Assembly (NCBI GenBank): GCA_965219415.1
Contig: CBDCNP010000002.1
Coordinates: 2,464,001 to 2,528,000, forward strand
Source of the DNA: Candidatus Marinacidobacterales bacterium
Lineage (GTDB): Bacteria; Acidobacteriota; Vicinamibacteria; Marinacidobacterales; DATDRI01
Length of the DNA: 64,000 bases
Reading direction: 5' to 3'
Of this stretch, positions 1 to 64,000 are shown one piece after another; within the stretch, counting starts at the first letter, position 1, and the number at the start of each line of letters is the position of its first letter. A program made the translations under genes and the position numbers. The notes under the pieces were generated by a model. The model was not told where the DNA came from. It did no database searches and saw only the letters and a list, made by a program, of their open reading frames with translations.

Positions 1-167
1 CCTGCTGCTGGCGGTTGACCCAGCCAGCCACAACGAGCAGTAGGAATTGCGCGTGGTACGTCATCATGGATCTGAAGATAACACCCTCGGGACAGACGAT
101 TGTAAAGCCTACGGCCCTTGGCCCGGCGCGCCAAGTCTTGAGTTCGTTTGTGTTTTTGGACAGGACG
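1..167 (+). repeat. MITE-like dispersed repeat ending in a GTTTTTGGACAGGACG terminus
   Basis: 38-120 aligns by eye to 59521-59603 and partly to the reverse complement of 60840-60870. The terminus GTCTTGAGTTCGTTTGTGTTTTTGGACAGGACG recurs at 26066-26098 and nearly so (rc) at 62642-62674. Confidence 0.75.
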
Positions 168-170
168 CGT

Positions 171-261
171 TCGTGACCTTCGCTTCGCGCTAAATGGAGC
201 ATAAGCGCCTATTTTGCAAAGGGATGCGTACACATCACCAACAGCAAACAGCGCAAGCACC
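171..261. repeat. Right half of IS1-derived MITE with TIR
   Basis: Near-identical to 41341-41431; ends in CCAACAGCAAACAGCGCAAGCACC (rc GGTGCTTGCGCTGTTTGCTGTTGG). Confidence 0.8.
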
Positions 262-421
262 TTACGGCCCGGTAACTCGCTCACCATCCCAAAGATGACT
301 TTGTCAGTCAGCTTCATCCCCTTCGTTTCCTCCACGAACGTGACTCAAGCTACGGGGCTTCTGACTCCTGCCCCGGTGGGACTTGTCTCCCACTGAACAT
401 GCCAGCCTTCACTGGACGCAC
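262..421 (-). ncRNA. Group II intron 5' remnant (start of domain I)
   Basis: Minus strand begins GTGCGTCCAGTGAAGGCTGGCATGTTCAGTGGGAGACAAGTCCCACCGGGG: canonical GUGYG 5' end plus a GTGGGA..TCCCAC hairpin. Cut off by the IS1-like TIR at 261; no RT ORF. Confidence 0.7.
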
Positions 422-525
422 TCCCTTCCATAAACTTGAGCTGCATGAGGTTGGCAAACTGCCTGCAACCAGGACGCTTTGGTCGTCTTCATGTAGGACG
501 TTTTGAGAGCCGGCGTCGGCTCTAC

Positions 526-909
526 TCAGGGGTAGAGGTGTTTGCGGGAACGACCCGCGAGACGGGCCGTGGCAGAAATGCTCACGCCCTCGACTCGCAG
601 GCTCGCTACTTGGTCGAACTCCCCGCGAGTGCAGCGAAGGCCGGAATACGCTGTGCCCGTGTTCGTGCTAACGGTTCCCCCGCATATCTTGCAACGGTAA
701 CGCCGTCGGCGACCCGACTTGGTGGTAAACCAGCCGTGGCCACCGATGTTGATGCCCCGCTTTCCACAGTTCTCGCACCCTGGCTTGGAGCATGCCTGAT
801 TCTGGATGGTTTTCATCATTCCAGTGTAGCGGCGTTGAAAAATAGGCTGTTATACTCATGATTTCATGGGCTTGCAGTCGATCGATCAACAGCGAACAGG
901 GCAAGCACC
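526..909 (-). mobile_element. IS1-family remnant: TIR plus truncated InsA-like zinc-ribbon/HTH N-terminus (ORF 526-819)
   Basis: CSKPGC...RRRYRCKICG...EGVSISATARL; TIR GGTGCTTGCCCTGTTCGCTGTTG at 886-909 (minus). No DDE domain. Confidence 0.8.
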
Positions 910-1267
910 CCGTGCGGCAGCGGGTCAGCAGTTTGCACCTTCCCAAAGGCCGCTTGAGTTCGCCATCGCGGTGGGATACGTGTTCCAGTTCAGCGGAAGG
1001 AGTCGCGATGGACTGGAAGACTTAGTTGCTGGAAGGGAGCTTTGTGAGAGACTAAAGAGACCGTCTCCAATCACATCTTCCCGCCTTCCACCAGCCGGCC
1101 GTGGACGCCATCGTCGGCAAGTCATGGGGTCACCGCGGCCACAACTTCCCCTGAAATCGTTTTCCCCTCGCGGTGACCAATACAGATCAAGAGCTCTTCT
1201 CAGTCCCACACCAGATGGCGTGGCTGAAATATAATGCCGCTCATCTCAAACTAAGGACGTCACTTCT

Positions 1268-3325
1268 TTGACTCTTTGGAAACCCGTCGGCCTCGTAGCG
1301 GCCATGGGTTTCCTTGCCGGCATAAGCGTTCTCGCCGTCACGTCTTTTCCTTTCCGCCTCGGGCCAGATTCCGCGGGTTGGCCACGTCTTGTAAAGGGGG
1401 TGAGCGCAAAAGGAAATGTGGACCAAGGAGCGGTAGTGCTCCTGCCTGGAATCAACCGACGCTCTGCTCCCAACATCTTCATCGACTTCGAGCAGGAGCC
1501 TCTCGCCCGAGCCACGCTAGCCGTCTCGGTGGATCAGGGTCCGGTGTACCAACTCCCATCAGACAGCGGCGGAACGGCAAGTCTCACGCTGCCCCGTGCT
1601 ACCAACCCGGGAGCGCGCCTGGACATCTTCCGCCTCGAGGGGACTCCCGCAATCCGGCTTCGGTCTCTCTCGGTCACTCCCACGGCCAGTCCGGCTTGGA
1701 ACTCCATCCTTGCTGCAAGCGGCCTTGCCTGCGCTCTGACGCTTGTCTTTCTCGTGTGGAGGGGGCGTGCTGTGGCGACCGGTCTTGGACTCTGCTCTGC
1801 AGGCCTCCTCACTCTCGCTTACTCGCCGGCCATGGTTTTCTTGCTCTTCCCGGACCGGCCCTCCTCTCTACGTGTGCTCCTCATTGGCGGGCTGCTGCTC
1901 GCGGGCTTCGAGGCCGGGCGCCGTCTCGAAACGGGCGCTCGGCCGTCTTATTGGTTGGCGGTGGCCCTTCTGATCGCGGCCGTTTTCGGATCTTGGGTTC
2001 GGGTGTACTTTCTGCCCTCTGCCGGCTCTTGGGATGTGGAGTTCTGGCAAGCTTGGACCGCCCGCGCTACCTCTCACGGCATCACAAGAGTCTACGGCGA
2101 TCCGGACGCAGTTCCTCCAGGGCATTTCCTTTCCCAGCTTCGCGGAGAAGAACCTCTGTGGGAAGTACAAAGCCGCGACCGGAGCTTCTTGATCGACTAT
2201 CCCCCACTTGCCATGGTCGCCTGGCGCCTCTCCTGGGGCTTCGTACAGAGCCTACCGCTTCCTCTCGACCGAGCCGAGGCGCGCAACGTGGCGGCCAAGC
2301 TACCCGCCGTAGCGGGAGACGTTGCGATCGTCGCTATCTTGCTGTGGCTCTTCCGGCACCGACCACGCCGTGCTGCGGTCCTGGCCGCGCTCTTTTGGGC
2401 GCTCCCCATTTCCTGGCTGAGCAGTGCCATCCTCGGTTTTCAGGACCAGACCTACTCACCTCTCGTCATGGTAGCGGTCATTGCGGCGGGTCGATCTCAC
2501 GCCCTCTCGGCCGGAGCACTTCTGGTCATGGCTTCGATGACGAAACTCCTGGGTGCGGTCGCGACACCCAGCGTGTTGGTCGCATTGCTGGCGAACCAAG
2601 CGCGTCTTAGGGAGACGATCGGGAGGGCGGTCGCGGGCGCGGCAGGTGTGACGCTGATCGTTCTACTCCCTTTCACTATCGCAGGGACCCTCCCCGCCAT
2701 GGTCGTGCAGATCGTTCGTCAACTCGTTCCTGGAAATCTATCGAGCGGGTACCCCAACCCTTGGTGGATCTATGGCCACCTGGCGAACTTGGCAACGGTG
2801 GTAACGGATTCGATCGCTGGCCCCGTTTCCCGTCTCTTACTCAGCGACGTTTCCTTCGCGGCAGGCTCTGTCGGAACCGCGATCTTTGCTTTAGTCTTGG
2901 CATGGATTTGCTGGCAGCAGTATCGGTTTCCCGGAACCCTCCCGGCACTGCTCTCCAGCGCTACCGTTTTTCTTGCCTATGCCACATTCTCGGTTGGCGT
3001 TTTCGAAAATCATCCGCACGTTGCGTTCCCGCTTCTTTTCGGCACCGGTCTGGGCTCGCGAGGGTTGAAGATCCTCTGTGCCGGGGCCATGACGAGCTAC
3101 ATCTTGAATCTTCTCCTGCATTCCGGTCTGGGACGCTTGTACGGTACTCGCTACATGCTCTTGGAGCGCCTTGCCTCGGGCCTATCAGAGCTGCGTATGG
3201 CGGCCGGTTTCGATCTTACCCTCCTCCTGGCGGTGATCAACACGGTCGTGATGGTCGTGCTTTTTGCCATCTTGCCGCGAGAGCTAGAGACTCTGCAGCA
3301 ATCGGCAAAAAGGCGGTCGGAATGA
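1268..3325 (+). CDS. Polytopic membrane protein, probable GT-C (polyprenol-linked) glycosyltransferase
   Basis: 685 aa, many TM helices, loop GSWDV...DYPP typical of GT-C/GT87-like enzymes; start uncertain. Confidence 0.6.
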   Translation: MTLWKPVGLVAAMGFLAGISVLAVTSFPFRLGPDSAGWPRLVKGVSAKGNVDQGAVVLLPGINRRSAPNIFIDFEQEPLARATLAVSVDQGPVYQLPSDSGGTASLTLPRATNPGARLDIFRLEGTPAIRLRSLSVTPTASPAWNSILAASGLACALTLVFLVWRGRAVATGLGLCSAGLLTLAYSPAMVFLLFPDRPSSLRVLLIGGLLLAGFEAGRRLETGARPSYWLAVALLIAAVFGSWVRVYFLPSAGSWDVEFWQAWTARATSHGITRVYGDPDAVPPGHFLSQLRGEEPLWEVQSRDRSFLIDYPPLAMVAWRLSWGFVQSLPLPLDRAEARNVAAKLPAVAGDVAIVAILLWLFRHRPRRAAVLAALFWALPISWLSSAILGFQDQTYSPLVMVAVIAAGRSHALSAGALLVMASMTKLLGAVATPSVLVALLANQARLRETIGRAVAGAAGVTLIVLLPFTIAGTLPAMVVQIVRQLVPGNLSSGYPNPWWIYGHLANLATVVTDSIAGPVSRLLLSDVSFAAGSVGTAIFALVLAWICWQQYRFPGTLPALLSSATVFLAYATFSVGVFENHPHVAFPLLFGTGLGSRGLKILCAGAMTSYILNLLLHSGLGRLYGTRYMLLERLASGLSELRMAAGFDLTLLLAVINTVVMVVLFAILPRELETLQQSAKRRSE

Positions 3326-5181
3326 GGCAGGGACTTTCGACGTGTTGGCTCCCATCTTTGCTCGTGCTGGCGGGACTCCAGGCTTGTCTATTCCCCCAAT
3401 CAGGCAACCCTCACAAGGGAATCGTGGTCGGTCCTGATATGAGTTGGCGATACTTTATCGGCAATTCCAAGCCGACTGCCGACTGGCGCAAGCACTCCTT
3501 CGACGACAGCCATTGGGCCGAAGGCACTGGTGGCATCGGCTACGGGGACTCCGACGATGGTACCGTGATCGATCACACCATCTCTGTTTATCTGCGACGT
3601 ACCTTCTCACTTCCGGATCCGAGCCAACTCACGTCCATGGAGCTCTACGTGGATTACGACGACGCTTTTGTCGCTTATATAAACAACGTCGAGATCGCGC
3701 GGTCTGCAGGCTTGCGCGGGGCGCATCCTGCGCACAATCAACCATCGAGCGTTTCGCACGAAGCGTTGCTCTATGAAGGTGGGATCCCAGAAAGTAGTGA
3801 TGTCCCCCTGAATGTGCTCCAGCCCGATGATAACGTCTTGGCTCTGCAGGTTCACAACGTAAGTGAGAGTTCAACCGATCTCTCCTCCAATGCTTACCTC
3901 ATTGCCGAGATGATGGATGATGGCCAGGACTTTCTTCCTTTGCCAGAGTGGCTAGCAAGTACCATCGAAGTGGCAGGGTCGAATCTCCCGATCGTCGTCA
4001 TCACCACCGAGAACAGTGCCGACATTCCTGACGAGCCCAAGGTTTCCGCGCACATGGGCATTGTCAACAACCAGAACGGGCGACGTAATTACTTAACGAA
4101 CTCTTACAACGGATACGACGGATTCATCGGGATCGAAACCCGTGGATACTCGTCCCAAATGTACTTTCCGAAGAAGTCGTATGCTGTTGAAACCACAGAC
4201 CAAGATGGAAACAACCTAAGTATCTCGGTGCTCGGCCTTCCTAAAGATAACGACTGGATCCTAAACGCATCTTACTACGATCGTACTTTTCTACGTAACT
4301 CGCTTGCCCATCAGATGTCGCGAATGATGGGTCACTATTCGAGCCGCACCGTCCACTGTGAGTTGATCGTCAACGGACGGTACCAGGGCTTGTACGTTTT
4401 CATGGAGAAGATCAAGCGAGATCAGAATCGCGTGAATGTGTCGCCTCTTAGTTCGGCTGACGTTTCTGGCGAGGCAGTGACCGGAGGATATATCTACGAG
4501 TACAGTAAACGTGGTGGCGTCTCGGGCCAGAATGCTCTCAACTTGATTTATCCCCGACCCGACCGGGCCCGCAACGAGCAGGTCGAGTACATCAAAACGT
4601 ACGATGGCCGTTTCCGGGAGTTCATGCGTCAGAGCAACTCTGGGGCTCCCATCATGCAGTATTCAGGATGGATCGACATCGACAGTTTCGTGGATGAAAT
4701 GCTCATCCAGGAGGTAACGAAAAATGTCGACGCGTACGTCTATAGCAGTTTTTTCCACAAGGATCGCTCCGCGAAATTGAAAGCTGGACCGGCATGGGAT
4801 TTCGACCAATCCTTTGGGAACTCCACAAAGTGGAGGGGGGATCTGGCCGGTGGGTGGTTTGTCAAGAAACATGACCTCTTTTGGCGCGTCCTCTTCGAAG
4901 ACGCCGATTTTCAACGGATTTTGAACAAGCGGTGGTTCGACTTGAGGAAGAGCCATTTTCGAACCAGGACCCTTCTCCAAAGCGTGGATGAGATGGCTCA
5001 AGATTTACAGGAGGCACAGAAGAGAAACTTCGGGTATTGGCCCACCATCGGCGACAAGATATGGCGCGAACCTCCGGGCCTCGTGGGCTTGGTGTCCTAC
5101 CAACAGGAAGTCGACTACCTGAAACAGTGGATCGTCGAACGAATGAGTTGGCTCGACGAAGACCTTGCCCGCCGAAGATAG
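3322..5181 (+). CDS. CotH kinase family protein with N-terminal signal/lipoprotein peptide and beta-sandwich domain
   Basis: ATG 3322 overlaps the upstream TGA. Motifs RGYSSQ..FPKKSY, YQGLYVFMEKIK, GPAWDFD and WIVERMSWLD; possible lipobox LQAC. Confidence 0.85.
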   Translation: MRQGLSTCWLPSLLVLAGLQACLFPQSGNPHKGIVVGPDMSWRYFIGNSKPTADWRKHSFDDSHWAEGTGGIGYGDSDDGTVIDHTISVYLRRTFSLPDPSQLTSMELYVDYDDAFVAYINNVEIARSAGLRGAHPAHNQPSSVSHEALLYEGGIPESSDVPLNVLQPDDNVLALQVHNVSESSTDLSSNAYLIAEMMDDGQDFLPLPEWLASTIEVAGSNLPIVVITTENSADIPDEPKVSAHMGIVNNQNGRRNYLTNSYNGYDGFIGIETRGYSSQMYFPKKSYAVETTDQDGNNLSISVLGLPKDNDWILNASYYDRTFLRNSLAHQMSRMMGHYSSRTVHCELIVNGRYQGLYVFMEKIKRDQNRVNVSPLSSADVSGEAVTGGYIYEYSKRGGVSGQNALNLIYPRPDRARNEQVEYIKTYDGRFREFMRQSNSGAPIMQYSGWIDIDSFVDEMLIQEVTKNVDAYVYSSFFHKDRSAKLKAGPAWDFDQSFGNSTKWRGDLAGGWFVKKHDLFWRVLFEDADFQRILNKRWFDLRKSHFRTRTLLQSVDEMAQDLQEAQKRNFGYWPTIGDKIWREPPGLVGLVSYQQEVDYLKQWIVERMSWLDEDLARRR

Positions 5182-5398
5182 GACAGGCTCTAATCGGTGC
5201 TTCTGCCATCAAGCGTTGGTACACGTGTGATCTGCAAAAAAGAGGATCGCGTATCGACGGGCAGACAGCCATGGGAGTTGAGGTCCTGCGAACTCGTGTT
5301 CGCCTCGGTGGAGGTTCTGCACGCTGTCGCCGCCGAGCCACCGACGCAATAACGTGTTCAAGAAATAACGCATTATTCGCCGCGAGATGCTAGCTCAG

Positions 5399-5966
5399 TC
5401 AGGCGACGCGTGACAACCGGTAATCGTGATGGAGCCCACCAAGGACCGGCCTCGAGGCAACGACGCGCTGGGCGGGTAATCGATGTCGGTGCTGGTCCCG
5501 GTTTCATCGGAAGCTCGACACAGGGGGTGGGAAGGCATGGGCCGAGCGATGAATGTGGTCTCGCCCGATTGTAGTACTCACGCCATTTGGTCAAGAGTCG
5601 GCGAAGATGTTCCTCTGACAGCGGTATCAGAAAATCCAAGCACTCCCGGCGTGTGGTGCCGATGAGTCTCTCACAGTAGGCATTCGCCTGCGGTGCTCTG
5701 CGCGGCGTCCTCAACGGCCGAACACCCATCCCCCGGACGGAGCGGCGGATGTCTGCTGAGAACTTGTCATCGCGGTCCGCGATGACGAATCGATAGTCGT
5801 GCTCGCACCCAATCGCCTCCCGGAACTGTTGCAACGTCCACTCCGCAGTCGGATGCGCCGTTACGTTGAAGTGAAGCATCTTGCAGGTGCCGATTTCCAT
5901 GATGACGAAGACGTAAAGCACGCGAAAGCTGACGGTGACTACGTTGAAGAAATCCACAGCGACGAC
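5399..5966 (-). pseudogene. Integrase-core (rve) transposase remnant
   Basis: AVDFFNV...HFNVTAHPTAEWTLQQFRE...DRD...PQANAYCERLIGT..RECLD...YNRARPH; C-terminus GGLHHDY is in a shifted frame; N-terminus missing. Confidence 0.85.
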
Positions 5967-6124
5967 CTGTGCTCCGCAAAAACTCGATCCGTCGTTGATT
6001 CTGCAGTTTAGACCTGCCAGGATTGGCCGTTTCGCGGCGAACGGATGAGGTGATCCGACGTCATTGTAAGCGTGGAAAGGTTTGCTCTTGCGTCTGCTCT
6101 CAAATATTGTGCCCGCTTTCGTCA

Positions 6125-6480
6125 ATGCCCTCGCATTCGCTCGGAATCTTGTCTGTTCGCAGGATGCCCTAGCCGCCGAGAATCTCTTTCTCCGTAAAGC
6201 AGCTCACCTTTTTCGCCGAGCGTGAGCAGATGCCACACCGACAACGCGACGCAGTTCACGATGGCGGCGCTGGCTCGGCTGTTCGACTGGAAGAATGCCC
6301 TAGTCGTCGTGAAGCCCGACACGCTCGTCCGCTGGCACCGGAAAGGATTTCGTCTGTTTTGGCGGTGGAAATCTAGACACAAAGGACGCCCACACGATTA
6401 TCGCTTCGTGATCTTCGACCGCGATACCAAGGTCTCCGACGCTCTACGGAAATCCGTGCGCGCGATGGGCGTCAGGGTGT
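6125..6480 (+). pseudogene. Second rve transposase remnant (N-terminal part with internal deletion)
   Basis: LAAENLFLRK-like start, VVKPDTLVRWHRKGFRLFWRWKS, then a jump to YRFVIFDRD. Confidence 0.75.
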
Positions 6481-6483
6481 TGA

Positions 6484-6867
6484 GGAGATGTGGGGCGCTC
6501 CAGCGACTTCTACCGGGACGTTCTCGGTGCGAAAGTCCTGCGTGAGTTCGAGGGTTCCTTCTGCCAGCTGGAATTCCAGGAGACACTCCTATTTCTCGTT
6601 GCCGACGGCGGCCCAACGAAGGACAAACCCGGGATCACCTTTGCCGCGCCGACGGGCCCCGAAACGGTTGCTACGGTTACTAGTGAACTCGTCCTCCGAG
6701 TGCCAGACTGCCAGTCGGCCTATGAGACGCTCAGCAGCCGCGGAGCGAGCTTTCTCACACCACCGGTGAAGCAGGAGTGGGGCGAGGAGATTCGCTGCTT
6801 TTTCCGCGACCCGGATGGCCACCTCATCGAGGTGAGTGAGTTGCTGGACGAGGACATTGATACTTAA
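6484..6867 (+). CDS. VOC/glyoxalase family protein, N-terminus probably clipped
   Basis: DVGRSSDFYRDVLG...FFRDPDGHLIEV; abuts the transposase remnant. Confidence 0.8.
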   Translation, partial: GDVGRSSDFYRDVLGAKVLREFEGSFCQLEFQETLLFLVADGGPTKDKPGITFAAPTGPETVATVTSELVLRVPDCQSAYETLSSRGASFLTPPVKQEWGEEIRCFFRDPDGHLIEVSELLDEDIDT

Positions 6868-7136
6868 GTCCTAGCACCCCGCGTTCGTCGTCGGAGTAAA
6901 TCGGCCAGCGAGGGCGCGGTTGCCGTGAGGCTTATGGCCAAGCCAATCCATCCATAATGTGCGCTCCTCATTACCATCGGCCTACTCACGTTACACCTCC
7001 TGTCCATCGCCGCCATCGGTATCACGGTATTTTACGGTATCAAAATTCTCGAGGGGACGTCGCATTCGCAAGGCCGATGCCGAGGTCGTTGTACCGGTGC
7101 CGGACTCCGGAATGTTCGCGGCGGTGTGCCCTCCCC

Positions 7137-8227
7137 CTACTCTTCGGTACCTTCAAGTAGCGCATAGACGCGCTGCACGGCGTGAGGGTGCACGCCCGGA
7201 CCGTCGATTTGAGGATAGTGCTCCGCGTGATTGGTCATGTCGATCGTTTGAATCGCCCTCTTCCTCGCTCACACCGGCCTCGTGCTTGGCCACGATCTTA
7301 GTCCAGAGATCGCGCAAGTAGGCCTGGAAGTGGTCTATCTTCTCGATGTCCTCGAACGCCGTGCCGTGACCGGGGAGGACGACGTCGAAGTCCAGGTTCT
7401 TGACCTCCTCGAGGGTGTCGGCCCATTCCTTCAAGTAGGCGTTACCCAGGTAACCGAGGCCGCCGGTCAAGAGGTCACCGGTTGCGACGACCCTCTCCTG
7501 TGGCAGGTAGACAACGACGTCACCGCCGGTATGGCCACGGCCGAAAAACAGGAGCTGAATCTCCCGGCCTCCCCGGATCAGCGTCATGCGTTTCGTCAGC
7601 GTGATGGTCGGCGGCGTCGGGACCACGGCATTCGTGGCGTCTTGATAATGCTTCAGGACGGTGACTTGCTTCCGGAGCTCCGCTTCGGCGTCTGCATCGG
7701 TCGCGTCGATGGCTGGAGCTTGCTTTCGGTTTCCTTGATACGATCTGGCAATCCTCCCACGAACAGGTCCCAGGCACGGCCTTCCATCGATTGCCCCCCG
7801 ATACGAGCTGCTCTCGTGTGAACTCGTGCCCGATGATCTCGACATCGTCGCCGAAGGTCTGGTTGCCGTGCGCGTGGTCGAAATGAAAATGGGTATTCAC
7901 CACGTAGCGCACGGGCTTGTCGGTGATGTTCTTCAGCTCTTTCAACAGCGCCCACGATGCGGCCGGCGTCATGTGAGAGTCCACCAGGAGCACGTCGTTT
8001 TCATTGATGATGACGCTGCCGTTGCAGCCGACCGTCAAGTTGCCGGTGCCGACGGCGTGGTAGATATCGTCGCGAACCTTGTGAAAGGTGAAGGCCTCGC
8101 CTTCCCAGACGGCGCCAGGCGGGGGCCCCGCCTCATCGATAGCCGCGTCGGGTGCCGGCAACGGCTGACACGCCCACGTTCCCGCCAGAGCCAAGGCTGC
8201 CATTACGCGAAAAGCTCGTCCATCCAT
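7137..8227 (-). pseudogene. MBL-fold metallo-hydrolase (lipoprotein), about 3 frameshifts
   Basis: THFHFDHAHG, GHTGGD, GD and PGHG motifs are spread over ORFs 7520-8668, 7653-7955 and 7153-7845; signal peptide ends TWAC. Confidence 0.8.
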
Positions 8228-8341
8228 GATAGCCCTCCGGGAGTGATCGACAGAAGAGGCGAGCCTACGCCATCGGGCGTTTCGTTTCAACGACACGGGA
8301 CCTGCTTCAACAGCAACTGCCCCGCGAGGTAAAGTGGGTGG

Positions 8342-9209
8342 GTGATGATGTGGATCAGTCTCGTTTTTCTCCTCGCCGCGACGCCGCCCACTCTTCAAGA
8401 CCTTGAGGACATCGATGCCTTCATGGAGAAAGTCCTCAAACAACGCGAAGTGAATTGGGAGAATTTCTACAACTATTCTTGCAAGGAACGCGCAGAGCTT
8501 GCCATCGAGGGCTCGTTGCCTGGTGTTCCGATCCAGGGTTTCCGAAAGGAATTTCTCTGGTTCGTCCGCGACGGCTACGTCGTTCGGAGCCCGCTTTCCG
8601 GTCGACGGCGTCAAGGTTTCCGCCAAGGACCGGGAGCGCGCCGAAAAGAAGTGGATCGAGCGTCTCAAGAAAAGAGAACAAGAGCGTGGACCGGATCGAG
8701 AAACGTTCTTCGGCCTGGAGTTCGAGCCCGGGAACTACTTCTACGCGGGGCAACAGGAGTTCGATGGCCGTGAAGTCATCGCGGTCGAGTACTACCCCGA
8801 ATCCGGCCCCTGGCAAGACGATGACGATGACGAAGACGGCGACTCGGAGGACGATGAGATCGAAGCCCAGATCAGCAAGGTTCTTCTGGTGACGATGCTC
8901 ATCGATCCGAAGGAGCATCAGATCGTAAGGATGACTTTGGACAACGTGGGCTTCGACTTCTTGCCCGTCAAATGGCTCTTTCAACTCGACACCGTCGAAG
9001 CGTCGCTCACCATGCATCGGCCCATTGAAGACATCTGGCTGGCTCGCGACATCAAGGCTTACGCACGGGTCACGTTGGCCGGCGGAGATCTGGACATTCG
9101 TTACGAGTCGACCTTCTACGACTATGTGAAAGCGGAGACCCGAGCCACTGTCCGCTTCCCTCCGCGCGGTATTACCGAGAAGGACGAAGAAGAGAAACCG
9201 CCGGAATGA
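8342..9209 (+). pseudogene. Secreted hypothetical protein, one frameshift near 8597
   Basis: Signal-peptide ORF 8342-8773 continues in the frame of ORF 8499-9209; coupled to the next gene by ATGA. Confidence 0.6.
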
Positions 9210-10265
9210 AGCTTCTCGCGGCACTCACTCTCTTGGGTGCGCTCGTCCAGACGGACTCTCGTATCGCCACGGTGCGAGTTCACGGAAACCATACCGTCCC
9301 CGATGCGGAGGTTCTTCGCACTGCCGGCGTCGCACCCGGCGACTCCTTCGAGACGGACACCGCGCGCGAAATCAAGGAACGGCTCCTGAAGAGCGGAAAG
9401 TTCGCCACCGCCGAGGTTCGCGTGCGTTATCGAGGGGCTCTCCGAGTCGAGTGATGTCGCGCTCGTTCTTTTGGTGCGAGAGAAGCGCTCCACGGCGAGC
9501 CGGTTCATGGTGGGTCCCCTGGTGGATGTTTCGAATGAGTACGGCCTGACGGTTGGCGCTCGATTCGCCTTCGTGGACTTCGCCACCGAAGGTGGGCGCA
9601 TCGCCTTTCCCTTGAGCTGGGGAGGAAAGCGTCAGGCGGGAGTGGAGACAAGCTTTCCCCTCGGCGACGGTCAACAGCTACGCTTCGACCTCTCGCGTTG
9701 GCGCCAGGTCAATCCACACCTCGACATCCCCGACAACCGCCTCGAACTGGGAGGGCGGTTCGTGAAGCGCGTGCGCCGCGCCACTTTCGACGCCGGCGGT
9801 CAATGGTCGGACGTCGATTTCGAGCTTCCGGACCAGCGTTTCGCCACACTCGGAGCCAAAGCCGTCTTCGACACGCGAATCGACCCCACCATCCCCGGCG
9901 ACGCGGTCTATCTTGGCCTCGATTGGCGTCGCCTTTTCTTTCTCGCGGGAGTCGAACGCTCAGATGTGAACCAGTACGCTATCGACCTTCGAGGCTACAA
10001 GCGACTAGTAGGTCAATCCCTTCTCGCCGGCCAGTTCTACTGGACGATCGCCGACGGTCCCATGCCGCCCTACGAGCAGCCCTTCGTAGGCGGAGGAAAA
10101 ACGCTCCGGGGCTACAGGGCGGGACGCTTCATCGGCGACGCGCGCTTCCATCATGCGCTCGGCGTCGGTGCCTTCTTCAAGGTACTGATCGGCCTGCGGA
10201 TCGATATGGGATGGGATCTCGAAGGAGGCTCGCGTTTCTCTGTGGAATCGCAGATGAAATTCTGA
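9206..10265 (+). pseudogene. BamA/TamA (Omp85)-like protein: POTRA plus beta-barrel, frameshifted and apparently internally shortened
   Basis: POTRA-like IATVRVHGNHTVPD; barrel motif GGGKTLRGY; C-terminal Phe; frame break near 9440-9470. Confidence 0.7.
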
Positions 10266-10359
10266 TGGGCCCTCGCCGGGGGTTGTGTTCCGCGACGAAC
10301 CGGTGGCATAATCCCGCGCCGCCATTGGAAGTGGCTGCAAGCCTGAGAGGAGAGTAGCC

Positions 10360-10629
10360 ATGAAATATCGATATTTGAGTCCAACGACAGCTGTGGGCCT
10401 GGTCGCAATGGTCGCGCTGGCGCTAGCGAGCGGCGGCTCGCTGGCCCAGGAAATGCCCAAGGCCCCGGAGCCGGGTGTGCCGGAGCTCTTCACGCTCAAG
10501 GGTCAGTTCGTACGGATCGCCTACAACAATGAGGGGTACGTCTCCCTCGGGTACCGGGTGGCCAACCAATCCACCGGAGACGAGTGGATGCTGCTCGAGA
10601 CGGGGTCGCCGCGACAAGAGAATCGTTGA
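10360..10629 (+). pseudogene. Secreted protein, N-terminal fragment
   Basis: RBS GAGGAG and signal peptide; runs head-on into the antisense PIN gene at about 10605. Confidence 0.5.
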
Positions 10630-11008
10630 CCAGAAGCCCTTGCTTCTTCCTGACATCGTGAGAGTGGAGCAAACACTTCATGTCTAGTGGGAGAATGGCA
10701 ACGCCCATTAACGGAATTCGTTCAACCTGCTCGGTGTAGGTCTCGAGGCTTGTCACGAGCCCTGGTTTTGCCCGGAGCTTTCGCGCCACGTTTCCGGACG
10801 ATAGCAATCCCCCAGCGACCGCTTCGATCATCATCAGCCGGTGGGCCACCTCCGCCAGAACGACCGTGGAAGTAATTCCTTTCAAATCCCCCCTCTCGCA
10901 GCGTTCCAGAAATCGCCTGCAATCTGCCGAGGCTCCGGTGAAGTGATAGATAAAGATCGTGGAATCGATGAAAACGCGGGAACCAGGCGCAATCTGATCA
11001 AGTGTCAT
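10607..11008 (-). CDS. vapC: PIN-domain (VapC-like) toxin, C-terminally truncated
   Basis: VFIDSTIFIY...STVVLAEV...GLLVNDSLVAAT; the final T-x-D-x-DF strand is absent. Confidence 0.75.
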
Positions 11009-11037
11009 TGGGTGGCATTAAGTATCTTCAAGTATCG

Positions 11038-11289
11038 TCAAGTATCGAGGAGCTCGTCCTCTGCCTCAATGATCTCGCGTACTTTCGCCTCTGGTAGATA
11101 CAAAGCCCCCCAACTCTCGGTCACGAATCCCGCCGTGGCCTGCCGCTCACCTTTTCCACCCAGGTACTGCTCGAGCGCTTCCCCCACGATCCCGCTGATC
11201 TGCTTGCCCTGCCGGGCGGCCTCCAGCTTGACTCGCCGGAAGAGACCCTCGTCGAGAAGAGTGCTAACTTTTTTTCTCACGTCCGTCAT
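11038..11289 (-). CDS. Ribbon-helix-helix antitoxin (VapB-like)
   Basis: KKVSTLLDEGLFRRVKLEAARQGKQISGIVGEAL; directly upstream of the PIN gene. Confidence 0.7.
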   Translation of the reverse strand: MTDVRKKVSTLLDEGLFRRVKLEAARQGKQISGIVGEALEQYLGGKGERQATAGFVTESWGALYLPEAKVREIIEAEDELLDT

Positions 11290-11437
11290 GATATTAACTT
11301 GAAAAGAAGATATCGTCAAGATGAATGACTATCAGTAAGTTACAAGCTAGCGATCGCGTGGCTCAAGTGATACTTGAGAAGTTGTTTCACGTTGAACCCA
11401 AGTGGCCTCGGGAAACGTGATGGCGGATGGAAGGATT

Positions 11438-14155
11438 CTATATATTCAAATCGAACTGAGGGTCATCGCCTGCTAGTGGCTCGCCTTCGTTGTCGAGGTG
11501 AACGACCGGCCCGAAGTCGAGCTCGCGAATCCCGGACTCCACTTTCGCGGCGTCACCCACAACCACCAGTAGCATGTGCTCGGGCCGGATGTACCTCCGT
11601 GCGGCCTCATGAATTCTCTCGACAGTGACGTCTTCGATTCCGCTGACGTATCGGGCGAGGTCTCGGAGCGGCAGTCCATAACAGTCGAGCTCCGCGACCT
11701 CCCCACCCACTTGGCTGAGCGTCTCGAACCTCTGCGCGTCACCTCGTATGAGGGTCGCCTTGGCGTCTGCCAACTCGTCATCAGTAACCGGACGGCTCCA
11801 GGAAGCAATGTCCTCGAACTCTTTCACCATCTCGCGAAGCGCGGGCTTGGTAACTCCAGACTCCACCGCCGACACGCCTAGAAAGACGCTCTGGACGATA
11901 CCGTAGCGAAGCACACTAAAGGCACCATAACTAAAACCCTTGTCCTCGCGTAGGTTTAAATTGAGGCGGCTCGAAAACCCGGCGCCCAGAATCGTGTTCA
12001 TGACCTCGAGCGTATGGTAGTCGACGGTCGTCCTCTTGGGAGCGGTGGTGACGACTCGAAGCTCCGACTGCGCTGAGCCGGGACGATCGATCAAATAAAC
12101 TTTCCGGTGAGGCTCCGCGACTGGCTCGATGTGTGCCAACCCGGGGTTCGCCGATTCTCCCCAGTCGGAGAAAGCCCTCTCCGTCGCTTTGCGCGCTTCG
12201 TCTACCGAGATGTCGCCCACCATGACCAAAGTCGCGTTCTTCGGATTGTAGTAGTTGCGGTAAAAAGGCAGAAGATCTACTCGTCGGATCGATTTCACCG
12301 ACGCCTCGTCTCCTCCCACCGGCCAGCCGTAGGGGTGCTTCCCGCCGAACAAAACCTTTCGGGCGACGCGACCCGCGGTGGCACTTGGATTCGCTCTGTC
12401 TTGGAGGATCCCATCGAGCCTTCGCTTCCGAGCTCGCTCCAGCTCCTCGGAGGGAAAGCTCGGGTGTACGACGACATCGGACATGAGCTTCAAGGAAGGT
12501 ATTAGGTGTCGCCGCAAAGTGTCCAACGAGACGACGCTCCATTCCCGGCTCGCGCCCGCGGAGAGATGACTCCCCATCCGTTCGAGCTCGGCCTCGATCT
12601 CGAGTGAGTCTAGAGAGCTTGTTCCCTCTTCCAGCATTTCAGCGGTGAAAAACGCGATGCCGGCTTTGTCCGTCGCATCGGCGACCGCTCCCGTCTTGAT
12701 CACCAGCGCCGCCGCGACCTTGGGAATTTCTCGGCGCTCGACGACGCGAAGCGTCAAGCCGTTGGCAAGTTGCACCGAAGAGATCTCCGGTGGGTGGAAA
12801 GTCGGGCTCGCCCGGAGAATGGGTTTGGTGGACCGGTCAGGCTCTTCGGCCGTCGACTTCACCGATTCCTTCTGAATGAAGGACGTCGCCAAGCGGGGCT
12901 TCAGTAAGTAGCGTTCCGCGGCGACGCGAAGATCCTCGCCGCTCAGACTCTGATACCGTTCGTAATCTTGGCCGATGAAATCCGGTGAACCCAGATACGT
13001 GTTGTACATGGCAAGCCGGTCGGCCTTGCCGCCGAAACCGCCGATCCGCTCGAGCCCGGACAGAAAGTCGAACTCTTGCTTGGCCTTGACCCGTTCCAAC
13101 TCGTTATCGTTCGGCCCTTCGCTGGCGAAGCGGGTAATCTCTTCGTCGATCAAAGACTCCAAAGTGTCTAAGGAAACTCCGGGACGGGCGGTGGCTACGA
13201 TGCCCACCATGCCGGCGATCTCGAGGGAGTAGTTGAAAGCGGTCACGTCGGAGGCCTTTTGCTCGTCGTACACTAAACGCTTGTAAAGTCTAGAGTTCTT
13301 ACCCTCGGACAAAATAGTCGTGACCAAATCCAGGGCGGCGTCGGACTCCTCGAAGTACGAAACGGATGGCCACGCCAGGTAAAGCCTCTCCTGGGGCACC
13401 CGATCTTCGACCACCAGCCGGCGATTGGTATCCATGTGGATGACCCACCGATCCGGGCGACTCAGGAGCGGACCGGGGGCGAGCGGACCGAAATACGTCT
13501 CCACCAAGGCGCGCGCCTCGGGGATCTCGAAGTCGCCCGCGATCACCAGGGTGCAATTGTTCGGCACGTAAAACGTCCGGAAGAACTCCTTCACGTCGTC
13601 CACCGAGGCGCGTGAGAGATCTTCCATGCTTCCAATGATGTGCCAGGAGTAAGGGTGCCCCTTGGGGAACAAATTTTCGAAGAGCGCCTCCATCGCACGA
13701 CCATAGGGGACGTTGTCCATTCCTTGGCGTCGTTCGTTCTTGACGACGTCACGCTGGTTATCGAGGTTCTCTTGCGTCAGAGCATCGAGGAGGTAACCCA
13801 TCCGATCCGATTCTGCCCAGAGCACCAACTCCAGCGAGCCCGAAGGGACGGTCTCGAAGTAGTTAGTGCGATCGAAGTCGGTGGTACCGTTGACGCCTCC
13901 TTGAAAGATATTTGCGCCGGCTCGCTCCATTAGGGACACATATTCGCCTTTCACGTTCTTAGAGCCCTCGAACATCATGTGCTCGAAGAGGTGAGCGAAC
14001 CCCGTTTTGCCCGGCTTCTCGTTCTTGGACCCGACGTGATACCAAAGGTTGACGTGCACCACCGGCAGCTTGTGATCCTGGTGGAAGATCACATCGAGTC
14101 CGTTGGGAAGCGTGAGCTTCTCGAAAGAAATCTGTGGAACGGTTTCTTCTTTCAT
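11438..14155 (-). CDS. M16B (pitrilysin/PqqL-like) zinc protease, two-module
   Basis: GFAHLFEHMMF inverted zinc motif, NGTT, LREDKGFSYG; start may be 14155 or 14206. Confidence 0.9.
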   Translation of the reverse strand: MKEETVPQISFEKLTLPNGLDVIFHQDHKLPVVHVNLWYHVGSKNEKPGKTGFAHLFEHMMFEGSKNVKGEYVSLMERAGANIFQGGVNGTTDFDRTNYFETVPSGSLELVLWAESDRMGYLLDALTQENLDNQRDVVKNERRQGMDNVPYGRAMEALFENLFPKGHPYSWHIIGSMEDLSRASVDDVKEFFRTFYVPNNCTLVIAGDFEIPEARALVETYFGPLAPGPLLSRPDRWVIHMDTNRRLVVEDRVPQERLYLAWPSVSYFEESDAALDLVTTILSEGKNSRLYKRLVYDEQKASDVTAFNYSLEIAGMVGIVATARPGVSLDTLESLIDEEITRFASEGPNDNELERVKAKQEFDFLSGLERIGGFGGKADRLAMYNTYLGSPDFIGQDYERYQSLSGEDLRVAAERYLLKPRLATSFIQKESVKSTAEEPDRSTKPILRASPTFHPPEISSVQLANGLTLRVVERREIPKVAAALVIKTGAVADATDKAGIAFFTAEMLEEGTSSLDSLEIEAELERMGSHLSAGASREWSVVSLDTLRRHLIPSLKLMSDVVVHPSFPSEELERARKRRLDGILQDRANPSATAGRVARKVLFGGKHPYGWPVGGDEASVKSIRRVDLLPFYRNYYNPKNATLVMVGDISVDEARKATERAFSDWGESANPGLAHIEPVAEPHRKVYLIDRPGSAQSELRVVTTAPKRTTVDYHTLEVMNTILGAGFSSRLNLNLREDKGFSYGAFSVLRYGIVQSVFLGVSAVESGVTKPALREMVKEFEDIASWSRPVTDDELADAKATLIRGDAQRFETLSQVGGEVAELDCYGLPLRDLARYVSGIEDVTVERIHEAARRYIRPEHMLLVVVGDAAKVESGIRELDFGPVVHLDNEGEPLAGDDPQFDLNI

Positions 14156-14192
14156 CTTCCAGGTGTCTCCGGACAAAGGGAAATAAGAAGCA

Positions 14193-15200
14193 TCAACGGG
14201 CATCAATACCCGGGGAGCCAGAACCGGGTTCCGGCGGCAGTCGGCCCAAGCGTTGAAGCCCTTCTAACATTTTCTCCACCGATCCCTCCCTCAGGCCAAA
14301 CTTCTTCTCGAAGAAGCGAAGGTAGAAGCGGTGTTTGACCTTGCCCCAGTTGTAAAGAGCTAGCGCGCCAGCGAGTGAGCCGGTTACGAAGACCGGGAGA
14401 CAGATCCACCAGCCGACCCCATTACGGAGCTTCTTCCAAGCGCCCCATTGCGTGTGTATTTCCTGCCGGAAGGCGAGGTCACGGAAGTATCCGCAATAGA
14501 CTCCCATGGCATCGAGCCAGATGGACGTAAAACGACCATTCACTCCACCGATCTGTGTATCACCCTGCTTGAGCGCACGAAGAAAATCTTCCCGCGTTGA
14601 ACCGGAGCACGCGGTATAACAACTACCCAGTCGGGTCAGCGTATGCGCATCGCTTCCACCCACCAGAGCCTTTCCGGGTAGGCGGCCGATCACGACCGAG
14701 GTGAGCAAGTTCTGTCGGTGCCCCTGAGACCCGTTGATACCCTCGAAGAGATCGAACGAAGCGATCATTTTGTCCATGAACCGCTCGGCATCGCGGAATC
14801 TCGGGAAGCCATGAAAGAGATGATTCAAGACGCAGGGTAGCCCGCTTATGCGCAGGTATCCGATGAGCTCGTCGAAATCGACCTTCAGCGCTTGGATCTC
14901 CTTATGCTGGGCCTCGTTCAAACCATAGACCCCAATGTGGATGGTGTTGCCGAACTCGGGAAGATGGACCGAGACTTCTTCACCGGTCACAAAATCAGGC
15001 GCGTCGGGATGGGCATCGAGAAAGGCTAAGCAACCATCGAGCGAGTCGTGGTCGGTGATGGTGACCAGGTCCATACCCCGACTCTTGGCGGTCCGATAGA
15101 CCCGCTCGGGAGTGTTATAGGAGTCCATCGGCTCGAAGGCCTTCATATGATTGGTTTTGCCGCTGAAGTAGGTGTGGCAGTGGAGGTCGATTTTCAACAT
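14193..15200 (-). CDS. PHP-domain phosphoesterase
   Basis: IDLHCHT, TITDHD, GEEV, NH and GGSDAH motifs; the ORF is open up to 15299. Confidence 0.85.
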   Translation of the reverse strand: MLKIDLHCHTYFSGKTNHMKAFEPMDSYNTPERVYRTAKSRGMDLVTITDHDSLDGCLAFLDAHPDAPDFVTGEEVSVHLPEFGNTIHIGVYGLNEAQHKEIQALKVDFDELIGYLRISGLPCVLNHLFHGFPRFRDAERFMDKMIASFDLFEGINGSQGHRQNLLTSVVIGRLPGKALVGGSDAHTLTRLGSCYTACSGSTREDFLRALKQGDTQIGGVNGRFTSIWLDAMGVYCGYFRDLAFRQEIHTQWGAWKKLRNGVGWWICLPVFVTGSLAGALALYNWGKVKHRFYLRFFEKKFGLREGSVEKMLEGLQRLGRLPPEPGSGSPGIDAR

Positions 15201-15350
15201 CTCGGCACTCGATTTGAACAGGCGATCCTTGGACCGCCGGGGGCCTCGCCGTCCCCGCCACCACAGCGCGCTATTGCCCTGGGCCTCGGAGATCGTCATT
15301 TTAGTTAGGCCCGGGGCGCCTTTTCAACCGTAGCTATATAATGAGAACCC

Positions 15351-15929
15351 ATGAAGCTATTGGCTTTCGGGGCCTTGTTGGTATTAATCCAAGCGCAAGG
15401 CCCTTTTTTCACGACGCCCCTCTCCCTCGAGGAGATGGCGACCAAGCAGGCTTCGGTGGAGACGACGATGGGCACGTTTGTCCTAGAGTTTCTGCCCGAA
15501 GTAGCGCCCAACCATGTGGGCTATTTCTTGAAATTGGCGTCGGAAGGGGCGTATGACGGTACCTCTTTTCATCGGGTGATCAAGTACGGCATCATTCAAG
15601 GAGGGGACCCTCTCTCCAAAGACCCCGCGGCCCGGGATCGCTACGGGACGGGAGGCCTGGGAGTCCTGATGGCCGAGTTCAGCGAGGAGCAGCACACGCG
15701 AGGTGCGGTCTCGGCGGTTCGGATCCCCGGCAAACCGGACAGTGCGGGCTCGCAATTTTTCATCTGCGTCACCGATCAGCTCTTACTAGACGGCCAGTTT
15801 TCGGTCTTCGGCCGCGTGGTGGAAGGCATCGACGTGGTGCAGAAGATTTCTGAAGTGCCCGCCGATGAGAAGACGATCGCCACCGAGCGAGTCGAGATCG
15901 TATCGGTCACGGTTCGCGACAAAGAGTGA
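15351..15929 (+). CDS. Cyclophilin-type peptidyl-prolyl isomerase (exported)
   Basis: YDGTSFHRVI, IQGGDP, SAGSQFFI, VFGRVVEG. Confidence 0.92.
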   Translation: MKLLAFGALLVLIQAQGPFFTTPLSLEEMATKQASVETTMGTFVLEFLPEVAPNHVGYFLKLASEGAYDGTSFHRVIKYGIIQGGDPLSKDPAARDRYGTGGLGVLMAEFSEEQHTRGAVSAVRIPGKPDSAGSQFFICVTDQLLLDGQFSVFGRVVEGIDVVQKISEVPADEKTIATERVEIVSVTVRDKE

Positions 15930-15936
15930 AAGCGTC

Positions 15937-16917
15937 ATGGCGGATCTAGATGTCCTCATCGTAGGAGGTGGACCGGCTGGGTTATCCGCCGCCATCGAGT
16001 GTAAGGAGCGTGACCTTTCGCACGTGGTGATCGAGAAAGGCTCCATCGTCGAGTCCCTTAGGCGCTTTCCCATGAACATGATCTACTTCACCACTCCGGA
16101 TCTGCTCGAGATCGGAGATCTGCCGTTGGTGACTTCACGAGAGAAGCCAACCCGGCTCGAAGCGCTCAAGTATTACCGGAGGGCGGCGGAGCGTTACGAC
16201 TTGCCCTTGAACCTCTATGAGCGGGTCGAGGAGGTCGGCCGGGAGAATGGGCACTTTCATGTGCGCACGACGCCGCGCGTAGGCGAGGCTCGCAGCTACT
16301 CCGCCCGCAGGGTCATCGTTGCCACAGGGTACTACGACAATCCGAACTTCCTAGGCATCCCGGGAGAGGACTTGCCGAAAGTCTCACACTATTACGAAGA
16401 AGCGCACCCTTACTACCAAATGGAAGTTGCGGTCATCGGGGGAGCCAATTCGGCCGCGGAGGCGGCGCTCGACCTCTACCGCTCGGGCGTCAAGGTGACT
16501 CTTATCCATCGGGAGGCTGAGCTCTCGACCCACATCAAGTACTGGGTGCGTCCCGATATCGGAAACCGCATCAAGCGTGGGGAGATCCCCGCCTTGTTCG
16601 AGACGGACGTGGAAGAAATCCTACCCGACAAACTCCGTTTGAAAGGAAAGGACGGTCGGCGCTCGGAGATCCCCAATGACTTCGTGCTGGCCCTCATTGG
16701 GTACCATCCGGATTATCCGTTTCTCGAGTCGATGGGTATCGAGATCGAATCGGAGACGGGCCGACCGGTGCATGATCCGGACACCTTCGAGACCAATGTG
16801 CCCGGTCTTTATGTAGCGGGAGGGATGGTCTCGGGGCGCCAGACCAACAAGATCTTCATCGAGAACGGCCGCTTTCATGGCGGCAAGATCGTTGCCCATC
16901 TGGCCCCACGTCCCTGA
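15937..16917 (+). CDS. ypdA: YpdA family putative bacillithiol disulfide reductase
   Basis: GGGPAG, ATGYYDNP, IKYWVRPD, IFIENGRFHG. Confidence 0.9.
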   Translation: MADLDVLIVGGGPAGLSAAIECKERDLSHVVIEKGSIVESLRRFPMNMIYFTTPDLLEIGDLPLVTSREKPTRLEALKYYRRAAERYDLPLNLYERVEEVGRENGHFHVRTTPRVGEARSYSARRVIVATGYYDNPNFLGIPGEDLPKVSHYYEEAHPYYQMEVAVIGGANSAAEAALDLYRSGVKVTLIHREAELSTHIKYWVRPDIGNRIKRGEIPALFETDVEEILPDKLRLKGKDGRRSEIPNDFVLALIGYHPDYPFLESMGIEIESETGRPVHDPDTFETNVPGLYVAGGMVSGRQTNKIFIENGRFHGGKIVAHLAPRP

Positions 16918-16936
16918 AGTCTCTAAGGAGGTTTAC

Positions 16937-17335
16937 GTGTTAGGAAGTCATGGTCCACGCCGGATCCGCATCAGCTCGGGCAACCTGAGCTTCTCCGCTA
17001 CCCTGACCGACAATCGAGCCGCCCGCGCGCTCTGGAAGCGGCTACCGGTCGAGGCCAAGGCGAGCACCTGGGGCCACGAGATCTATTTCCCGGTGCCCAT
17101 CGAGCTCGCTGCTACCAAAGACGACAAGGATGTCGTCGCCATGGGTGACATCGCCTACTGGCCTCCGGGGAGCGCGGTCTGCATTTTCTTCGGCCGGACC
17201 CCCGCTAGTCGTGGGGAAGAGATTCGAGCCGCGAGCCCGGTAACGCTTCTCGGCAAGGTGGAAGGCGATCCCACGCTTTTCAATGCGGTGGAGGCCGGAC
17301 AGCTGGTGCGGGTCGAGCGGGAAAAGCCCACATGA
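16937..17335 (+). CDS. Cyclophilin-like fold protein (DUF369/TM1367-like)
   Basis: RBS AAGGAGG before GTG; WGHEIYF...GDIAYWPPGSAVCIFFGRTP. Confidence 0.85.
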   Translation: MLGSHGPRRIRISSGNLSFSATLTDNRAARALWKRLPVEAKASTWGHEIYFPVPIELAATKDDKDVVAMGDIAYWPPGSAVCIFFGRTPASRGEEIRAASPVTLLGKVEGDPTLFNAVEAGQLVRVEREKPT

Positions 17336-17961
17336 TCCCGGTGAACATCTCTGAGTCACTCATCGAGCTAGGGCAAGATTTCTACTCACGCGGCTGGGCG
17401 CTCGGAACGAGCGGGAACTTGAGTGCGGTAGTCGATCGCGATCCTCTTCGGCTAGCTCTCACCGTCAGCGGTGTGGATAAGGGAAAGCTGACTCCCGACC
17501 AACTCCTGCTCATCGACGAAGGCCAGAACGTGATTCATGGAACGGGCCGTCCTTCCGCCGAAGCACGGCTTCACCTCGCCGTCGCCCGGCTCAAAGGCGC
17601 GGGCGCAGTCTTGCACACCCATTCGGTCTGGAGCAGCATCTTGTCGGAGATGGACGGCGACCAGAGTGGGCTCACCATCGAGGGCTACGAAATGCTCAAG
17701 GGCCTGGAAGGCATCGAGTCCCACAACCACCGCGAGTGGCTGCCTATCCTCGAAAATTCACAGGATTATGAAGCCCTCGCCCGCAACGTGGAAAGAGTAT
17801 TGACGGACCATCCCGATTCCCACGGGTTCTTGCTGCGACGTCACGGGCTCTACACGTGGGGGCGAGATCTAACGGAGGCCAAACGCCACGTGGAGATCCT
17901 CGAGTTCCTCATGGAAGTGATAGGCCGCATGGCGTGCGCGCCGGAGAGAGGAGGGGGTTGA
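17332..17961 (+). CDS. mtnB: Methylthioribulose-1-phosphate dehydratase
   Basis: [29 protein letters not shown]; in an operon with mtnD and mtnC. Confidence 0.92.
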
Positions 17962-17965
17962 GACA

Positions 17966-18526
17966 ATGGCCACAGTTAGGATCCCCGACGAGAACAAGAC
18001 GTTGGTCGACCCCGAGGAGATCAAGAGCACCCTCGCCACAATCGGCATCACCTACCAGCGCTGGGAACCGAACCACCCCGTCACGGATGGCGCCCCGGCC
18101 GAGGAAATCTTGGACGCCTACAAAGAAGAGATCGAAAGGCTCAAGCGGGAGGGCGGCTGCGTAACCGCGGACGTCATCGACGTCGACTCGGAAACGCCTG
18201 GACTCGACGAGATGCTCGCCAAATTCAACCGCGAACACTGGCACGACGAAGATGAAGTACGCTTCGTCATTCAGGGCCACGGGCTTTTTCACATACGACC
18301 CAAGGGCGGAAAGGTCACCGCGATCGAGGTAGAGGCCGGAGACCTCCTCCGCGTACCCCGTGGCACGTGGCATTGGTTCGATCTGTGCGGAGATCGCGCG
18401 ATCCGTTGCATCCGATTGTTTCAGGATCCTTCGGGCTGGACACCGAGCTACACCGAGAGCGGAGTCGACAAGCATTTCGAGCCGGTCTGTCTGGGACCGT
18501 CCTTCAAGCCCGCCCGCTCCCCGTAG
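17966..18526 (+). CDS. mtnD: Acireductone dioxygenase
   Basis: [11 protein letters not shown]...[10 protein letters not shown]...IRLF cupin motifs. Confidence 0.92.
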
Positions 18527-18533
18527 GTCCGGC

Positions 18534-19262
18534 ATGAGCGGAGCCCTTTCGCACTCGTGTGTCCGCGCGATCCTGCTGGATATCGAAGGCACCACGACCC
18601 CGGTAGACTTCGTCTACCAGGTGCTCTTCCCCTACGCTCAGGCCCAGGTGAATAACTTCCTCGAGCATCACGCCGAGGCTGCTTCTCCGGACATCGAGCT
18701 GCTGCGCCGCGAGCACGAGCAGGACGTGAACCGGGGCGCTGGTCCTCCGGCTTGGCCAGACCCGATCGACCCCGTCGCCTACGTGCACTGGCTCATGGAG
18801 CGAGATCGGAAATCGACCGGATTGAAATCGCTTCAGGGCAAGATTTGGGAGGACGGTTATCGAAGCGGCGAGCTTCGGGGAGAGGTCTATCCCGACGTCC
18901 TACCGGCGATCGAGCGTTGGCAGGAACAGGGGAAGAGAATATGCATCTATTCGTCGGGGAGTGTGCTCGCCCAGAAACTCCTCTTCTCGCACTCGACGGC
19001 AGGCGATCTAACACTCTTCATCGATGCGTACTTCGACACCACGACTGGGCCCAAGAAACAAACCGATAGCTATCGGAAGATCGCCGAAGCGCTATCGCTG
19101 GCCCCACCCGCCATCGTGTTCTTCTCCGACGTCGTCGCCGAGCTCGATGCCGCCCGCGAGGCGGGGATGAACACGGGTCTGTGCGTCCGTGAAGGAGCCT
19201 CACGACCCGAGAGTCCGGGACATGCTGTCCTCCACAACTTCGAGCAAGTCACCTTTTCCTAG
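18534..19262 (+). CDS. mtnC: Enolase-phosphatase E1 (acireductone synthase)
   Basis: LLDIEGTT, KSLQGKIW, YSSGSVLAQKLLF, GPKK, FFSD. Confidence 0.92.
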   Translation: MSGALSHSCVRAILLDIEGTTTPVDFVYQVLFPYAQAQVNNFLEHHAEAASPDIELLRREHEQDVNRGAGPPAWPDPIDPVAYVHWLMERDRKSTGLKSLQGKIWEDGYRSGELRGEVYPDVLPAIERWQEQGKRICIYSSGSVLAQKLLFSHSTAGDLTLFIDAYFDTTTGPKKQTDSYRKIAEALSLAPPAIVFFSDVVAELDAAREAGMNTGLCVREGASRPESPGHAVLHNFEQVTFS

Positions 19263-19337
19263 TATGATTCCGGGGGGCCCGGCTTTTCGATCAGCTACCC
19301 CGAAAAGCACAGCAAACTGCAGCCGCCGAGCGCCGCG

Positions 19338-20684
19338 GTGCCATTCCAGCTGGAGTACCGGAAGAACAGCCTTCTGCGGCTCGAGACGGAGCGGCTAACG
19401 CAACCCATCGATTTGAGTGACGAGACCTTCGCCGAGATTTTCCGAGAGATCCAGCTCGAGCGGCTGCGCGAGCGGGTGGGCACACCGCTCGAAGGCGAGC
19501 AGATCAGCCGGTTCTCGTGGGGTGTGGGGATCGAGTTCCACTACTACTTGCCGGCGCGAAGCGGCAAGAAGAACCGCCGCGATCTGGTGACCGAAGTGGT
19601 GACGACGTTCGACGATAAGCTGTACCGCTTCACGTATTGGATTCCTGAGCGGGATCTGAAACGGGTGGCCGCACCTTTCGCACAGATCGTCGAGAGCTTC
19701 AACCCCGAGCGAGTCATCACCGAGGCGGCAGCGGACGAGACCACTGCCACCGGCGGCTACTCGGCCTCACACTCCGAAGCAAACGCGGAGGCCTATCGCC
19801 GCGAGATCCAGCAGCAAGCGGAGAACAAGAGAGAGCGCGCCGAGCTGTACGCGGAACTCGCAGAGACGCTGGGGTGGAAGGCGTTTCTAACCAAATCGCC
19901 TTCACCGGCCGAGCTCGAGGAGATGCAGCTCTCTGCCGAGGCGGCGCTCCGCGAAACACCTAACGATGTCGACGCGCATCAGGCGCGGGCGTGGGCCGCT
20001 TATCACGAGAACCGCATGGTGGAGATGGAGGAGGAGATCAAGAAGGCGATCGTGATCGAGCCCGATAACGCCGAGAACCATCTTCTCTATGCGCTCTGGT
20101 ACGGATTCAACCCCGAGCGATCGGAAGCGATGGCCCGGCAGGCGCTCGACATCGATCCCGGCTATGCCGCGGCTTATTACGTCAAAGCCGTCGCTGATCG
20201 TCGCAGTGGGGATCTCGTGGAAGCGCGGCTCGCACTCGAAGAAGCCGTCAAGCTCGACCCGGGATTCACCGAGGCACGTCTGCAGCTCGCCGAAGTGCTT
20301 CGGGAAAGTGGAGACGCGCCGGCAGCACTCGACGCCTACCGCGCGGCCGCGGCGGCAGCGCCCAACGACCCCAACGTCCGTTTCAAATTCGCGCTCGCGC
20401 TGCGCCGATCGGGACGCATCGACGAGGCCATCACCGAGTACCAGGCGCTCTTGCGCCTCGAACCCTCTCTTGCCGAGGTGCACTACAACCTCGCCGTCCT
20501 GTATCTACAGGAACGACAGGCCGCCGATCTCGCGCGCCAGCACTTCCGCCGCTTCGTCGAGCTCGACCCGGAGAGCGAGCGGGCGCCCCGCGTTCGGGAG
20601 TGGCTCGCCAACTGGGCCTCACTTGATCAACAAGATTCGCTGGTTGACCGGGTAGAACCTTCGATGAATATCTCACTGAAGTAA
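19338..20684 (+). CDS. Tetratricopeptide-repeat protein (N-terminus possibly lost)
   Basis: Multiple TPR units (..DP..A.A.Y.LA..); no clear RBS or start. Confidence 0.75.
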   Translation: MPFQLEYRKNSLLRLETERLTQPIDLSDETFAEIFREIQLERLRERVGTPLEGEQISRFSWGVGIEFHYYLPARSGKKNRRDLVTEVVTTFDDKLYRFTYWIPERDLKRVAAPFAQIVESFNPERVITEAAADETTATGGYSASHSEANAEAYRREIQQQAENKRERAELYAELAETLGWKAFLTKSPSPAELEEMQLSAEAALRETPNDVDAHQARAWAAYHENRMVEMEEEIKKAIVIEPDNAENHLLYALWYGFNPERSEAMARQALDIDPGYAAAYYVKAVADRRSGDLVEARLALEEAVKLDPGFTEARLQLAEVLRESGDAPAALDAYRAAAAAAPNDPNVRFKFALALRRSGRIDEAITEYQALLRLEPSLAEVHYNLAVLYLQERQAADLARQHFRRFVELDPESERAPRVREWLANWASLDQQDSLVDRVEPSMNISLK

Positions 20685-20815
20685 AGCGACGACGGGGATA
20701 CGAACAGTTCGGCTTCGCCAACATCGAGGACTATGCCCTCGAGCTTCTCGGTTTTTCCCCTAGCAAGACTCGACAACTCCTCGCCCTAGGGCGGAAGCTT
20801 CTCGCTCTACCCAAG

Positions 20816-21595
20816 GTGACCGAAGCCTTGGCACGGGGAGACATTGGCTGGACCAAGGCGTCCAAGGTCGCCATGGTCGCTACACAGAAGGACGAGGGGG
20901 AGTGGGTCGAAAAGGCCGTCAACCTCTCCACTCGTCAGTTGGAGCGGCAGATCCGTGATCAACTCCAACCCGGCGGAAGCAACGTGAACTGGTTTCTCAC
21001 GGCAGACCAAACCGCCGTGGTCGCTCGAGCGATGGAGATCTGCCGAAGGATGTCAGGAGAAGAGATTGATCCCGGTAGATGTCTGGACCTCATTTGTGGA
21101 GAGTTCCTCGCGACGTACGAATACATGGCGGAACAAGACGTCCAAATTCAGGAAGCAGATTCCGGATCGGAAGCGGAGGCTGCGTGTCCCTCAGGCGACG
21201 AGCTACCGCCGCCTACTCCCGTTCCCTTTACGAAAACGCAACTCGAAGTTCTGGAACGAGGCCTGTACCGATGTCAATATCCCGGTTGCTCCGTGATGTG
21301 CGGACTTCACCCGCATCACATCGTGTTCCGCAGCCACACCGGAAAGAAGAGTCGGGCGCAGAGCGACTCGCCGTCCAATGTGCTGACGCTTTGTTTCGTT
21401 CATCACCGCATGTTGCACGCGGGGAACATCGGTATTAGCGGAAAAGCACCGGCGGATCTTCAGTGGCGGCGACCGGAGCTGATGGAGTCGACCGTCGAAC
21501 GCTTCAACGAACTAGCCGCCGAAGCTTTCGAGCCGGACGACTTCGAGCTGCCGGGACAAGAGCAGGGCGAGCCGGCGCCCGCCGCTCCTGCCTAG
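20816..21595 (+). CDS. HNH endonuclease of the DUF222/13E12-like type, 5'-truncated
   Basis: RCQYPGC...LHPHHIVFRS...NVLTLCFVHHRMLH; the frame is open from ~20684 without a start codon. Confidence 0.75.
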   Translation: MTEALARGDIGWTKASKVAMVATQKDEGEWVEKAVNLSTRQLERQIRDQLQPGGSNVNWFLTADQTAVVARAMEICRRMSGEEIDPGRCLDLICGEFLATYEYMAEQDVQIQEADSGSEAEAACPSGDELPPPTPVPFTKTQLEVLERGLYRCQYPGCSVMCGLHPHHIVFRSHTGKKSRAQSDSPSNVLTLCFVHHRMLHAGNIGISGKAPADLQWRRPELMESTVERFNELAAEAFEPDDFELPGQEQGEPAPAAPA

Positions 21596-21902
21596 TAGCA
21601 GGAAAAATCCTAGTCGAAGCTGTGAGGGTAGGGCATTCGTATGTCTAGAAGACTGGCCCGGCGACAAAATTCGCGTCAAGAGCGCCTAGAGATGATTCGA
21701 AGTTTTCGGAGGGGAGTGGAAAAGCACCGACCAGCACTCGTCGGAGCGTCAGACGCATCTTTGTTACTTTTCTTCTCAATGTCAGGCGCCTGACAAAAAT
21801 GGCCGCAAATCGTTTCCTTTCGAAACACCCGCGCGCCGTTTCTCGGAACCGCCTTTGACTTTTCTCTCCGCAAAAGAATACTTTCTCTCCTACGGGTTGA
21901 CC

Positions 21903-23217
21903 ATGTCCCTCACCTCTGGCACGAAGCTGAGTTCTTACGAAATCCTCGAGCCCACCGGTGCGGGTGGCATGGGCGAGGTCTATAAGGCCAGGGACACGAA
22001 GCTCGGCCGGGAAGTTGCGATCAAGGTCCTTCCCGAAGCGTTCGCACAAAACGAAGAACGCCTAGCCCGCTTCGAGCGTGAGGCTCGGCTCCTCGCATCA
22101 CTGAATCATCCCAACATCGCTACTCTCTACGGCTTCGAACAATCCAACGGAGTCCAGTTCCTGGTCATGGAGCTCGCCGACGGAGAAACCCTCGCAGGAC
22201 GACTCCGGCGCGGCCCTATCCCAGTGGAGGATGCTCTTCCCATCTTCAAACAGATAGCGGAAGCATTGGAGGCGGCTCACGAAAAAGGAATCATCCACCG
22301 GGACCTGAAACCAGCGAACATCAAAGTCGCCTCCGAGGGCAAGGTAAAAGTCCTAGACTTCGGGCTCGCCAAGGCGATGAGTGGAGATTCTGTGAAGGGT
22401 GAGGTGTCTGAATCCCCGACCATTACTCGAGATGCGACGGCGACCGGAGTCATCCTCGGCACGGCCGCCTACATGAGCCCCGAACAAGCCCGTGGCAAGC
22501 AAGTCGACAAGAGGACCGACATCTGGGGGTTCAGCTGTGTTCTTTACGAAAGTCTTACGGGCAAAGTGGCCTTCCTCGGAGAAACGGTCACCGACACGAT
22601 GGTGAAGATCCTTGAAAAGGAGCCCGACTGGGGACGCCTTGCCGGCAACGACTCCTGCCAAGGTAAGGGATGTGCTACGGCGTTGTCTCAGGAAGGACTT
22701 GCAGCGCCGGCTGCGGGACGTGGGCGATGCACGGATCGAGATGGAAGAGGCGCTGACGGAGCCCTCCTTCACGCCGAGCGACGCAATAGAGGAGCGCGTA
22801 ACGTCGCGGCGGTGGCGGACGATTCCTTGGATAGCGGTTGCCCTCGTCGCTACGGCGGTCGCTATCTGGAGCTGGATGCGGGCTAGTCCACCATTCCACG
22901 GTCGCCGTGACACGACTTTCCCTGTCGACTCCACCCCTCGGCGGATCCGGTCCACCCCCCGCCGGATCCGGCCGCATGTTGGACATCTCGCCCGACGGTA
23001 CCCGTCTCGCCTTCATCGCTGAGGAGAATGGCGTCAGCAGACTTCTATCTTCGTTTGATGGGTCAGCTCGACGCGAGACCGGTTGAAGGCACCGACGGCG
23101 CTCGAGGCGGCCCCTTCTTCTCTCCCGATGGCGAGTGGGTAGGCTTTCAAGTCCCCGTCCCCGGAAAAGAGAACTTGGCGGGCGTACTAAAGAAGGTTCC
23201 GGTGTCAGGCGGGACGG
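21903..23217 (+). pseudogene. Hanks-type Ser/Thr kinase with PD40-like propeller, frameshifted and truncated by IS5
   Basis: GAGGMGEVY, HRDLKPAN, DFG, YMSPEQ; frame breaks after ~22635; SPDG repeats are cut at the IS5 TIR. Confidence 0.85.
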
Positions 23218-24304
23218 TGCCTTGGTGCACAACTCTCGATCTCGGTCCACAATTGTCCTGTACTCGCGGATACGAGGTTCCCCATGAGCATTTTCAAACG
23301 CACTCAGCGGAAGTATGTGAAGAAGGCCTATCGCGTGAGGAATTGGCGTGAATATGAGGCGGGTCTACGCAACCGCGGGAGCCTGACCGTCTGGATCTCG
23401 CTCACCGCCGGCAAGCTTGTGAACTGGGACGCGCCCCGGCCAAGGAGGAGGAAACCGGGCCGTCAACGCAAGTACTCGAACCACGCCATCGAGACGGCTG
23501 TCACCCTGGGCATGGTGTTTCATCTGTCATCTAGGCAGAGCGAGGGATTGCTGCGGTCGTTGTTCGCTCTGATGAAGCTAGACAATGATGTGCCCGATCA
23601 CACCACGATCTCGAGGCGCAAGCCGAAGCTGGGTAAGGTCCCCTTCTACCAAGTCAAGCAGAAGACGCCGTTGCACATCTTGATCGACAGCAGCGGTCTC
23701 GCTGTCCACGCCGGCCAGCTGCGCAGAGCACAAAAGAGCAGGGACTATCGCAAGCTCCATCTGTGTGTCGACGAGCAGAGTGGCGAAGTCGTCGCCGGCG
23801 AGCTGACGAGCAAAAGAGCCCGCGATTCATCGCGGGTTGCATCGCTTGTCGGACAGATCGACAGTCCCATCTCATCGGCCAGAGCTGACACCGCATACGA
23901 CGCCGGCGGCGTCTATGAGGCAATCGAGAATCACAGCGCTCATCGCTCGCCGAGGGTGCTGATACCGCCGCGCAAGGGCGCCCTGCTCGCATCGGGGCCG
24001 GCGAGCAGCCGACAGCGCAATCGCAACATTGCAGCACAAGCTCGGCTCGGCAAACGAAAGTGGCACACAGAATCGGGCTACAGCAAACGGAGCAAAGTCG
24101 AGACAACGTTCCATCGCTACAAGGCTATCGTGGGCTCAGCGATGCGAGCGAGAGGGTTGGCGGCACAGAGAGGTGAGGCAAGGATCGGGTGCAAGATTCT
24201 CAACACCATGACGGCGCTCGGGATGCCTGATAGCGAGATGATCGGATGATGGGAGTCGGGGCCAAGCGAGCTCTCGGCCTCTATCGGAGTTGTGCACCAA
24301 GGCA
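23218..24304 (+). mobile_element. IS5 family (IS903-like) insertion sequence
   Basis: Perfect 18-bp TIR TGCCTTGGTGCACAACTC at 23218-23235 and 24287-24304; no TSD and unrelated flanks. Confidence 0.85.
23284..24249 (+). CDS. IS5 family transposase
   Basis: YRVRNWREYEAGLRNRGSLTVW, PDHTTISRR, IDSSG, ADTAYD, GYSKRSKVET. Confidence 0.9.
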   Translation: MSIFKRTQRKYVKKAYRVRNWREYEAGLRNRGSLTVWISLTAGKLVNWDAPRPRRRKPGRQRKYSNHAIETAVTLGMVFHLSSRQSEGLLRSLFALMKLDNDVPDHTTISRRKPKLGKVPFYQVKQKTPLHILIDSSGLAVHAGQLRRAQKSRDYRKLHLCVDEQSGEVVAGELTSKRARDSSRVASLVGQIDSPISSARADTAYDAGGVYEAIENHSAHRSPRVLIPPRKGALLASGPASSRQRNRNIAAQARLGKRKWHTESGYSKRSKVETTFHRYKAIVGSAMRARGLAAQRGEARIGCKILNTMTALGMPDSEMIG

Positions 24305-24485
24305 GCACAGAGGTGGGTACTCCAGTGCCCCGGGTCATCGTCGCGGATCAACAGAAGCGGTGGAGAAGCTGTAACCAGCGTGGCACTATTCGGCTGAACT
24401 GGCGCATCATCCAGGCCCCGATGCGGCTCATCGACTATGTCATCGTCCACGAGCTGGTGCATCTGCGCCACCGCAGCCACGGCCG

Positions 24486-25744
24486 TGGACTTGACCCGCT
24501 TTCGTGGACACCTAATCCTTTGGGAGACAGGAGTCCACGATGTCAAAAGCACGGAAACAGATACGCGGCCGAGTTCCGGCGCCAAATGGTAGAGCTGGTG
24601 CGAGCGGGCCGCGGCCCCGAAGAGCTGGCGAGAGAGTTTGAGCCCTCGGCCCAGACGATCCGGAACTGGGTGAACCAGGCGGATCTCGACGAGGGTAGCA
24701 GGCAGAACGGTCTGACGAGTGAGGAGCGTGCGGAGCTCCGCCGCCTGCGACGGGAGAACCGTCAGCTACGGTTGGAGCGGGAGATCCTCTCAAAAGCCGC
24801 GGCCTGGTTCGCTCGGGAGACCGAGTCGGTACCACCGAAGCCTTCCGATTCGTGAGGGCGAACCAGGATTCACTACCGGTTGCCACGATGTGCCGACTGC
24901 TGGACGTCTCCGCCAGCGGCTACTATGCGTGGCTTGAGCGTGCCCCGTCGGCCCGCGCGGTGTCGGATGCAGAGTTGCTCGAGAAGATCCGAGCGATTCA
25001 CACCGCGTCGCGGGGCACGTACGGCGCGCCGAGGATTTTCCACGAGCTACGAGAGACACACGAGCTCCACGTCTCACGCAAGCGTGTAGCGCGGCTGATG
25101 CGCGAGGCTGGCATTCAAGGCGTTCACCGGCGCAAGAGGGCGCACACCACGATTCGCGATGACGACGCTCGTCCCGCCCCCGACCTCGTCGACAGGAATT
25201 TCGAGGTGGACCGGCCCGACCGCCTGTGGGTCGCCGATATCACCTACGTGCCCACGTGGTCGGGCTTCTTGTTCCTCGCCGTCGTGCTGGACGCCTTCAG
25301 CCGACGCATCGTCAGATGGGCGATGGCTCCCCACCTGCGGACGTCGCTCGTCTTGAGCGCCTTCGACATGGCGCTGTTCCAACGCAAGCCCGGCGACGTC
25401 ATCCATCACTCGGACCAGGGCACGCAGTACACGTCACTAGCGTTCGGCCAGCGATGCCGGGAGGCCGGGGTGCGACCGTCGATGGGTTCGGTCGGGGACT
25501 GTTACGACAATGCGATGTGCGAGAGCTTCTTCGCGACGCTCGAGTGCGAGCTGATCGAGCGCCGGTCGTTTCGCTACCACGCTGAGGCGCGCATGGCGAC
25601 CTTCGATTTCATCGAAGGCTGGTACAACCCGCGACGCCGACACTCCGCCATCGACTATTGCTCCCCGATACAATTCGAAAGGAGGTACTATCGCGCCGCT
25701 TGATCCCTAACTCTTAACCTGTCCACGAAAGCGGGGTCACTTCA
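24486..25744 (+). mobile_element. IS3 family element, copy 1 (orfA frameshifted)
   Basis: TG...CA ends, TIR TGGACTTGACCCGCTTTCGTGGACA, 4-bp TSD GCCG; one extra A at the orfA start compared with copy 2. Confidence 0.93.
24852..25703 (+). CDS. IS3 transposase OrfB
   Basis: WVADITY, HHSDQG, DNAMCESFF. Confidence 0.92.
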   Translation: MRANQDSLPVATMCRLLDVSASGYYAWLERAPSARAVSDAELLEKIRAIHTASRGTYGAPRIFHELRETHELHVSRKRVARLMREAGIQGVHRRKRAHTTIRDDDARPAPDLVDRNFEVDRPDRLWVADITYVPTWSGFLFLAVVLDAFSRRIVRWAMAPHLRTSLVLSAFDMALFQRKPGDVIHHSDQGTQYTSLAFGQRCREAGVRPSMGSVGDCYDNAMCESFFATLECELIERRSFRYHAEARMATFDFIEGWYNPRRRHSAIDYCSPIQFERRYYRAA

Positions 25745-26212
25745 GCCGTGACTACTGGCAGGCTATCGGGACGGTAGCCCCGGCCTCGATTGGACCCGCG
25801 GGCAGCCTCCTTTCCACTGGCACACGGCCCCCGGTTAGCGCTCGCTCCCTTATTTAGCGCAAACTTGTCCCTCGGAAATCGAGATTAGAGACGAAAACCA
25901 AAAATGAGGCCCTTTCAGGCCTGTTGGTCACGCTGGAGCCATCCAGCGATGGCGACGACCAACAAGGTTCAGGGCTGGCTCTGCCTCCTCATGACCGAGG
26001 ATTCTAGCTTCCATTGGCCAACCAAGCCTCAGACGTCTCTGATCCGAAACGTCCCGGCGCGGCCAGTCTTGAGTTCGTTTGTGTTTTTGGACAGGACGCC
26101 CTCGACCCTACCGGCCAAAGAAAATTGGCATCAGAGTGGGGAGTCCTATCGATCAGCGGGGCCCGCCTCGTCCGAGGTTGGTGGCGTCGCTGCAGTCGTC
26201 CAGAGTAAGCTG

Positions 26213-27579
26213 GGATGTGTCCCGAGGTCCGTGGAAAAAGAACGGCGCCCTCCACTCCGTCATCAGGGTATCAGATCAGGCGGCAACCTCCGCGTGTTCG
26301 AGAACCTCGCTCAGACGTTGGTAGCCGTCGATGCGTCGTAGTTGAATCTGGCCAGAGGCGATAAGCCCAAACAGCAAAGCGACCGCGGACTCCTCGCTGG
26401 AGAACGACGCTTGGGTTTTCGTCCGACGTCGAAATTCGCGGTTGAGATTCTCCAGAGCATTGGTCGTTCGAATCGATTTCCACATGACACGAGGGAATTC
26501 GTAGAAGGTCAGCAGCTGATTACCGGCTTCCTCTAGGCTTCGGACGACGGTCGGTGCGAGAGGCGTCCACTTGGCGACGAGCTCGTCATAGGCTTTGCGA
26601 GCATCGAACCCGTTCTTGGCGTAGACGATCCGGTTGTAGTCACACCGGAGCTCACGGCGTGCGTGCGCCGGGCAATGTTGGAGCAAGTTGGCGTGCTTGT
26701 GCTCGGTACATCGCTGCAACCGGCACCCCGGCCACTTCTCCAGCGCTTTCGTCAGCCCCTTGTGGCCATCGCTAATCACTAGCTTGGGAGCCCGGAGTCC
26801 TTGAGCCTGGAGTCCCTCCAGCACGGAGCCCCAATGCGTCGAGGCTTCGCTCACCGCCAGACGCAATGACAACAGACGTTTCTGCCCGTCTGGCGCGACC
26901 CCGAGCGCGGACAGTACGGGTACGCTGATCACACGTTTCGCCATCCGCACTTTCAGGTGGAAGCCGTCCAGGTAAACGATCGCGTAGACCTCCTCGCTGA
27001 GAGCACGGTTCTGCCATTCTTCGAAGCACTCCTTCAGACGACTAACCACGCGAGACACCGCGCTCTTCGATAGGTGCTCCTCACCGAGCAGTGGTTTCAG
27101 CGCTTTGCGGATCCGGCGGCTATTTGTGTCCGACAAGTACGTCCCCAAGATCGCCTCGTCGACCTCACGAGTCCGGCGTGCATACCGGGGCAACAGCTCG
27201 CTCCTGAACTCTGTCGTCTCTCTCGTTTCCTCGTCTCGCACGCGGGCTCGTGGCACCCGGAGCTCGCGAGTTCCCACCGACGTCGTCACGCGACGGGTTT
27301 CGGCTCCGTTGCGATACCCACGGCGGTCTTCCGCACGCTCGTAGCTACGACACCCCAGCGCTTGGTCGACTTCTTCCTCGAGCACAACCTCGATCGCCTC
27401 CAGTACCCGCATACGCAGCCGAAGTTGGACGAACTCCCGGTACTCGCTTACAGACTCCTTCAATATGGTGGTAGGCTTCTCCATGGCGTAACCCTCCTCC
27501 TCGCCTTTCCAGGCGCGGTTTCGTTTTGCTTAACCGGAGGTTACGCCATTCTTATTTCCACGGGAAGCGGGACGGATCC
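26213..27579 (-). mobile_element. IS256 family element
   Basis: Imperfect TIRs GGATGTGTCCCGAGGTCCGTGGAAA / GGATCCGTCCCGCTTCCCGTGGAAA; truncates the adjacent ISL3. Confidence 0.85.
26276..27484 (-). CDS. IS256 family transposase
   Basis: YRNG, YLDG, ISDG, QRCTEHK, RTTNALENLNREF. Confidence 0.92.
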   Translation of the reverse strand: MEKPTTILKESVSEYREFVQLRLRMRVLEAIEVVLEEEVDQALGCRSYERAEDRRGYRNGAETRRVTTSVGTRELRVPRARVRDEETRETTEFRSELLPRYARRTREVDEAILGTYLSDTNSRRIRKALKPLLGEEHLSKSAVSRVVSRLKECFEEWQNRALSEEVYAIVYLDGFHLKVRMAKRVISVPVLSALGVAPDGQKRLLSLRLAVSEASTHWGSVLEGLQAQGLRAPKLVISDGHKGLTKALEKWPGCRLQRCTEHKHANLLQHCPAHARRELRCDYNRIVYAKNGFDARKAYDELVAKWTPLAPTVVRSLEEAGNQLLTFYEFPRVMWKSIRTTNALENLNREFRRRTKTQASFSSEESAVALLFGLIASGQIQLRRIDGYQRLSEVLEHAEVAA

Positions 27580-28882
27580 TATTCCTCGTCGCGATAGCCG
27601 TAGGCGCGTCGTTGCAGAACACGGATTTTGTTGTTGACCCCTTCAACTAGGCCGAGGCTGACTTTGTTCTCCGGATGACAGTAGGAGGCGATACCGTCCC
27701 AATGGGACTCAATCATACCGGCGAACTTCTGGTACGGATGCAGGCGTTGCCATTTGAGGCTGTCTTTCCAACGAGTGAAAAAGGCGCGAGCGCCGCGTTC
27801 GGTGCGGTAATCCCAGAGTTGCCCGAAGGCCTCCTTCAAAATATAGACGGTGTTCAGGCGCCGGTTGGCCTGGAGCAACTTTTTGAGTGCGCGGCGACCG
27901 TCTAGGCTCAGGTTCTCCCGCCGGGAAAGCAAAGTGTAACGCTGCCCCTTGATGTACGACCGGTCCTTGCCGCTGAGGCGTTTGTACTCACCGCGCCGGA
28001 CCTCATCGAGGGCCTTTGACAGATGACGCATGATATGAAACTTGTCGAAGATGATCCGCGCATTAGGCGCGTTGTGAATCACCGAGTTCCGGAAGGGCTT
28101 CCACATATCCATGGCGGCCAGCTTGATACGGGCGCTTTTCTTTCCGCCCAGCGCCTTGAAGAACAAATCGATGTCGGTTTCTTTGCGACCCTCACCGCCC
28201 ACCCAGATGGGACGCGCCCGCTCCAGGTCGCGCTGACAATGACGCGATAGTTATGTCCCTTGCGGATGGAGATCTCATCGACACCGATGGCCCGAGGCGC
28301 CGGTAGCCCCGCCCGGTCGACCTGCTCTTGCGTGTAGAGCGTATCCAGAGCCTTCACCGTACCGTGGTGCAGACGTTCCATCTCGGCCACCGCCTTGTTC
28401 GGCATATCCCGGCACAGCTTGCCCACATGCGTCGCAAAACGCTGGGTGTAGCGCGAGTTGTTCGCCAGCCAGTCTAGGTTGTTCTACATGCACACCGCCG
28501 CACCCAGAACAGTTGACGCGCCGACGCTCGTATTCCAGATAGATCCGCCAGCCTGCCAACGACAGGTCGCGGACCCGGCACACTTGCTTGTCATAGCGCC
28601 CCCGGCACCGTTGCCCACAGTAAGAGCACACAGCTGTTTTTTTCGCCTCTTGAGCTGGATGACGCGGGCGTATCGGTCACCGAATAGACCCTTCAATCCG
28701 GCACCAACCACGAAACCTGGCAGCGCAAACAGCGAGCGGATCGACTGGGAATTTTTCACTCGGTTAGCCTATCCTAAAAATGGACCACTTTTCAGCACCT
28801 GATGAAGTACTCGATACCTTTTCCACACAATGAGTTACACTGTTTTTCCGTCAGAACTTACCCACACGAATCCGCGTAAACC
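27580..28882 (-). mobile_element. ISL3 family element; transposase in four frames, C-terminus cut by IS256
   Basis: TIR-like GGTTTACGCGGATTCGTGTGGG at ~28861-28882; CxxC pairs, IGVDEIS, AMDMW, FDKFH, VEGVNNKI; an A7 run at the first frame change. Confidence 0.85.
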
Positions 28883-29148
28883 CGTTTGATCTTGCAACGC
28901 GACCGTCAAAACCTCGATCAAGGTCTTCTCCTCCTTGGATCTTAAGGGCGATGCTGCATCGTATCACTTGATCACCGCAAAAAACTCCATCTGTTGCGCA
29001 ATCTTTCTTAGCAACCCCAACTAATAGTGTTCTTTTTGTGCGACTCGCGAGCCGCGAAAGCGCCTCGGGCCATTTTTGACCGGCCCCGGGTCTCATGCTA
29101 ATCTCGGTAATCTCCGACAGGTCAGGTTAGGTTGGTTTAGGTAAATAT

Positions 29149-30410
29149 ATGATTAAAAAAGACTTATTGGATAATGGGCTCACCGTGGTGACGGAGGCCA
29201 TGCCGCACGTCCGCTCGGTAGCGGTCGGAATTTGGCTCCGCCGGGGAAGCCGCCACGAGCAGCGGGTGAAGGGGGGGCATCTCCCATTTCATCGAGCACA
29301 TGGTGTTCAAAGGGACCACCCGTCGCACCCAGCTCCAGATCGCCCAGGAGATGGATGCGATCGGGGGCCAGACCGACGCCTTCACCTCCAAGGAATACGC
29401 CAGTTTCAACGCCAAGGTGCTCGACGAACACGTCCCGCAAGTGGTTGACCTCTTGGCGGATATCGTGCTCAATCCGAGCTTCGACCCAGAGGAGCTCGAG
29501 CGGGAGCGAAAGGTCATCTTCGAAGAGATCAAGATGGTCGAGGACACGCCCGATGACCTCGTCCACGAGATCTTTATCGAGTCTTTCTGGCCCGATCACT
29601 CTCTTGGGCTCCCCATTCTTGGCACCGAGGAGATCGTCTCGGCGTTCGATCGCGACCAGCTCCTGAGGTTCTTCCGAGAAACCTATACTCCCGCGAACCT
29701 CATCGTGTCGGCGGCAGGGAATCTGGACCACCAGAGGGTGCTCGACCTCGTCGAGAGTCATTTTCGACCCTTCAAGCGAGCTCGAACGAAGTGCATGAGT
29801 CGCCGCCCGCGGTTGACCCAGCCGTACGCTTCCGGGAAAAGGACCTCGAGCAGGTCCATTTGGTCTTGGGCACCGTCGCCCCCCATCAAAGCCATGTCGA
29901 CCGGTACGGCAGCTACCGTATTGAACACGATTCTAGGTGGGACGATGAGCTCGAGGCTCTTCCAAGTGATTCGTGAGAAGCGAGGCCAGGCCTGGCCTAT
30001 AGCGTCTATTCCGGCCTCAGCTGCTATCGAGATGCGGGCAACCTCACAATCTATGCGGGCACAGTCCTCAGAACAGTGGCCAGGTGGTGGAGCTGGTGCT
30101 CGATGAGCTGCGCCGGATCCGCCGGGTGCCGGTCGGTGACGAGGAGCTGCGACGGGCCAAGGACCACCTCAAGGGAAGCATCATGCTGGGACTGGAAGGT
30201 ACCGGTTCTCGGATGTCCCAGTTGGCGCGGCATGAGATGTATTTCGGGCGGCAGATCTCGTTGGACGAGACCCTTGCCGGCATCGAGAACGTGAACCGCG
30301 AGGGGATCATGCGGTTGGCGGGGGAGCTATTCGAAGAAAGACCGCTCGGCTTGACGGCGGTCGGCAACTTGGCCGATCTAAAACCGCTGCCCGAGCAATT
30401 GGTTGCGTAA
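29149..30410 (+). pseudogene. M16 peptidase (single-module), several frameshifts
   Basis: GSRHE|SHFIEHMVFKGT...GGTMSSRLFQVIREKRG|...RAKDHLKGS spread over four ORFs. Confidence 0.85.
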
Positions 30411-30461
30411 AAGTCTACCGTTCGGGGACCTCGATCAGTATACTGTTGCCGGAGGTCTCCC

Positions 30462-31301
30462 ATAGCCCTACAGATATCCGTTCTGGGCAGCGGCAGTAGC
30501 GGTAACGTCACATTTGTCTCCAACGGCTCGGCGAATATCCTCATCGATGCCGGGCTAGCCTGCCGAGAAATAGAAAAACGACTGGCAACCTTGGGAGTTC
30601 CGCCGAGCGCCATCACCGCTCTCTTGCTCTCTCACGAGCACCACGACCATGCCCGGGCCGCCTTGGCCTTTGCCCGCAAACATCGAACGCCACTCTTCGC
30701 CACTGAGGGGACCTTCCAACGACTCAAGGATCGTACAGCCAAGAAGTACAAGAATGTGGAATGGCTTCGCCTGAAAGCGGATCGCAGCTTGAAGCTAGCG
30801 AAGATGGTGATAGACATCTTCCCCACCCCTCACGATGCGGCGGAGTCGGTGGGGTTCGCGGTCCGGCAAGGACAACTACGATTTTCCCATGTCACGGACA
30901 TCGGCCATATCTCCCCCGCGGTGGAAGAAGCGCTCCGGGGATCCCAGGCGCTCCTCGTCGAGTCCAATCACGACGTGGATATGCTTCGGCAAGGGCCCTA
31001 CCCGGATTCTTTGAAGCAACGGGTAGGAAGCCGTTTGGGTCACCTATCTAACGAGGCATTGGCGGTCTATTTGGAGCAGAGACTCCCGATGTCGGTCCGA
31101 CATCTTTTCCTCGCCCATATTTCCCGCACCAACAACCATGAGAGCCTGGCTCTGACGACGTGCCGGGAAGCACTCCAGCGAAGGGGCGATCCCGTCCCGA
31201 TGGTCCACCTGACGTATCACGATCGGCCCACGCACCTCCTTCGGCTACGGGATCCTCGACGGGCCGACGTCAGTAGTCGGCAACGGGTCCTCGCATTCTA
31301 G
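30462..31301 (+). CDS. MBL-fold hydrolase (YycJ/WalJ-like), probable ATA start
   Basis: In-frame ISVLGSGSSGN...ILIDAG upstream of the called ORF; SHEHHDH, PHDA, ESNHD, GHLSN, AHIS. Confidence 0.85.
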   Translation: MALQISVLGSGSSGNVTFVSNGSANILIDAGLACREIEKRLATLGVPPSAITALLLSHEHHDHARAALAFARKHRTPLFATEGTFQRLKDRTAKKYKNVEWLRLKADRSLKLAKMVIDIFPTPHDAAESVGFAVRQGQLRFSHVTDIGHISPAVEEALRGSQALLVESNHDVDMLRQGPYPDSLKQRVGSRLGHLSNEALAVYLEQRLPMSVRHLFLAHISRTNNHESLALTTCREALQRRGDPVPMVHLTYHDRPTHLLRLRDPRRADVSSRQRVLAF

Positions 31302-31314
31302 CGGGGGGAAGCGG

Positions 31315-32622
31315 ATGCTGACCGACCGCTACACACACCCCGAGATGGGGGCTCTCTGGAGCGAGCAGAAGAAGTTCGAGACGTGGTTGGCGGTCGAGGT
31401 AGCGGCCGCCGAAGCGATGGCCGCCGAAGGCATCGTCCCCGCCGAAGCTGTAAAAGAGATCAAGAAAAAGGCTAGCTTCTCCATCGATCGCATCGATGAG
31501 ATCGAACGCGACGTCAAGCACGACGTCGTCGCCTTCACAACTGCAGTCGCGGAGACGGTGGGCGAAGCCAGCCGGTGGATCCACTTCGGCCTAACGAGCT
31601 CCGATGTCGTCGATACCGCCTTGGGGCTGAGGCTTCGAGAAGCCGCGGATCTCATAGTCGCCGACGTCGATGCTCTCCTCGATGTTCTGCGCAATCGCGC
31701 CTTGGATCACAAGCGCACATTGATGGTCGGGCGGACCCACGGGGTCCACGCCGAGCCCATGACCTTCGGGTTGAAGCTGGCGCTTTGGTACGCCGAGGTG
31801 GCTCGGAGCCGCGAGCGCGTGGCCAGGGCCCGCGAGGGGGTTGCCGTGGGAAAACTCTCCGGAGCCGTAGGCACGTTCGCGCACCTAGCTCCAAGCATCG
31901 AAGAGAAGGTCTGTAAAAGCTTAGGTTTGAAACCAGCCCCGATCTCTTCCCAGATACTCGGCCGCGACCGCCACGCGGAGATACTCGGCGCTCTCGCAAT
32001 CCTCGCCAGCACTCTCGATCGGATCGCCACGGAGATCCGAGGGCTGCAGCGAACCGAGATCCGGGAGGTGGAGGAGTTCTTCGACAAGAAACAAAAGGGC
32101 TCGTCCTCCATGCCGCACAAGCGCAACCCAGTGTCTTGCGAGCAGGTTTCGGGGCTGGCCCGCGTCATTCGCGGCAACCTGCAGGCGGCGCTCGAGGACA
32201 TTCCGCTCTGGCACGAGAGAGACATCTCTCACTCGTCGGCGGAACGGATGATCCTCCCCTCGAGCTTCATCTTGACCGACCACATACTTCGGAAGATGAC
32301 GAATATCGTGGACAACCTCATCGTCTACCCGGAGCGGATGCGTGAGAATCTCGAGTCCATGCGTGGGCTCGTCTTCAGCGGACAAGTTCTCTTGGAGCTA
32401 GCAAAAAGCGGGCTATCAAGGGAAGAGGCGTACAAGGTCGTCCAGCGCAACGCCATGAAGGTCTGGAGCGACAAAAGTAACAGGGAAGACTTCAAGTCTC
32501 TTCTTGCCAAGGACCCCGAGATCCAGGGGCGGCTCTCGCCGGCAGAGCTCGAAGAGACTTTCGACTACGACAACCAAATACGACAAGTCGATGCCATCTT
32601 GGAAAGGGTCTTCGCGCCTTGA
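31315..32622 (+). CDS. purB: Adenylosuccinate lyase
   Basis: HDVVAF, HFGLTSSD, GRTHG, GSSSMPHKRNP. Confidence 0.97.
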   Translation: MLTDRYTHPEMGALWSEQKKFETWLAVEVAAAEAMAAEGIVPAEAVKEIKKKASFSIDRIDEIERDVKHDVVAFTTAVAETVGEASRWIHFGLTSSDVVDTALGLRLREAADLIVADVDALLDVLRNRALDHKRTLMVGRTHGVHAEPMTFGLKLALWYAEVARSRERVARAREGVAVGKLSGAVGTFAHLAPSIEEKVCKSLGLKPAPISSQILGRDRHAEILGALAILASTLDRIATEIRGLQRTEIREVEEFFDKKQKGSSSMPHKRNPVSCEQVSGLARVIRGNLQAALEDIPLWHERDISHSSAERMILPSSFILTDHILRKMTNIVDNLIVYPERMRENLESMRGLVFSGQVLLELAKSGLSREEAYKVVQRNAMKVWSDKSNREDFKSLLAKDPEIQGRLSPAELEETFDYDNQIRQVDAILERVFAP

Positions 32623-32861
32623 AAGCGAAGGTCTTCGTACGGCTCAAGCCTTCCGTCCATGATCCGCAGGGCGAAACCATCCGGGGTGCCCTAGAGACCA
32701 TGGGTTACCAAGGTGTGACCGACGTACGCCAAGGCAAATACTTCGAGATGTCGCTAGAGGCCTCTTCGCGGAAGGAGGCGGAGAGCCAGGTTCGCGAGAT
32801 CGCAAACCGCTTTCTATCGAACCCGGTCATCGAGACGTTCGAAGTGGAGCTCTCAGACTGA
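32619..32861 (+). CDS. purS: FGAM synthase subunit PurS
   Basis: DPQG...VRQGKYFE...LSNPVIE; TTG start. Confidence 0.95.
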   Translation: MKAKVFVRLKPSVHDPQGETIRGALETMGYQGVTDVRQGKYFEMSLEASSRKEAESQVREIANRFLSNPVIETFEVELSD

Positions 32862-33553
32862 TGCCGCGCTTCGCGGTCCTCGTCTTCCCCGGCTCCAATT
32901 GCGAAGGGGACGTTCTATACGCGCTGACAGACGTGCTCGGTCAGGAAGCGGAGTTGGTTTGGCACAAGGAAACGTCGCTCGATGGTTTCGACGCCGCCTT
33001 GCTACCGGGAGGCTTCGCTCACGGTGATTACCTCCGGCCCGGGGCCATCGCGCGCTTTTCTCCGATCATGAAGGCCGTTGTTTCGATGGCCGAGGCGAGG
33101 AAACCTGTCATCGGCATCTGCAATGGCTTTCAAGTCCTGATGGAGGCGGGGCTTCTTCCCGGTGCCATGTTGCGCAACAAAAGCCTCCACTACGTCTGTC
33201 GCTATGTGAATCTTCGCGTGGAAACTACAAAGTCTCCGCTCACCAATACCTGCACCGCTGGGGACGTACTGCAGGTGCCGATAGGGCACGCCGACGGAAA
33301 CTTCTTCGCCGACGACTCAGAGATCGAAGAGCTCGAGAAGCAGGGCCGTGTGATGTTCCGGTACTCGACACCGAGCGGCGAGTTGACTGACGATGCGAAT
33401 CCCAACGGCTCGCTCAACCACATCGCCGGCATCATGAGCACCGAAGGCAACGTCGTCGGGCTCATGCCACATCTTGATCGCTGCTACCAGCCCGAATTAG
33501 GCACCGATCATGGTCGTCGCCTCTTCCAGAGTCTTATCGCATCGGTCTCATGA
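32861..33553 (+). CDS. purQ: FGAM synthase glutaminase subunit PurQ
   Basis: [33 protein letters not shown] (H-L-D instead of the usual HPE). Confidence 0.95.
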
Positions 33554-35778
33554 ACGTCTCTGAAAAGGATCTCCTCGAAACCCACAATCTGACCGAGCCC
33601 GAGTATCGGCAGATCGTCAAGAAGCTCGGGCGCGAGCCCAACCTGACGGAGCTCGGCCTCTTCTCGGTGATGTGGTCCGAGCATTGCAGCTACAAGAGCT
33701 CCCGCATGCACTTGAAGCGACTCCCCACCAAAGGACCGCGTGTCCTTCAAGGGCCGGGTGAGAACGCAGGCGTGGTGGATCTGGGTCACGGGCTCGCCGC
33801 GGTCTTCAAGGTCGAGTCCCATAACCACCCCTCCTTTATCGAGCCTTTCCAGGGCGCGGCGACCGGCGTGGGCGGCATCATCCGTGACATCTTTACGATG
33901 GGCGCACGTCCCGTCGCTTTGATGAACTCGCTCCGCTTCGGTCCTCTGTCGGTCCCCAAGAACCGATCTCTGCTAGAAGGGGTTGTCGCGGGCATCGCGT
34001 CCTATGGAAACAGCACCGGCATACCGACCGTCGGCGGCGAAGTGGCTTTCGAGGACTGCTATAACCTCAACCCCTTGGTGAACGCATTTTGTTTGGGGAT
34101 CGCCCCCAAGAATCGCATCTTCTTGGCGCGTGCGGAAGGGCTAGGCAATCCGGTCTTCTATGTCGGCGCCAAAACCGGCAAGGACGGTATCCATGGCGCG
34201 ACCATGGCGTCCGCGGAGTTCGACGAGGCGGCGGAAGAGAAGCGCCCGACCGTTCAGGTCGGAGATCCCTTCATGGAAAAACTTCTCTTCGAGGCTTGCC
34301 TCGAACTAATGGGCACCGATGCGTTGGTCGCGATACAAGATATGGGTGCTGCCGGACTCACCTGCTCGACCTCCGAGCTTGCGACTCGCGGAGGAACCGG
34401 CATCGCGATCGATATCGCCGACGTCCCCCAGCGCGAAAAAGGCATGACCCCATACGAAATCATGCTCTCCGAATCGCAGGAGCGGATGCTTCTTGTCGCC
34501 AAGGCGGGTCGCGAATCGGAAGTCGAGGCCATTTTCGACAAGTGGGACCTACACGCCGTCAAGATTGGAAAGGTCACCAGCGACGAAATGCTCCGGGTGC
34601 GCGATGCCAGACAGGATGGAAAAGAAGTGGCCGTCGTGCCGTGCCGTGCCCTGGTGGAAGACGGCCCGATCTACGAACGGCCCTTGGAACGGCCTTCCTA
34701 TCTCGATGAGACGGCGCAATTGGATTTGAGCAGCGTTCCTGAACCCGAAGACACCGGCGCTGTGCTAGAACGGCTGATCGCCTCTCATGGATTGGCCAAC
34801 AAGCATTGGATCTTCGAGCAGTACGATCACATGGTGCAGAGCAATACCATCGTGATGCCGGGCTCCGACGCCGGCGTCATTCGCCTCAAGGGAACTCCGC
34901 TTGCCCTCTCGATGAGCCTCGACGGAAACGGTCGCTACGCTTATCTCGACCCCTATCTCGGTGGAGCGCTCGCCGTCGCCGAGTCCTGCCGCAACGTATC
35001 CGCGACCGGAGCGACCCCCATCGGCGCCACCAACTGCCTCAACTTCGGAAGCCCGGAGAAACCCGAGGTCATGTGGCAATTCGCTCGCGTCATAGACGGC
35101 ATCACCGATGCTTGCACTGCACTCGGGATTCCCATCACCGGAGGCAACGTCAGCTTCTACAACGAGACCGAGGGGGAAAGTATCTACCCCACTCCGGTAG
35201 TAGGGGCGGTGGGAATACTAGAAGACAAGACATGCCGGGTGAGTCATCATTTCAAGGGCCCCGGAGATTGGATCTACCTCGCGGGCCTAACCACCGACGA
35301 GCTCGGGGGAAGCGAGTACCTCAAGACCATCCACGGCCGGATCCAAGGACTTCCACCACGGCTCGATCTGGATCAAGAAAAGGCGGTGCAAGCCTTCACT
35401 CGAGATGCGGCGGCCCGCAAGTGGCTTCGTTCCGCCCACGATTTGAGTGAAGGCGGGTTGGCGGTGGCGCTCGCAGAGAGCCTCTTTGGTCCCCTCGGTG
35501 AAACGGTCGGAGCCACCGTCTCTTTGGAGTGCCCCGGTCGCGTGGACGCATTACTTTTCAGCGAAGGGACCAGCCGGATTCTGGTGAGCATTGCTCCGGA
35601 CCACGCGGAGGAGCTCGAATCACTCGCGGAACAACATGGCGTGGCCTTGTCTCGCCTGGGAATCACCGGCGGAAATCAACTTCGTGTACAGATAAACGGC
35701 ATCGACGCCATGTCACTCGAGCTTTCCGAGTTGCGGGACGGATGGTGGTCATCCATAGAAAGGGACATGCATCCATGA
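33550..35778 (+). CDS. purL: FGAM synthase subunit PurL
   Basis: [39 protein letters not shown]. Confidence 0.97.
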
Positions 35779-37178
35779 AGGATGGTTTCCACGACGAGTG
35801 CGGTGTTTTCGGGATCTTCTCCCACCCCGACGCGGCACGACTCACCTATCTTGGTCTCTACGCGCTCCAGCACCGCGGCCAAGAGGCGGCGGGGATGGTC
35901 AGTTCCGCGCCGGACGGACTTCGCATCAAAAAGGCCAAAGGCTATGTCTCCGATGTTTTCAATGAGCAGGCCATGCAGGAGCTAGAAGGCTCTGCGGCCA
36001 TGGGACACGTCCGCTACTCGACCGCCGGGGAGAACTCCGGCGTCAACGTTCAACCGCTCCTCATCGATTGTAAATTCGGCGAGATCGCGGTGTGCCACAA
36101 CGGAAACCTGGTCAATGACCAGGTCCTAAGAAAGGACCTGGTGGACCGCGGATCCATCTTCCGCACCAACAGCGACACCGAAGTCATCTTGCACCTTTTC
36201 GCGAGATCGGATCAGAAGGGAGTAGAGGACGCTCTCCTAGACGCGCTACGTCCGTTGGAGGGAGCCTTCACCCTGCTCTTCATCACCAAGGAGGCTCTCT
36301 ACGGCGTTCGCGATCCGCGAGGGTTCCGCCCGCTCATTATCGGAAAGCTGGGCGATAGCTACGTTCTGTGCTCCGAGACCTGTGCCCTGGACCTCATCGA
36401 CGCGACCTACGTCAGGGAGGTGGAGCCTGGGGAGCTGGTGGTCATCGACAAGAACGGACTCCGATCGATCCGTCCATTCGCGACTGAACAACCCCGCCAA
36501 TGCGTCTTCGAGCACGTCTACTTCTCCCGGCCGGACAGCGTTGTCTTCGGCCGAAGCGTCCACGTTTCTCGTATCGAGACGGGAAAGCTCTTGGCACAGG
36601 AGACAGCGGTCGATGCCGATGTCGTGGTGCCGGTGCCGGACTCCGGTGTGGTCGCGGCGGTGGGCTACTCGATGGCGTCCGGCCTACCCCTCGAGTTCGG
36701 GCTCATCCGCAACCACTATGTGGGTCGCACGTTCATCGAACCGCATCAATCCATTCGCCATTTCGGCGTCAAAGTGAAGCTCAACCCCGTCCGCTCTGTG
36801 CTCGAAGGACGGAGGGTGGTACTGATCGACGACTCCATCGTGCGGGGAACCACCAGTCAGAAGATCGTGGGGATGGTGCGAAACGCCGGAGCTCGCGAAG
36901 TCCATCTTCGTGTTTCCTCCCCGCCCATCACCGGTCCCTGCTACTACGGAATCGACACCCCGCAGAAGAAAGACCTCATTGCCTCCTCCCATTCCGTCGA
37001 GGAGATCCAAGAATTCCTAGGCGCCGACAGCCTCCGCTACCTCTCCCACGATTCGCTCATGGCCTCGGTCCAAAACGGTGCGGATCAATTCTGCTCCGCT
37101 TGTTTCAACGGCAATTACCCGGTCCCGCTCACCGACGAAGCCCTCGGACAAAGAAAGCTTTTCGAGAAGTCTCGCTAG
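35775..37178 (+). CDS. purF: Amidophosphoribosyltransferase
   Basis: Propeptide MKDGFHDE then [28 protein letters not shown] and Fe-S cysteines. Confidence 0.97.
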
Positions 37179-37323
37179 TCGAGCTACTGGCCCTCCCATC
37201 GGCGCGGGTTTGCGACACCGCGGACATCATCGGCAAACTCGCGCAGCACAGCTTTCGTCATCCCTCCAGCAGACACCAGAATCGGACGCCGACTCGCCAT
37301 TAAAGGAGCCTACCCTGAGTCCG

Positions 37324-37442
37324 GGCGCGCAAGGCTGCGCTTCGACGTCGGTGGGCGGAGCTCATCCGGCGGGTGTACGAGGTCGACCCTCTCCTTTGTG
37401 AGCGCTGCGGTGGCCAACTCCGAGTGATCGGCTTCATCACCC
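37324..37442 (+). pseudogene. IS91-like (Y2) transposase C-terminal fragment
   Basis: Translates WAELIRRVYEVDPLLCERCGGQLRVIGFI. Confidence 0.7.
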
Positions 37443-37722
37443 GGACTGTTTCATATATACCGTGCGTGTGGGGAAAGGGATTTCGATGCCATTTTTATTG
37501 AGAGTATTGTAGACCAACTCTGTCATTTCAAGCTTCTTAGCAAACTGCTTGTCGTAGTTATCCACCCATACTCGAGCAGACATATCTAGGGAAAAATCAT
37601 TCATGTTTAAGAACAGTACCCGGGGTCCAGGTTCTCGTGAAGTATCGTCCAATTTGCTAATTGCATCCAAGACAAGCTCTTTGACCCGAGCCACATCACT
37701 GCCGTAAGCCACCCCAAAATTG
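37437..37722 (-). pseudogene. MscS mechanosensitive channel C-terminal fragment (low GC)
   Basis: GVAYGSDV...P.VLF....FSLD...GIEIPFPTR; 5' part replaced by an IS256 end. Confidence 0.8.
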
Positions 37723-38660
37723 GGGATGTCCCGGCCGCTGTTGAATTTGGTCGGGTAGCGGCGGCACCTGTGAATACTCTTAGGCAGCAAACTCATCGCT
37801 GTCAAGAGATTTCTGTTTGCTTCTAAGCGCGTGAACGAGAGCGCCCATATGGCGATAGCCTTTGATACGCCGGAACTTTTTCTGCGCGGTGACGACGCCA
37901 AGAGCGGTCCATCGGCGAACCATGGAAGGACTCTTCCAACGCTTGACGTTTCTCGATACTCTGCGAATGGTTCCGTTGAGATTCTCAATGGCGTTCGTCG
38001 TGGCAAGAGACTGGCGAAGTAAGGCGGGCAGCGCGAGCTTCACGACCGTGAGTGTCTCTTCCATCCCTTCACGAAGGCTTCCGGCAGCTTCGTCGTAGCC
38101 GTTTCGCTCGAGCCACGACACCAATGCCTGAAGTCGCTTGCGCGCCTTGTCGGCACTCTTGCACTTGTAGGCTTCCTTCATCGTCTGGAGCACGTAGGCG
38201 TGACGAGACTTGGGAAGGTACGAGCGAAGATTCCGGAGTTTATGGATCTGGCACCTTTGGATGACCGCGAGGTCCCCCAAAACGTCGACGAGTGCCTTGC
38301 GGATGCCTTTGCCTCCGTCCACTACGCAGAGAATCGACTCATCGACGCGCAAGCCCCGTTCGAGAAGGTCCTGCAACATCGCGGTGCACACCCGAGAGTT
38401 CTCCGTCGAGCCCAGCCATATACCCAGGGGCACCTTCGTTCCATCTATTGTGATACCTAGAGTTACGACGACGGTCTGTCCGGCCACCTCAAGGCCATCC
38501 AGCATCAGTGCCGCAAGCTCGAACTCCTCTAGCCGCCGAGACAGGTATTCCTCGAGCTTCTTAGTCGTCTGGCTCACGAGGTGACGGCTGGCGGCACTCT
38601 TACTCGTGGACTTGACCCGCTTTCGTGGACACCTAATCCTTTGGGAGACAGGAGTCCACG

Positions 38661-38975
38661 ATGTCAAAGCAGGGAAACAGATACGCGGCCGAGTTCCGGC
38701 GCCAAATGGTAGAGCTGGTGCGAGCTGGCCGCGGCTCCGAAGAGCTGGCGCGAGAGTTTGAGCCCTCGGGCCAGACGATCCGGAACTGGGTGAACCAGGC
38801 GGATCTCGACGAGGGTCGCAGGCAGGACGGTCTGACGAGTGAGGAGCGTGCGGAGCTCCGCCGCCTGCGACGGGAGAACCGTCAACTACGGTTGGAGCGA
38901 GAGATCCTCTCAAAAGCCGCGGCCTGGTTCGCTCGGGAGACCGAGTCGGTACCACCGAAGCCTTCCGATTCGTGA
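38661..38975 (+). CDS. IS3 transposase OrfA
   Basis: RYAAEFR...TIRNWV...ELRRLRRENRQLRLEREILSKAAAWF. Confidence 0.9.
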   Translation: MSKQGNRYAAEFRRQMVELVRAGRGSEELAREFEPSGQTIRNWVNQADLDEGRRQDGLTSEERAELRRLRRENRQLRLEREILSKAAAWFARETESVPPKPSDS

Positions 38976-39823
38976 GGGCGAACCAGGATTCACTACCGGT
39001 TGCCACGATGTGCCGACTGCTGGACGTCTCCGCCAGCGGCTACTATGCGTGGCTTGAGCGTGCCCCGTCGGCCCGCGCGGTGTCGGATGCGGAGTTGCTT
39101 GAGAAGATCCGGGCGATTCACACCGCGTCGCGGAGCACGTACGGCGCGCCGAGGATCCTCCACGAGCTACGAGAGACACACGAGCTCCACGTCTCACGCA
39201 AGCGTGTAGCGCGGCTGATGCGCGAGGCTGGCATTCAAGGTGTTCACCGGCGCAAGAGGGCGCACACTACGATTCGCTGTGACGACGCCCGTCCCGCCCC
39301 CGATCTCGTCGACAGGAATTTCGAGGTGGACCGGCCCGACCGCCTGTGGGTCGCCGATATCACCTACGTGCCCACGTGGTCGGGCTTCTTGTTCCTCGCC
39401 GTCGTGCTGGACGCCTTCAGCCGACGCATCGTCGGATGGGCAATGGCTACCCACCTGCGGACGTCGCTCGTCTTGAGCGCCCTCGACATGGCGCTGTTCC
39501 AACGCAAGCCCGGCGACGTCATCCATCACTCGGACCAGGGCACGCAGTACACGTCACTAGCGTTCGGCCAGCGATGCCGGGAGGCCGGGGTGCGACCGTC
39601 GATGGGTTCGGTCGGGGACTGTTACGACAATGCGATGTGCGAGAGCTTCTTCGCGACGCTCGAGTGCGAGCTGATCGAGCGCCGGTCGTTTCGCTACCAC
39701 GCTGAGGCGCGCATGGCGACCTTCGATTTCATCGAAGGCTGGTACAACCCGCGACGACGACACTCCGCCATCGACTATTGCTCGCCTATCCAATTCGAAA
39801 GGAGGTACTATCGCGACGCTTGA
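38972..39823 (+). CDS. IS3 transposase OrfB
   Basis: DDE motifs as in copy 1. Confidence 0.92.
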   Translation: MRANQDSLPVATMCRLLDVSASGYYAWLERAPSARAVSDAELLEKIRAIHTASRSTYGAPRILHELRETHELHVSRKRVARLMREAGIQGVHRRKRAHTTIRCDDARPAPDLVDRNFEVDRPDRLWVADITYVPTWSGFLFLAVVLDAFSRRIVGWAMATHLRTSLVLSALDMALFQRKPGDVIHHSDQGTQYTSLAFGQRCREAGVRPSMGSVGDCYDNAMCESFFATLECELIERRSFRYHAEARMATFDFIEGWYNPRRRHSAIDYCSPIQFERRYYRDA

Positions 39824-39943
39824 TCCCTAACTCTTAACCTGTCCACGAAAGCGGGGTCACTTCACTCGTGCCACGAGACTTCAACTTGGCCGCGGGTTTG
39901 TCCAGACTCGATCGCGGCCACGAAGGCGGAACTGACGGAATGG

Positions 39944-41104
39944 GTGTACGAGCAAGGACTGACAGCTCTGCACCTACTGCTCAGAGAGGACGCCGAGGAG
40001 ATCGCGGGGCTCAAGGGCAAGCACGAGAAGGAGCGAACTCATAACCACTGGGGGAGCACGAACGGAGAGCTGAGCTTCGGTGGTCGTCGCATCCAAGTGT
40101 CGCGACCTCGAGTTCGCTCGAAGTCGGGCGAGGAGGCGTCGCTTCCACACTTCGAAGCCTTCTGCGAAGAAGACCCGCTTCCAGAGCGAGTGTTGAATCA
40201 GATCTTGGTGGGGGTATCGACCCGAAATTACGAATCGAGTCTGGACAAACCCGCGGCCAAGTTGAAGTCTCGTGGCACGAGTAAGAGTGCCGCCAGCCGT
40301 CACCTCGTGAGCCAGACGACTAAGAAGCTCGAGGAATACCTGTCTCGGCGGCTAGAGGAGTTCGAGCTTGCGGCACTGATGCTGGATGGCCTTGAGGTGG
40401 CCGGACAGACCGTCGTCGTAACTCTAGGTATCACAATAGATGGAACGAAGGTGCCCCTGGGTATATGGCTGGGCTCGACGGAGAACTCTCGGGTGTGCAC
40501 CGCGATGTTGCAGGACCTTCTCGAACGGGGCTTGCGCGTCGATGAGTCGATTCTCTGCGTAGTGGACGGAGGCAAAGGCATCCGCAAGGCACTCGTCGAC
40601 GTTTTGGGGGACCTCGCGGTCATCCAAAGGTGCCAGATCCATAAACTCCGGAATCTTCGCTCGTACCTTCCCAAGTCTCGTCACGCCTACGTGCTCCAGA
40701 CGATGAAGGAAGCCTACAAGTGCAAGAGTGCCGACAAGGCGCGCAAGCGACTTCAGGCATTGGTGTCGTGGCTCGAGCGAAACGGCTACGACGAAGCTGC
40801 CGGAAGCCTTCGTGAAGGGATGGAAGAGACACTCACGGTCGTGAAGCTCGCGCTGCCCGCCTTACTTCGCCAGTCTCTTGCCACGACGAACGCCATTGAG
40901 AATCTCAACGGAACCATTCGCAGAGTATCGAGAAACGTCAAGCGTTGGAAGAGTCCTTCCATGGTTCGCCGATGGACCGCTCTTGGCGTCGTCACCGCGC
41001 AGAAAAAGTTCCGGCGTATCAAAGGCTATCGCCATATGGGCGCTCTCGTTCACGCGCTTAGAAGCAAACAGAAATCTCTTGACAGCGATGAGTTTGCTGC
41101 CTAA
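39944..41104 (+). CDS. IS256 family transposase lacking its native 5' end (element ~39912-41161)
   Basis: MLDG, VVDGGKG, QRCQIHK, TTNAIENLN; right TIR ...CGGGACATCCC, no left TIR. Confidence 0.88.
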   Translation: MYEQGLTALHLLLREDAEEIAGLKGKHEKERTHNHWGSTNGELSFGGRRIQVSRPRVRSKSGEEASLPHFEAFCEEDPLPERVLNQILVGVSTRNYESSLDKPAAKLKSRGTSKSAASRHLVSQTTKKLEEYLSRRLEEFELAALMLDGLEVAGQTVVVTLGITIDGTKVPLGIWLGSTENSRVCTAMLQDLLERGLRVDESILCVVDGGKGIRKALVDVLGDLAVIQRCQIHKLRNLRSYLPKSRHAYVLQTMKEAYKCKSADKARKRLQALVSWLERNGYDEAAGSLREGMEETLTVVKLALPALLRQSLATTNAIENLNGTIRRVSRNVKRWKSPSMVRRWTALGVVTAQKKFRRIKGYRHMGALVHALRSKQKSLDSDEFAA

Positions 41105-41265
41105 GAGTATTCACAGGTGCCGCCGCTACCCGACCAAATTCAACAGCGGCCGGGACATCCCCTCGTGTTCAGAGACTACGTCAACGCAGTGACCCTTGAC
41201 GAGGGGTTCTGGCAGGACTTCGTAAACAGTCCGCAGCGTACGAGGCAACTCGAGGCAAACAAAAC

Positions 41266-41431
41266 GGTGCTTCTGCCATTAAGTGTTGGTGAGATGACGC
41301 TAAGACTTCACAGTGCATTAAGTTACAGCCAAAATAGCGCTCGTGACCTTCGCTGCGCGCTAAATAGAGCGTAAGCGACTCTTTTGCAACGGGATACGTA
41401 CACATTACCAACAGTAAACAGCGCAAGCACC
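41266..41431. mobile_element. 166-bp IS1-derived MITE
   Basis: Imperfect TIRs GGTGCTTCTGCCATTAAGTGTTGGT / GGTGCTTGCGCTGTTTACTGTTGGT; halves recur at 171-261, 50081-50150 and 59397-59463. Confidence 0.8.
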
Positions 41432-41540
41432 CTTCTGAACGCCACGCCATTGCTTGAAGAAGAAGGGTACGCGCTCCCGACGGCATTGGCCTCGGATATC
41501 CCTGACCCAGGCCGCCTTGATGGGTCGAGCGCCGGGACCT
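41432..41540 (-). pseudogene. DUF5131 (phage Gp37/Gp68-like) C-terminal fragment
   Basis: GPGARPIKAAWVRDIRGQC...VPFFFKQW.G. Confidence 0.7.
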
Positions 41541-41665
41541 TCTGACGCCCTCAGCGCCTCCGCCGTGCTGTCAGGGATTTCCTGGATGTGTTTGTTTGAC
41601 AGAGTTGCTCTCGGAAGTTTGGCGGAGCGTTGTGGCACAGCATAGAATATCGACGAACCGAAATG

Positions 41666-43038
41666 GAGCTCTTGTCAATAGGGTGTGTAAAAAAGTTCAG
41701 GCAGCAGCAACCTTCGACGACTCCGTTACCCTGTCTCCATCTTCAAATCGAACGCCCAGGTGAACCTCTCGCATCAGCTCCGGTGCGTTGAGCCGGCGAA
41801 AATTCTTCTCCGCAACCAGAAGCAGTTTGAAGATTGTCGCAGTGGCGGACTCGACTTTCTTGAACCTTTTGGCCGCATCCGTTCTCAATCTCAGTGCAGC
41901 GAACGGTGATTCCACGACGTTGCTCGTGCGAAGGTGTTGCCAGTGAGGCTTGGGAAAGGAATAGAAGCTGACCATCCGCTCCCAGTCCTCGTCGAGCACG
42001 TGCGCGGCCCCCGGAAGACCCTTGCGCAAGCACCAATCCTGGAACTTGGCCTTCTTCGTCTCGCACTCCTGCAGGCTGGTGGGGTAGGGGGTCGCCGTCA
42101 ACAGCGGCTTGGCCTGCGCCTGGTCCCTTTTCGGAATCCGGTCCAGTACGTTGAGGATTCGGTGGTTCCAGCACCGCTGCTCCTCAGCTTCTGGAAATAC
42201 GTTTCGGGTCGCGGCCCAGATGTCGAGATGACCGTCACCGATCACCAAACGGGGACATCTCAGACCGCGCTTCTTCAGTCTCCGTAGCAGCGACGACCAT
42301 GACGCTTCGGATTCTCGATGCCCGGCCTCCAGCGTCAGGACGATTTTCGTCCCGTCGGACAGGCCACCAACCGCAACTAGCACCGCCGCCTTGTCCTTCT
42401 CAAGGCCGGCCTTCACGTACACGCCATCTACCCACAGGGACACGAGCTCGAGTTCGTCCAGTGGGCGAGCTAGCCACTGCTCGTACTCTCCCTGCCATTT
42501 CTGTTTCAGCCGCGACACCGTGCTGGGAGAAAGTGGAGCGTCCTCCCCTAGAAGCCCGCGGAGCGCCAGATCGAAATCTCCGTGAGCTAGTCCATGCAGG
42601 TACAGCTCCGGAATCAACTCGCTCACCGTTTCGCTCCGACGCTTGAACAGCGGAAGCACTCGACTTTCGAACCTCTCCTCCACGTCCCCTACTCTCGGCC
42701 GGCGAACCGTCACCGTGCCCACGCTCATCGTCAGCTTCCGAGGCTTACCGTATCCATTTCGATAGCCCGCCGTTGTGTCCACGGGCTTCCGTCTCTCCGA
42801 TTTCTCACGCCCGAGAAGCTCCGTGACTTCGGCTACCATCAGCTCCTGCACCCAATCCTGGATCTTGAGCCTCGCCCACTTCTCCAGCGACTCCCAAGCC
42901 ACCCTTGACGAGCTCCGTCGTTTTGTGGTCTTTTCCTTCATGGCGGTGTCTCCTTCCGTTGGCCCCTTCACGCCGTGTTTCGTGACGCGGAAGGTTACTC
43001 CGCCTTTACTTTATTTCCACACCTTCTGAGGGTAGCTC
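41666..43038 (-). mobile_element. IS256 family element (third type)
   Basis: Imperfect TIRs GAGCTCTTGTCAATAGGGTGTGTAAAAAAG / GAGCTACCCTCAGAAGGTGTGGAAATAAAG. Confidence 0.8.
41697..42941 (-). CDS. IS256 family transposase
   Basis: YRNGYG, WVDGVY, IGDG, QRCWNH, RTSNVVESPF; likely start MKEKTT after the GAAGGAG RBS. Confidence 0.92.
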   Translation of the reverse strand: MKEKTTKRRSSSRVAWESLEKWARLKIQDWVQELMVAEVTELLGREKSERRKPVDTTAGYRNGYGKPRKLTMSVGTVTVRRPRVGDVEERFESRVLPLFKRRSETVSELIPELYLHGLAHGDFDLALRGLLGEDAPLSPSTVSRLKQKWQGEYEQWLARPLDELELVSLWVDGVYVKAGLEKDKAAVLVAVGGLSDGTKIVLTLEAGHRESEASWSSLLRRLKKRGLRCPRLVIGDGHLDIWAATRNVFPEAEEQRCWNHRILNVLDRIPKRDQAQAKPLLTATPYPTSLQECETKKAKFQDWCLRKGLPGAAHVLDEDWERMVSFYSFPKPHWQHLRTSNVVESPFAALRLRTDAAKRFKKVESATATIFKLLLVAEKNFRRLNAPELMREVHLGVRFEDGDRVTESSKVAAA

Positions 43039-43178
43039 TCCCCCCTCCCCCTCCCCTTTCTGGAACCGGGCTGTCAGGAATGCCTATGAGCAAGATCGCC
43101 GTATGGCTCCTTAGCAACCGCCTGGCATAGGCCCGGCTGATCGGCACGCCGGGACGTTTCGGAATAGATTGATGACAG

Positions 43179-45972
43179 CTAGTGGCCCCACTGGTAGTTG
43201 ATGCGGGCGTAGTAGTACCCGCCACTTAAACCCCAAGGCGTGAACTGGCTGTAGGGGAGGCCGAACTCGGCAGCGAAAAGGTCCATCCGGTCCGAGAAAA
43301 CGTCAAATATGTTTTGGCCACCGATCGCCAGCGTCACCTCGTTGGCGAGTGGGATGCTGGCCTCAAGGTCGACGATGTACCGGCCGTCCAGAACCGGCGC
43401 GGCCGGGCCGCGGACGAACCGTGCGTCGAAGTGGTCGACCCAGGAGCCGTAATAGTTCAGGCGGCCGAGCAGGCCCACCCGCCCGACGCGCTGGCTGAGG
43501 GCGACGTTCCAGCGGGTCTTGGGCACGCCTCGCGTCAGGCCAAGAATATCGCCGGGGCCGAGCAGGTCCGATTCCTTCGTCACCGCCGTGTCGGTGTAGT
43601 TCATGGTGACGCTGAAGACCGTGTCGCCGGCGAATGCGGTTGGAGTGTAGGTCGAGACGAGGTCGATCCCCTGAGTCCGGCTCGAGAAGTCGTTGATGAA
43701 GAACCGGAAGAAGGCCAGAGTGCCCGCCGAGGTGATACCTTCTGACAGAAGGAGCGCGCGTTCGTCCGTCGTGAGCGTGAAGGTCTGCGACAGGGCGAGG
43801 CGATTGGAGACATCGACGCGGAAGTAGTCGGCGGTCAACGTGAACGGCCCAGTATCAATGACCAGCCCGACCGTCGAGTTGAACGACGTCTCGGGCTGGA
43901 GCGGCTGGCCGCCCCGCAACTCCGCGGCCCTGAAGGTGGACGGCACGTTGGCGCTGTCAACCAGTTCCAGTGTCTCAGGGTCGATAGTCGTCTGTACGTT
44001 GAGCGTGTTCTGCTGGCCGGGCGTCGGCGCGCGGAACCCGGTGCTCACGCCGCCACGCACCGAGACGGCGTCGCCCAGTCCGTAGCGGGCTGACAGCTTG
44101 CCGTTCGTTGTGGCGCCGAAGATGTCGAAGTGCTCGAACCTGACAGCACCGCCGACCGTCCACCGGTCATCGGGGTCCCGCAGCTCGACGTCGCCGTAGA
44201 GTGCGACGTTGCTGCGGGTCCAGGTGCCGGCCGTATAGTCGGGAAATCCGGGAAAGCCGTTGGAGCCGGAGACGAAGCCCTGCGCGGCGTACGGGCCGAC
44301 GTCCCACGACGGCCGTCCGCCGGCCCCGATCGTGAAGCGCTCGTCACGCCACTCGGCGCCGCCGGCGACGTTGATCATGTCGCTGGCGGCATAGGAGAGG
44401 TCGAAGTTGAGATTGATCTCCTCCTGCCGGTACAGACCCGGGTCGAAGTCGCGCGGGGTGTCGGGGCCGAGCGACGCGTTGACGGTGTTGTTGAAGAAGA
44501 AGTCCGACTGGTGGGCGCCGTAACTGGCGCTCGCATCCCAGGTCAGGCCGTTGGCTGCGAGCCGGCGCAGCCCGGCGACCCCCGACATGTCGCTCACGTG
44601 GCCGCCGAACTGTGGGGTGAAGCCTCCAGGCGCGATCTCTTGAAAGGAGAAGCAGTTGGGGTCGGCGAACACCTGCTTGAGGGCTGCCTGATCCGGCACG
44701 TTGTCGGTGATCCTCACGGTGGGGCAGTTGGCGGAGCCCATGCCGTTCGCGGCGAGCATGTCGCCGATGAGCAGCGTCTCGCCTCCATCGAGGCTGTAGA
44801 TGTTCTGCCGCGAGTTGGGATTCCGGAAATAGAAGCCTTCGGTCACCTTTTTGTCGGCGTAGTTGGCATGGCCGTAGAACTGCAGGCCGTTGGTGTGCAG
44901 GTAGCCGAAGTTGCCGAAGAGCTTCAGATCGTCCTCGATCGTCGGGTTGCCCCAGATCTGCGCCGGGTCGGCCACGGCGGTGTTGCCGGCCGCGATGAGC
45001 GCCGCTGCGTCGGCGCGCTGCTCGCTGCGGTTCGTCGGATCGGCGTTGCCGTACTCGAGGCTGAGGTTGGCGAAGCCGCTCTGGCCGAGCGGTAGCCCAA
45101 CATTGCCGGCGACCGTGTACGCGTCGCCGTCGCCCGCGCGGTAGGTGCCGGCGTTGAACGCGATGCTGCCCCCCGCCCGGTCGTCCTTGAGCAGGAAGTT
45201 CATCACGCCGGCAATTGCGTCCGAGCCGTACTGTGCCGAAGCGCCGTCGCGAAGCACCTCGACCTGCCGCAGGGCGATCGACGGGATAGTCGAGATGTCT
45301 GGGCCTTGCGCGCCATCCGTCACGCCGGCGAACCAGGCGATGACCGACGAGCGGTGACGGCGCTTGCCGTTCACCAGGACTAGAGTATGGTCGTGGGCAA
45401 GGTTGCGCAGGCTGGCCGGCCGCACGAGCGTGGCCGCGTCACTGATCGGGATGCGTCGCAACGTTGAACGAGGGCACGAGGGTCCGCAACTGGTAGTCGA
45501 GCGAGGTGCCGCCCTGGCGGACGATATCCTGGAACGGGATGGCGTCGATCGGCACCGGGGACTCGGTCACCGACCGGGGCTGTGCGCGGCTGCCGACGAC
45601 AACCACGTGCTGCTGGATTCCCTCCACCGACATCACGACATCGAGGGCAACTGTGGCCCCGGCGCTGATCTTCACACCGTCGCGCACAAACGTGCTAAAG
45701 CCGGGCAGGGTCAACGCCACGTTGTACGTGCCGGACTGAAGCGCGGTGATGGTGAACATGCCGGTGGCATCAGTGATGGCGGTCTGGACCGCCCCGCCGG
45801 CCGCCGTGCTCCGCACCTCCACGGTCACGCCGGGCAGCACAGCACCCGTGGCGTCTTTGACCGTGCCGCTAATGGTCCCGTCCTCCTGGGCGCTGACGCT
45901 TGGAGCGAGCGCCAGCGCGGCGAGGACCGCCGAGGTGATCATGACGATTGACTGTCGGCGAGACTGAGGCAT
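43179..45972 (-). pseudogene. TonB-dependent receptor with N-terminal carboxypeptidase-like domain, one frameshift at ~45445
   Basis: Signal plus GTISGTVKD...VVVVGSR plug in ORF 45439-45972 continues as ISDAATLVRPA...RDGASAQYGSDAIAGV in ORF 43179-45461; extra C in a CCC run. Confidence 0.85.
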
Positions 45973-46104
45973 CTTCTTTCCCTTTCAGCGACTCGGGCGT
46001 GGAGGCAGGCTCCTTCACAGGATTTGCCTGTCGGTCAGCTGTAAGTCACTCAAAACACGCGATTCTACTACGAATACGTGTGATATTCACGTATTCTTTA
46101 ATCG

Positions 46105-46464
46105 ATGGTCTCGGGATGGAGCAGGTCCTTACCGCACCGCACTCCCCGTGGCAGAATCCATTTGTCGAAAGGATGCTCGGCTCCATTCGAGGTGAGTGTC
46201 TCGACTATGTGATCGTCCTCGACGAGCACTACCTGAGTCGAATCCTACGCAAATACGTCAACTACTATCATTCGTGCCGGACTCATTTGTCACTTGAGAA
46301 GGACGCGCCCGAGCCTCGCCGGGTACAACACGCAACGACTCTTGGAGCCGATCGGAAATGTCGCTCCCGTCGAGTACGAGATGAACTACTATCGGTCGCA
46401 GGAAGGCTCGCTGGAGATGGCGAGACTCAACTAAAACAGTCTCCGGAAAACCCGGAGCGGTTCA
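46105..46464 (+). pseudogene. rve transposase fragment fused to an IS3 3' end
   Basis: SPWQNPFVERMLGSIRGECLD...RTHLSL, then an IS3 tail (GNVAPVEYE) and TIR GTCTCCGGAAAACCCGGAGCGGTTCA. Confidence 0.75.
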
Positions 46465-47129
46465 GGGCTGGCCGCCAACACTTAATGGCGGAAGCACCGA
46501 CCGGAGACTAATCAAGTTCGGTGCGCGCGGATGAATAAATAAAAGGCACAGGGTGCTTGCTCCGTTTACTGTTGCCGGCTCGTCCGCGTCGTCATGCGAG
46601 AACGGCACTTATGCACAGTTTGGCGCAAGCTGAACTCCGGTGGCGTTAAAATCTGATGTATCCTATTGCACTACAAAGTCTTCCTCTTATGCCTGCAACA
46701 GTCAATGACGCAAGCACCGGCTCGGGAACGCGTTGCTCGAAGCGGAAGAATGCGTCGGCAGTCCCCACGGGAAGGTGCGATGTCGTAAGCGATGGGTGGC
46801 TTGCTCCGTCTCGTGTGATCTCTCTCGGCCAGACCTTGAATCTCTGCCAACAACTGAAGAAGCTGGATCTCCTCTTCGTCCCGGGCGCGGTCTTTCCGTA
46901 TCCTTCCAATCGACAGGCGTGGCGTCCGCGATCCTCTTCGCCAGTTCGGGGAGACGCTCGTTACGGTCGGGCACCCAGTTTCCTTTGTCTACGCACTTCG
47001 TTTCGATTTTGTTGGCCGGCTCGAATCAACGAAATCGCTGAATACCGCGATGGAAGCACCGCAAGATGGAGTTCACCTCCGACGGCTCTCGTGCTAGATT
47101 TCCTTCATCTTTAATTTGCGAGATGTCCC

Positions 47130-47939
47130 GTGGTGAGGAATTGCGATCGCCTGAGCGCCGAGGAGCTCTGGCGTTTCCATAACGACGGATTCATGGTGCC
47201 GGACTGCCGCCTGCCGCAGGACGTGGTGGCGGAGATGCGCGAAGCCTATGATGAGCTGCTGTCAGCCAATCCGGGTTTCTCCTCGGACTTCATGCTGGGG
47301 CCGCACCTGGAGACCACCGGCGCACAGGGTGTTCGGGGCTCACGACGGTGGCTCAGTTTCGTCACTCGACCCGAGCTACTCGACATGGTCGAGCAATTGA
47401 TAGGGGAGGACATTATCCTCTGGGGAACGACCATCTTCGGCAAGCCGGCGCACGGCGGCAAGGCGACTCCCTGGCATCAGGACGGCGCGTACTATCCCAT
47501 TCGACCACTCGAGACGCTGTCAATCTGGATTGCGCTCGACGACGCCGTACCGGACAACGGTTGCATGCGCTTCATCCCCGGCTCCCACAAGGACCGCAAA
47601 ATCTTTTCTCATCATTGGGAAGAGGATCAGGATCTCACGATCAACCGGGTCTGCGACTCGGAGCACTTCGACGAGGCGTCGGCGCGCGATCTAGTTCTCG
47701 CGGCCGGCCAGATCTCGTTTCACGACGTCTACATCATCCACGGCTCGCGCGCCAACCCCTCGGGCCGCCGGCGCGCGGCACTGGTGGGGCGGTTCATGCC
47801 CGGCCATTGCCACTACGACCACGAGCTGGGCCTCCGATTGGCAGAACCGCACAAGGCCCACGACTACGGCAAGCGGGCCTTGTTCCTCCTGCGCGGGCGC
47901 GACCGCTCGGGACGGAACGATTTCTCAGTCGGCCACTGA
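47130..47939 (+). CDS. Phytanoyl-CoA dioxygenase (PhyH) family Fe(II)/2OG oxygenase
   Basis: TPWHQDGAYY, WIALDD, NGCMRFIPGSH, HGS...RRA. Confidence 0.9.
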   Translation: MVRNCDRLSAEELWRFHNDGFMVPDCRLPQDVVAEMREAYDELLSANPGFSSDFMLGPHLETTGAQGVRGSRRWLSFVTRPELLDMVEQLIGEDIILWGTTIFGKPAHGGKATPWHQDGAYYPIRPLETLSIWIALDDAVPDNGCMRFIPGSHKDRKIFSHHWEEDQDLTINRVCDSEHFDEASARDLVLAAGQISFHDVYIIHGSRANPSGRRRAALVGRFMPGHCHYDHELGLRLAEPHKAHDYGKRALFLLRGRDRSGRNDFSVGH

Positions 47940-47959
47940 TTCTCGGGTGGGCGTAGGCC

Positions 47960-48165
47960 GACTGGCTGCGACCGCATCATCCCGACGCGGCGGCCAGTCT
48001 GAAAAGGCTATGCAGGCCGGTCTGACCACGCGACGGCTCACCTTTCGAAACATCTTCTTGGCGATGACGATTCCTTTGTGGTCGCGGATCGAGGTTTTCT
48101 TGCTCACTGGGGCGCGCAACCCGGTCTCTTCCGCACCTGAACCACTGCCCGCAGCCGCGTAGCAA
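47960..48165 (+). pseudogene. IS1-family transposase C-terminal remnant; its right TIR is split by IS1111
   Basis: AMQAGLTTRRLTFRNIF tail ends in TAG, then CAACA; the rest of the TIR (CTTGATGGCGGAAGCACC) is at 49607-49624. Confidence 0.7.
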
Positions 48166-48269
48166 CATATCTGGACTCCTCTAGTCAAGCCCCTTTCTTT
48201 CTAGTCACGCCCCTTTCTTAATAAATCTTCCATCGAAGCTGCGCATCCATCGCGTCGTGACGAGTGGGT

Positions 48270-48430
48270 CAGACTGCAAACGTATCTTCGGCCTCAGTGA
48301 GGAGCGTCTTGGGTGCTCCGGGCCATGATGGAAAATCCGCGCGCGAGGAGCCAATCACTTTGAACGACCTCTTAGGGCCAGTGTTGCTATTGGCTTGACC
48401 CCGCGCCGGTCCGACCGGTACGCCATCAGT
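48270..48430 (-). ncRNA. Predicted bridge/seek RNA of the IS1111 element
   Basis: Two internal loops, closed by AGCCAAU/AUUGGCU and GCGGA/UUUGC, whose single strands match the target and donor junctions; RNA ends are approximate. Confidence 0.8.
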
Positions 48431-48497
48431 TGGATGGGTATCGTCGCAGCCTCTTTTGGAAGGGAAAAAGGAAAACACGAAAGTGGAGCCTCTAAAT

Positions 48498-49529
48498 CTA
48501 AGCGGCCACCGGCGACTGGAATTCACTCTCGCGGGTGGAGACGGCCCAGACGATCCGGGCGAGTTTGTTGGCGACAGCAATCACGGCCTTGTTGTGTCCC
48601 CGCGAGCGGTGGACCTTCCGAGCCCAGGCGCGGAGCTTGTCGGGCGGGCTCTTGCTGACGTTCGCCGCGCGGAGCACGGCGCGCCCGCCCTGGGTGAGGA
48701 GCATACGGAGGTAGGAGTCGCCACGCTTGGTGATGCGTCCGAGGCGGCGAATGTCGCCACTGGAGTTTTCCTTGGGAACTAGGCCGAGGTAGCTCGAGAA
48801 GCGGCGCCCCGATGGGAAGCGGCGAAGATCGCCGACGAAGCCCACGATGGCGGTCGCGGCCAGAAGTCCGATGCCGGGAATGGCGAGAAGTCGTTGGACT
48901 TCAGGAAGCTGCTTGGTGAGCGCCTTGAGCTCGTGCTCGATGCTAGCGCACTTGTCCTTGAGTTCTCGAATCTCGGAGCAGGCATCACGGAGATGCGAAC
49001 GGAGCACGTCGGGCAAATCAGAATCAGCGTCTTCGACGAGTTCGAAGAGGGCGGGCACGACGAAGTGAGCGCCCTTTGGGATGATGAATCCGAGTTCGCG
49101 CAGGAGCCCGCGTACGGCATTGATGCGTGCGGTCCGTGTGGAGAGCCATCCTGAGCGCAGGCGATGGAGCGCAGCGAGGGTGTGCTGGTGCACGGACTTG
49201 ATGGGTACGGGAAGAAGCTCCTCGTTCCTGTAGGCCTCGAGCAACGCCTTCGTGTCGGCGCGGTCGTTCTTGCTCCCGCGTCGATACGGCCTCACGAGGT
49301 GAGGTGGGAGCAGGACGACGTCGTGTCCCAACCTTCGGAACGTCCTTGCCCAGAAGTGAGCCGAGCCGCAGGCTTCGAGAAGCACGGTGGCAGCGCTCTG
49401 TTTGGCAAAGAACGACACCAATTTGGGTCGACTCACACGGAGTTGCTTGGACACCTTCCCCGCTTCTCCCGAGATGGCAATCTCGAAGACGTTCTTTGCA
49501 AGATCCACAGCGATTGTCGTATCTTTCAT
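48498..49529 (-). CDS. IS110 family DEDD recombinase/transposase
   Basis: IAVDLAK, LLEAC, KNDRAD, IPGIG, YLGLVPKENSSG, GRITKRGD; RBS AGGAGG before MKDTT. Confidence 0.95.
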   Translation of the reverse strand: MKDTTIAVDLAKNVFEIAISGEAGKVSKQLRVSRPKLVSFFAKQSAATVLLEACGSAHFWARTFRRLGHDVVLLPPHLVRPYRRGSKNDRADTKALLEAYRNEELLPVPIKSVHQHTLAALHRLRSGWLSTRTARINAVRGLLRELGFIIPKGAHFVVPALFELVEDADSDLPDVLRSHLRDACSEIRELKDKCASIEHELKALTKQLPEVQRLLAIPGIGLLAATAIVGFVGDLRRFPSGRRFSSYLGLVPKENSSGDIRRLGRITKRGDSYLRMLLTQGGRAVLRAANVSKSPPDKLRAWARKVHRSRGHNKAVIAVANKLARIVWAVSTRESEFQSPVAA

Positions 49530-49624
49530 TCGGACTCCTCCTTTTCGATGCGTATTCGACTGACTTTGGCACATCGATGCCGTCTATGGAGGAGTCCATT
49601 CCATCACTTGATGGCGGAAGCACC

Positions 49625-50080
49625 GGCAGCGAAGCCAGCGATCCTTGTGTGGTTGAATCGACGACACACTTGGGCTGCCTTCTCGAGCCAGCGGGCGACG
49701 GTGTTCCAGGCAATCCCTTTGGTCCGGGAAATCGAGGAAATGCTGACACCCTCGACTCTGAGAGCGGTGACCCCATCGAAAGTAGCTCTTCGATGTTGGA
49801 GACGGTAGTAGGGCGTGCCTTTCGTCGAGGAGAACGTCTTTCCGCACTCGCCGCACCGGTATCGACGGAGTTTCCCGGACCTCGTTCTGTAGAATCCGTT
49901 GTGAATAATGCTTCTGGAACCGACTGTTCCATACGACGAACATGCGGGATTGAGACATCTGCGATTCTTCACTTCGGCTCGGCCCTGACGATGAGAGAAC
50001 TGTGTCTTCAGAATTCTGGTTCAAACTCTAGCACGCAGACCGGTTACGGGCTGGCCGCCAACACTTAATTGCGGAAGCCC
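49625..50080 (-). mobile_element. IS1-family left-end remnant (TIR, leader, InsA-like N-terminus from GTG 49972)
   Basis: CLNPAC...RRYRCGECGKTFS...EGVSISSISR; TIR at 50058-50080; TGCTAGAGT extended -10-like box. Confidence 0.8.
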
Positions 50081-50340
50081 ATTTTGGCTGTAATTTAATG
50101 CAGCGTAAAGTCTTAGCGTCATCTCACCAACACTTAATGACGGAAGCACCCACGTTCTCCTGGCCGACCGACCAGATAACGGCTGCCTGATCAACAGCGA
50201 ATGGCGCAAGCACCCGGGGTGGCCGTCAGGCCGTGGAAAACTTGACAGTATCCCCCTGGCCGCATCCGACTGGACGGAGCCGATCTTCCCGAGATGAAGC
50301 GCTGCAGCATTCGGTTACAATCCTTTTTTAGGAGGGCAAG

Positions 50341-50673
50341 ATGGCTGCAGGATTTCGCTTCGTCTGTAGTGGATGCGACCATAACATCGAGGCGTGGGAT
50401 GAAGGGAACCCCTACTATATTAACGAGAACGGCAAGAAGCAGTACGCTTACCATCCCGACGTTTTGCGGAACCGCTGCATCGGCAACGACTCTCCACACC
50501 TCTGCCTGTCGTGTGGACATGAGTTCATGGTGGATTCAGAGGTACCGATTGCGGCTTGTCCAAAGTGCAAGGCGGGTAAGATCGTGGACACGATGGAGTT
50601 GAGCGGCAAAGCATGTCCCTACTGTAAGAGAGGGGTGTTCGTCGTTGACCCGGGGTGGAGGCCCATATCGTGA
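50341..50673 (+). CDS. Small zinc-ribbon protein (four CxxC)
   Basis: RBS AGGAGG; CSGC, CLSC, CPKC, CPYC. Confidence 0.75.
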   Translation: MAAGFRFVCSGCDHNIEAWDEGNPYYINENGKKQYAYHPDVLRNRCIGNDSPHLCLSCGHEFMVDSEVPIAACPKCKAGKIVDTMELSGKACPYCKRGVFVVDPGWRPIS

Positions 50674-51143
50674 CTGCAGCGTCCTGTGTGCCCAGGCCAA
50701 CGAGAAGACCGCGTCGTGGGGGTGGCTGTTCACGCTGCACGAAGCAGGACCGTCGAGACCATCCGTAACGGTCGGGAAGTCGGGGTTAGGGGACGGGTCA
50801 AATCTCTGCAGCCTGACACTGTCGTGTCCGAAAATGGGACCGGAGCCGAAAACTCGAATCCTAGAGGCGTTCTCGAAATTCTCGGAGACCCGCCGACGCA
50901 GCACTGGCTCTGCGATAGGTTGATCCCGAGCAGAGCTCTCCTCCAGAGTATGCGTTCCGTCCAGCTTACCCGCCCGAACTCCTATAATAGCGGCGCGGTG
51001 GTAAATAAAGGAGCAAGCCGCCCAATCGCTTACGACTGCAAGTATGATAGTGGTATCGTTCGGCCGGCGATCAACGCAGCGCCGACTGGCCGGGAGATCA
51101 ATGACCGAATAGAAGCTCGCTCGTCAAATGGACCCGTCACAGT

Positions 51144-51268
51144 GGTGCTTCCGCAGTCAAATGTTGGCGCCTGCCGTGTAACCCGTTCGCGTGCTAGAGT
51201 TTGAGCCTAATTTCTAGAGGCGCAGTTCTTTCGTCGATGTCGGCTGGGCCGAATTTTGGCACAGGACG
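51144..51268 (+). repeat. 125-bp chimeric MITE, copy 1
   Basis: IS1-type TIR and leader fused at GGGCCGA to TTTTGGCACAGGACG; direct repeat of 63511-63635. Confidence 0.85.
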
Positions 51269-51611
51269 GGGTCACCGAGACAAAAACCGCGCCGGCCGCC
51301 TCGAGCCGTTCGACGAGCTTCGCAAAGTCGGAGAGGGAACGGGTCAGCCGGTCGACCTTGTAGACCACAATCTGCTCGACGAGACCGGCATCGATGTCAG
51401 CGAGCAAGCGCTGCAGGCCCGGGCGCTCCAGGGTTCCTCCCGAGATCCCTGCATCCTCGTAGACAGTTGGCAGCAGCACCCAGCCCTCCGCTTTCTGGCT
51501 CGAGACATATGCAGCGCAGGCCTCCCGCTGTGCATCGAGGGAGTTGAACTCCTGTTCGAGACCCTCTTCAGCGCTCTTTCGGGTATAGATGGCGCAACGG
51601 ATTTTCGTCAT
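51269..51611 (-). pseudogene. Large serine recombinase, N-terminal catalytic domain only
   Basis: CAIYTRKS...NSLDAQRE...YKVDRLTRS...FVSVT, cut by the MITE. Confidence 0.88.
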
Positions 51612-51962
51612 TTAGGCCTTGCGCGGCGGTGTCAGACCGAAAAAGCGTGGTCCTGACCAGTGGGTGCCTGTGATCCGCTTTGTGATGGTGGTAAGGGACG
51701 GATAGGTTTTGCCGTCGAAACGATAGCCGTTGTCGAGTACCTCGACCTGATAGGTCCGGCCATTCCACTCGCGGACGAGATGGGTACCGGCAGAAACGGA
51801 CCCTGTACGAGTGGCAGGGCCTGGTGTAATGCGGCGCATGAGAGCGCGTGAGAGCGAGCTTGGCGGAGCAACCCCGAAGGTCTGCTCCCAGGCCCGCCGC
51901 AGGCTGGCGAGGTCCAAACCGTCCAGAACGACCCTCCGGCCAACTCTTGTATCCTGCGGCAT
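51612..51962 (-). CDS. DUF2924 domain protein (internally shortened)
   Basis: GTHLVREWNG...YPSLTTITKRITGTHWSGPRFFGL, directly upstream of the recombinase as is usual for this pair. Confidence 0.8.
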   Translation of the reverse strand: MPQDTRVGRRVVLDGLDLASLRRAWEQTFGVAPPSSLSRALMRRITPGPATRTGSVSAGTHLVREWNGRTYQVEVLDNGYRFDGKTYPSLTTITKRITGTHWSGPRFFGLTPPRKA

Positions 51963-52293
51963 CACCGGACGTTCGCTCTTTTGCGCCGTAAAGTCCAGTC
52001 CAATGGGCGCTTCCGCGGGTGCGCAGTTCGCGGCCTGCAGCTCGTCCTGCAGCCGATTTGAGCCAGCCAACCGTGCGTACCCCAGTGGGCCTGTCGCCCG
52101 CCACCCGCAGCCCAGGGGTCGGAAGCCAGCCCTGCGGCGCGAAATACCCTGGATTCTGCGCGGATTCCAAGGGCGTCTAAGCTGCTGATTTGTGGTCTAT
52201 TTCAAAAGGGCCGAGTTTTGGCACAGGACGCGAACGCCCAGCGGGTCAGCAGTTTGCACCTTCCCAAAGGCCGCCCTTGATATCGAAGAGCAG

Positions 52294-52347
52294 ATCGAAG
52301 AGATCGAGGAGATCGAAGAGATCGAGGAGATCGAGGAGAACGAGGAG
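52294..52347 (+). repeat. 9-bp tandem repeat ATCGARGAG x6
   Basis: atcgaagag atcgaggag atcgaagag atcgaggag atcgaggag aacgaggag. Confidence 0.9.
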
Positions 52348-52521
52348 CTCGTTGAATCATGGACACCTAGGTTTCGGCGACACTGAAGGGAGATGGCCAT
52401 ACGCGGCGGCCGCCAACATATTTGATTGCGGAAGCACCCGTGGTGGAGCTCACCGCTCCCGCTACAGCGCTAGGTAAGCCGATTCCAGCATGGCACCAGA
52501 ATAGCAGAAAGTCTCGGCTCT

Positions 52522-54234
52522 TCACGGACTTCTATAGCCGGGGCCTCGAAGGACCTGGCCTGGCCGCTCGTCCGTAATTTTGCCGTCTTCGACCACGGGG
52601 CGTCCGTTCACGAGCACGTGACGAACGCCAACTGAGTAGCGATTGGGCTCCTCGAAGGTCGCGACGTCACGAATGGTCTCCGGGTCGAACACCGTGATGT
52701 CGGCGGCCATACCGGGACGGAGAATGCCCCTGTCCTGAAGCCTGACCCGCGTCGCTGGACGAGACGTCATCTTGCGAACGGCCTCCTCCAAGGTGAGGAG
52801 CTTCTCTTCGCGGACATATTTGCCCAAGATACGAGGAAACGTTCCCCAGGCGCGGGGATGTGATTTGCTCTCGGACAGGGGGCCGTCTTCCGCACGGGCC
52901 GCGGAGTCAGTGTTGATCGAAATCAGCGGGTGTTTCAGCGCGGCCCGCACGTCATCCTCCCGCATGATGGAAATGATGCACGAAGTAGCGCCATAGTCGG
53001 CGATAACGAGATTTATGAGCGCGTCGCGTGGATCCTTTCCCATCTCACGACCGATCTCGGCGAGCGTCATCCCCTCCCACTGGCGCAAGGCGGGGTCGCG
53101 CACCGAACTCACCAGCACTCCTTCAGCGCCCCCCGAGCCGTACCACTGGTTCTCCCAATCGGTAATGGAGGGATCCGCCATCTCGGCCTTGATCCGCGTG
53201 CGCAGCGCCGAGTCCGTCAAGCGTTCGATCATGTCGTCTGTTGTTCCTTCTCGAACCCACACGGGAAGGCATGCAGCGAGGGCGTTCGAGGCTCGATCGT
53301 AGGGGTATTGGTTGGCGCTGACGTCAAGTCCGCGGGCCCGTGCCGTTTCGAACTTCTCAAGCACCTCGGGCATCTTGCCCCAATTCGCCTTGTAGGCCGT
53401 TTTCAAGTGCCAGACCTCGGTCGGAATCTGAGCACGCTCGGCGATCGCGAAGACTTCGTCGAGGGACTCGAAGATGAGGTTCCCCTCTGAGCGTTGGTGG
53501 GTGATGTAGATGCCGCCATAGTCCGCCGCGACCTTGGCAAGCTCGACCAACTCGTCCGTCGAGGCAAAGCGGTTCGGAACGTACTGAAGCGAGCTGCTGA
53601 GCCCGAGCGCTCCGTCCTCCATCGCCTCGGCAACAAGCTTCTTCATCGCTTCGAGTTCCTCGAGGCTTGCGGGACGATCTTCTCGACCGACAACGTAGTC
53701 CCGCACGCCGCCTGAGCCGACGAAGGTGGCAATATTGATGGCAGCGAGAGAGCGGGTCTCGACCCGGTCAAAATACTCCGCCAAGGTACGGAAATCCTGT
53801 TCGACACCGAAATATCGGTAGCTTGCCGATGCAGCTTCCACCATGCGGTCATTCACCGGAGCAATGGAAGCCCCCTCTCCCGTAATTTCGGTTGTGATGC
53901 CCTGCATAATCTTGCTCGCGGCCCGACCATCCACGAGAATGTTGAATTCCGACTGACCCAACATGTCAATGAAGCCGGGCGCCACGACGAGTCCCCGCGC
54001 GTTGATGCGCTCGGCAGCGTTTGCTTCATCAAGGCGTCCCATAGCGACGATACGACCATCGGTAATCCCAACGTCTCCGAGGAACCAGGGAGCACCGGTA
54101 CCGTCAACGATGCGTCCTCCTGCGATGACAACATCGAACGACGGAGGCGTTTGGGAGCTTAGTGCCAAGAACTCCCAAAACGCGGCCACCAAAACCGTGA
54201 CAAACAAGAGCGCCTTGATATGGTTTGCGATCAT
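52522..54234 (-). CDS. N-acyl-D-amino-acid deacylase (D-aminoacylase), exported
   Basis: VDGTG, APGFID, YITHQR, WHLK, QYPY, TDS, HPRAWGTFPR, ADITVFDP. Confidence 0.9.
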   Translation of the reverse strand: MIANHIKALLFVTVLVAAFWEFLALSSQTPPSFDVVIAGGRIVDGTGAPWFLGDVGITDGRIVAMGRLDEANAAERINARGLVVAPGFIDMLGQSEFNILVDGRAASKIMQGITTEITGEGASIAPVNDRMVEAASASYRYFGVEQDFRTLAEYFDRVETRSLAAINIATFVGSGGVRDYVVGREDRPASLEELEAMKKLVAEAMEDGALGLSSSLQYVPNRFASTDELVELAKVAADYGGIYITHQRSEGNLIFESLDEVFAIAERAQIPTEVWHLKTAYKANWGKMPEVLEKFETARARGLDVSANQYPYDRASNALAACLPVWVREGTTDDMIERLTDSALRTRIKAEMADPSITDWENQWYGSGGAEGVLVSSVRDPALRQWEGMTLAEIGREMGKDPRDALINLVIADYGATSCIISIMREDDVRAALKHPLISINTDSAARAEDGPLSESKSHPRAWGTFPRILGKYVREEKLLTLEEAVRKMTSRPATRVRLQDRGILRPGMAADITVFDPETIRDVATFEEPNRYSVGVRHVLVNGRPVVEDGKITDERPGQVLRGPGYRSP

Positions 54235-54319
54235 GGGCGGATGCTAGCAGGTGGTGCTTCTGCCATCAAAGGCGGCTACGCCGCTAGAGGCATTTGAATG
54301 CCCAAGGGGAGCCATCCAA

Positions 54320-54564
54320 CCCCTGTATCCCGCGGCATCACCGAACGTTCGCTCTTGTGCTCGATATAGTCCAGTCTAATGATGGACTTCCGGGTGCGGA
54401 GGTCACTGCCCGTAGCTCGCCCCGCAGTCGATTTGAGCCAGCCGTGCGCGCCCCCGGTGGGCCTGTCGCTCGCCACCCGAAGCCCAGGGGTCGGCGGATT
54501 CCAAGGGCGTCTAAGCTGTTGATTTGTGGTCTATGTCAAAAAAGCCGAGTCCTGGCACAAGACG
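54320..54564 (+). repeat. Diverged duplicate of the DUF2924 upstream region and terminus (51945-52230)
   Basis: Colinear by eye: GCGGCATCACCG..CGTTCGCTCTT..AGTCCAGTC..GATTTGAGCCAGCC..GGATTCCAAGGGCGTCTAAGCTG. Confidence 0.8.
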
Positions 54565-54613
54565 CGGTGCTGTCGTCGTTTCGCCCTCGTTTCTGTGTTA
54601 CTTTCTTCCCGCC

Positions 54614-55892
54614 GTGCCGTTTCTCACCCTCGAAGACCCCAACGCTAAGATCAAGGGCTCACGCGACCCCCTGGGAGTCCAACCCATCTGGTCGGCGTTT
54701 GGCCGGCACGTCGTCACCAACCTCACGACGGTGAGCACGTCGGTTCGGGGGTTCACGACACTGCTGCTGGGGCGCTACTTCGCAGCCGATCTCGTTGACC
54801 GGGGGATGGCCACTCGGGAAGATGCCCTCGATGTGTTCCTACGAATGGAGCAGATCTGTGCCTATGCGCGGTATGTGGGTCACGGTGTTGATGACGACAT
54901 TCGAGGTATCGAGCGGGTCAAGCGCTTCGATGACGAGCAGCACGGGCGAGTGGACATCCAGGCCGACCGGAGGGGGATGATTCTTTCCGACCAGAAGACC
55001 TATGGACTTTGGGGGTTGTATTCGGTCTCAGCCAGACGGTCCGGACTGATCCCCGAGGGGCCCCTGGACCTGATTCCGGAAGCGCGGGAATTCGTCGAGC
55101 GGCACTATGTGAGCCACCTGAACGGCGCGGCTCGTCCGCTCCATCGGCTGTTGGCCACGGGCGGCACCTTGAACACCCGTGGCCGGGACGTGGTGTTCAC
55201 AGCCGTGGTGCAGATGATGAGCAGTGAACTGACGCCAGAAGAAGTCGCGTTCTACGCGCACTTCCTCCGCGACGGGCTCGCTGTCGAAGATGGGGAGCCA
55301 GGCCGCCAGCAGCGACTGCGGGAACTGCTCCAGGAGGTTGTCGACCTGGGACTGCCGACCGGCAGGGCCGAGGTGTTGCATCTGTCTCGTCGCGCGCGCG
55401 CGCTTTGACGAGGGCCTGGCGACCCGGTTGGAGCGAATCGCGCACCTGGAGGCTTTTCTCGCGCCGAGTGATGCATTGTTTCAGTACCTTCTGGCGCAGG
55501 ACGGCCAGGAACCAGAGCGTGTTGCGGATCGAATCGCGCGCCACTGGGGTGGCCAAGTCCCCAACTTGGACCGTGGCGCGTTTCAAGACTTGCGTGATGA
55601 GATCCGATCTATTGTCGGACAGGCGATGGCTCATCAGATGGATCGGTGTCATGTCGCGCTTCACGCGGGCGACTTCACAGAAGCAATATCGGCACTCCTT
55701 GACTGGAACCAGATCGTGATGAACGACCGGGGTGGTGCTCCGTGGTTGAGATATGGAGCCCAGGGACGGCTCGACGTTCGGTATCGTGGGAACGAGGAGT
55801 TGCTGCCCGCCAAGAGTGATCTACAAGAGCTCTGGAGCAACACGTACTTCATCGACGCGCTGAAGAACGTCACGAAGCAACTGGAGCCGTAG
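54614..55892 (+). pseudogene. DUF6361-like hypothetical protein, single frameshift at ~55400
   Basis: N-terminal GSRDPLG..IW..FG...V.NLTTV and TYGLWGLYS motifs; ORFs 54524-55408 and 55290-55892 join in frame with a 1-nt deletion. Confidence 0.6.
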
Positions 55893-55895
55893 AGA

Positions 55896-57962
55896 GTGGC
55901 GGTAAGCACCGTCCCGACGTCGGTTCTCTCACAACAGCTGAGCGACGCGACCCGCGGCCGGCGCGTTCGGTGTGCCGTGTTCACGACCTTCAGCTTCGAC
56001 CCCGCGTTTTTCGAGCTGCACGTCCTGCCGCTTTTGTTCGACCAATCCTTCAGCCAGCCTGACAAGGTTCGACGCATTCAGCTCGAGGACGCGCTTCGTG
56101 CGGTCGACAATGTGGCCGTCTACTACGACATGCGGGCCCTCGCGCAGGACGGTGGCCCGGCGCAGCTCGACTATCGCCGCATCGGGGTCAGTCGTGGGAC
56201 CGGCTACTTTCACCCGAAGGTCGTGTTCCTGCTCGTTGATGACTGGACAGAGGAGGACACGGGGGCCAGAGAGGGAACGTCAGTCTCTCAGGCTCTCGTT
56301 GTGGCGATTCTTTCGGCCAACCTGACAAGGTCCGGGTGGTGGGAGAACGTCGAGTGTGCGCACATGGAAGAACTCAAAGACAAGGATCGCAGCCATGAAC
56401 GCTCCGCGTTCAGGTCCGACCTCCTCTCGCTGATTCGGCGTATTCGGGAGAGCGCAGAGAGGGAGGACGACCACAGCGCACTCAGCCAGATTCGAGCATT
56501 CCTTCTGCACCGCGTGTCACGTGAGCGGACTCCGTTAGCGAAATTCAAAAGGGTCTTCTACACGAGGACGTTCTGTGGACAGAAGAGACAGAGCTTGGTC
56601 GAGTGGCTCTCGGAGAAGCGTCTCGACAGGCTGGGTCTCAACCTCGAAGTAATTTCACCGTTTTTTGACGATGGGGGTGCGGGTCCTCTCGAGAAGCTCA
56701 TCGAGACACTGAAGCTCCGTGAAACGCGCGTATTCCTTCCGACGAAGCCAGACGGAGCGGCCACGGTGACGCACGACACGTACGCCGCCGTAGGCGCGAT
56801 CGCGCGGTGGGCGAAACTGCCTCCAGAGGTTGTCAACCAGGGACGGACCGAGGCGGCGGGTAAGCGTCCGCCGCGACGTGTCCATGCGAAGGTCTATCGT
56901 CTGTGGCGGAAGGGTGGTCCAGATGTGCTCATCGTGGGATCCCCGAACCTCACGACGGCGGGGTTCAGCCATGCCGCCACAGGCAATCTCGAAGCCGCCT
57001 TCTTGGTTGACATTTCCGGCTCGGGTCATGCGCGGCGCTGGTGGATGGAACCACTCGACCGAGACGTTCAGCGGTTTGCGGGCACGGCGTCTTCGGAGCA
57101 AGACGGGCTCGATACTGTCGGACTCGACCTCAGTTTTCAGTACGACTGGAGAACAAGCGAGCTGTCGTATCGCCTCCGGACGGCCGGGGTGTATCGCTTC
57201 GAGGTGACCGATCCTTCCGGACGTGCACTTGTGGCAGTGACGCGGCCGTCGACGGACCAGTGGGTGACGTGTGATGCCGCCGTGAGCGACAAGGTCCAGG
57301 AGATGCTCCGCTCGACGAGCTTCCTGATCATCAAGCACGAGGACACGTCGTGGCGAGTGCTGGTCAGGGAAGAACACATGGCCCACCGTCCCTCACTGCT
57401 GCTCGAGATGACTCCCGAGGAGATCCTTGAGTACTGGTCGCTGCTGACCGCCGCTCAACGAGCGGACCTCATCGAGCGCCTGACGACCGCCGAGCTTGAA
57501 GGTCTGCCGACGGATCGACGTGCGGCGCTACGCGCCAGACACACCGTATTCGATCGGTTCAGCGGCGTCTATCACGCCTTCGGTTGCCTCCAGCGTCATG
57601 TCGAAGACGCGTTGGCTGACCACCGGGAGCGTGATGCCGAGGCGAGGCTGCTGGGCGCGAAATACGATTCGCTGCCATCACTGCGCCAGAAGACGCTCGA
57701 CGCCAAGGAGAGCGATCCGATCGTGCGCTACGTGACGTTTCTGTGTGCCAAGCAGGTTAGTGACCACTTCAGGTGCCAACATCAGAAATTCTTCTCATCC
57801 AGAAAACAACCCCTCGCTCATCTCGACGCCCTCCTGGACCACCTCGGCGACGTGCGGTCTGATCTGCCTCTCGATGTCGCTGGTGCCGACGGTGAGTTTA
57901 TCAAGTGGTATGAGGCGGCCTTTCTGAAGACGGTCACGCACGTGGGAATCGCGCCCCGATGA
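55896..57962 (+). CDS. Phospholipase D-family (two HxK motifs) putative nuclease
   Basis: FTTFSFDPAFFE, FHPKV...SANLT, ISPFFD, VHAKVY...GSPNLT...NLEA. Confidence 0.85.
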   Translation: MAVSTVPTSVLSQQLSDATRGRRVRCAVFTTFSFDPAFFELHVLPLLFDQSFSQPDKVRRIQLEDALRAVDNVAVYYDMRALAQDGGPAQLDYRRIGVSRGTGYFHPKVVFLLVDDWTEEDTGAREGTSVSQALVVAILSANLTRSGWWENVECAHMEELKDKDRSHERSAFRSDLLSLIRRIRESAEREDDHSALSQIRAFLLHRVSRERTPLAKFKRVFYTRTFCGQKRQSLVEWLSEKRLDRLGLNLEVISPFFDDGGAGPLEKLIETLKLRETRVFLPTKPDGAATVTHDTYAAVGAIARWAKLPPEVVNQGRTEAAGKRPPRRVHAKVYRLWRKGGPDVLIVGSPNLTTAGFSHAATGNLEAAFLVDISGSGHARRWWMEPLDRDVQRFAGTASSEQDGLDTVGLDLSFQYDWRTSELSYRLRTAGVYRFEVTDPSGRALVAVTRPSTDQWVTCDAAVSDKVQEMLRSTSFLIIKHEDTSWRVLVREEHMAHRPSLLLEMTPEEILEYWSLLTAAQRADLIERLTTAELEGLPTDRRAALRARHTVFDRFSGVYHAFGCLQRHVEDALADHRERDAEARLLGAKYDSLPSLRQKTLDAKESDPIVRYVTFLCAKQVSDHFRCQHQKFFSSRKQPLAHLDALLDHLGDVRSDLPLDVAGADGEFIKWYEAAFLKTVTHVGIAPR

Positions 57963-59360
57963 CCACCATCACCCGAGACTTCGTGGAGCAGCTGATCGAC
58001 TTCGCGCCAGGCGAGGACACGTCCCTCACGATGATCGCGCAGCAGCAGCTCGATGGGACGGTCGCGTTGTTCAACATGCTGCAGCGGAACCGTTGTGCCT
58101 ATCTGGCTGACGAGGTCGGGATGGGTAAGACCTACGTGGCCCTGGGCGTCATGTCCCTGATCCGCTACCTGAACCCGCAGGCTCGGATTGTCGTCATTGC
58201 GCCACGCGAGAACATCCAACGCAAGTGGATCAAGGAACTCAAGAACTTCGTGCGCGTCAACTGGAAGATCGTTGGCAACCGAGTCAAGTCACTTCAGGGT
58301 GACCCTGTATGGGAGCCGGTCTACTGCAACAACGTGATCGACTTTACGCAGGAGCGGCTGTTCAATGCCGACCGCGACTTTTTTCTCCGCATGACGAGCT
58401 TCAGCGTGGCACTCAAGCAGCCTGAGAATCGGCGAAGACTCCGCACGCTGCTGCGACGGCAGATGCCGTGGATTCCCGCCAGCGCTATACCGACCAAGAC
58501 CCCTGAGGGGTTTCGCGAGGCGTTCGGCGCCGCCTTGAATGCGGGTGTCCCGCGCGCGGACCTCCTGATCGTCGACGAGGGGCACAATCTGAAGCACGGC
58601 TTCAACCCCAAGGGCAGCATCCGCAACCGCCTCATGGGCCTCGCCTTCGGGCATCCCGACGGGCAGAGCCCCGAGCGAACGTGGTACAAGCCACGGGTCA
58701 GCCAATTGCTGCTGCTGTCTGCGACGCCATTTGAAGAGGATTACGCCGCCATCCAGCGGCAGCTGGCGATCTTCGGGTTCGGCGACGCCAAGCTGGCCGA
58801 TTCACACGGTCATCGCACGGTCTGTGTCGCCCGCCTCAGCCAACCCGACGTGTCTGAATCTGAGAAGCGGGACATCGTGGGCCAGCTCATGGTTCGCAGG
58901 GTGTCTGGCCTGTGCATCGGTGGTGAGCTGCATACCAAGAACATGTATCGGCGTGAATGGCGCCAGGGCGGTTACGCGAGCCACGACGACCCGATGCGCG
59001 TCGTCGATCCCAAACAGCGGCTCATCGTCGGTCTGATGCAGAAAAAAGTGGCGGAAGTGCTCAAGGACGAACGCTTTCAGGACAGCTTTCAGATCGGCAT
59101 GCTGTCTTCATTCGAGAGCTTTCTGGAATCGGTTGGCGGGCCGGCGACGACGGCAGGCTCTGCTCGACGACGGCGAACCGGAGTCCGTGTTTGACGGCGC
59201 CCAGGGTACGGATGACGATGAGAGGCGAGGCATCGACACGGAGGCGGTCGAGGATGTCGTGAGTTCCTACCGACGTCGGTTCGGTCAGTCATTGCCGCAT
59301 CCCAAGCTGGACACCACGGCCGACGCCTTCGCATCAGCATTCGAAAGCGGCGAGAAGACC
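57959..59360 (+). pseudogene. SNF2-like SF2 helicase; frameshift at ~59138 and truncated before the second RecA domain
   Basis: LADEVGMGKT, IVDEGHN, LLSATPF, MVRR; the shifted frame gives PHPKL...GEK, then a MITE begins. Confidence 0.85.
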
Positions 59361-59678
59361 CCGTCCTGTGCCAAAACTCGGCCCTTTTGAAAGACCATGG
59401 CTGTAATTTAATGCACCGTAAAGTCTTAGCGTCATTTTACCAACACTTAATGGCGGAAGCACCCATGAGATCTGTGTGAGCAGCAGGGCTGCCCGATCGA
59501 ACAACGGCTGCCTGACCAACAGTAGGATTTGCACATGGTACGTCATGATGGATCCGAAGATAACACCCTCGGGCCAGACGATTGTAAAGCCCACAGCCCT
59601 TGGCACCGTCGCAAAACACAGACGCTAAGCTGCTGATTTATCGGCTATTTCAAGAGGGCCGAGTTTTGGCACAGGACG
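59361..59678. mobile_element. ~320-bp MITE with CGTCCTGTGCCAAAACTCGGCCC TIRs and an internal IS1-MITE half
   Basis: Inverted termini at 59362-59392 and 59648-59678. Confidence 0.8.
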
Positions 59679-60076
59679 CGGTCCGTTGGGATGGCGTTTT
59701 CGGTGGGGGGTGCGAGAGAATAACGACGTGGTGGCACGCCGCGCTCCGCCTATCGCGGAGCGCCATTGGCCAAGTCACGACCAAGAGGAACGACGATGGA
59801 GCCTGATCAGAAGCCTGCTGCGTCGGGTCCGGTTGCAGCTCGCAGAGTTCTTCGGTGTCCACCCGGATACCGCGTCAGACTACGGGATCTGGTATCCTTA
59901 CAAGGGAACGGGTTGCTCGTCGGCTGTATCTGATTTTTGGTAACAGACGAAGTACATGAGGGATAAACACGGCGATCGTTTTGGAAGTTCTCAATCGAGA
60001 ATCAAGACTCCTGATGCCGGAAGAATTTCTCTCTAGTTGGAGGTTTGACTTTTTCGTCGGTTAGTTGGACCGGAAA

Positions 60077-60100
60077 GTGACGCATCTCATCATGCGTCAC
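60077..60100. promoter_or_regulatory. Perfect 9-bp inverted repeat upstream of the PII gene
   Basis: GTGACGCAT-N6-ATGCGTCAC, 30 bp before the ATG. Confidence 0.5.
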
Positions 60101-60130
60101 GGGGAAACCTATACCGAGAGGTGGTAAAAA

Positions 60131-60472
60131 ATGAAACTGCTCAAGGCCATTATTCGCCCAAGCAAAATCGACGACGTGAAGAAGGCGTTATTCGAGATTG
60201 GGGTCCAGGGCGTGAATATCAGCACGATCAAAGGCTACACCCGGGACGTGCGCAAGGAAGTCTACCTGACCACCGAGTACGAAATAGATATGGTCGATAT
60301 GACGTTGCTGCAAACCGTCATCGACGATGACGTAGCCCCAAAAGCCGTTGATGTCATCATCAAAACCGCTTCAACGGGCCATTTCGGGGATGGACGGGTT
60401 TTCCTTATCGACATCGCGTTTGCCGCAGATATCCGCACCGGCGACACTGGATCGGCTGCGATCAGCCGCTAA
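60131..60472 (+). CDS. glnB: P-II family nitrogen regulator, divergent
   Basis: MK...AIIRP.K.DDVK.AL...TG.FGDG.VF...IRTG; RBS GAGGTG. Confidence 0.85.
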   Translation: MKLLKAIIRPSKIDDVKKALFEIGVQGVNISTIKGYTRDVRKEVYLTTEYEIDMVDMTLLQTVIDDDVAPKAVDVIIKTASTGHFGDGRVFLIDIAFAADIRTGDTGSAAISR

Positions 60473-60569
60473 CTCCGGAAGGGGCTGACGGTCCGTCAGC
60501 TTGGGAACGCGCCGCGCGGGAAATTACAGGACTCGTAACGAATGCCGGGGAAAGAATGGCGCAACCAAA

Positions 60570-60710
60570 TTGAGATGAGCGACGGCGTTGACGTTGCGCA
60601 TAGTCTTTTACCTTCCGCTCCGACAGACAGAGGGATTCCTCGACTCGTTGTTGCGGCTGATGGAACTCGACCTGAAAGCACCGGACCACACCACGCTGTC
60701 GCGGTACCAG
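60570..60710 (+). pseudogene. IS5 (IS903-like) transposase fragment
   Basis: LTLRIVFYLPLRQTEGFLDSLLRLMELDLKAPDHTTLSR. Confidence 0.7.
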
Positions 60711-60995
60711 GCCAAGTACAGCTCTTGTTGCCCCTGTGCTTTAGGGTAGTGGTCTAGGTTGAAATCCCGTCCTGTGCCAAAACTCGGCCCTTTTGAAATA
60801 GGCCATAAATCAGCAACTTAGTGTCTGTGTTTGCGACCGGGCCCAAGGGCCGTGGGCTTTACAATCGTCTTGGGTGGGCGGGTCGTCACCATGCAGATGA
60901 CCACCTAGTCGAGAGCGAATATCGAAGCATGTTCCTGAAGCTGTTTCCACGCTACGCCGGTCGAGCCCGCCGAGGGGCTACCGTCGCCGGTGACC

Positions 60996-61490
60996 ATCTA
61001 CGCGGCACGGCAGTAGTAGTTGAGAATGCCCCCAAGTCGCTCTCGCGACACGATGGGGCCAGTGTCATTCGCGCTTGCCGGCAGAGGAGTGAGGAGCTCG
61101 TTGCCGAGACCTTGGTGGTTCCGTTCTGTGTGATAGTGCACTACGTATTCGGTTACCGCTGTGCGCAGGTGTCGCTCACTGAGAGGTACGAAGCGGTCGA
61201 GACACTCTCGACGTATGGAGAGAACGAATCTTTCCGCGTATGCGTTCAGATTCGGACTATTGGCGGGAAGGCGCAGGGTGTGCCTTCTATTTATTCATCC
61301 GGGCGCCCCAAACTTGATTAGTCTCCGGTCTGCCGGCACCATGCCTGCTTGATTTCGTCGTTTGTTCGCGCTCTCATCTCCGCCTTCAAGGCTCGTCGCG
61401 AGCTGGCTCTCGACAATGTCGCTCTTCGGCAGCAGCTCGCCGTCCTCCGCCGTTCGGTGAAACGGCCGCGGCTCTCGAACGTCGACCGCG
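60996..61490. pseudogene. rve-element remnants: C-terminus (minus), then left end and N-terminus (plus)
   Basis: Minus strand [15 protein letters not shown]; plus strand TGTGCCTTCTATTTATT end at 61279 followed by ELALDNVALRQQLAVLRR. Confidence 0.7.
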
Positions 61491-61794
61491 GTAGTCCCGG
61501 CACGCGTCCCCGGTGTGCTTGTTGTAGAGCGTGAAGGAGTAGTCCTCCGTGCAAGAGCGCACCAACTCCCAGGGGCATTCGGTCACATATAGCGTCTCCT
61601 CGGCTGTGGCGGGCGTGATGCCGAGCAGGGCCGCGAATTCATCCGGGCCCCCCAGGGCTTCCAAACGGGCGTGCTCATCATGGCCGGGATCGGAATGCTC
61701 CTCCCGTGCATCGAAGCGGTGCCCCCGTCAAGACCAAAGCCGTTGCCGGTGACCCTCGGCGGCAGCATGCCGTCCGGTAGTCATAACTCCTCCC

Positions 61795-61888
61795 CGTCCT
61801 GTGCCAAAACTCGGATCTTTCGAAATAGACCATAAATCAGCAGCTTAGCAAGTTCGGTGCGCGCGGATGAATAAATAGAAGGCACAGG
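61795..61888. mobile_element. ~90-bp mini-element joining the two TGTGCC-type ends
   Basis: CCTGTGCCAAAACTCGG...ATAAATAGAAGGCACAGG. Confidence 0.7.
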
Positions 61889-62786
61889 AGGGCCCGCTCG
61901 CAGAAGCTCTCGAACTTGTCCCGGATGATGATGGCGCAATTGACAGTACCGGTGCGGCGGTCGAGCTCCCGAGCTGGCTGACGATGGAGGGCTTGTTACC
62001 TCCGGTCGAAATGGGGTTATATATGTGGGAATTTAAAAGAAATGATATCAATAAACCGCCTATTATCAGTTATTTAAAGCATTTAAATGGCGGATGGTGC
62101 AGTTCGGAGCTATCCGGTCTCGGTAAAAGGTATTTATAGAGTTTTTCAAGTCTGAGGTGGCCCTTTTGCCGCGCGCGTGGTGGGGCAATGTAGCGAAAAC
62201 TCAGAGAAGCCCTGGTGCCCACGTCGTTCTATCCTATTGTCCTGCAGTGATTTAAAGCTATCCGTCACGTGCTGGTCCCCGCACGCCTCATCGACGGGTG
62301 GTCGTTCGAGCTTATTTGCGAATTGACAGTCAATCCGATTTTCTAGACGGCAATCTCAACCTCCTTGACGCCTGTAAGAGGACCGTGTTGTAAACCCTCC
62401 GACGGAGGCTCCGCTCGTAAATCATTGTAGTGAAAAGCTATTACGCCTCATCGATGGACGCGTCGTCGACGGGAACTCCTTTCCGACTATCGCAGTCGTA
62501 AGGCTCAAGTGGGGGCAAGTGGAGCTATTCGGCTCTTGGCAGCAAACAAGCAGTAACGGTGCAAAACAGGTCATAAAAATGCAATTGGAGGGCATTTCGG
62601 GGCTGAATCGAGCGTTAATCGCTCAGCTAATGGGAAAACGCCGTCGTGTCCAAAAACACAAACGAACTCAAGACCCGCACGCCGCCGATGTCATCATTAG
62701 TGAGGGGGGCGATGCCGTTCGCCGACTGATGGAGATCAAGAGCGAGCGTGGCCGCGGCCGCAGGTTGGCTTACAACGTGACCTGAC

Positions 62787-63510
62787 TCACAGCGTTGCGA
62801 CGAGGGCACGCTGCTCCTCCCAATCGTCGGGAAGCGGATGATGGAGGAGGTAGCTCGAGGTCAGCCCAACGGGCTGGCGACCGTCCACAATGGCGCGGAC
62901 GATGTCGGGGGCCATGAAGGCATAGCCGATGGCCTTGCGCACGCGGGCCTTTGGGATGGCGTCTTCGATGGCAATCTCCTCATAGGTTTTGCCCGCTTTG
63001 ATTCGGTCAAGCCAGGAGAGGGCATTGGCGATATTGCGCAGGAGGGTGCGGTCAACGGATTTCGTGGGGTTGCCCAGAACGAGCTTGGTCTCGACGCCGC
63101 GTCGACGCAAGCGGAACGGTGCGTGGATGCGGAGTGCGTCCTCGCGAATGCGGTCGGGTCCCATAGACAGGCAATCAGCGAACGTATTGCGGTCGAGCAG
63201 GATGGACACAGAGCCTGGGCTGATATCGACCCGCCGGATGAAACGGAGCAGGCTGGCTGCCGAGGCACTATCATCATTACTACCGGAACACAGCCCGTCT
63301 AAAAAGCGACGCACCGAGGCGAGCTCTTGCATCGTCGGAGTGTGGATCAGCGAGGCCGAGAAGGTCGTGGCATCCACATGCTGTCGGATGAGATGCACGA
63401 CGGTCTGTTCCAGCATCGGGGCGGGCAGTCGCCAGCCGGAGAGGTCCTTTTGGCCACTGTGCTGGATGAGGCGCCGGGAGACGTAGTAGCGGAGCCGTTG
63501 CCCGTTTTTC
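62787..63510 (-). pseudogene. Large serine recombinase, C-terminal half
   Basis: KNGQRLRYYVS...WRLPA..LEQ.V...RRRGVETKLV...AFMAPDIVRAIVDGRQP...LPDDWEEQR. Confidence 0.8.
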
Positions 63511-63635
63511 GGTGCTTCCGCAGTCAAGTGTTGGCGGCCGGCGCGTAACCTGTTCGCGTGCTAGAGTCTTAGCCTGATTTCGAGAGGCGCAGTTCTTTCG
63601 TCAATGCCGGCTGGGCCGAGTTTTGGCACAGGACG
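63511..63635 (+). repeat. 125-bp chimeric MITE, copy 2
   Basis: Same length and orientation as 51144-51268, about 13 mismatches by hand count. Confidence 0.85.
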
Positions 63636-63807
63636 GGGGAGGACGGCGAGCTTCTGCCGAGGAGCGACATTCTTGAGAGCTAGCTCGCGACGAGCCTTGA
63701 AGGCAGAGACGAGAGCGCGAACCAACGACGAAATCACGGCGGCATGGTGCCGGCAGACCGGAGACTAATCAAGTTCGGTGCGCGCGGATGAGTAAATAGA
63801 AGGCACA
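63636..63807 (-). pseudogene. rve-element left end and N-terminal fragment
   Basis: Reverse-complement homolog of 61279-61450 (ISSLVRALVSAFKARRELAL). Confidence 0.75.
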
Positions 63808-64000
63808 AGCACTCGGGTGTGTAGAGTGCTAATATGTTGAGGTTGATGAGTTACAAATACCACTCGCCCATTGGGATCCTGTGCGTGAGCTTCTTGCGCC
63901 TCAAGAACGGATGAACCGGCGAATCGATCAGACGCTGTCGCGCACGCGCTCCGAGGGAGAGCTGTCGACCACTGGGGCATGGTCCCCCGCTGTGGATCTC

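What the first reader, a model, noticed from the sequence alone, without database searches (positions are those of the whole stretch)
48160..49624. IS1111 bridge-RNA system programmed against an IS1-family terminal inverted repeat
Seen: removing 48168-49606 rejoins TAGCAA-CA-CTTGATGGCGGAAGCACC, an intact copy of the IS1-type TIR, with the CA core at both ends of the insert. The minus-strand non-coding region folds into two loops. Loop 1 (stem AGCCAAU/AUUGGCU) holds UAGCAACACU (rc of 48380-48389), a 10/10 match to the target TAGCAACACT; opposite it, AAGUG (48356-48360) is complementary to the target's CACTT. Loop 2 (stem GCGGA/UUUGC) holds UUCCAUCAU (48325-48333), a 9/9 match to the circle junction TTCCAT-CA-T; opposite it, AGAUACG (48281-48287) is complementary 6/7 to CATATCT. 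Known: IS110/IS1111 elements use bispecific bridge/seek RNAs, and IS4321/IS5075 target Tn21-type TIRs. Inference: this element parasitises a multicopy IS1/MITE end, which gives it many safe landing sites and disables the host element. I do not know of this target class being described.
Basis: partly seen in the sequence, partly recalled or inferred. Interest (0 to 1): 0.9.

Follow-up and report, generated by a model that had tools for sequence, protein, structure and literature searches.

The report
RNA-guided IS1111-type element targeting another transposon's end
This is a jumping gene of the RNA-guided IS110/IS1111 kind whose own small RNA is matched to one end of a second, very abundant jumping gene, so that every copy lands at the same base inside that end; the case is well supported but the kind of behaviour is already known.

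Summary
Window 48168-49606 is a 1439-bp IS1111-group (IS110 family) insertion sequence. It has a DEDD transposase on the minus strand, 11-bp subterminal inverted repeats with 7-bp and 3-bp extensions, and a 330-nt non-coding region downstream of the transposase gene.

The genome holds 30 full copies. All 30 lie 18 bp inside the outer end of a terminal inverted repeat that belongs to a 1.2-kb IS1-like IS and its MITEs (about 499 ends). The host's two ends differ just inside the cut. The guest occupies 28 of 112 TAGCAACA ends but only 1 of 316 of the other ends, which matches its guide UAGCAACACU.

In 22 related elements the RNA scaffold and donor loop are conserved, while the target-loop bases vary. 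In 17 of them the target-loop bases track each element's own flanks (0 of 20000 permutations).

The novelty claim does not:
- IS4321/IS5075 target Tn21 TIRs.
- IS1383 targets IS1384 IRs.
- IS1111 targets the MITE QMITE2.
- I found a 41%-identical element inside the IS903B IR on a Klebsiella plasmid.

This is a new member of a known kind. Transcription, circle formation and inactivation of the host element remain unshown.

The parts
48168..49606 (-). Whole guest element (IS1111-group IS), 1439 bp here and 1445 bp in 26 of the other 29 full copies (1413-1446 bp in the remaining three)
   Evidence: 30 full copies in the genome at 98.9-100% identity. Boundaries are fixed by comparison with 59 exact uninterrupted 26-mers.
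48501..49529 (-). Transposase gene, 343 aa (stop codon at 48498-48500)
   Evidence: NCBIfam NF033542 'IS110 family RNA-guided transposase', 302.9 bits against a cutoff of 140. Pfam PF01548 and PF02371. The C-terminal domain matches the IS621 and ISCro4 transposases in the PDB.
48168..48497 (-). Long non-coding region downstream of the transposase gene
   Evidence: Read from the sequence. Only 77 nt lie upstream of the gene (49530-49606).
48270..48405 (-). Structured core of the predicted bridge/seek RNA: target-binding stem-loop, then the donor-binding region
   Evidence: Folds; 22-sequence alignment A2 with covariation.
48380..48389 (-). Left target guide UAGCAACACU, identical to the target TAGCAA-CA-CT
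   Evidence: These alignment columns are hypervariable among relatives and track each element's own flank.
48356..48360 (-). Right target guide AAGUG, complementary to CACTT
   Evidence: In relatives this guide matches its own flank at 4.29 of 5 positions, against 1.39 of 5 for other elements' flanks.
48325..48333 (-). Left donor guide UUCCAUCAU, equal to the right end TTCCATCA plus the first base of the left end
   Evidence: The position is conserved in relatives.
48281..48287 (-). Right donor guide AGAUACG, 6 of 7 complementary to CA-TATCT and 7 of 7 to CG-TATCT
   Evidence: AGAUACG occurs in 21 of 22 relatives; the sister lineage L037 has AGAUAUG.
48171..48181 (.). Subterminal inverted repeat CTGGACTCCTC, with a 3-bp terminal extension at 48168-48170
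   Evidence: It pairs with 49589-49599 at 10 of 11 positions.
49589..49599 (.). Subterminal inverted repeat GAGGAGTCCAT, with a 7-bp terminal extension at 49600-49606
   Evidence: The 7-bp/3-bp geometry is the one given for IS1111 family members in PMC11187229.
48180..48219 (.). Two tandem 20-bp repeats (TCTAGTCA[AC]GCCCCTTTCTT) between the RNA region and the subterminal repeat
   Evidence: Copy number varies among copies: one, two, or three or more. Function unknown.
48160..48167 (+). Inner part of the target, TAGCAA plus the core CA. TAG is the stop codon of the host IS transposase.
49607..49624 (+). Outer 18 bp of the host terminal inverted repeat. Flanks diverge immediately after 49624.
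   Evidence: 30 of 30 copies have this sequence (27 exact, 3 with one mismatch), followed by unrelated sequence.
48006..48167 (+). 162-bp 3' remnant of the IS1-like host IS (C-terminal end of its transposase gene)
   Evidence: blastn to a full 1200-bp copy, positions 1021-1182, 95% identity. ORF 47947-48162 compared with the full host transposase.
49625..50079 (-). 5' part of a second copy of the IS1-like host IS (N-terminal 122 aa of its transposase), cut off by the first host copy's end
   Evidence: ORF 49604-49972 compared with the full host transposase. A degenerate end lies at 50058-50079.

Best explanation
Window 48168-49606 is an autonomous insertion sequence of the IS1111 group of the IS110 family.

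Proposed mechanism, inferred by homology with ISEc11, ISKpn4, ISPa11 and IS621:
1. The element excises as a circle, which joins ...TTCCATCA to TATCTGG....
2. Its DEDD/serine recombinase is loaded with an RNA made from the 330-nt region downstream of the transposase gene.
3. One internal loop of that RNA (UAGCAACACU and AAGUG) pairs with the two strands of the target TAGCAA-CA-CTT.
4. A second region (UUCCAUCAU and AGAUACG) pairs with the circle junction.
5. Strand exchange at the CA dinucleotide inserts the element without any further duplication.

The programmed target is the inner part of one end of an IS1-like insertion sequence and its MITE derivatives, 18 bp from the terminus. The three guide bases furthest from the core (UAG) read the host transposase's stop codon. 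These are the bases that distinguish the host's two ends, so only one end is used.

Shown here: family membership, element boundaries, site constancy, discrimination between the two host ends, a conserved RNA scaffold, and guide-flank covariation in relatives.

Inferred: that the RNA is made, that a circle forms, and that the host end is inactive while it is occupied.
For: (1) Family. NF033542 scores 302.9 bits against a cutoff of 140; PF01548 and PF02371 match. The element has an 11-bp subterminal repeat (10 of 11 matching) with 7-bp and 3-bp extensions and its NCR downstream of the gene. These are the features listed in PMC11187229.

(2) Site constancy.
- 30 of 30 full copies have CTTGAT[GA]GC[GA]GAAGCACC on the right, followed by unrelated sequence.
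- On the left, 28 of 30 have TAGCAACA directly. One has it via a 285-bp partial tandem copy of the element. One has CGCCAACA.

(3) Independent insertions.
- Hosts include full IS1-like copies, 5'-truncated copies with 88-850 bp left, complete MITEs and at least one further MITE class.
- Host MITE copies are 92-97% identical to a reference MITE, while guest copies are at least 98.9% identical to each other. The guests are therefore younger than their hosts.

(4) Natural specificity test.
- The host's ends are asymmetric: 29 of 29 intact 1.2-kb copies have one [TC]AGCAACA end (28 TAGCAACA, 1 CAGCAACA) and one end of the other type.
- Occupancy is 28 occupied against 84 empty for TAGCAACA ends, and 1 occupied against 315 empty for [CT][AG]CCAACA ends. 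Fisher's exact p = 7e-17.

(5) The 10-mer guide is unique in the window, with 0.01 expected.

(6) Relatives.
- In 22 ncRNAs the scaffold and donor guides are conserved and the target-loop positions are hypervariable.
- Structure: 91.7% of cells paired against 34-48% in slid controls, and 12 compensatory pairs.
- In 17 elements the guides match their own flanks far better than other elements' flanks: RTG 4.29 of 5 against 1.39, LTG 6.41 of 8 against 3.84, 0 of 20000 permutations.
- The 61%-identical element in G008 has LTG CAACUGCGU and RTG GUCCGGACG beside flanks CAACTGCG|...|TCTGGACGCAGTTG.

(7) Guide order. The complement of the transposase-sense strand comes first, as stated for IS1111 seekRNAs in PMC11187229.

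(8) The same target is used by the 98%-identical copies in another genome: 5 of 5 loci in G034 have TIR-like right flanks.
Against: - No transcript, RNA end or circle junction is shown. Only assembled contigs could be laid, and they cannot show transcription.
- Rfam has no model that hits the region, and no sigma-70-like promoter was found.
- The 136-nt core does not fold better than shuffles (z -0.56).
- The closing stem of the donor loop is paired in only 56.9% of cells across relatives, so the donor guides may sit in a multiloop rather than a clean internal loop.
- The right donor guide mismatches the CA core (6 of 7).
- The right target guide is short, 5 nt including the core. Only 3 of the 5 scored flank positions match in this element.
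- In the 92-94% relatives of G016/G018, 3 of 6 loci examined have right flanks that are not the TIR (L050, L056, L062). I did not follow these up.
- Copies within a genome are kin, so the Fisher test overstates independence.
Confidence: 0.9

Rival explanations
1. The transposase protein alone recognises the host inverted repeat, as a classical site-specific recombinase would. On this view the complementarity in the non-coding region is coincidental or a passive footprint.
For: No RNA or binding was measured here. The target is a conserved protein-binding-type sequence (a TIR). The thermodynamic signal of the 136-nt fold is weak.
Against: - The target-loop bases change with the flanks in 17 relatives, while the protein stays 54-62% identical and the scaffold is conserved.
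- The discrimination between the two host ends maps exactly to the three distal guide bases.
- Family members have experimentally shown RNA guidance (PMC11187229 passages; PMC11208160 passages).
Confidence: 0.04
2. There is no separate guest. On this view the 18-bp GGAAGCACC end and TAGCAACA are parts of one composite element that moves as a unit by the IS1-like transposase, so the constant flanks are not a target.
For: Ten MITE-plus-guest composites of 1689-1692 bp and three IS-plus-guest composites of 2625-2647 bp have both host ends.
Against: - There are 84 unoccupied TAGCAACA ends and 59 exact uninterrupted 26-mers.
- Guests sit in host remnants truncated at many different points, which lack a second end.
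- Host MITE copies are 92-97% alike while guests are at least 98.9% alike.
- Relatives with the same termini sit in unrelated targets.
- The guest has its own subterminal repeats and its own transposase.
Confidence: 0.03
3. The element is a dead relic. The copies were spread by segmental duplication or homologous recombination among the very abundant host repeats, not by current RNA-guided transposition.
For: - Two copies share a right flank (C3:3051258 and C3:4173435), and four share a similar one.
- Partial and tandem fragments exist.
- The window copy carries a 6-bp deletion next to its subterminal repeat.
Against: - 27 copies encode an identical, open 343-aa transposase and 2 more are 99% identical.
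- By my own reading of the flanks listed (not a computed count), about 25 right-flank contexts are distinct.
- Copies are at least 98.9% identical, which fits a recent burst.
Confidence: 0.03

Closest known systems
[quoted passage not shown] I saw only the title, in the reference lists; the details are recalled.
   Same: An IS1111-type element with subterminal inverted repeats that inserts at one fixed position inside the terminal inverted repeat of another transposable element.
   Different: The host there is a Tn3-family transposon in Proteobacteria. Here it is a 1.2-kb IS1-like IS and its MITEs in an acidobacterial genome. I did not measure sequence relatedness to IS5075.
IS1383, whose specific target is the inverted repeats of IS1384 in Pseudomonas putida H (Muller, Lauf & Herrmann 2001). 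I saw only the title, in the reference list; the paper was not read.
   Same: An IS110-family element whose integration target is the inverted repeat of another insertion sequence.
   Different: A different host IS and a different phylum. That paper was not read, so I do not know how it explained targeting. Here only one of the host's two ends is used.
IS1111 of Coxiella burnetii inserting into the MITE QMITE2 (PMC5896051; passages read)
   Same: The family's founding member lands in a multicopy MITE: 20 of 21 annotated copies there are associated with QMITE2.
   Different: The site there is a GTAG REP palindrome inside the MITE, not the terminal inverted repeat.
seekRNA elements ISEc11, ISKpn4, ISPst6, ISPa11 (PMC11187229; passages and section 13 read) and the IS621 bridge RNA (PMC11208160; passages read)
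   Same: - A DEDD recombinase plus an NCR-derived RNA with two short target-matching segments.
- NCR downstream of the transposase gene.
- Complement of the transposase-sense strand first.
- Natural retargeting between relatives.
   Different: No experiment was done here. The targets differ (attC, REP and a linear site there). The donor-binding part in this clade has a weak closing stem.
Unnamed IS110-family element on Klebsiella quasipneumoniae plasmid NZ_CP096265.1
   Same: - Its transposase is 41.4% identical to this one.
- Its subterminal repeats are ATGGTCGCCTCC / GGAGGCGACCAT.
- It sits inside the terminal repeat of an IS903B copy (GGCTTTGTT|element|TGAATAAATCGAAC).
- The uninterrupted 22-mer occurs 4 times in the same plasmid.
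   Different: The host is an IS5-family IS, and I examined a single locus. Two literature searches on elements of this family in other elements' repeats, including IS903, found no paper naming this association.
ISPa25 family transposase, the best named hit in the plasmid collection
   Same: 45.9% identity over 99% of the protein.
   Different: I did not examine its target.

Membership tests
IS110 family (RNA-guided DEDD transposases) | Transposase with an N-terminal DEDD (RuvC-like) domain and a C-terminal PF02371 domain | tested here: met
   - PF01548, E 6.9e-12, and PF02371, E 3.2e-24.
- NF033542, 302.9 bits against a cutoff of 140.
- D9 is nearly invariant; E52, D89, D92, S256 and S257 are invariant in a 16-sequence alignment.
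- Assigning these residues to catalytic roles is by analogy from recall and was not tested structurally.
IS110 family (RNA-guided DEDD transposases) | No terminal inverted repeats at the very tips and no target duplication beyond a shared core dinucleotide | tested here: met
   CA lies at 48166-67 and 49605-06, and once in the 59 uninterrupted sites.
IS1111 group | Subterminal inverted repeats (11-13 bp per PMC11187229; 7-17 bp per PMC11208160) | tested here: met
   48171-48181 pairs with 49589-49599 at 10 of 11 positions. The repeats are conserved as GGAGTCCAGATA / ATGGACTCC in relatives.
IS1111 group | Asymmetric terminal extensions: 7 bp at the transposase-proximal end and 3 bp at the other | tested here: met
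   TCCATCA at 49600-49606 (7 bp) and TAT at 48168-48170 (3 bp), with boundaries fixed by the empty sites.
IS1111 group | The long non-coding region lies downstream of the transposase gene | tested here: met
   330 nt downstream against 77 nt upstream.
IS1111 group | An NCR RNA with two target-matching segments, the complement of the transposase-sense strand first | tested here: met
   UAGCAACACU comes first, then AAGUG. Covariation with flanks in 17 relatives. All of this is in silico.
IS1111 group | The RNA co-purifies with the transposase and is needed for movement; a circular intermediate forms | not testable with these tools
   Only assembled contigs of public runs could be laid. They show neither transcription nor a circle.
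Rfam-curated RNA family | A match to a curated covariance model | tested here: not met
   Only two chance-level hits (a miRNA and a snoRNA, E 0.13 and 0.52) in 47500-50500. No bridge or seek RNA family matched.
IS1 family (the host element, not the guest) | A transposase matching the curated IS1 model above its cutoff | tested here: inconclusive
   - NF033558 is the best hit, but at 84.5 bits against a cutoff of 100.
- PF03400 scores 21.6 bits against a cutoff of 24.1.
- An N-terminal zinc-finger motif matches weakly (NF050000, 19.8 bits against a cutoff of 28).
- 'IS1-like' is the safe label.
IS1 family (the host element, not the guest) | Target-site duplication (8-9 bp in classical IS1; recalled) | tested here: not met
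   48 of 56 intact host elements have no flanking direct repeat of 2 bp or more, and the longest found is 3 bp.

The most novel reading that the evidence does not exclude
The guest may be a hyperparasite that reads one specific end of its host transposon through three distal guide bases (the host's stop codon). On this reading it splits the host's 23-bp terminal repeat and so takes host copies out of circulation. Guest and host have spread together between two bacterial families.

The lineage also appears to have been retargeted from REP-like palindromes with a CG core (in the transposase's orientation, the 3'-junction dinucleotide of most relatives) to a TIR with a TG core (= CA on the window's plus strand). 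This left the right donor guide mismatched at the core in this lineage (AGAUACG), while a sister lineage carries the compensating change (AGAUAUG). If so, that guide position is dispensable, or matters only after strand exchange.
Probability: 0.3. Interest if true: 0.5.

Novelty: new member of a known kind. Interest (0 to 1): 0.4.

Why it matters
The finding adds no new principle. RNA-guided IS110/IS1111 elements are known, and so are family members that land in the repeats of other mobile elements.

Its value is as a clean natural data set:
- One genome offers about 430 near-identical candidate sites in two classes that differ at three guide positions. Occupancy is 28 of 112 for one class against 1 of 316 for the other. 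That is an in-vivo measure of mismatch discrimination at the distal end of the left target guide.
- A set of relatives shows natural reprogramming of the target loop on a conserved scaffold.

It also documents transposon-on-transposon parasitism in Acidobacteriota. In this genome the host IS and its MITEs have expanded to hundreds of ends.

Tried and rejected
- Rfam search of 47500-50500 at E up to 1: only two chance-level hits and no bridge or seek RNA family.
- Sigma-70 promoter and terminator scan of 48100-49700: no promoter, and two plus-strand terminator-like sites at chance level. This is uninformative for this phylum.
- Search for an empty site of the G008 relative (a palindrome pattern): 0 matches. 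That element's exact boundaries therefore remain ambiguous by 8 bp.
- L052, the 54% relative in G026, has a frameshifted 5' region and ends I could not define. I used it only in the RNA alignment.
- Public runs. All four laid runs are assembled contigs.
  - Contigs from two libraries labelled metatranscriptomic cover parts of the transposase gene and small parts of the NCR at 90-99% likeness. The tool states that this does not show transcription.
  - A joint 48295 to 48399 in one such run has only 21 letters on its shorter side, so I disregard it.
  - The joints that skip 1438-1439 bases simply represent empty host ends elsewhere and are no evidence of excision.
- I looked for a circle-junction promoter. 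A conserved TTGAC lies 15-16 nt from the RNA-side terminus in relatives, but the -10 candidates across the junction are poor. I make no claim.
- Target-site duplications of the host IS: none.
- I considered and rejected the idea that the 41% plasmid hits are IS5075. The one locus examined sits in the IS903B repeat instead.
Supplementary files of the papers were not opened. Supplementary target tables of PMC11187229 and PMC11208160 might already list IS-end targets.
- Dropped from the 22 rows before the covariation count:
  - L037: same guides as the window.
  - L093: its 5' flank is cut by the contig end.
  - L039, L052 and L106: their ends were not found by the motif search.
Full report
**What is there.**
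- TAGCAA-CA ends at 48167, the insert runs 48168-49606, and CTTGATGGCGGAAGCACC follows at 49607-49624.
- The minus strand carries an open 343-aa gene at 48501-49529.
- NCBIfam calls the protein an IS110 family RNA-guided transposase (NF033542, 302.9 bits, cutoff 140). Pfam finds PF01548 and PF02371.
- Its C-terminal domain matches the solved IS621 and ISCro4 transposases (E 9e-8 and 2e-8).
- The element has 11-bp subterminal inverted repeats (48171-48181 and 49589-49599, 10 of 11 matching).
- It has a 7-bp extension at the transposase end and a 3-bp extension at the other end.
- A 330-nt non-coding region lies downstream of the gene, against 77 nt upstream.

These are the features that PMC11187229 gives for the IS1111 family (passages read).

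**Copies and their sites.** The window lies in an 8.05-Mb, three-contig genome (96% complete, 8.5% contamination).
- blastn finds 30 full-length copies at 98.9-100% identity, plus fragments.
- All 30 have the 18-mer on the right (27 exact, 3 with one mismatch), after which the flanks are unrelated.
- On the left, 28 have TAGCAACA directly. One has it through a 285-bp partial tandem copy of the element. One has CGCCAACA.
- The uninterrupted 26-mer occurs 59 times exactly.

**The host element.** The outer 18-mer, allowing up to 3 mismatches, marks 499 ends (254 in one orientation, 245 in the other). Paired ends give:
- 29 elements of 1198-1212 bp;
- 14 elements of 235-251 bp;
- 10 elements of 1689-1692 bp (MITE plus guest);
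- 3 elements of 2625-2647 bp (IS plus guest).

The 1.2-kb element encodes a 404-aa protein with an N-terminal zinc finger.
- Its best family match is IS1, but below the curated cutoffs (NF033558 84.5 of 100 bits; PF03400 21.6 of 24.1 bits).
- It makes no detectable target duplication: 48 of 56 elements have none.
- I therefore call it IS1-like.

In the window the occupied host is only a 162-bp 3' remnant (48006-48167). It abuts a truncated second host copy on the other strand (49625-50079).

**A natural specificity test.** The host's two ends are not identical just inside the insertion point.
- In all 29 intact 1.2-kb copies, one end reads [TC]AGCAACA-CTTGATGG (TAGCAACA in 28, CAGCAACA in 1). 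The TAG is the transposase's stop codon.
- The other end reads C[GA]CCAACA-CTT[GA]ATGG or a near variant.
- Genome-wide there are 84 empty and 28 occupied TAGCAACA ends.
- There are 315 empty and 1 occupied end of the CACCAACA, CGCCAACA, TACCAACA or TGCCAACA types.
- Fisher's exact p is 7e-17. Copies are kin, so the p-value overstates independence.

The three differing bases are exactly the three distal bases of the guide UAGCAACACU. That 10-mer occurs once in the 64-kb window, inside the NCR (0.01 expected).

**Independent insertions.**
- Guests sit in full IS copies, in IS remnants with 88-850 bp left, in complete MITEs and in at least one other MITE class.
- Host MITE copies are 92-97% identical to a reference MITE, while the guests are at least 98.9% identical to each other.
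- 27 guests encode an identical transposase.

This fits a recent burst into pre-existing, already diverged host copies. It does not fit movement of a composite element.

**The RNA.**
- The energy is unremarkable (z -0.56). For the 333-nt NCR, z is -2.69.
- Rfam has no matching family.

The stronger evidence is comparative. The transposase has thousands of relatives: 6426 of 8000 scored candidates at E of 1e-20 or better.

An alignment of 22 NCR cores shows:
- a conserved scaffold;
- a conserved donor region (UUCCAUCAU-like; AGAUACG in 21 of 22);

For the structure I specified:
- 91.7% of cells pair, against 34-48% when partners are slid;
- 12 of 30 pairs show compensatory changes;
- 0 of 500 shuffles reach the observed values. 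RNAalifold independently finds 13 of 32 pairs with compensatory changes.

This agrees with the remark in PMC11208160 that many IS1111 orthologues hold donor-binding bases in a multiloop.

**Guides track flanks.** I located the ends of 17 elements by the conserved termini. Five of the 22 rows were dropped, for reasons given under Tried and rejected.
- The right target guide matches its own flank at 4.29 of 5 positions, against 1.39 for other elements' flanks.
- The left target guide matches at 6.41 of 8, against 3.84.
- No permutation out of 20000 reaches the observed total.
- The 61%-identical element of G008 has guides CAACUGCGU and GUCCGGACG beside flanks CAACTGCG|...|TCTGGACGCAGTTG, which form a palindrome.
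- By eye, most relatives sit in short palindrome-like sequences. I did not test this.

The guide order matches the IS1111 rule in PMC11187229.

**Details that do not fit neatly.**
- The right donor guide AGAUACG is complementary to CG-TATCT, not to this element's CA-TATCT.
- In most relatives the dinucleotide at that junction is CG in the transposase's orientation, which AGAUACG matches exactly as RNA-like sequence. Here it is TG in that orientation (= CA on the window's plus strand).
- The 92-94% sister lineage in G016/G018 has AGAUAUG, which restores the match.
- In that sister lineage, 3 of 6 loci examined have right flanks that are not the TIR. Two of those have left flanks made of another copy's interior. 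I did not resolve them.

**Distribution.** With the transposase as query:
- 0 of 7 genomes of the same family have a match;
- 6 of 17 genomes in a second family of the same order have a match;
- 0 of 16 genomes in a third family have a match.

The 98%-identical copies in G034 sit in the same MITE and the same site. Named close relatives are MAGs labelled Candidatus Marinacidobacterales. This points to horizontal spread of guest and host together.

**Expression.** Only assembled contigs could be laid. They give no verdict on transcription or circles.

**Comparison with what is known.** The kind is established.
- PMC11187229 and PMC11208160 show RNA guidance for IS1111 and IS110 members (passages read).
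- Their reference lists cite IS4321/IS5075 targeting Tn21 TIRs and IS1383 targeting the inverted repeats of IS1384 (titles only seen).
- PMC5896051 reports IS1111 inserted in the MITE QMITE2 (passages read).
- tblastn against plasmids gives ISPa25 as the best named hit (45.9% identity).
- The same search gives many enterobacterial hits at 41.4%.
- The one I opened lies inside the terminal repeat of IS903B. The uninterrupted 22-mer is present four times in the same plasmid.
- My literature searches found no report of an IS1-like host, or of this acidobacterial element.

**Does it disable the host?** The insertion splits a roughly 23-bp inverted repeat after base 18, so inactivation is plausible but inferred. 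The only data are indirect: occupied IS1-like hosts are full-length in 3 of 14 cases, against 28 of 48 unoccupied ones (one-sided p 0.016). Age or kinship could explain that difference equally well.

**Verdict.**
- Observation: confirmed.
- Mechanism: well supported in silico.
- Novelty: modest, a new member of a known kind.
- Confidence in the main reading: 0.9.
- Interest: 0.4.

Noticed in passing
window 49586-49587: The window's copy lacks 6 bp (TGTCAG) that other copies carry just inside the transposase-side subterminal repeat: 1439 bp here, 1445 bp in 26 of the other 29 full copies (table 4).
   Followed up: partly
window 48180-48219: A 20-bp unit, TCTAGTCA[AC]GCCCCTTTCTT, is tandemly repeated between the RNA region and the subterminal repeat. 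Different copies have one, two, or three or more units. Function unknown.
   Followed up: partly
G000 C3:3315127-3316855; L049 (G034); L056, L043, L036, L062 (G016): Partial copies of the element, often the RNA-side part, lie head-to-tail beside full copies. This resembles the tandem partial duplications of IS110 loci described in bioRxiv 10.64898/2026.08.14.744561 (passages read).
   Followed up: no
window 48281-48287 and L037: The right donor guide AGAUACG (21 of 22 relatives) mismatches this element's CA core. The sister lineage in G016/G018, whose examined copies partly use the same TIR target (3 of 6 right flanks), has AGAUAUG, which matches.
   Followed up: partly
whole genome G000: The IS1-like host and its MITEs have about 499 ends. 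These are concentrated in contig C3 beyond 2.5 Mb, with 462 on C3, 27 on C2 and 10 on C1. 48 of 56 intact elements have no flanking direct repeat.
   Followed up: partly
window 47947-48167 and 49625-50079: A nest of host debris: a 162-bp 3' remnant of one IS1-like copy abuts a truncated second copy on the opposite strand, cutting its transposase after 122 aa.
   Followed up: partly
G034, G016, G018, G014, G026: The guest is 92-98% identical in a different family of the same order and was not found in the 7 same-family genomes searched. In G034 it sits in the same MITE. This suggests horizontal transfer of host and guest together.
   Followed up: partly
L144 (plasmid NZ_CP096265.1, locus 1400-2820): An IS110-family element, 41% identical in its transposase, lies inside the terminal inverted repeat of an IS903B copy. 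Four uninterrupted copies of that repeat are present in the same plasmid.
   Followed up: yes
window 47130-47939: An ordinary PhyH (phytanoyl-CoA dioxygenase) family gene lies directly beside the host remnant (PF05721, E 5e-35).
   Followed up: no
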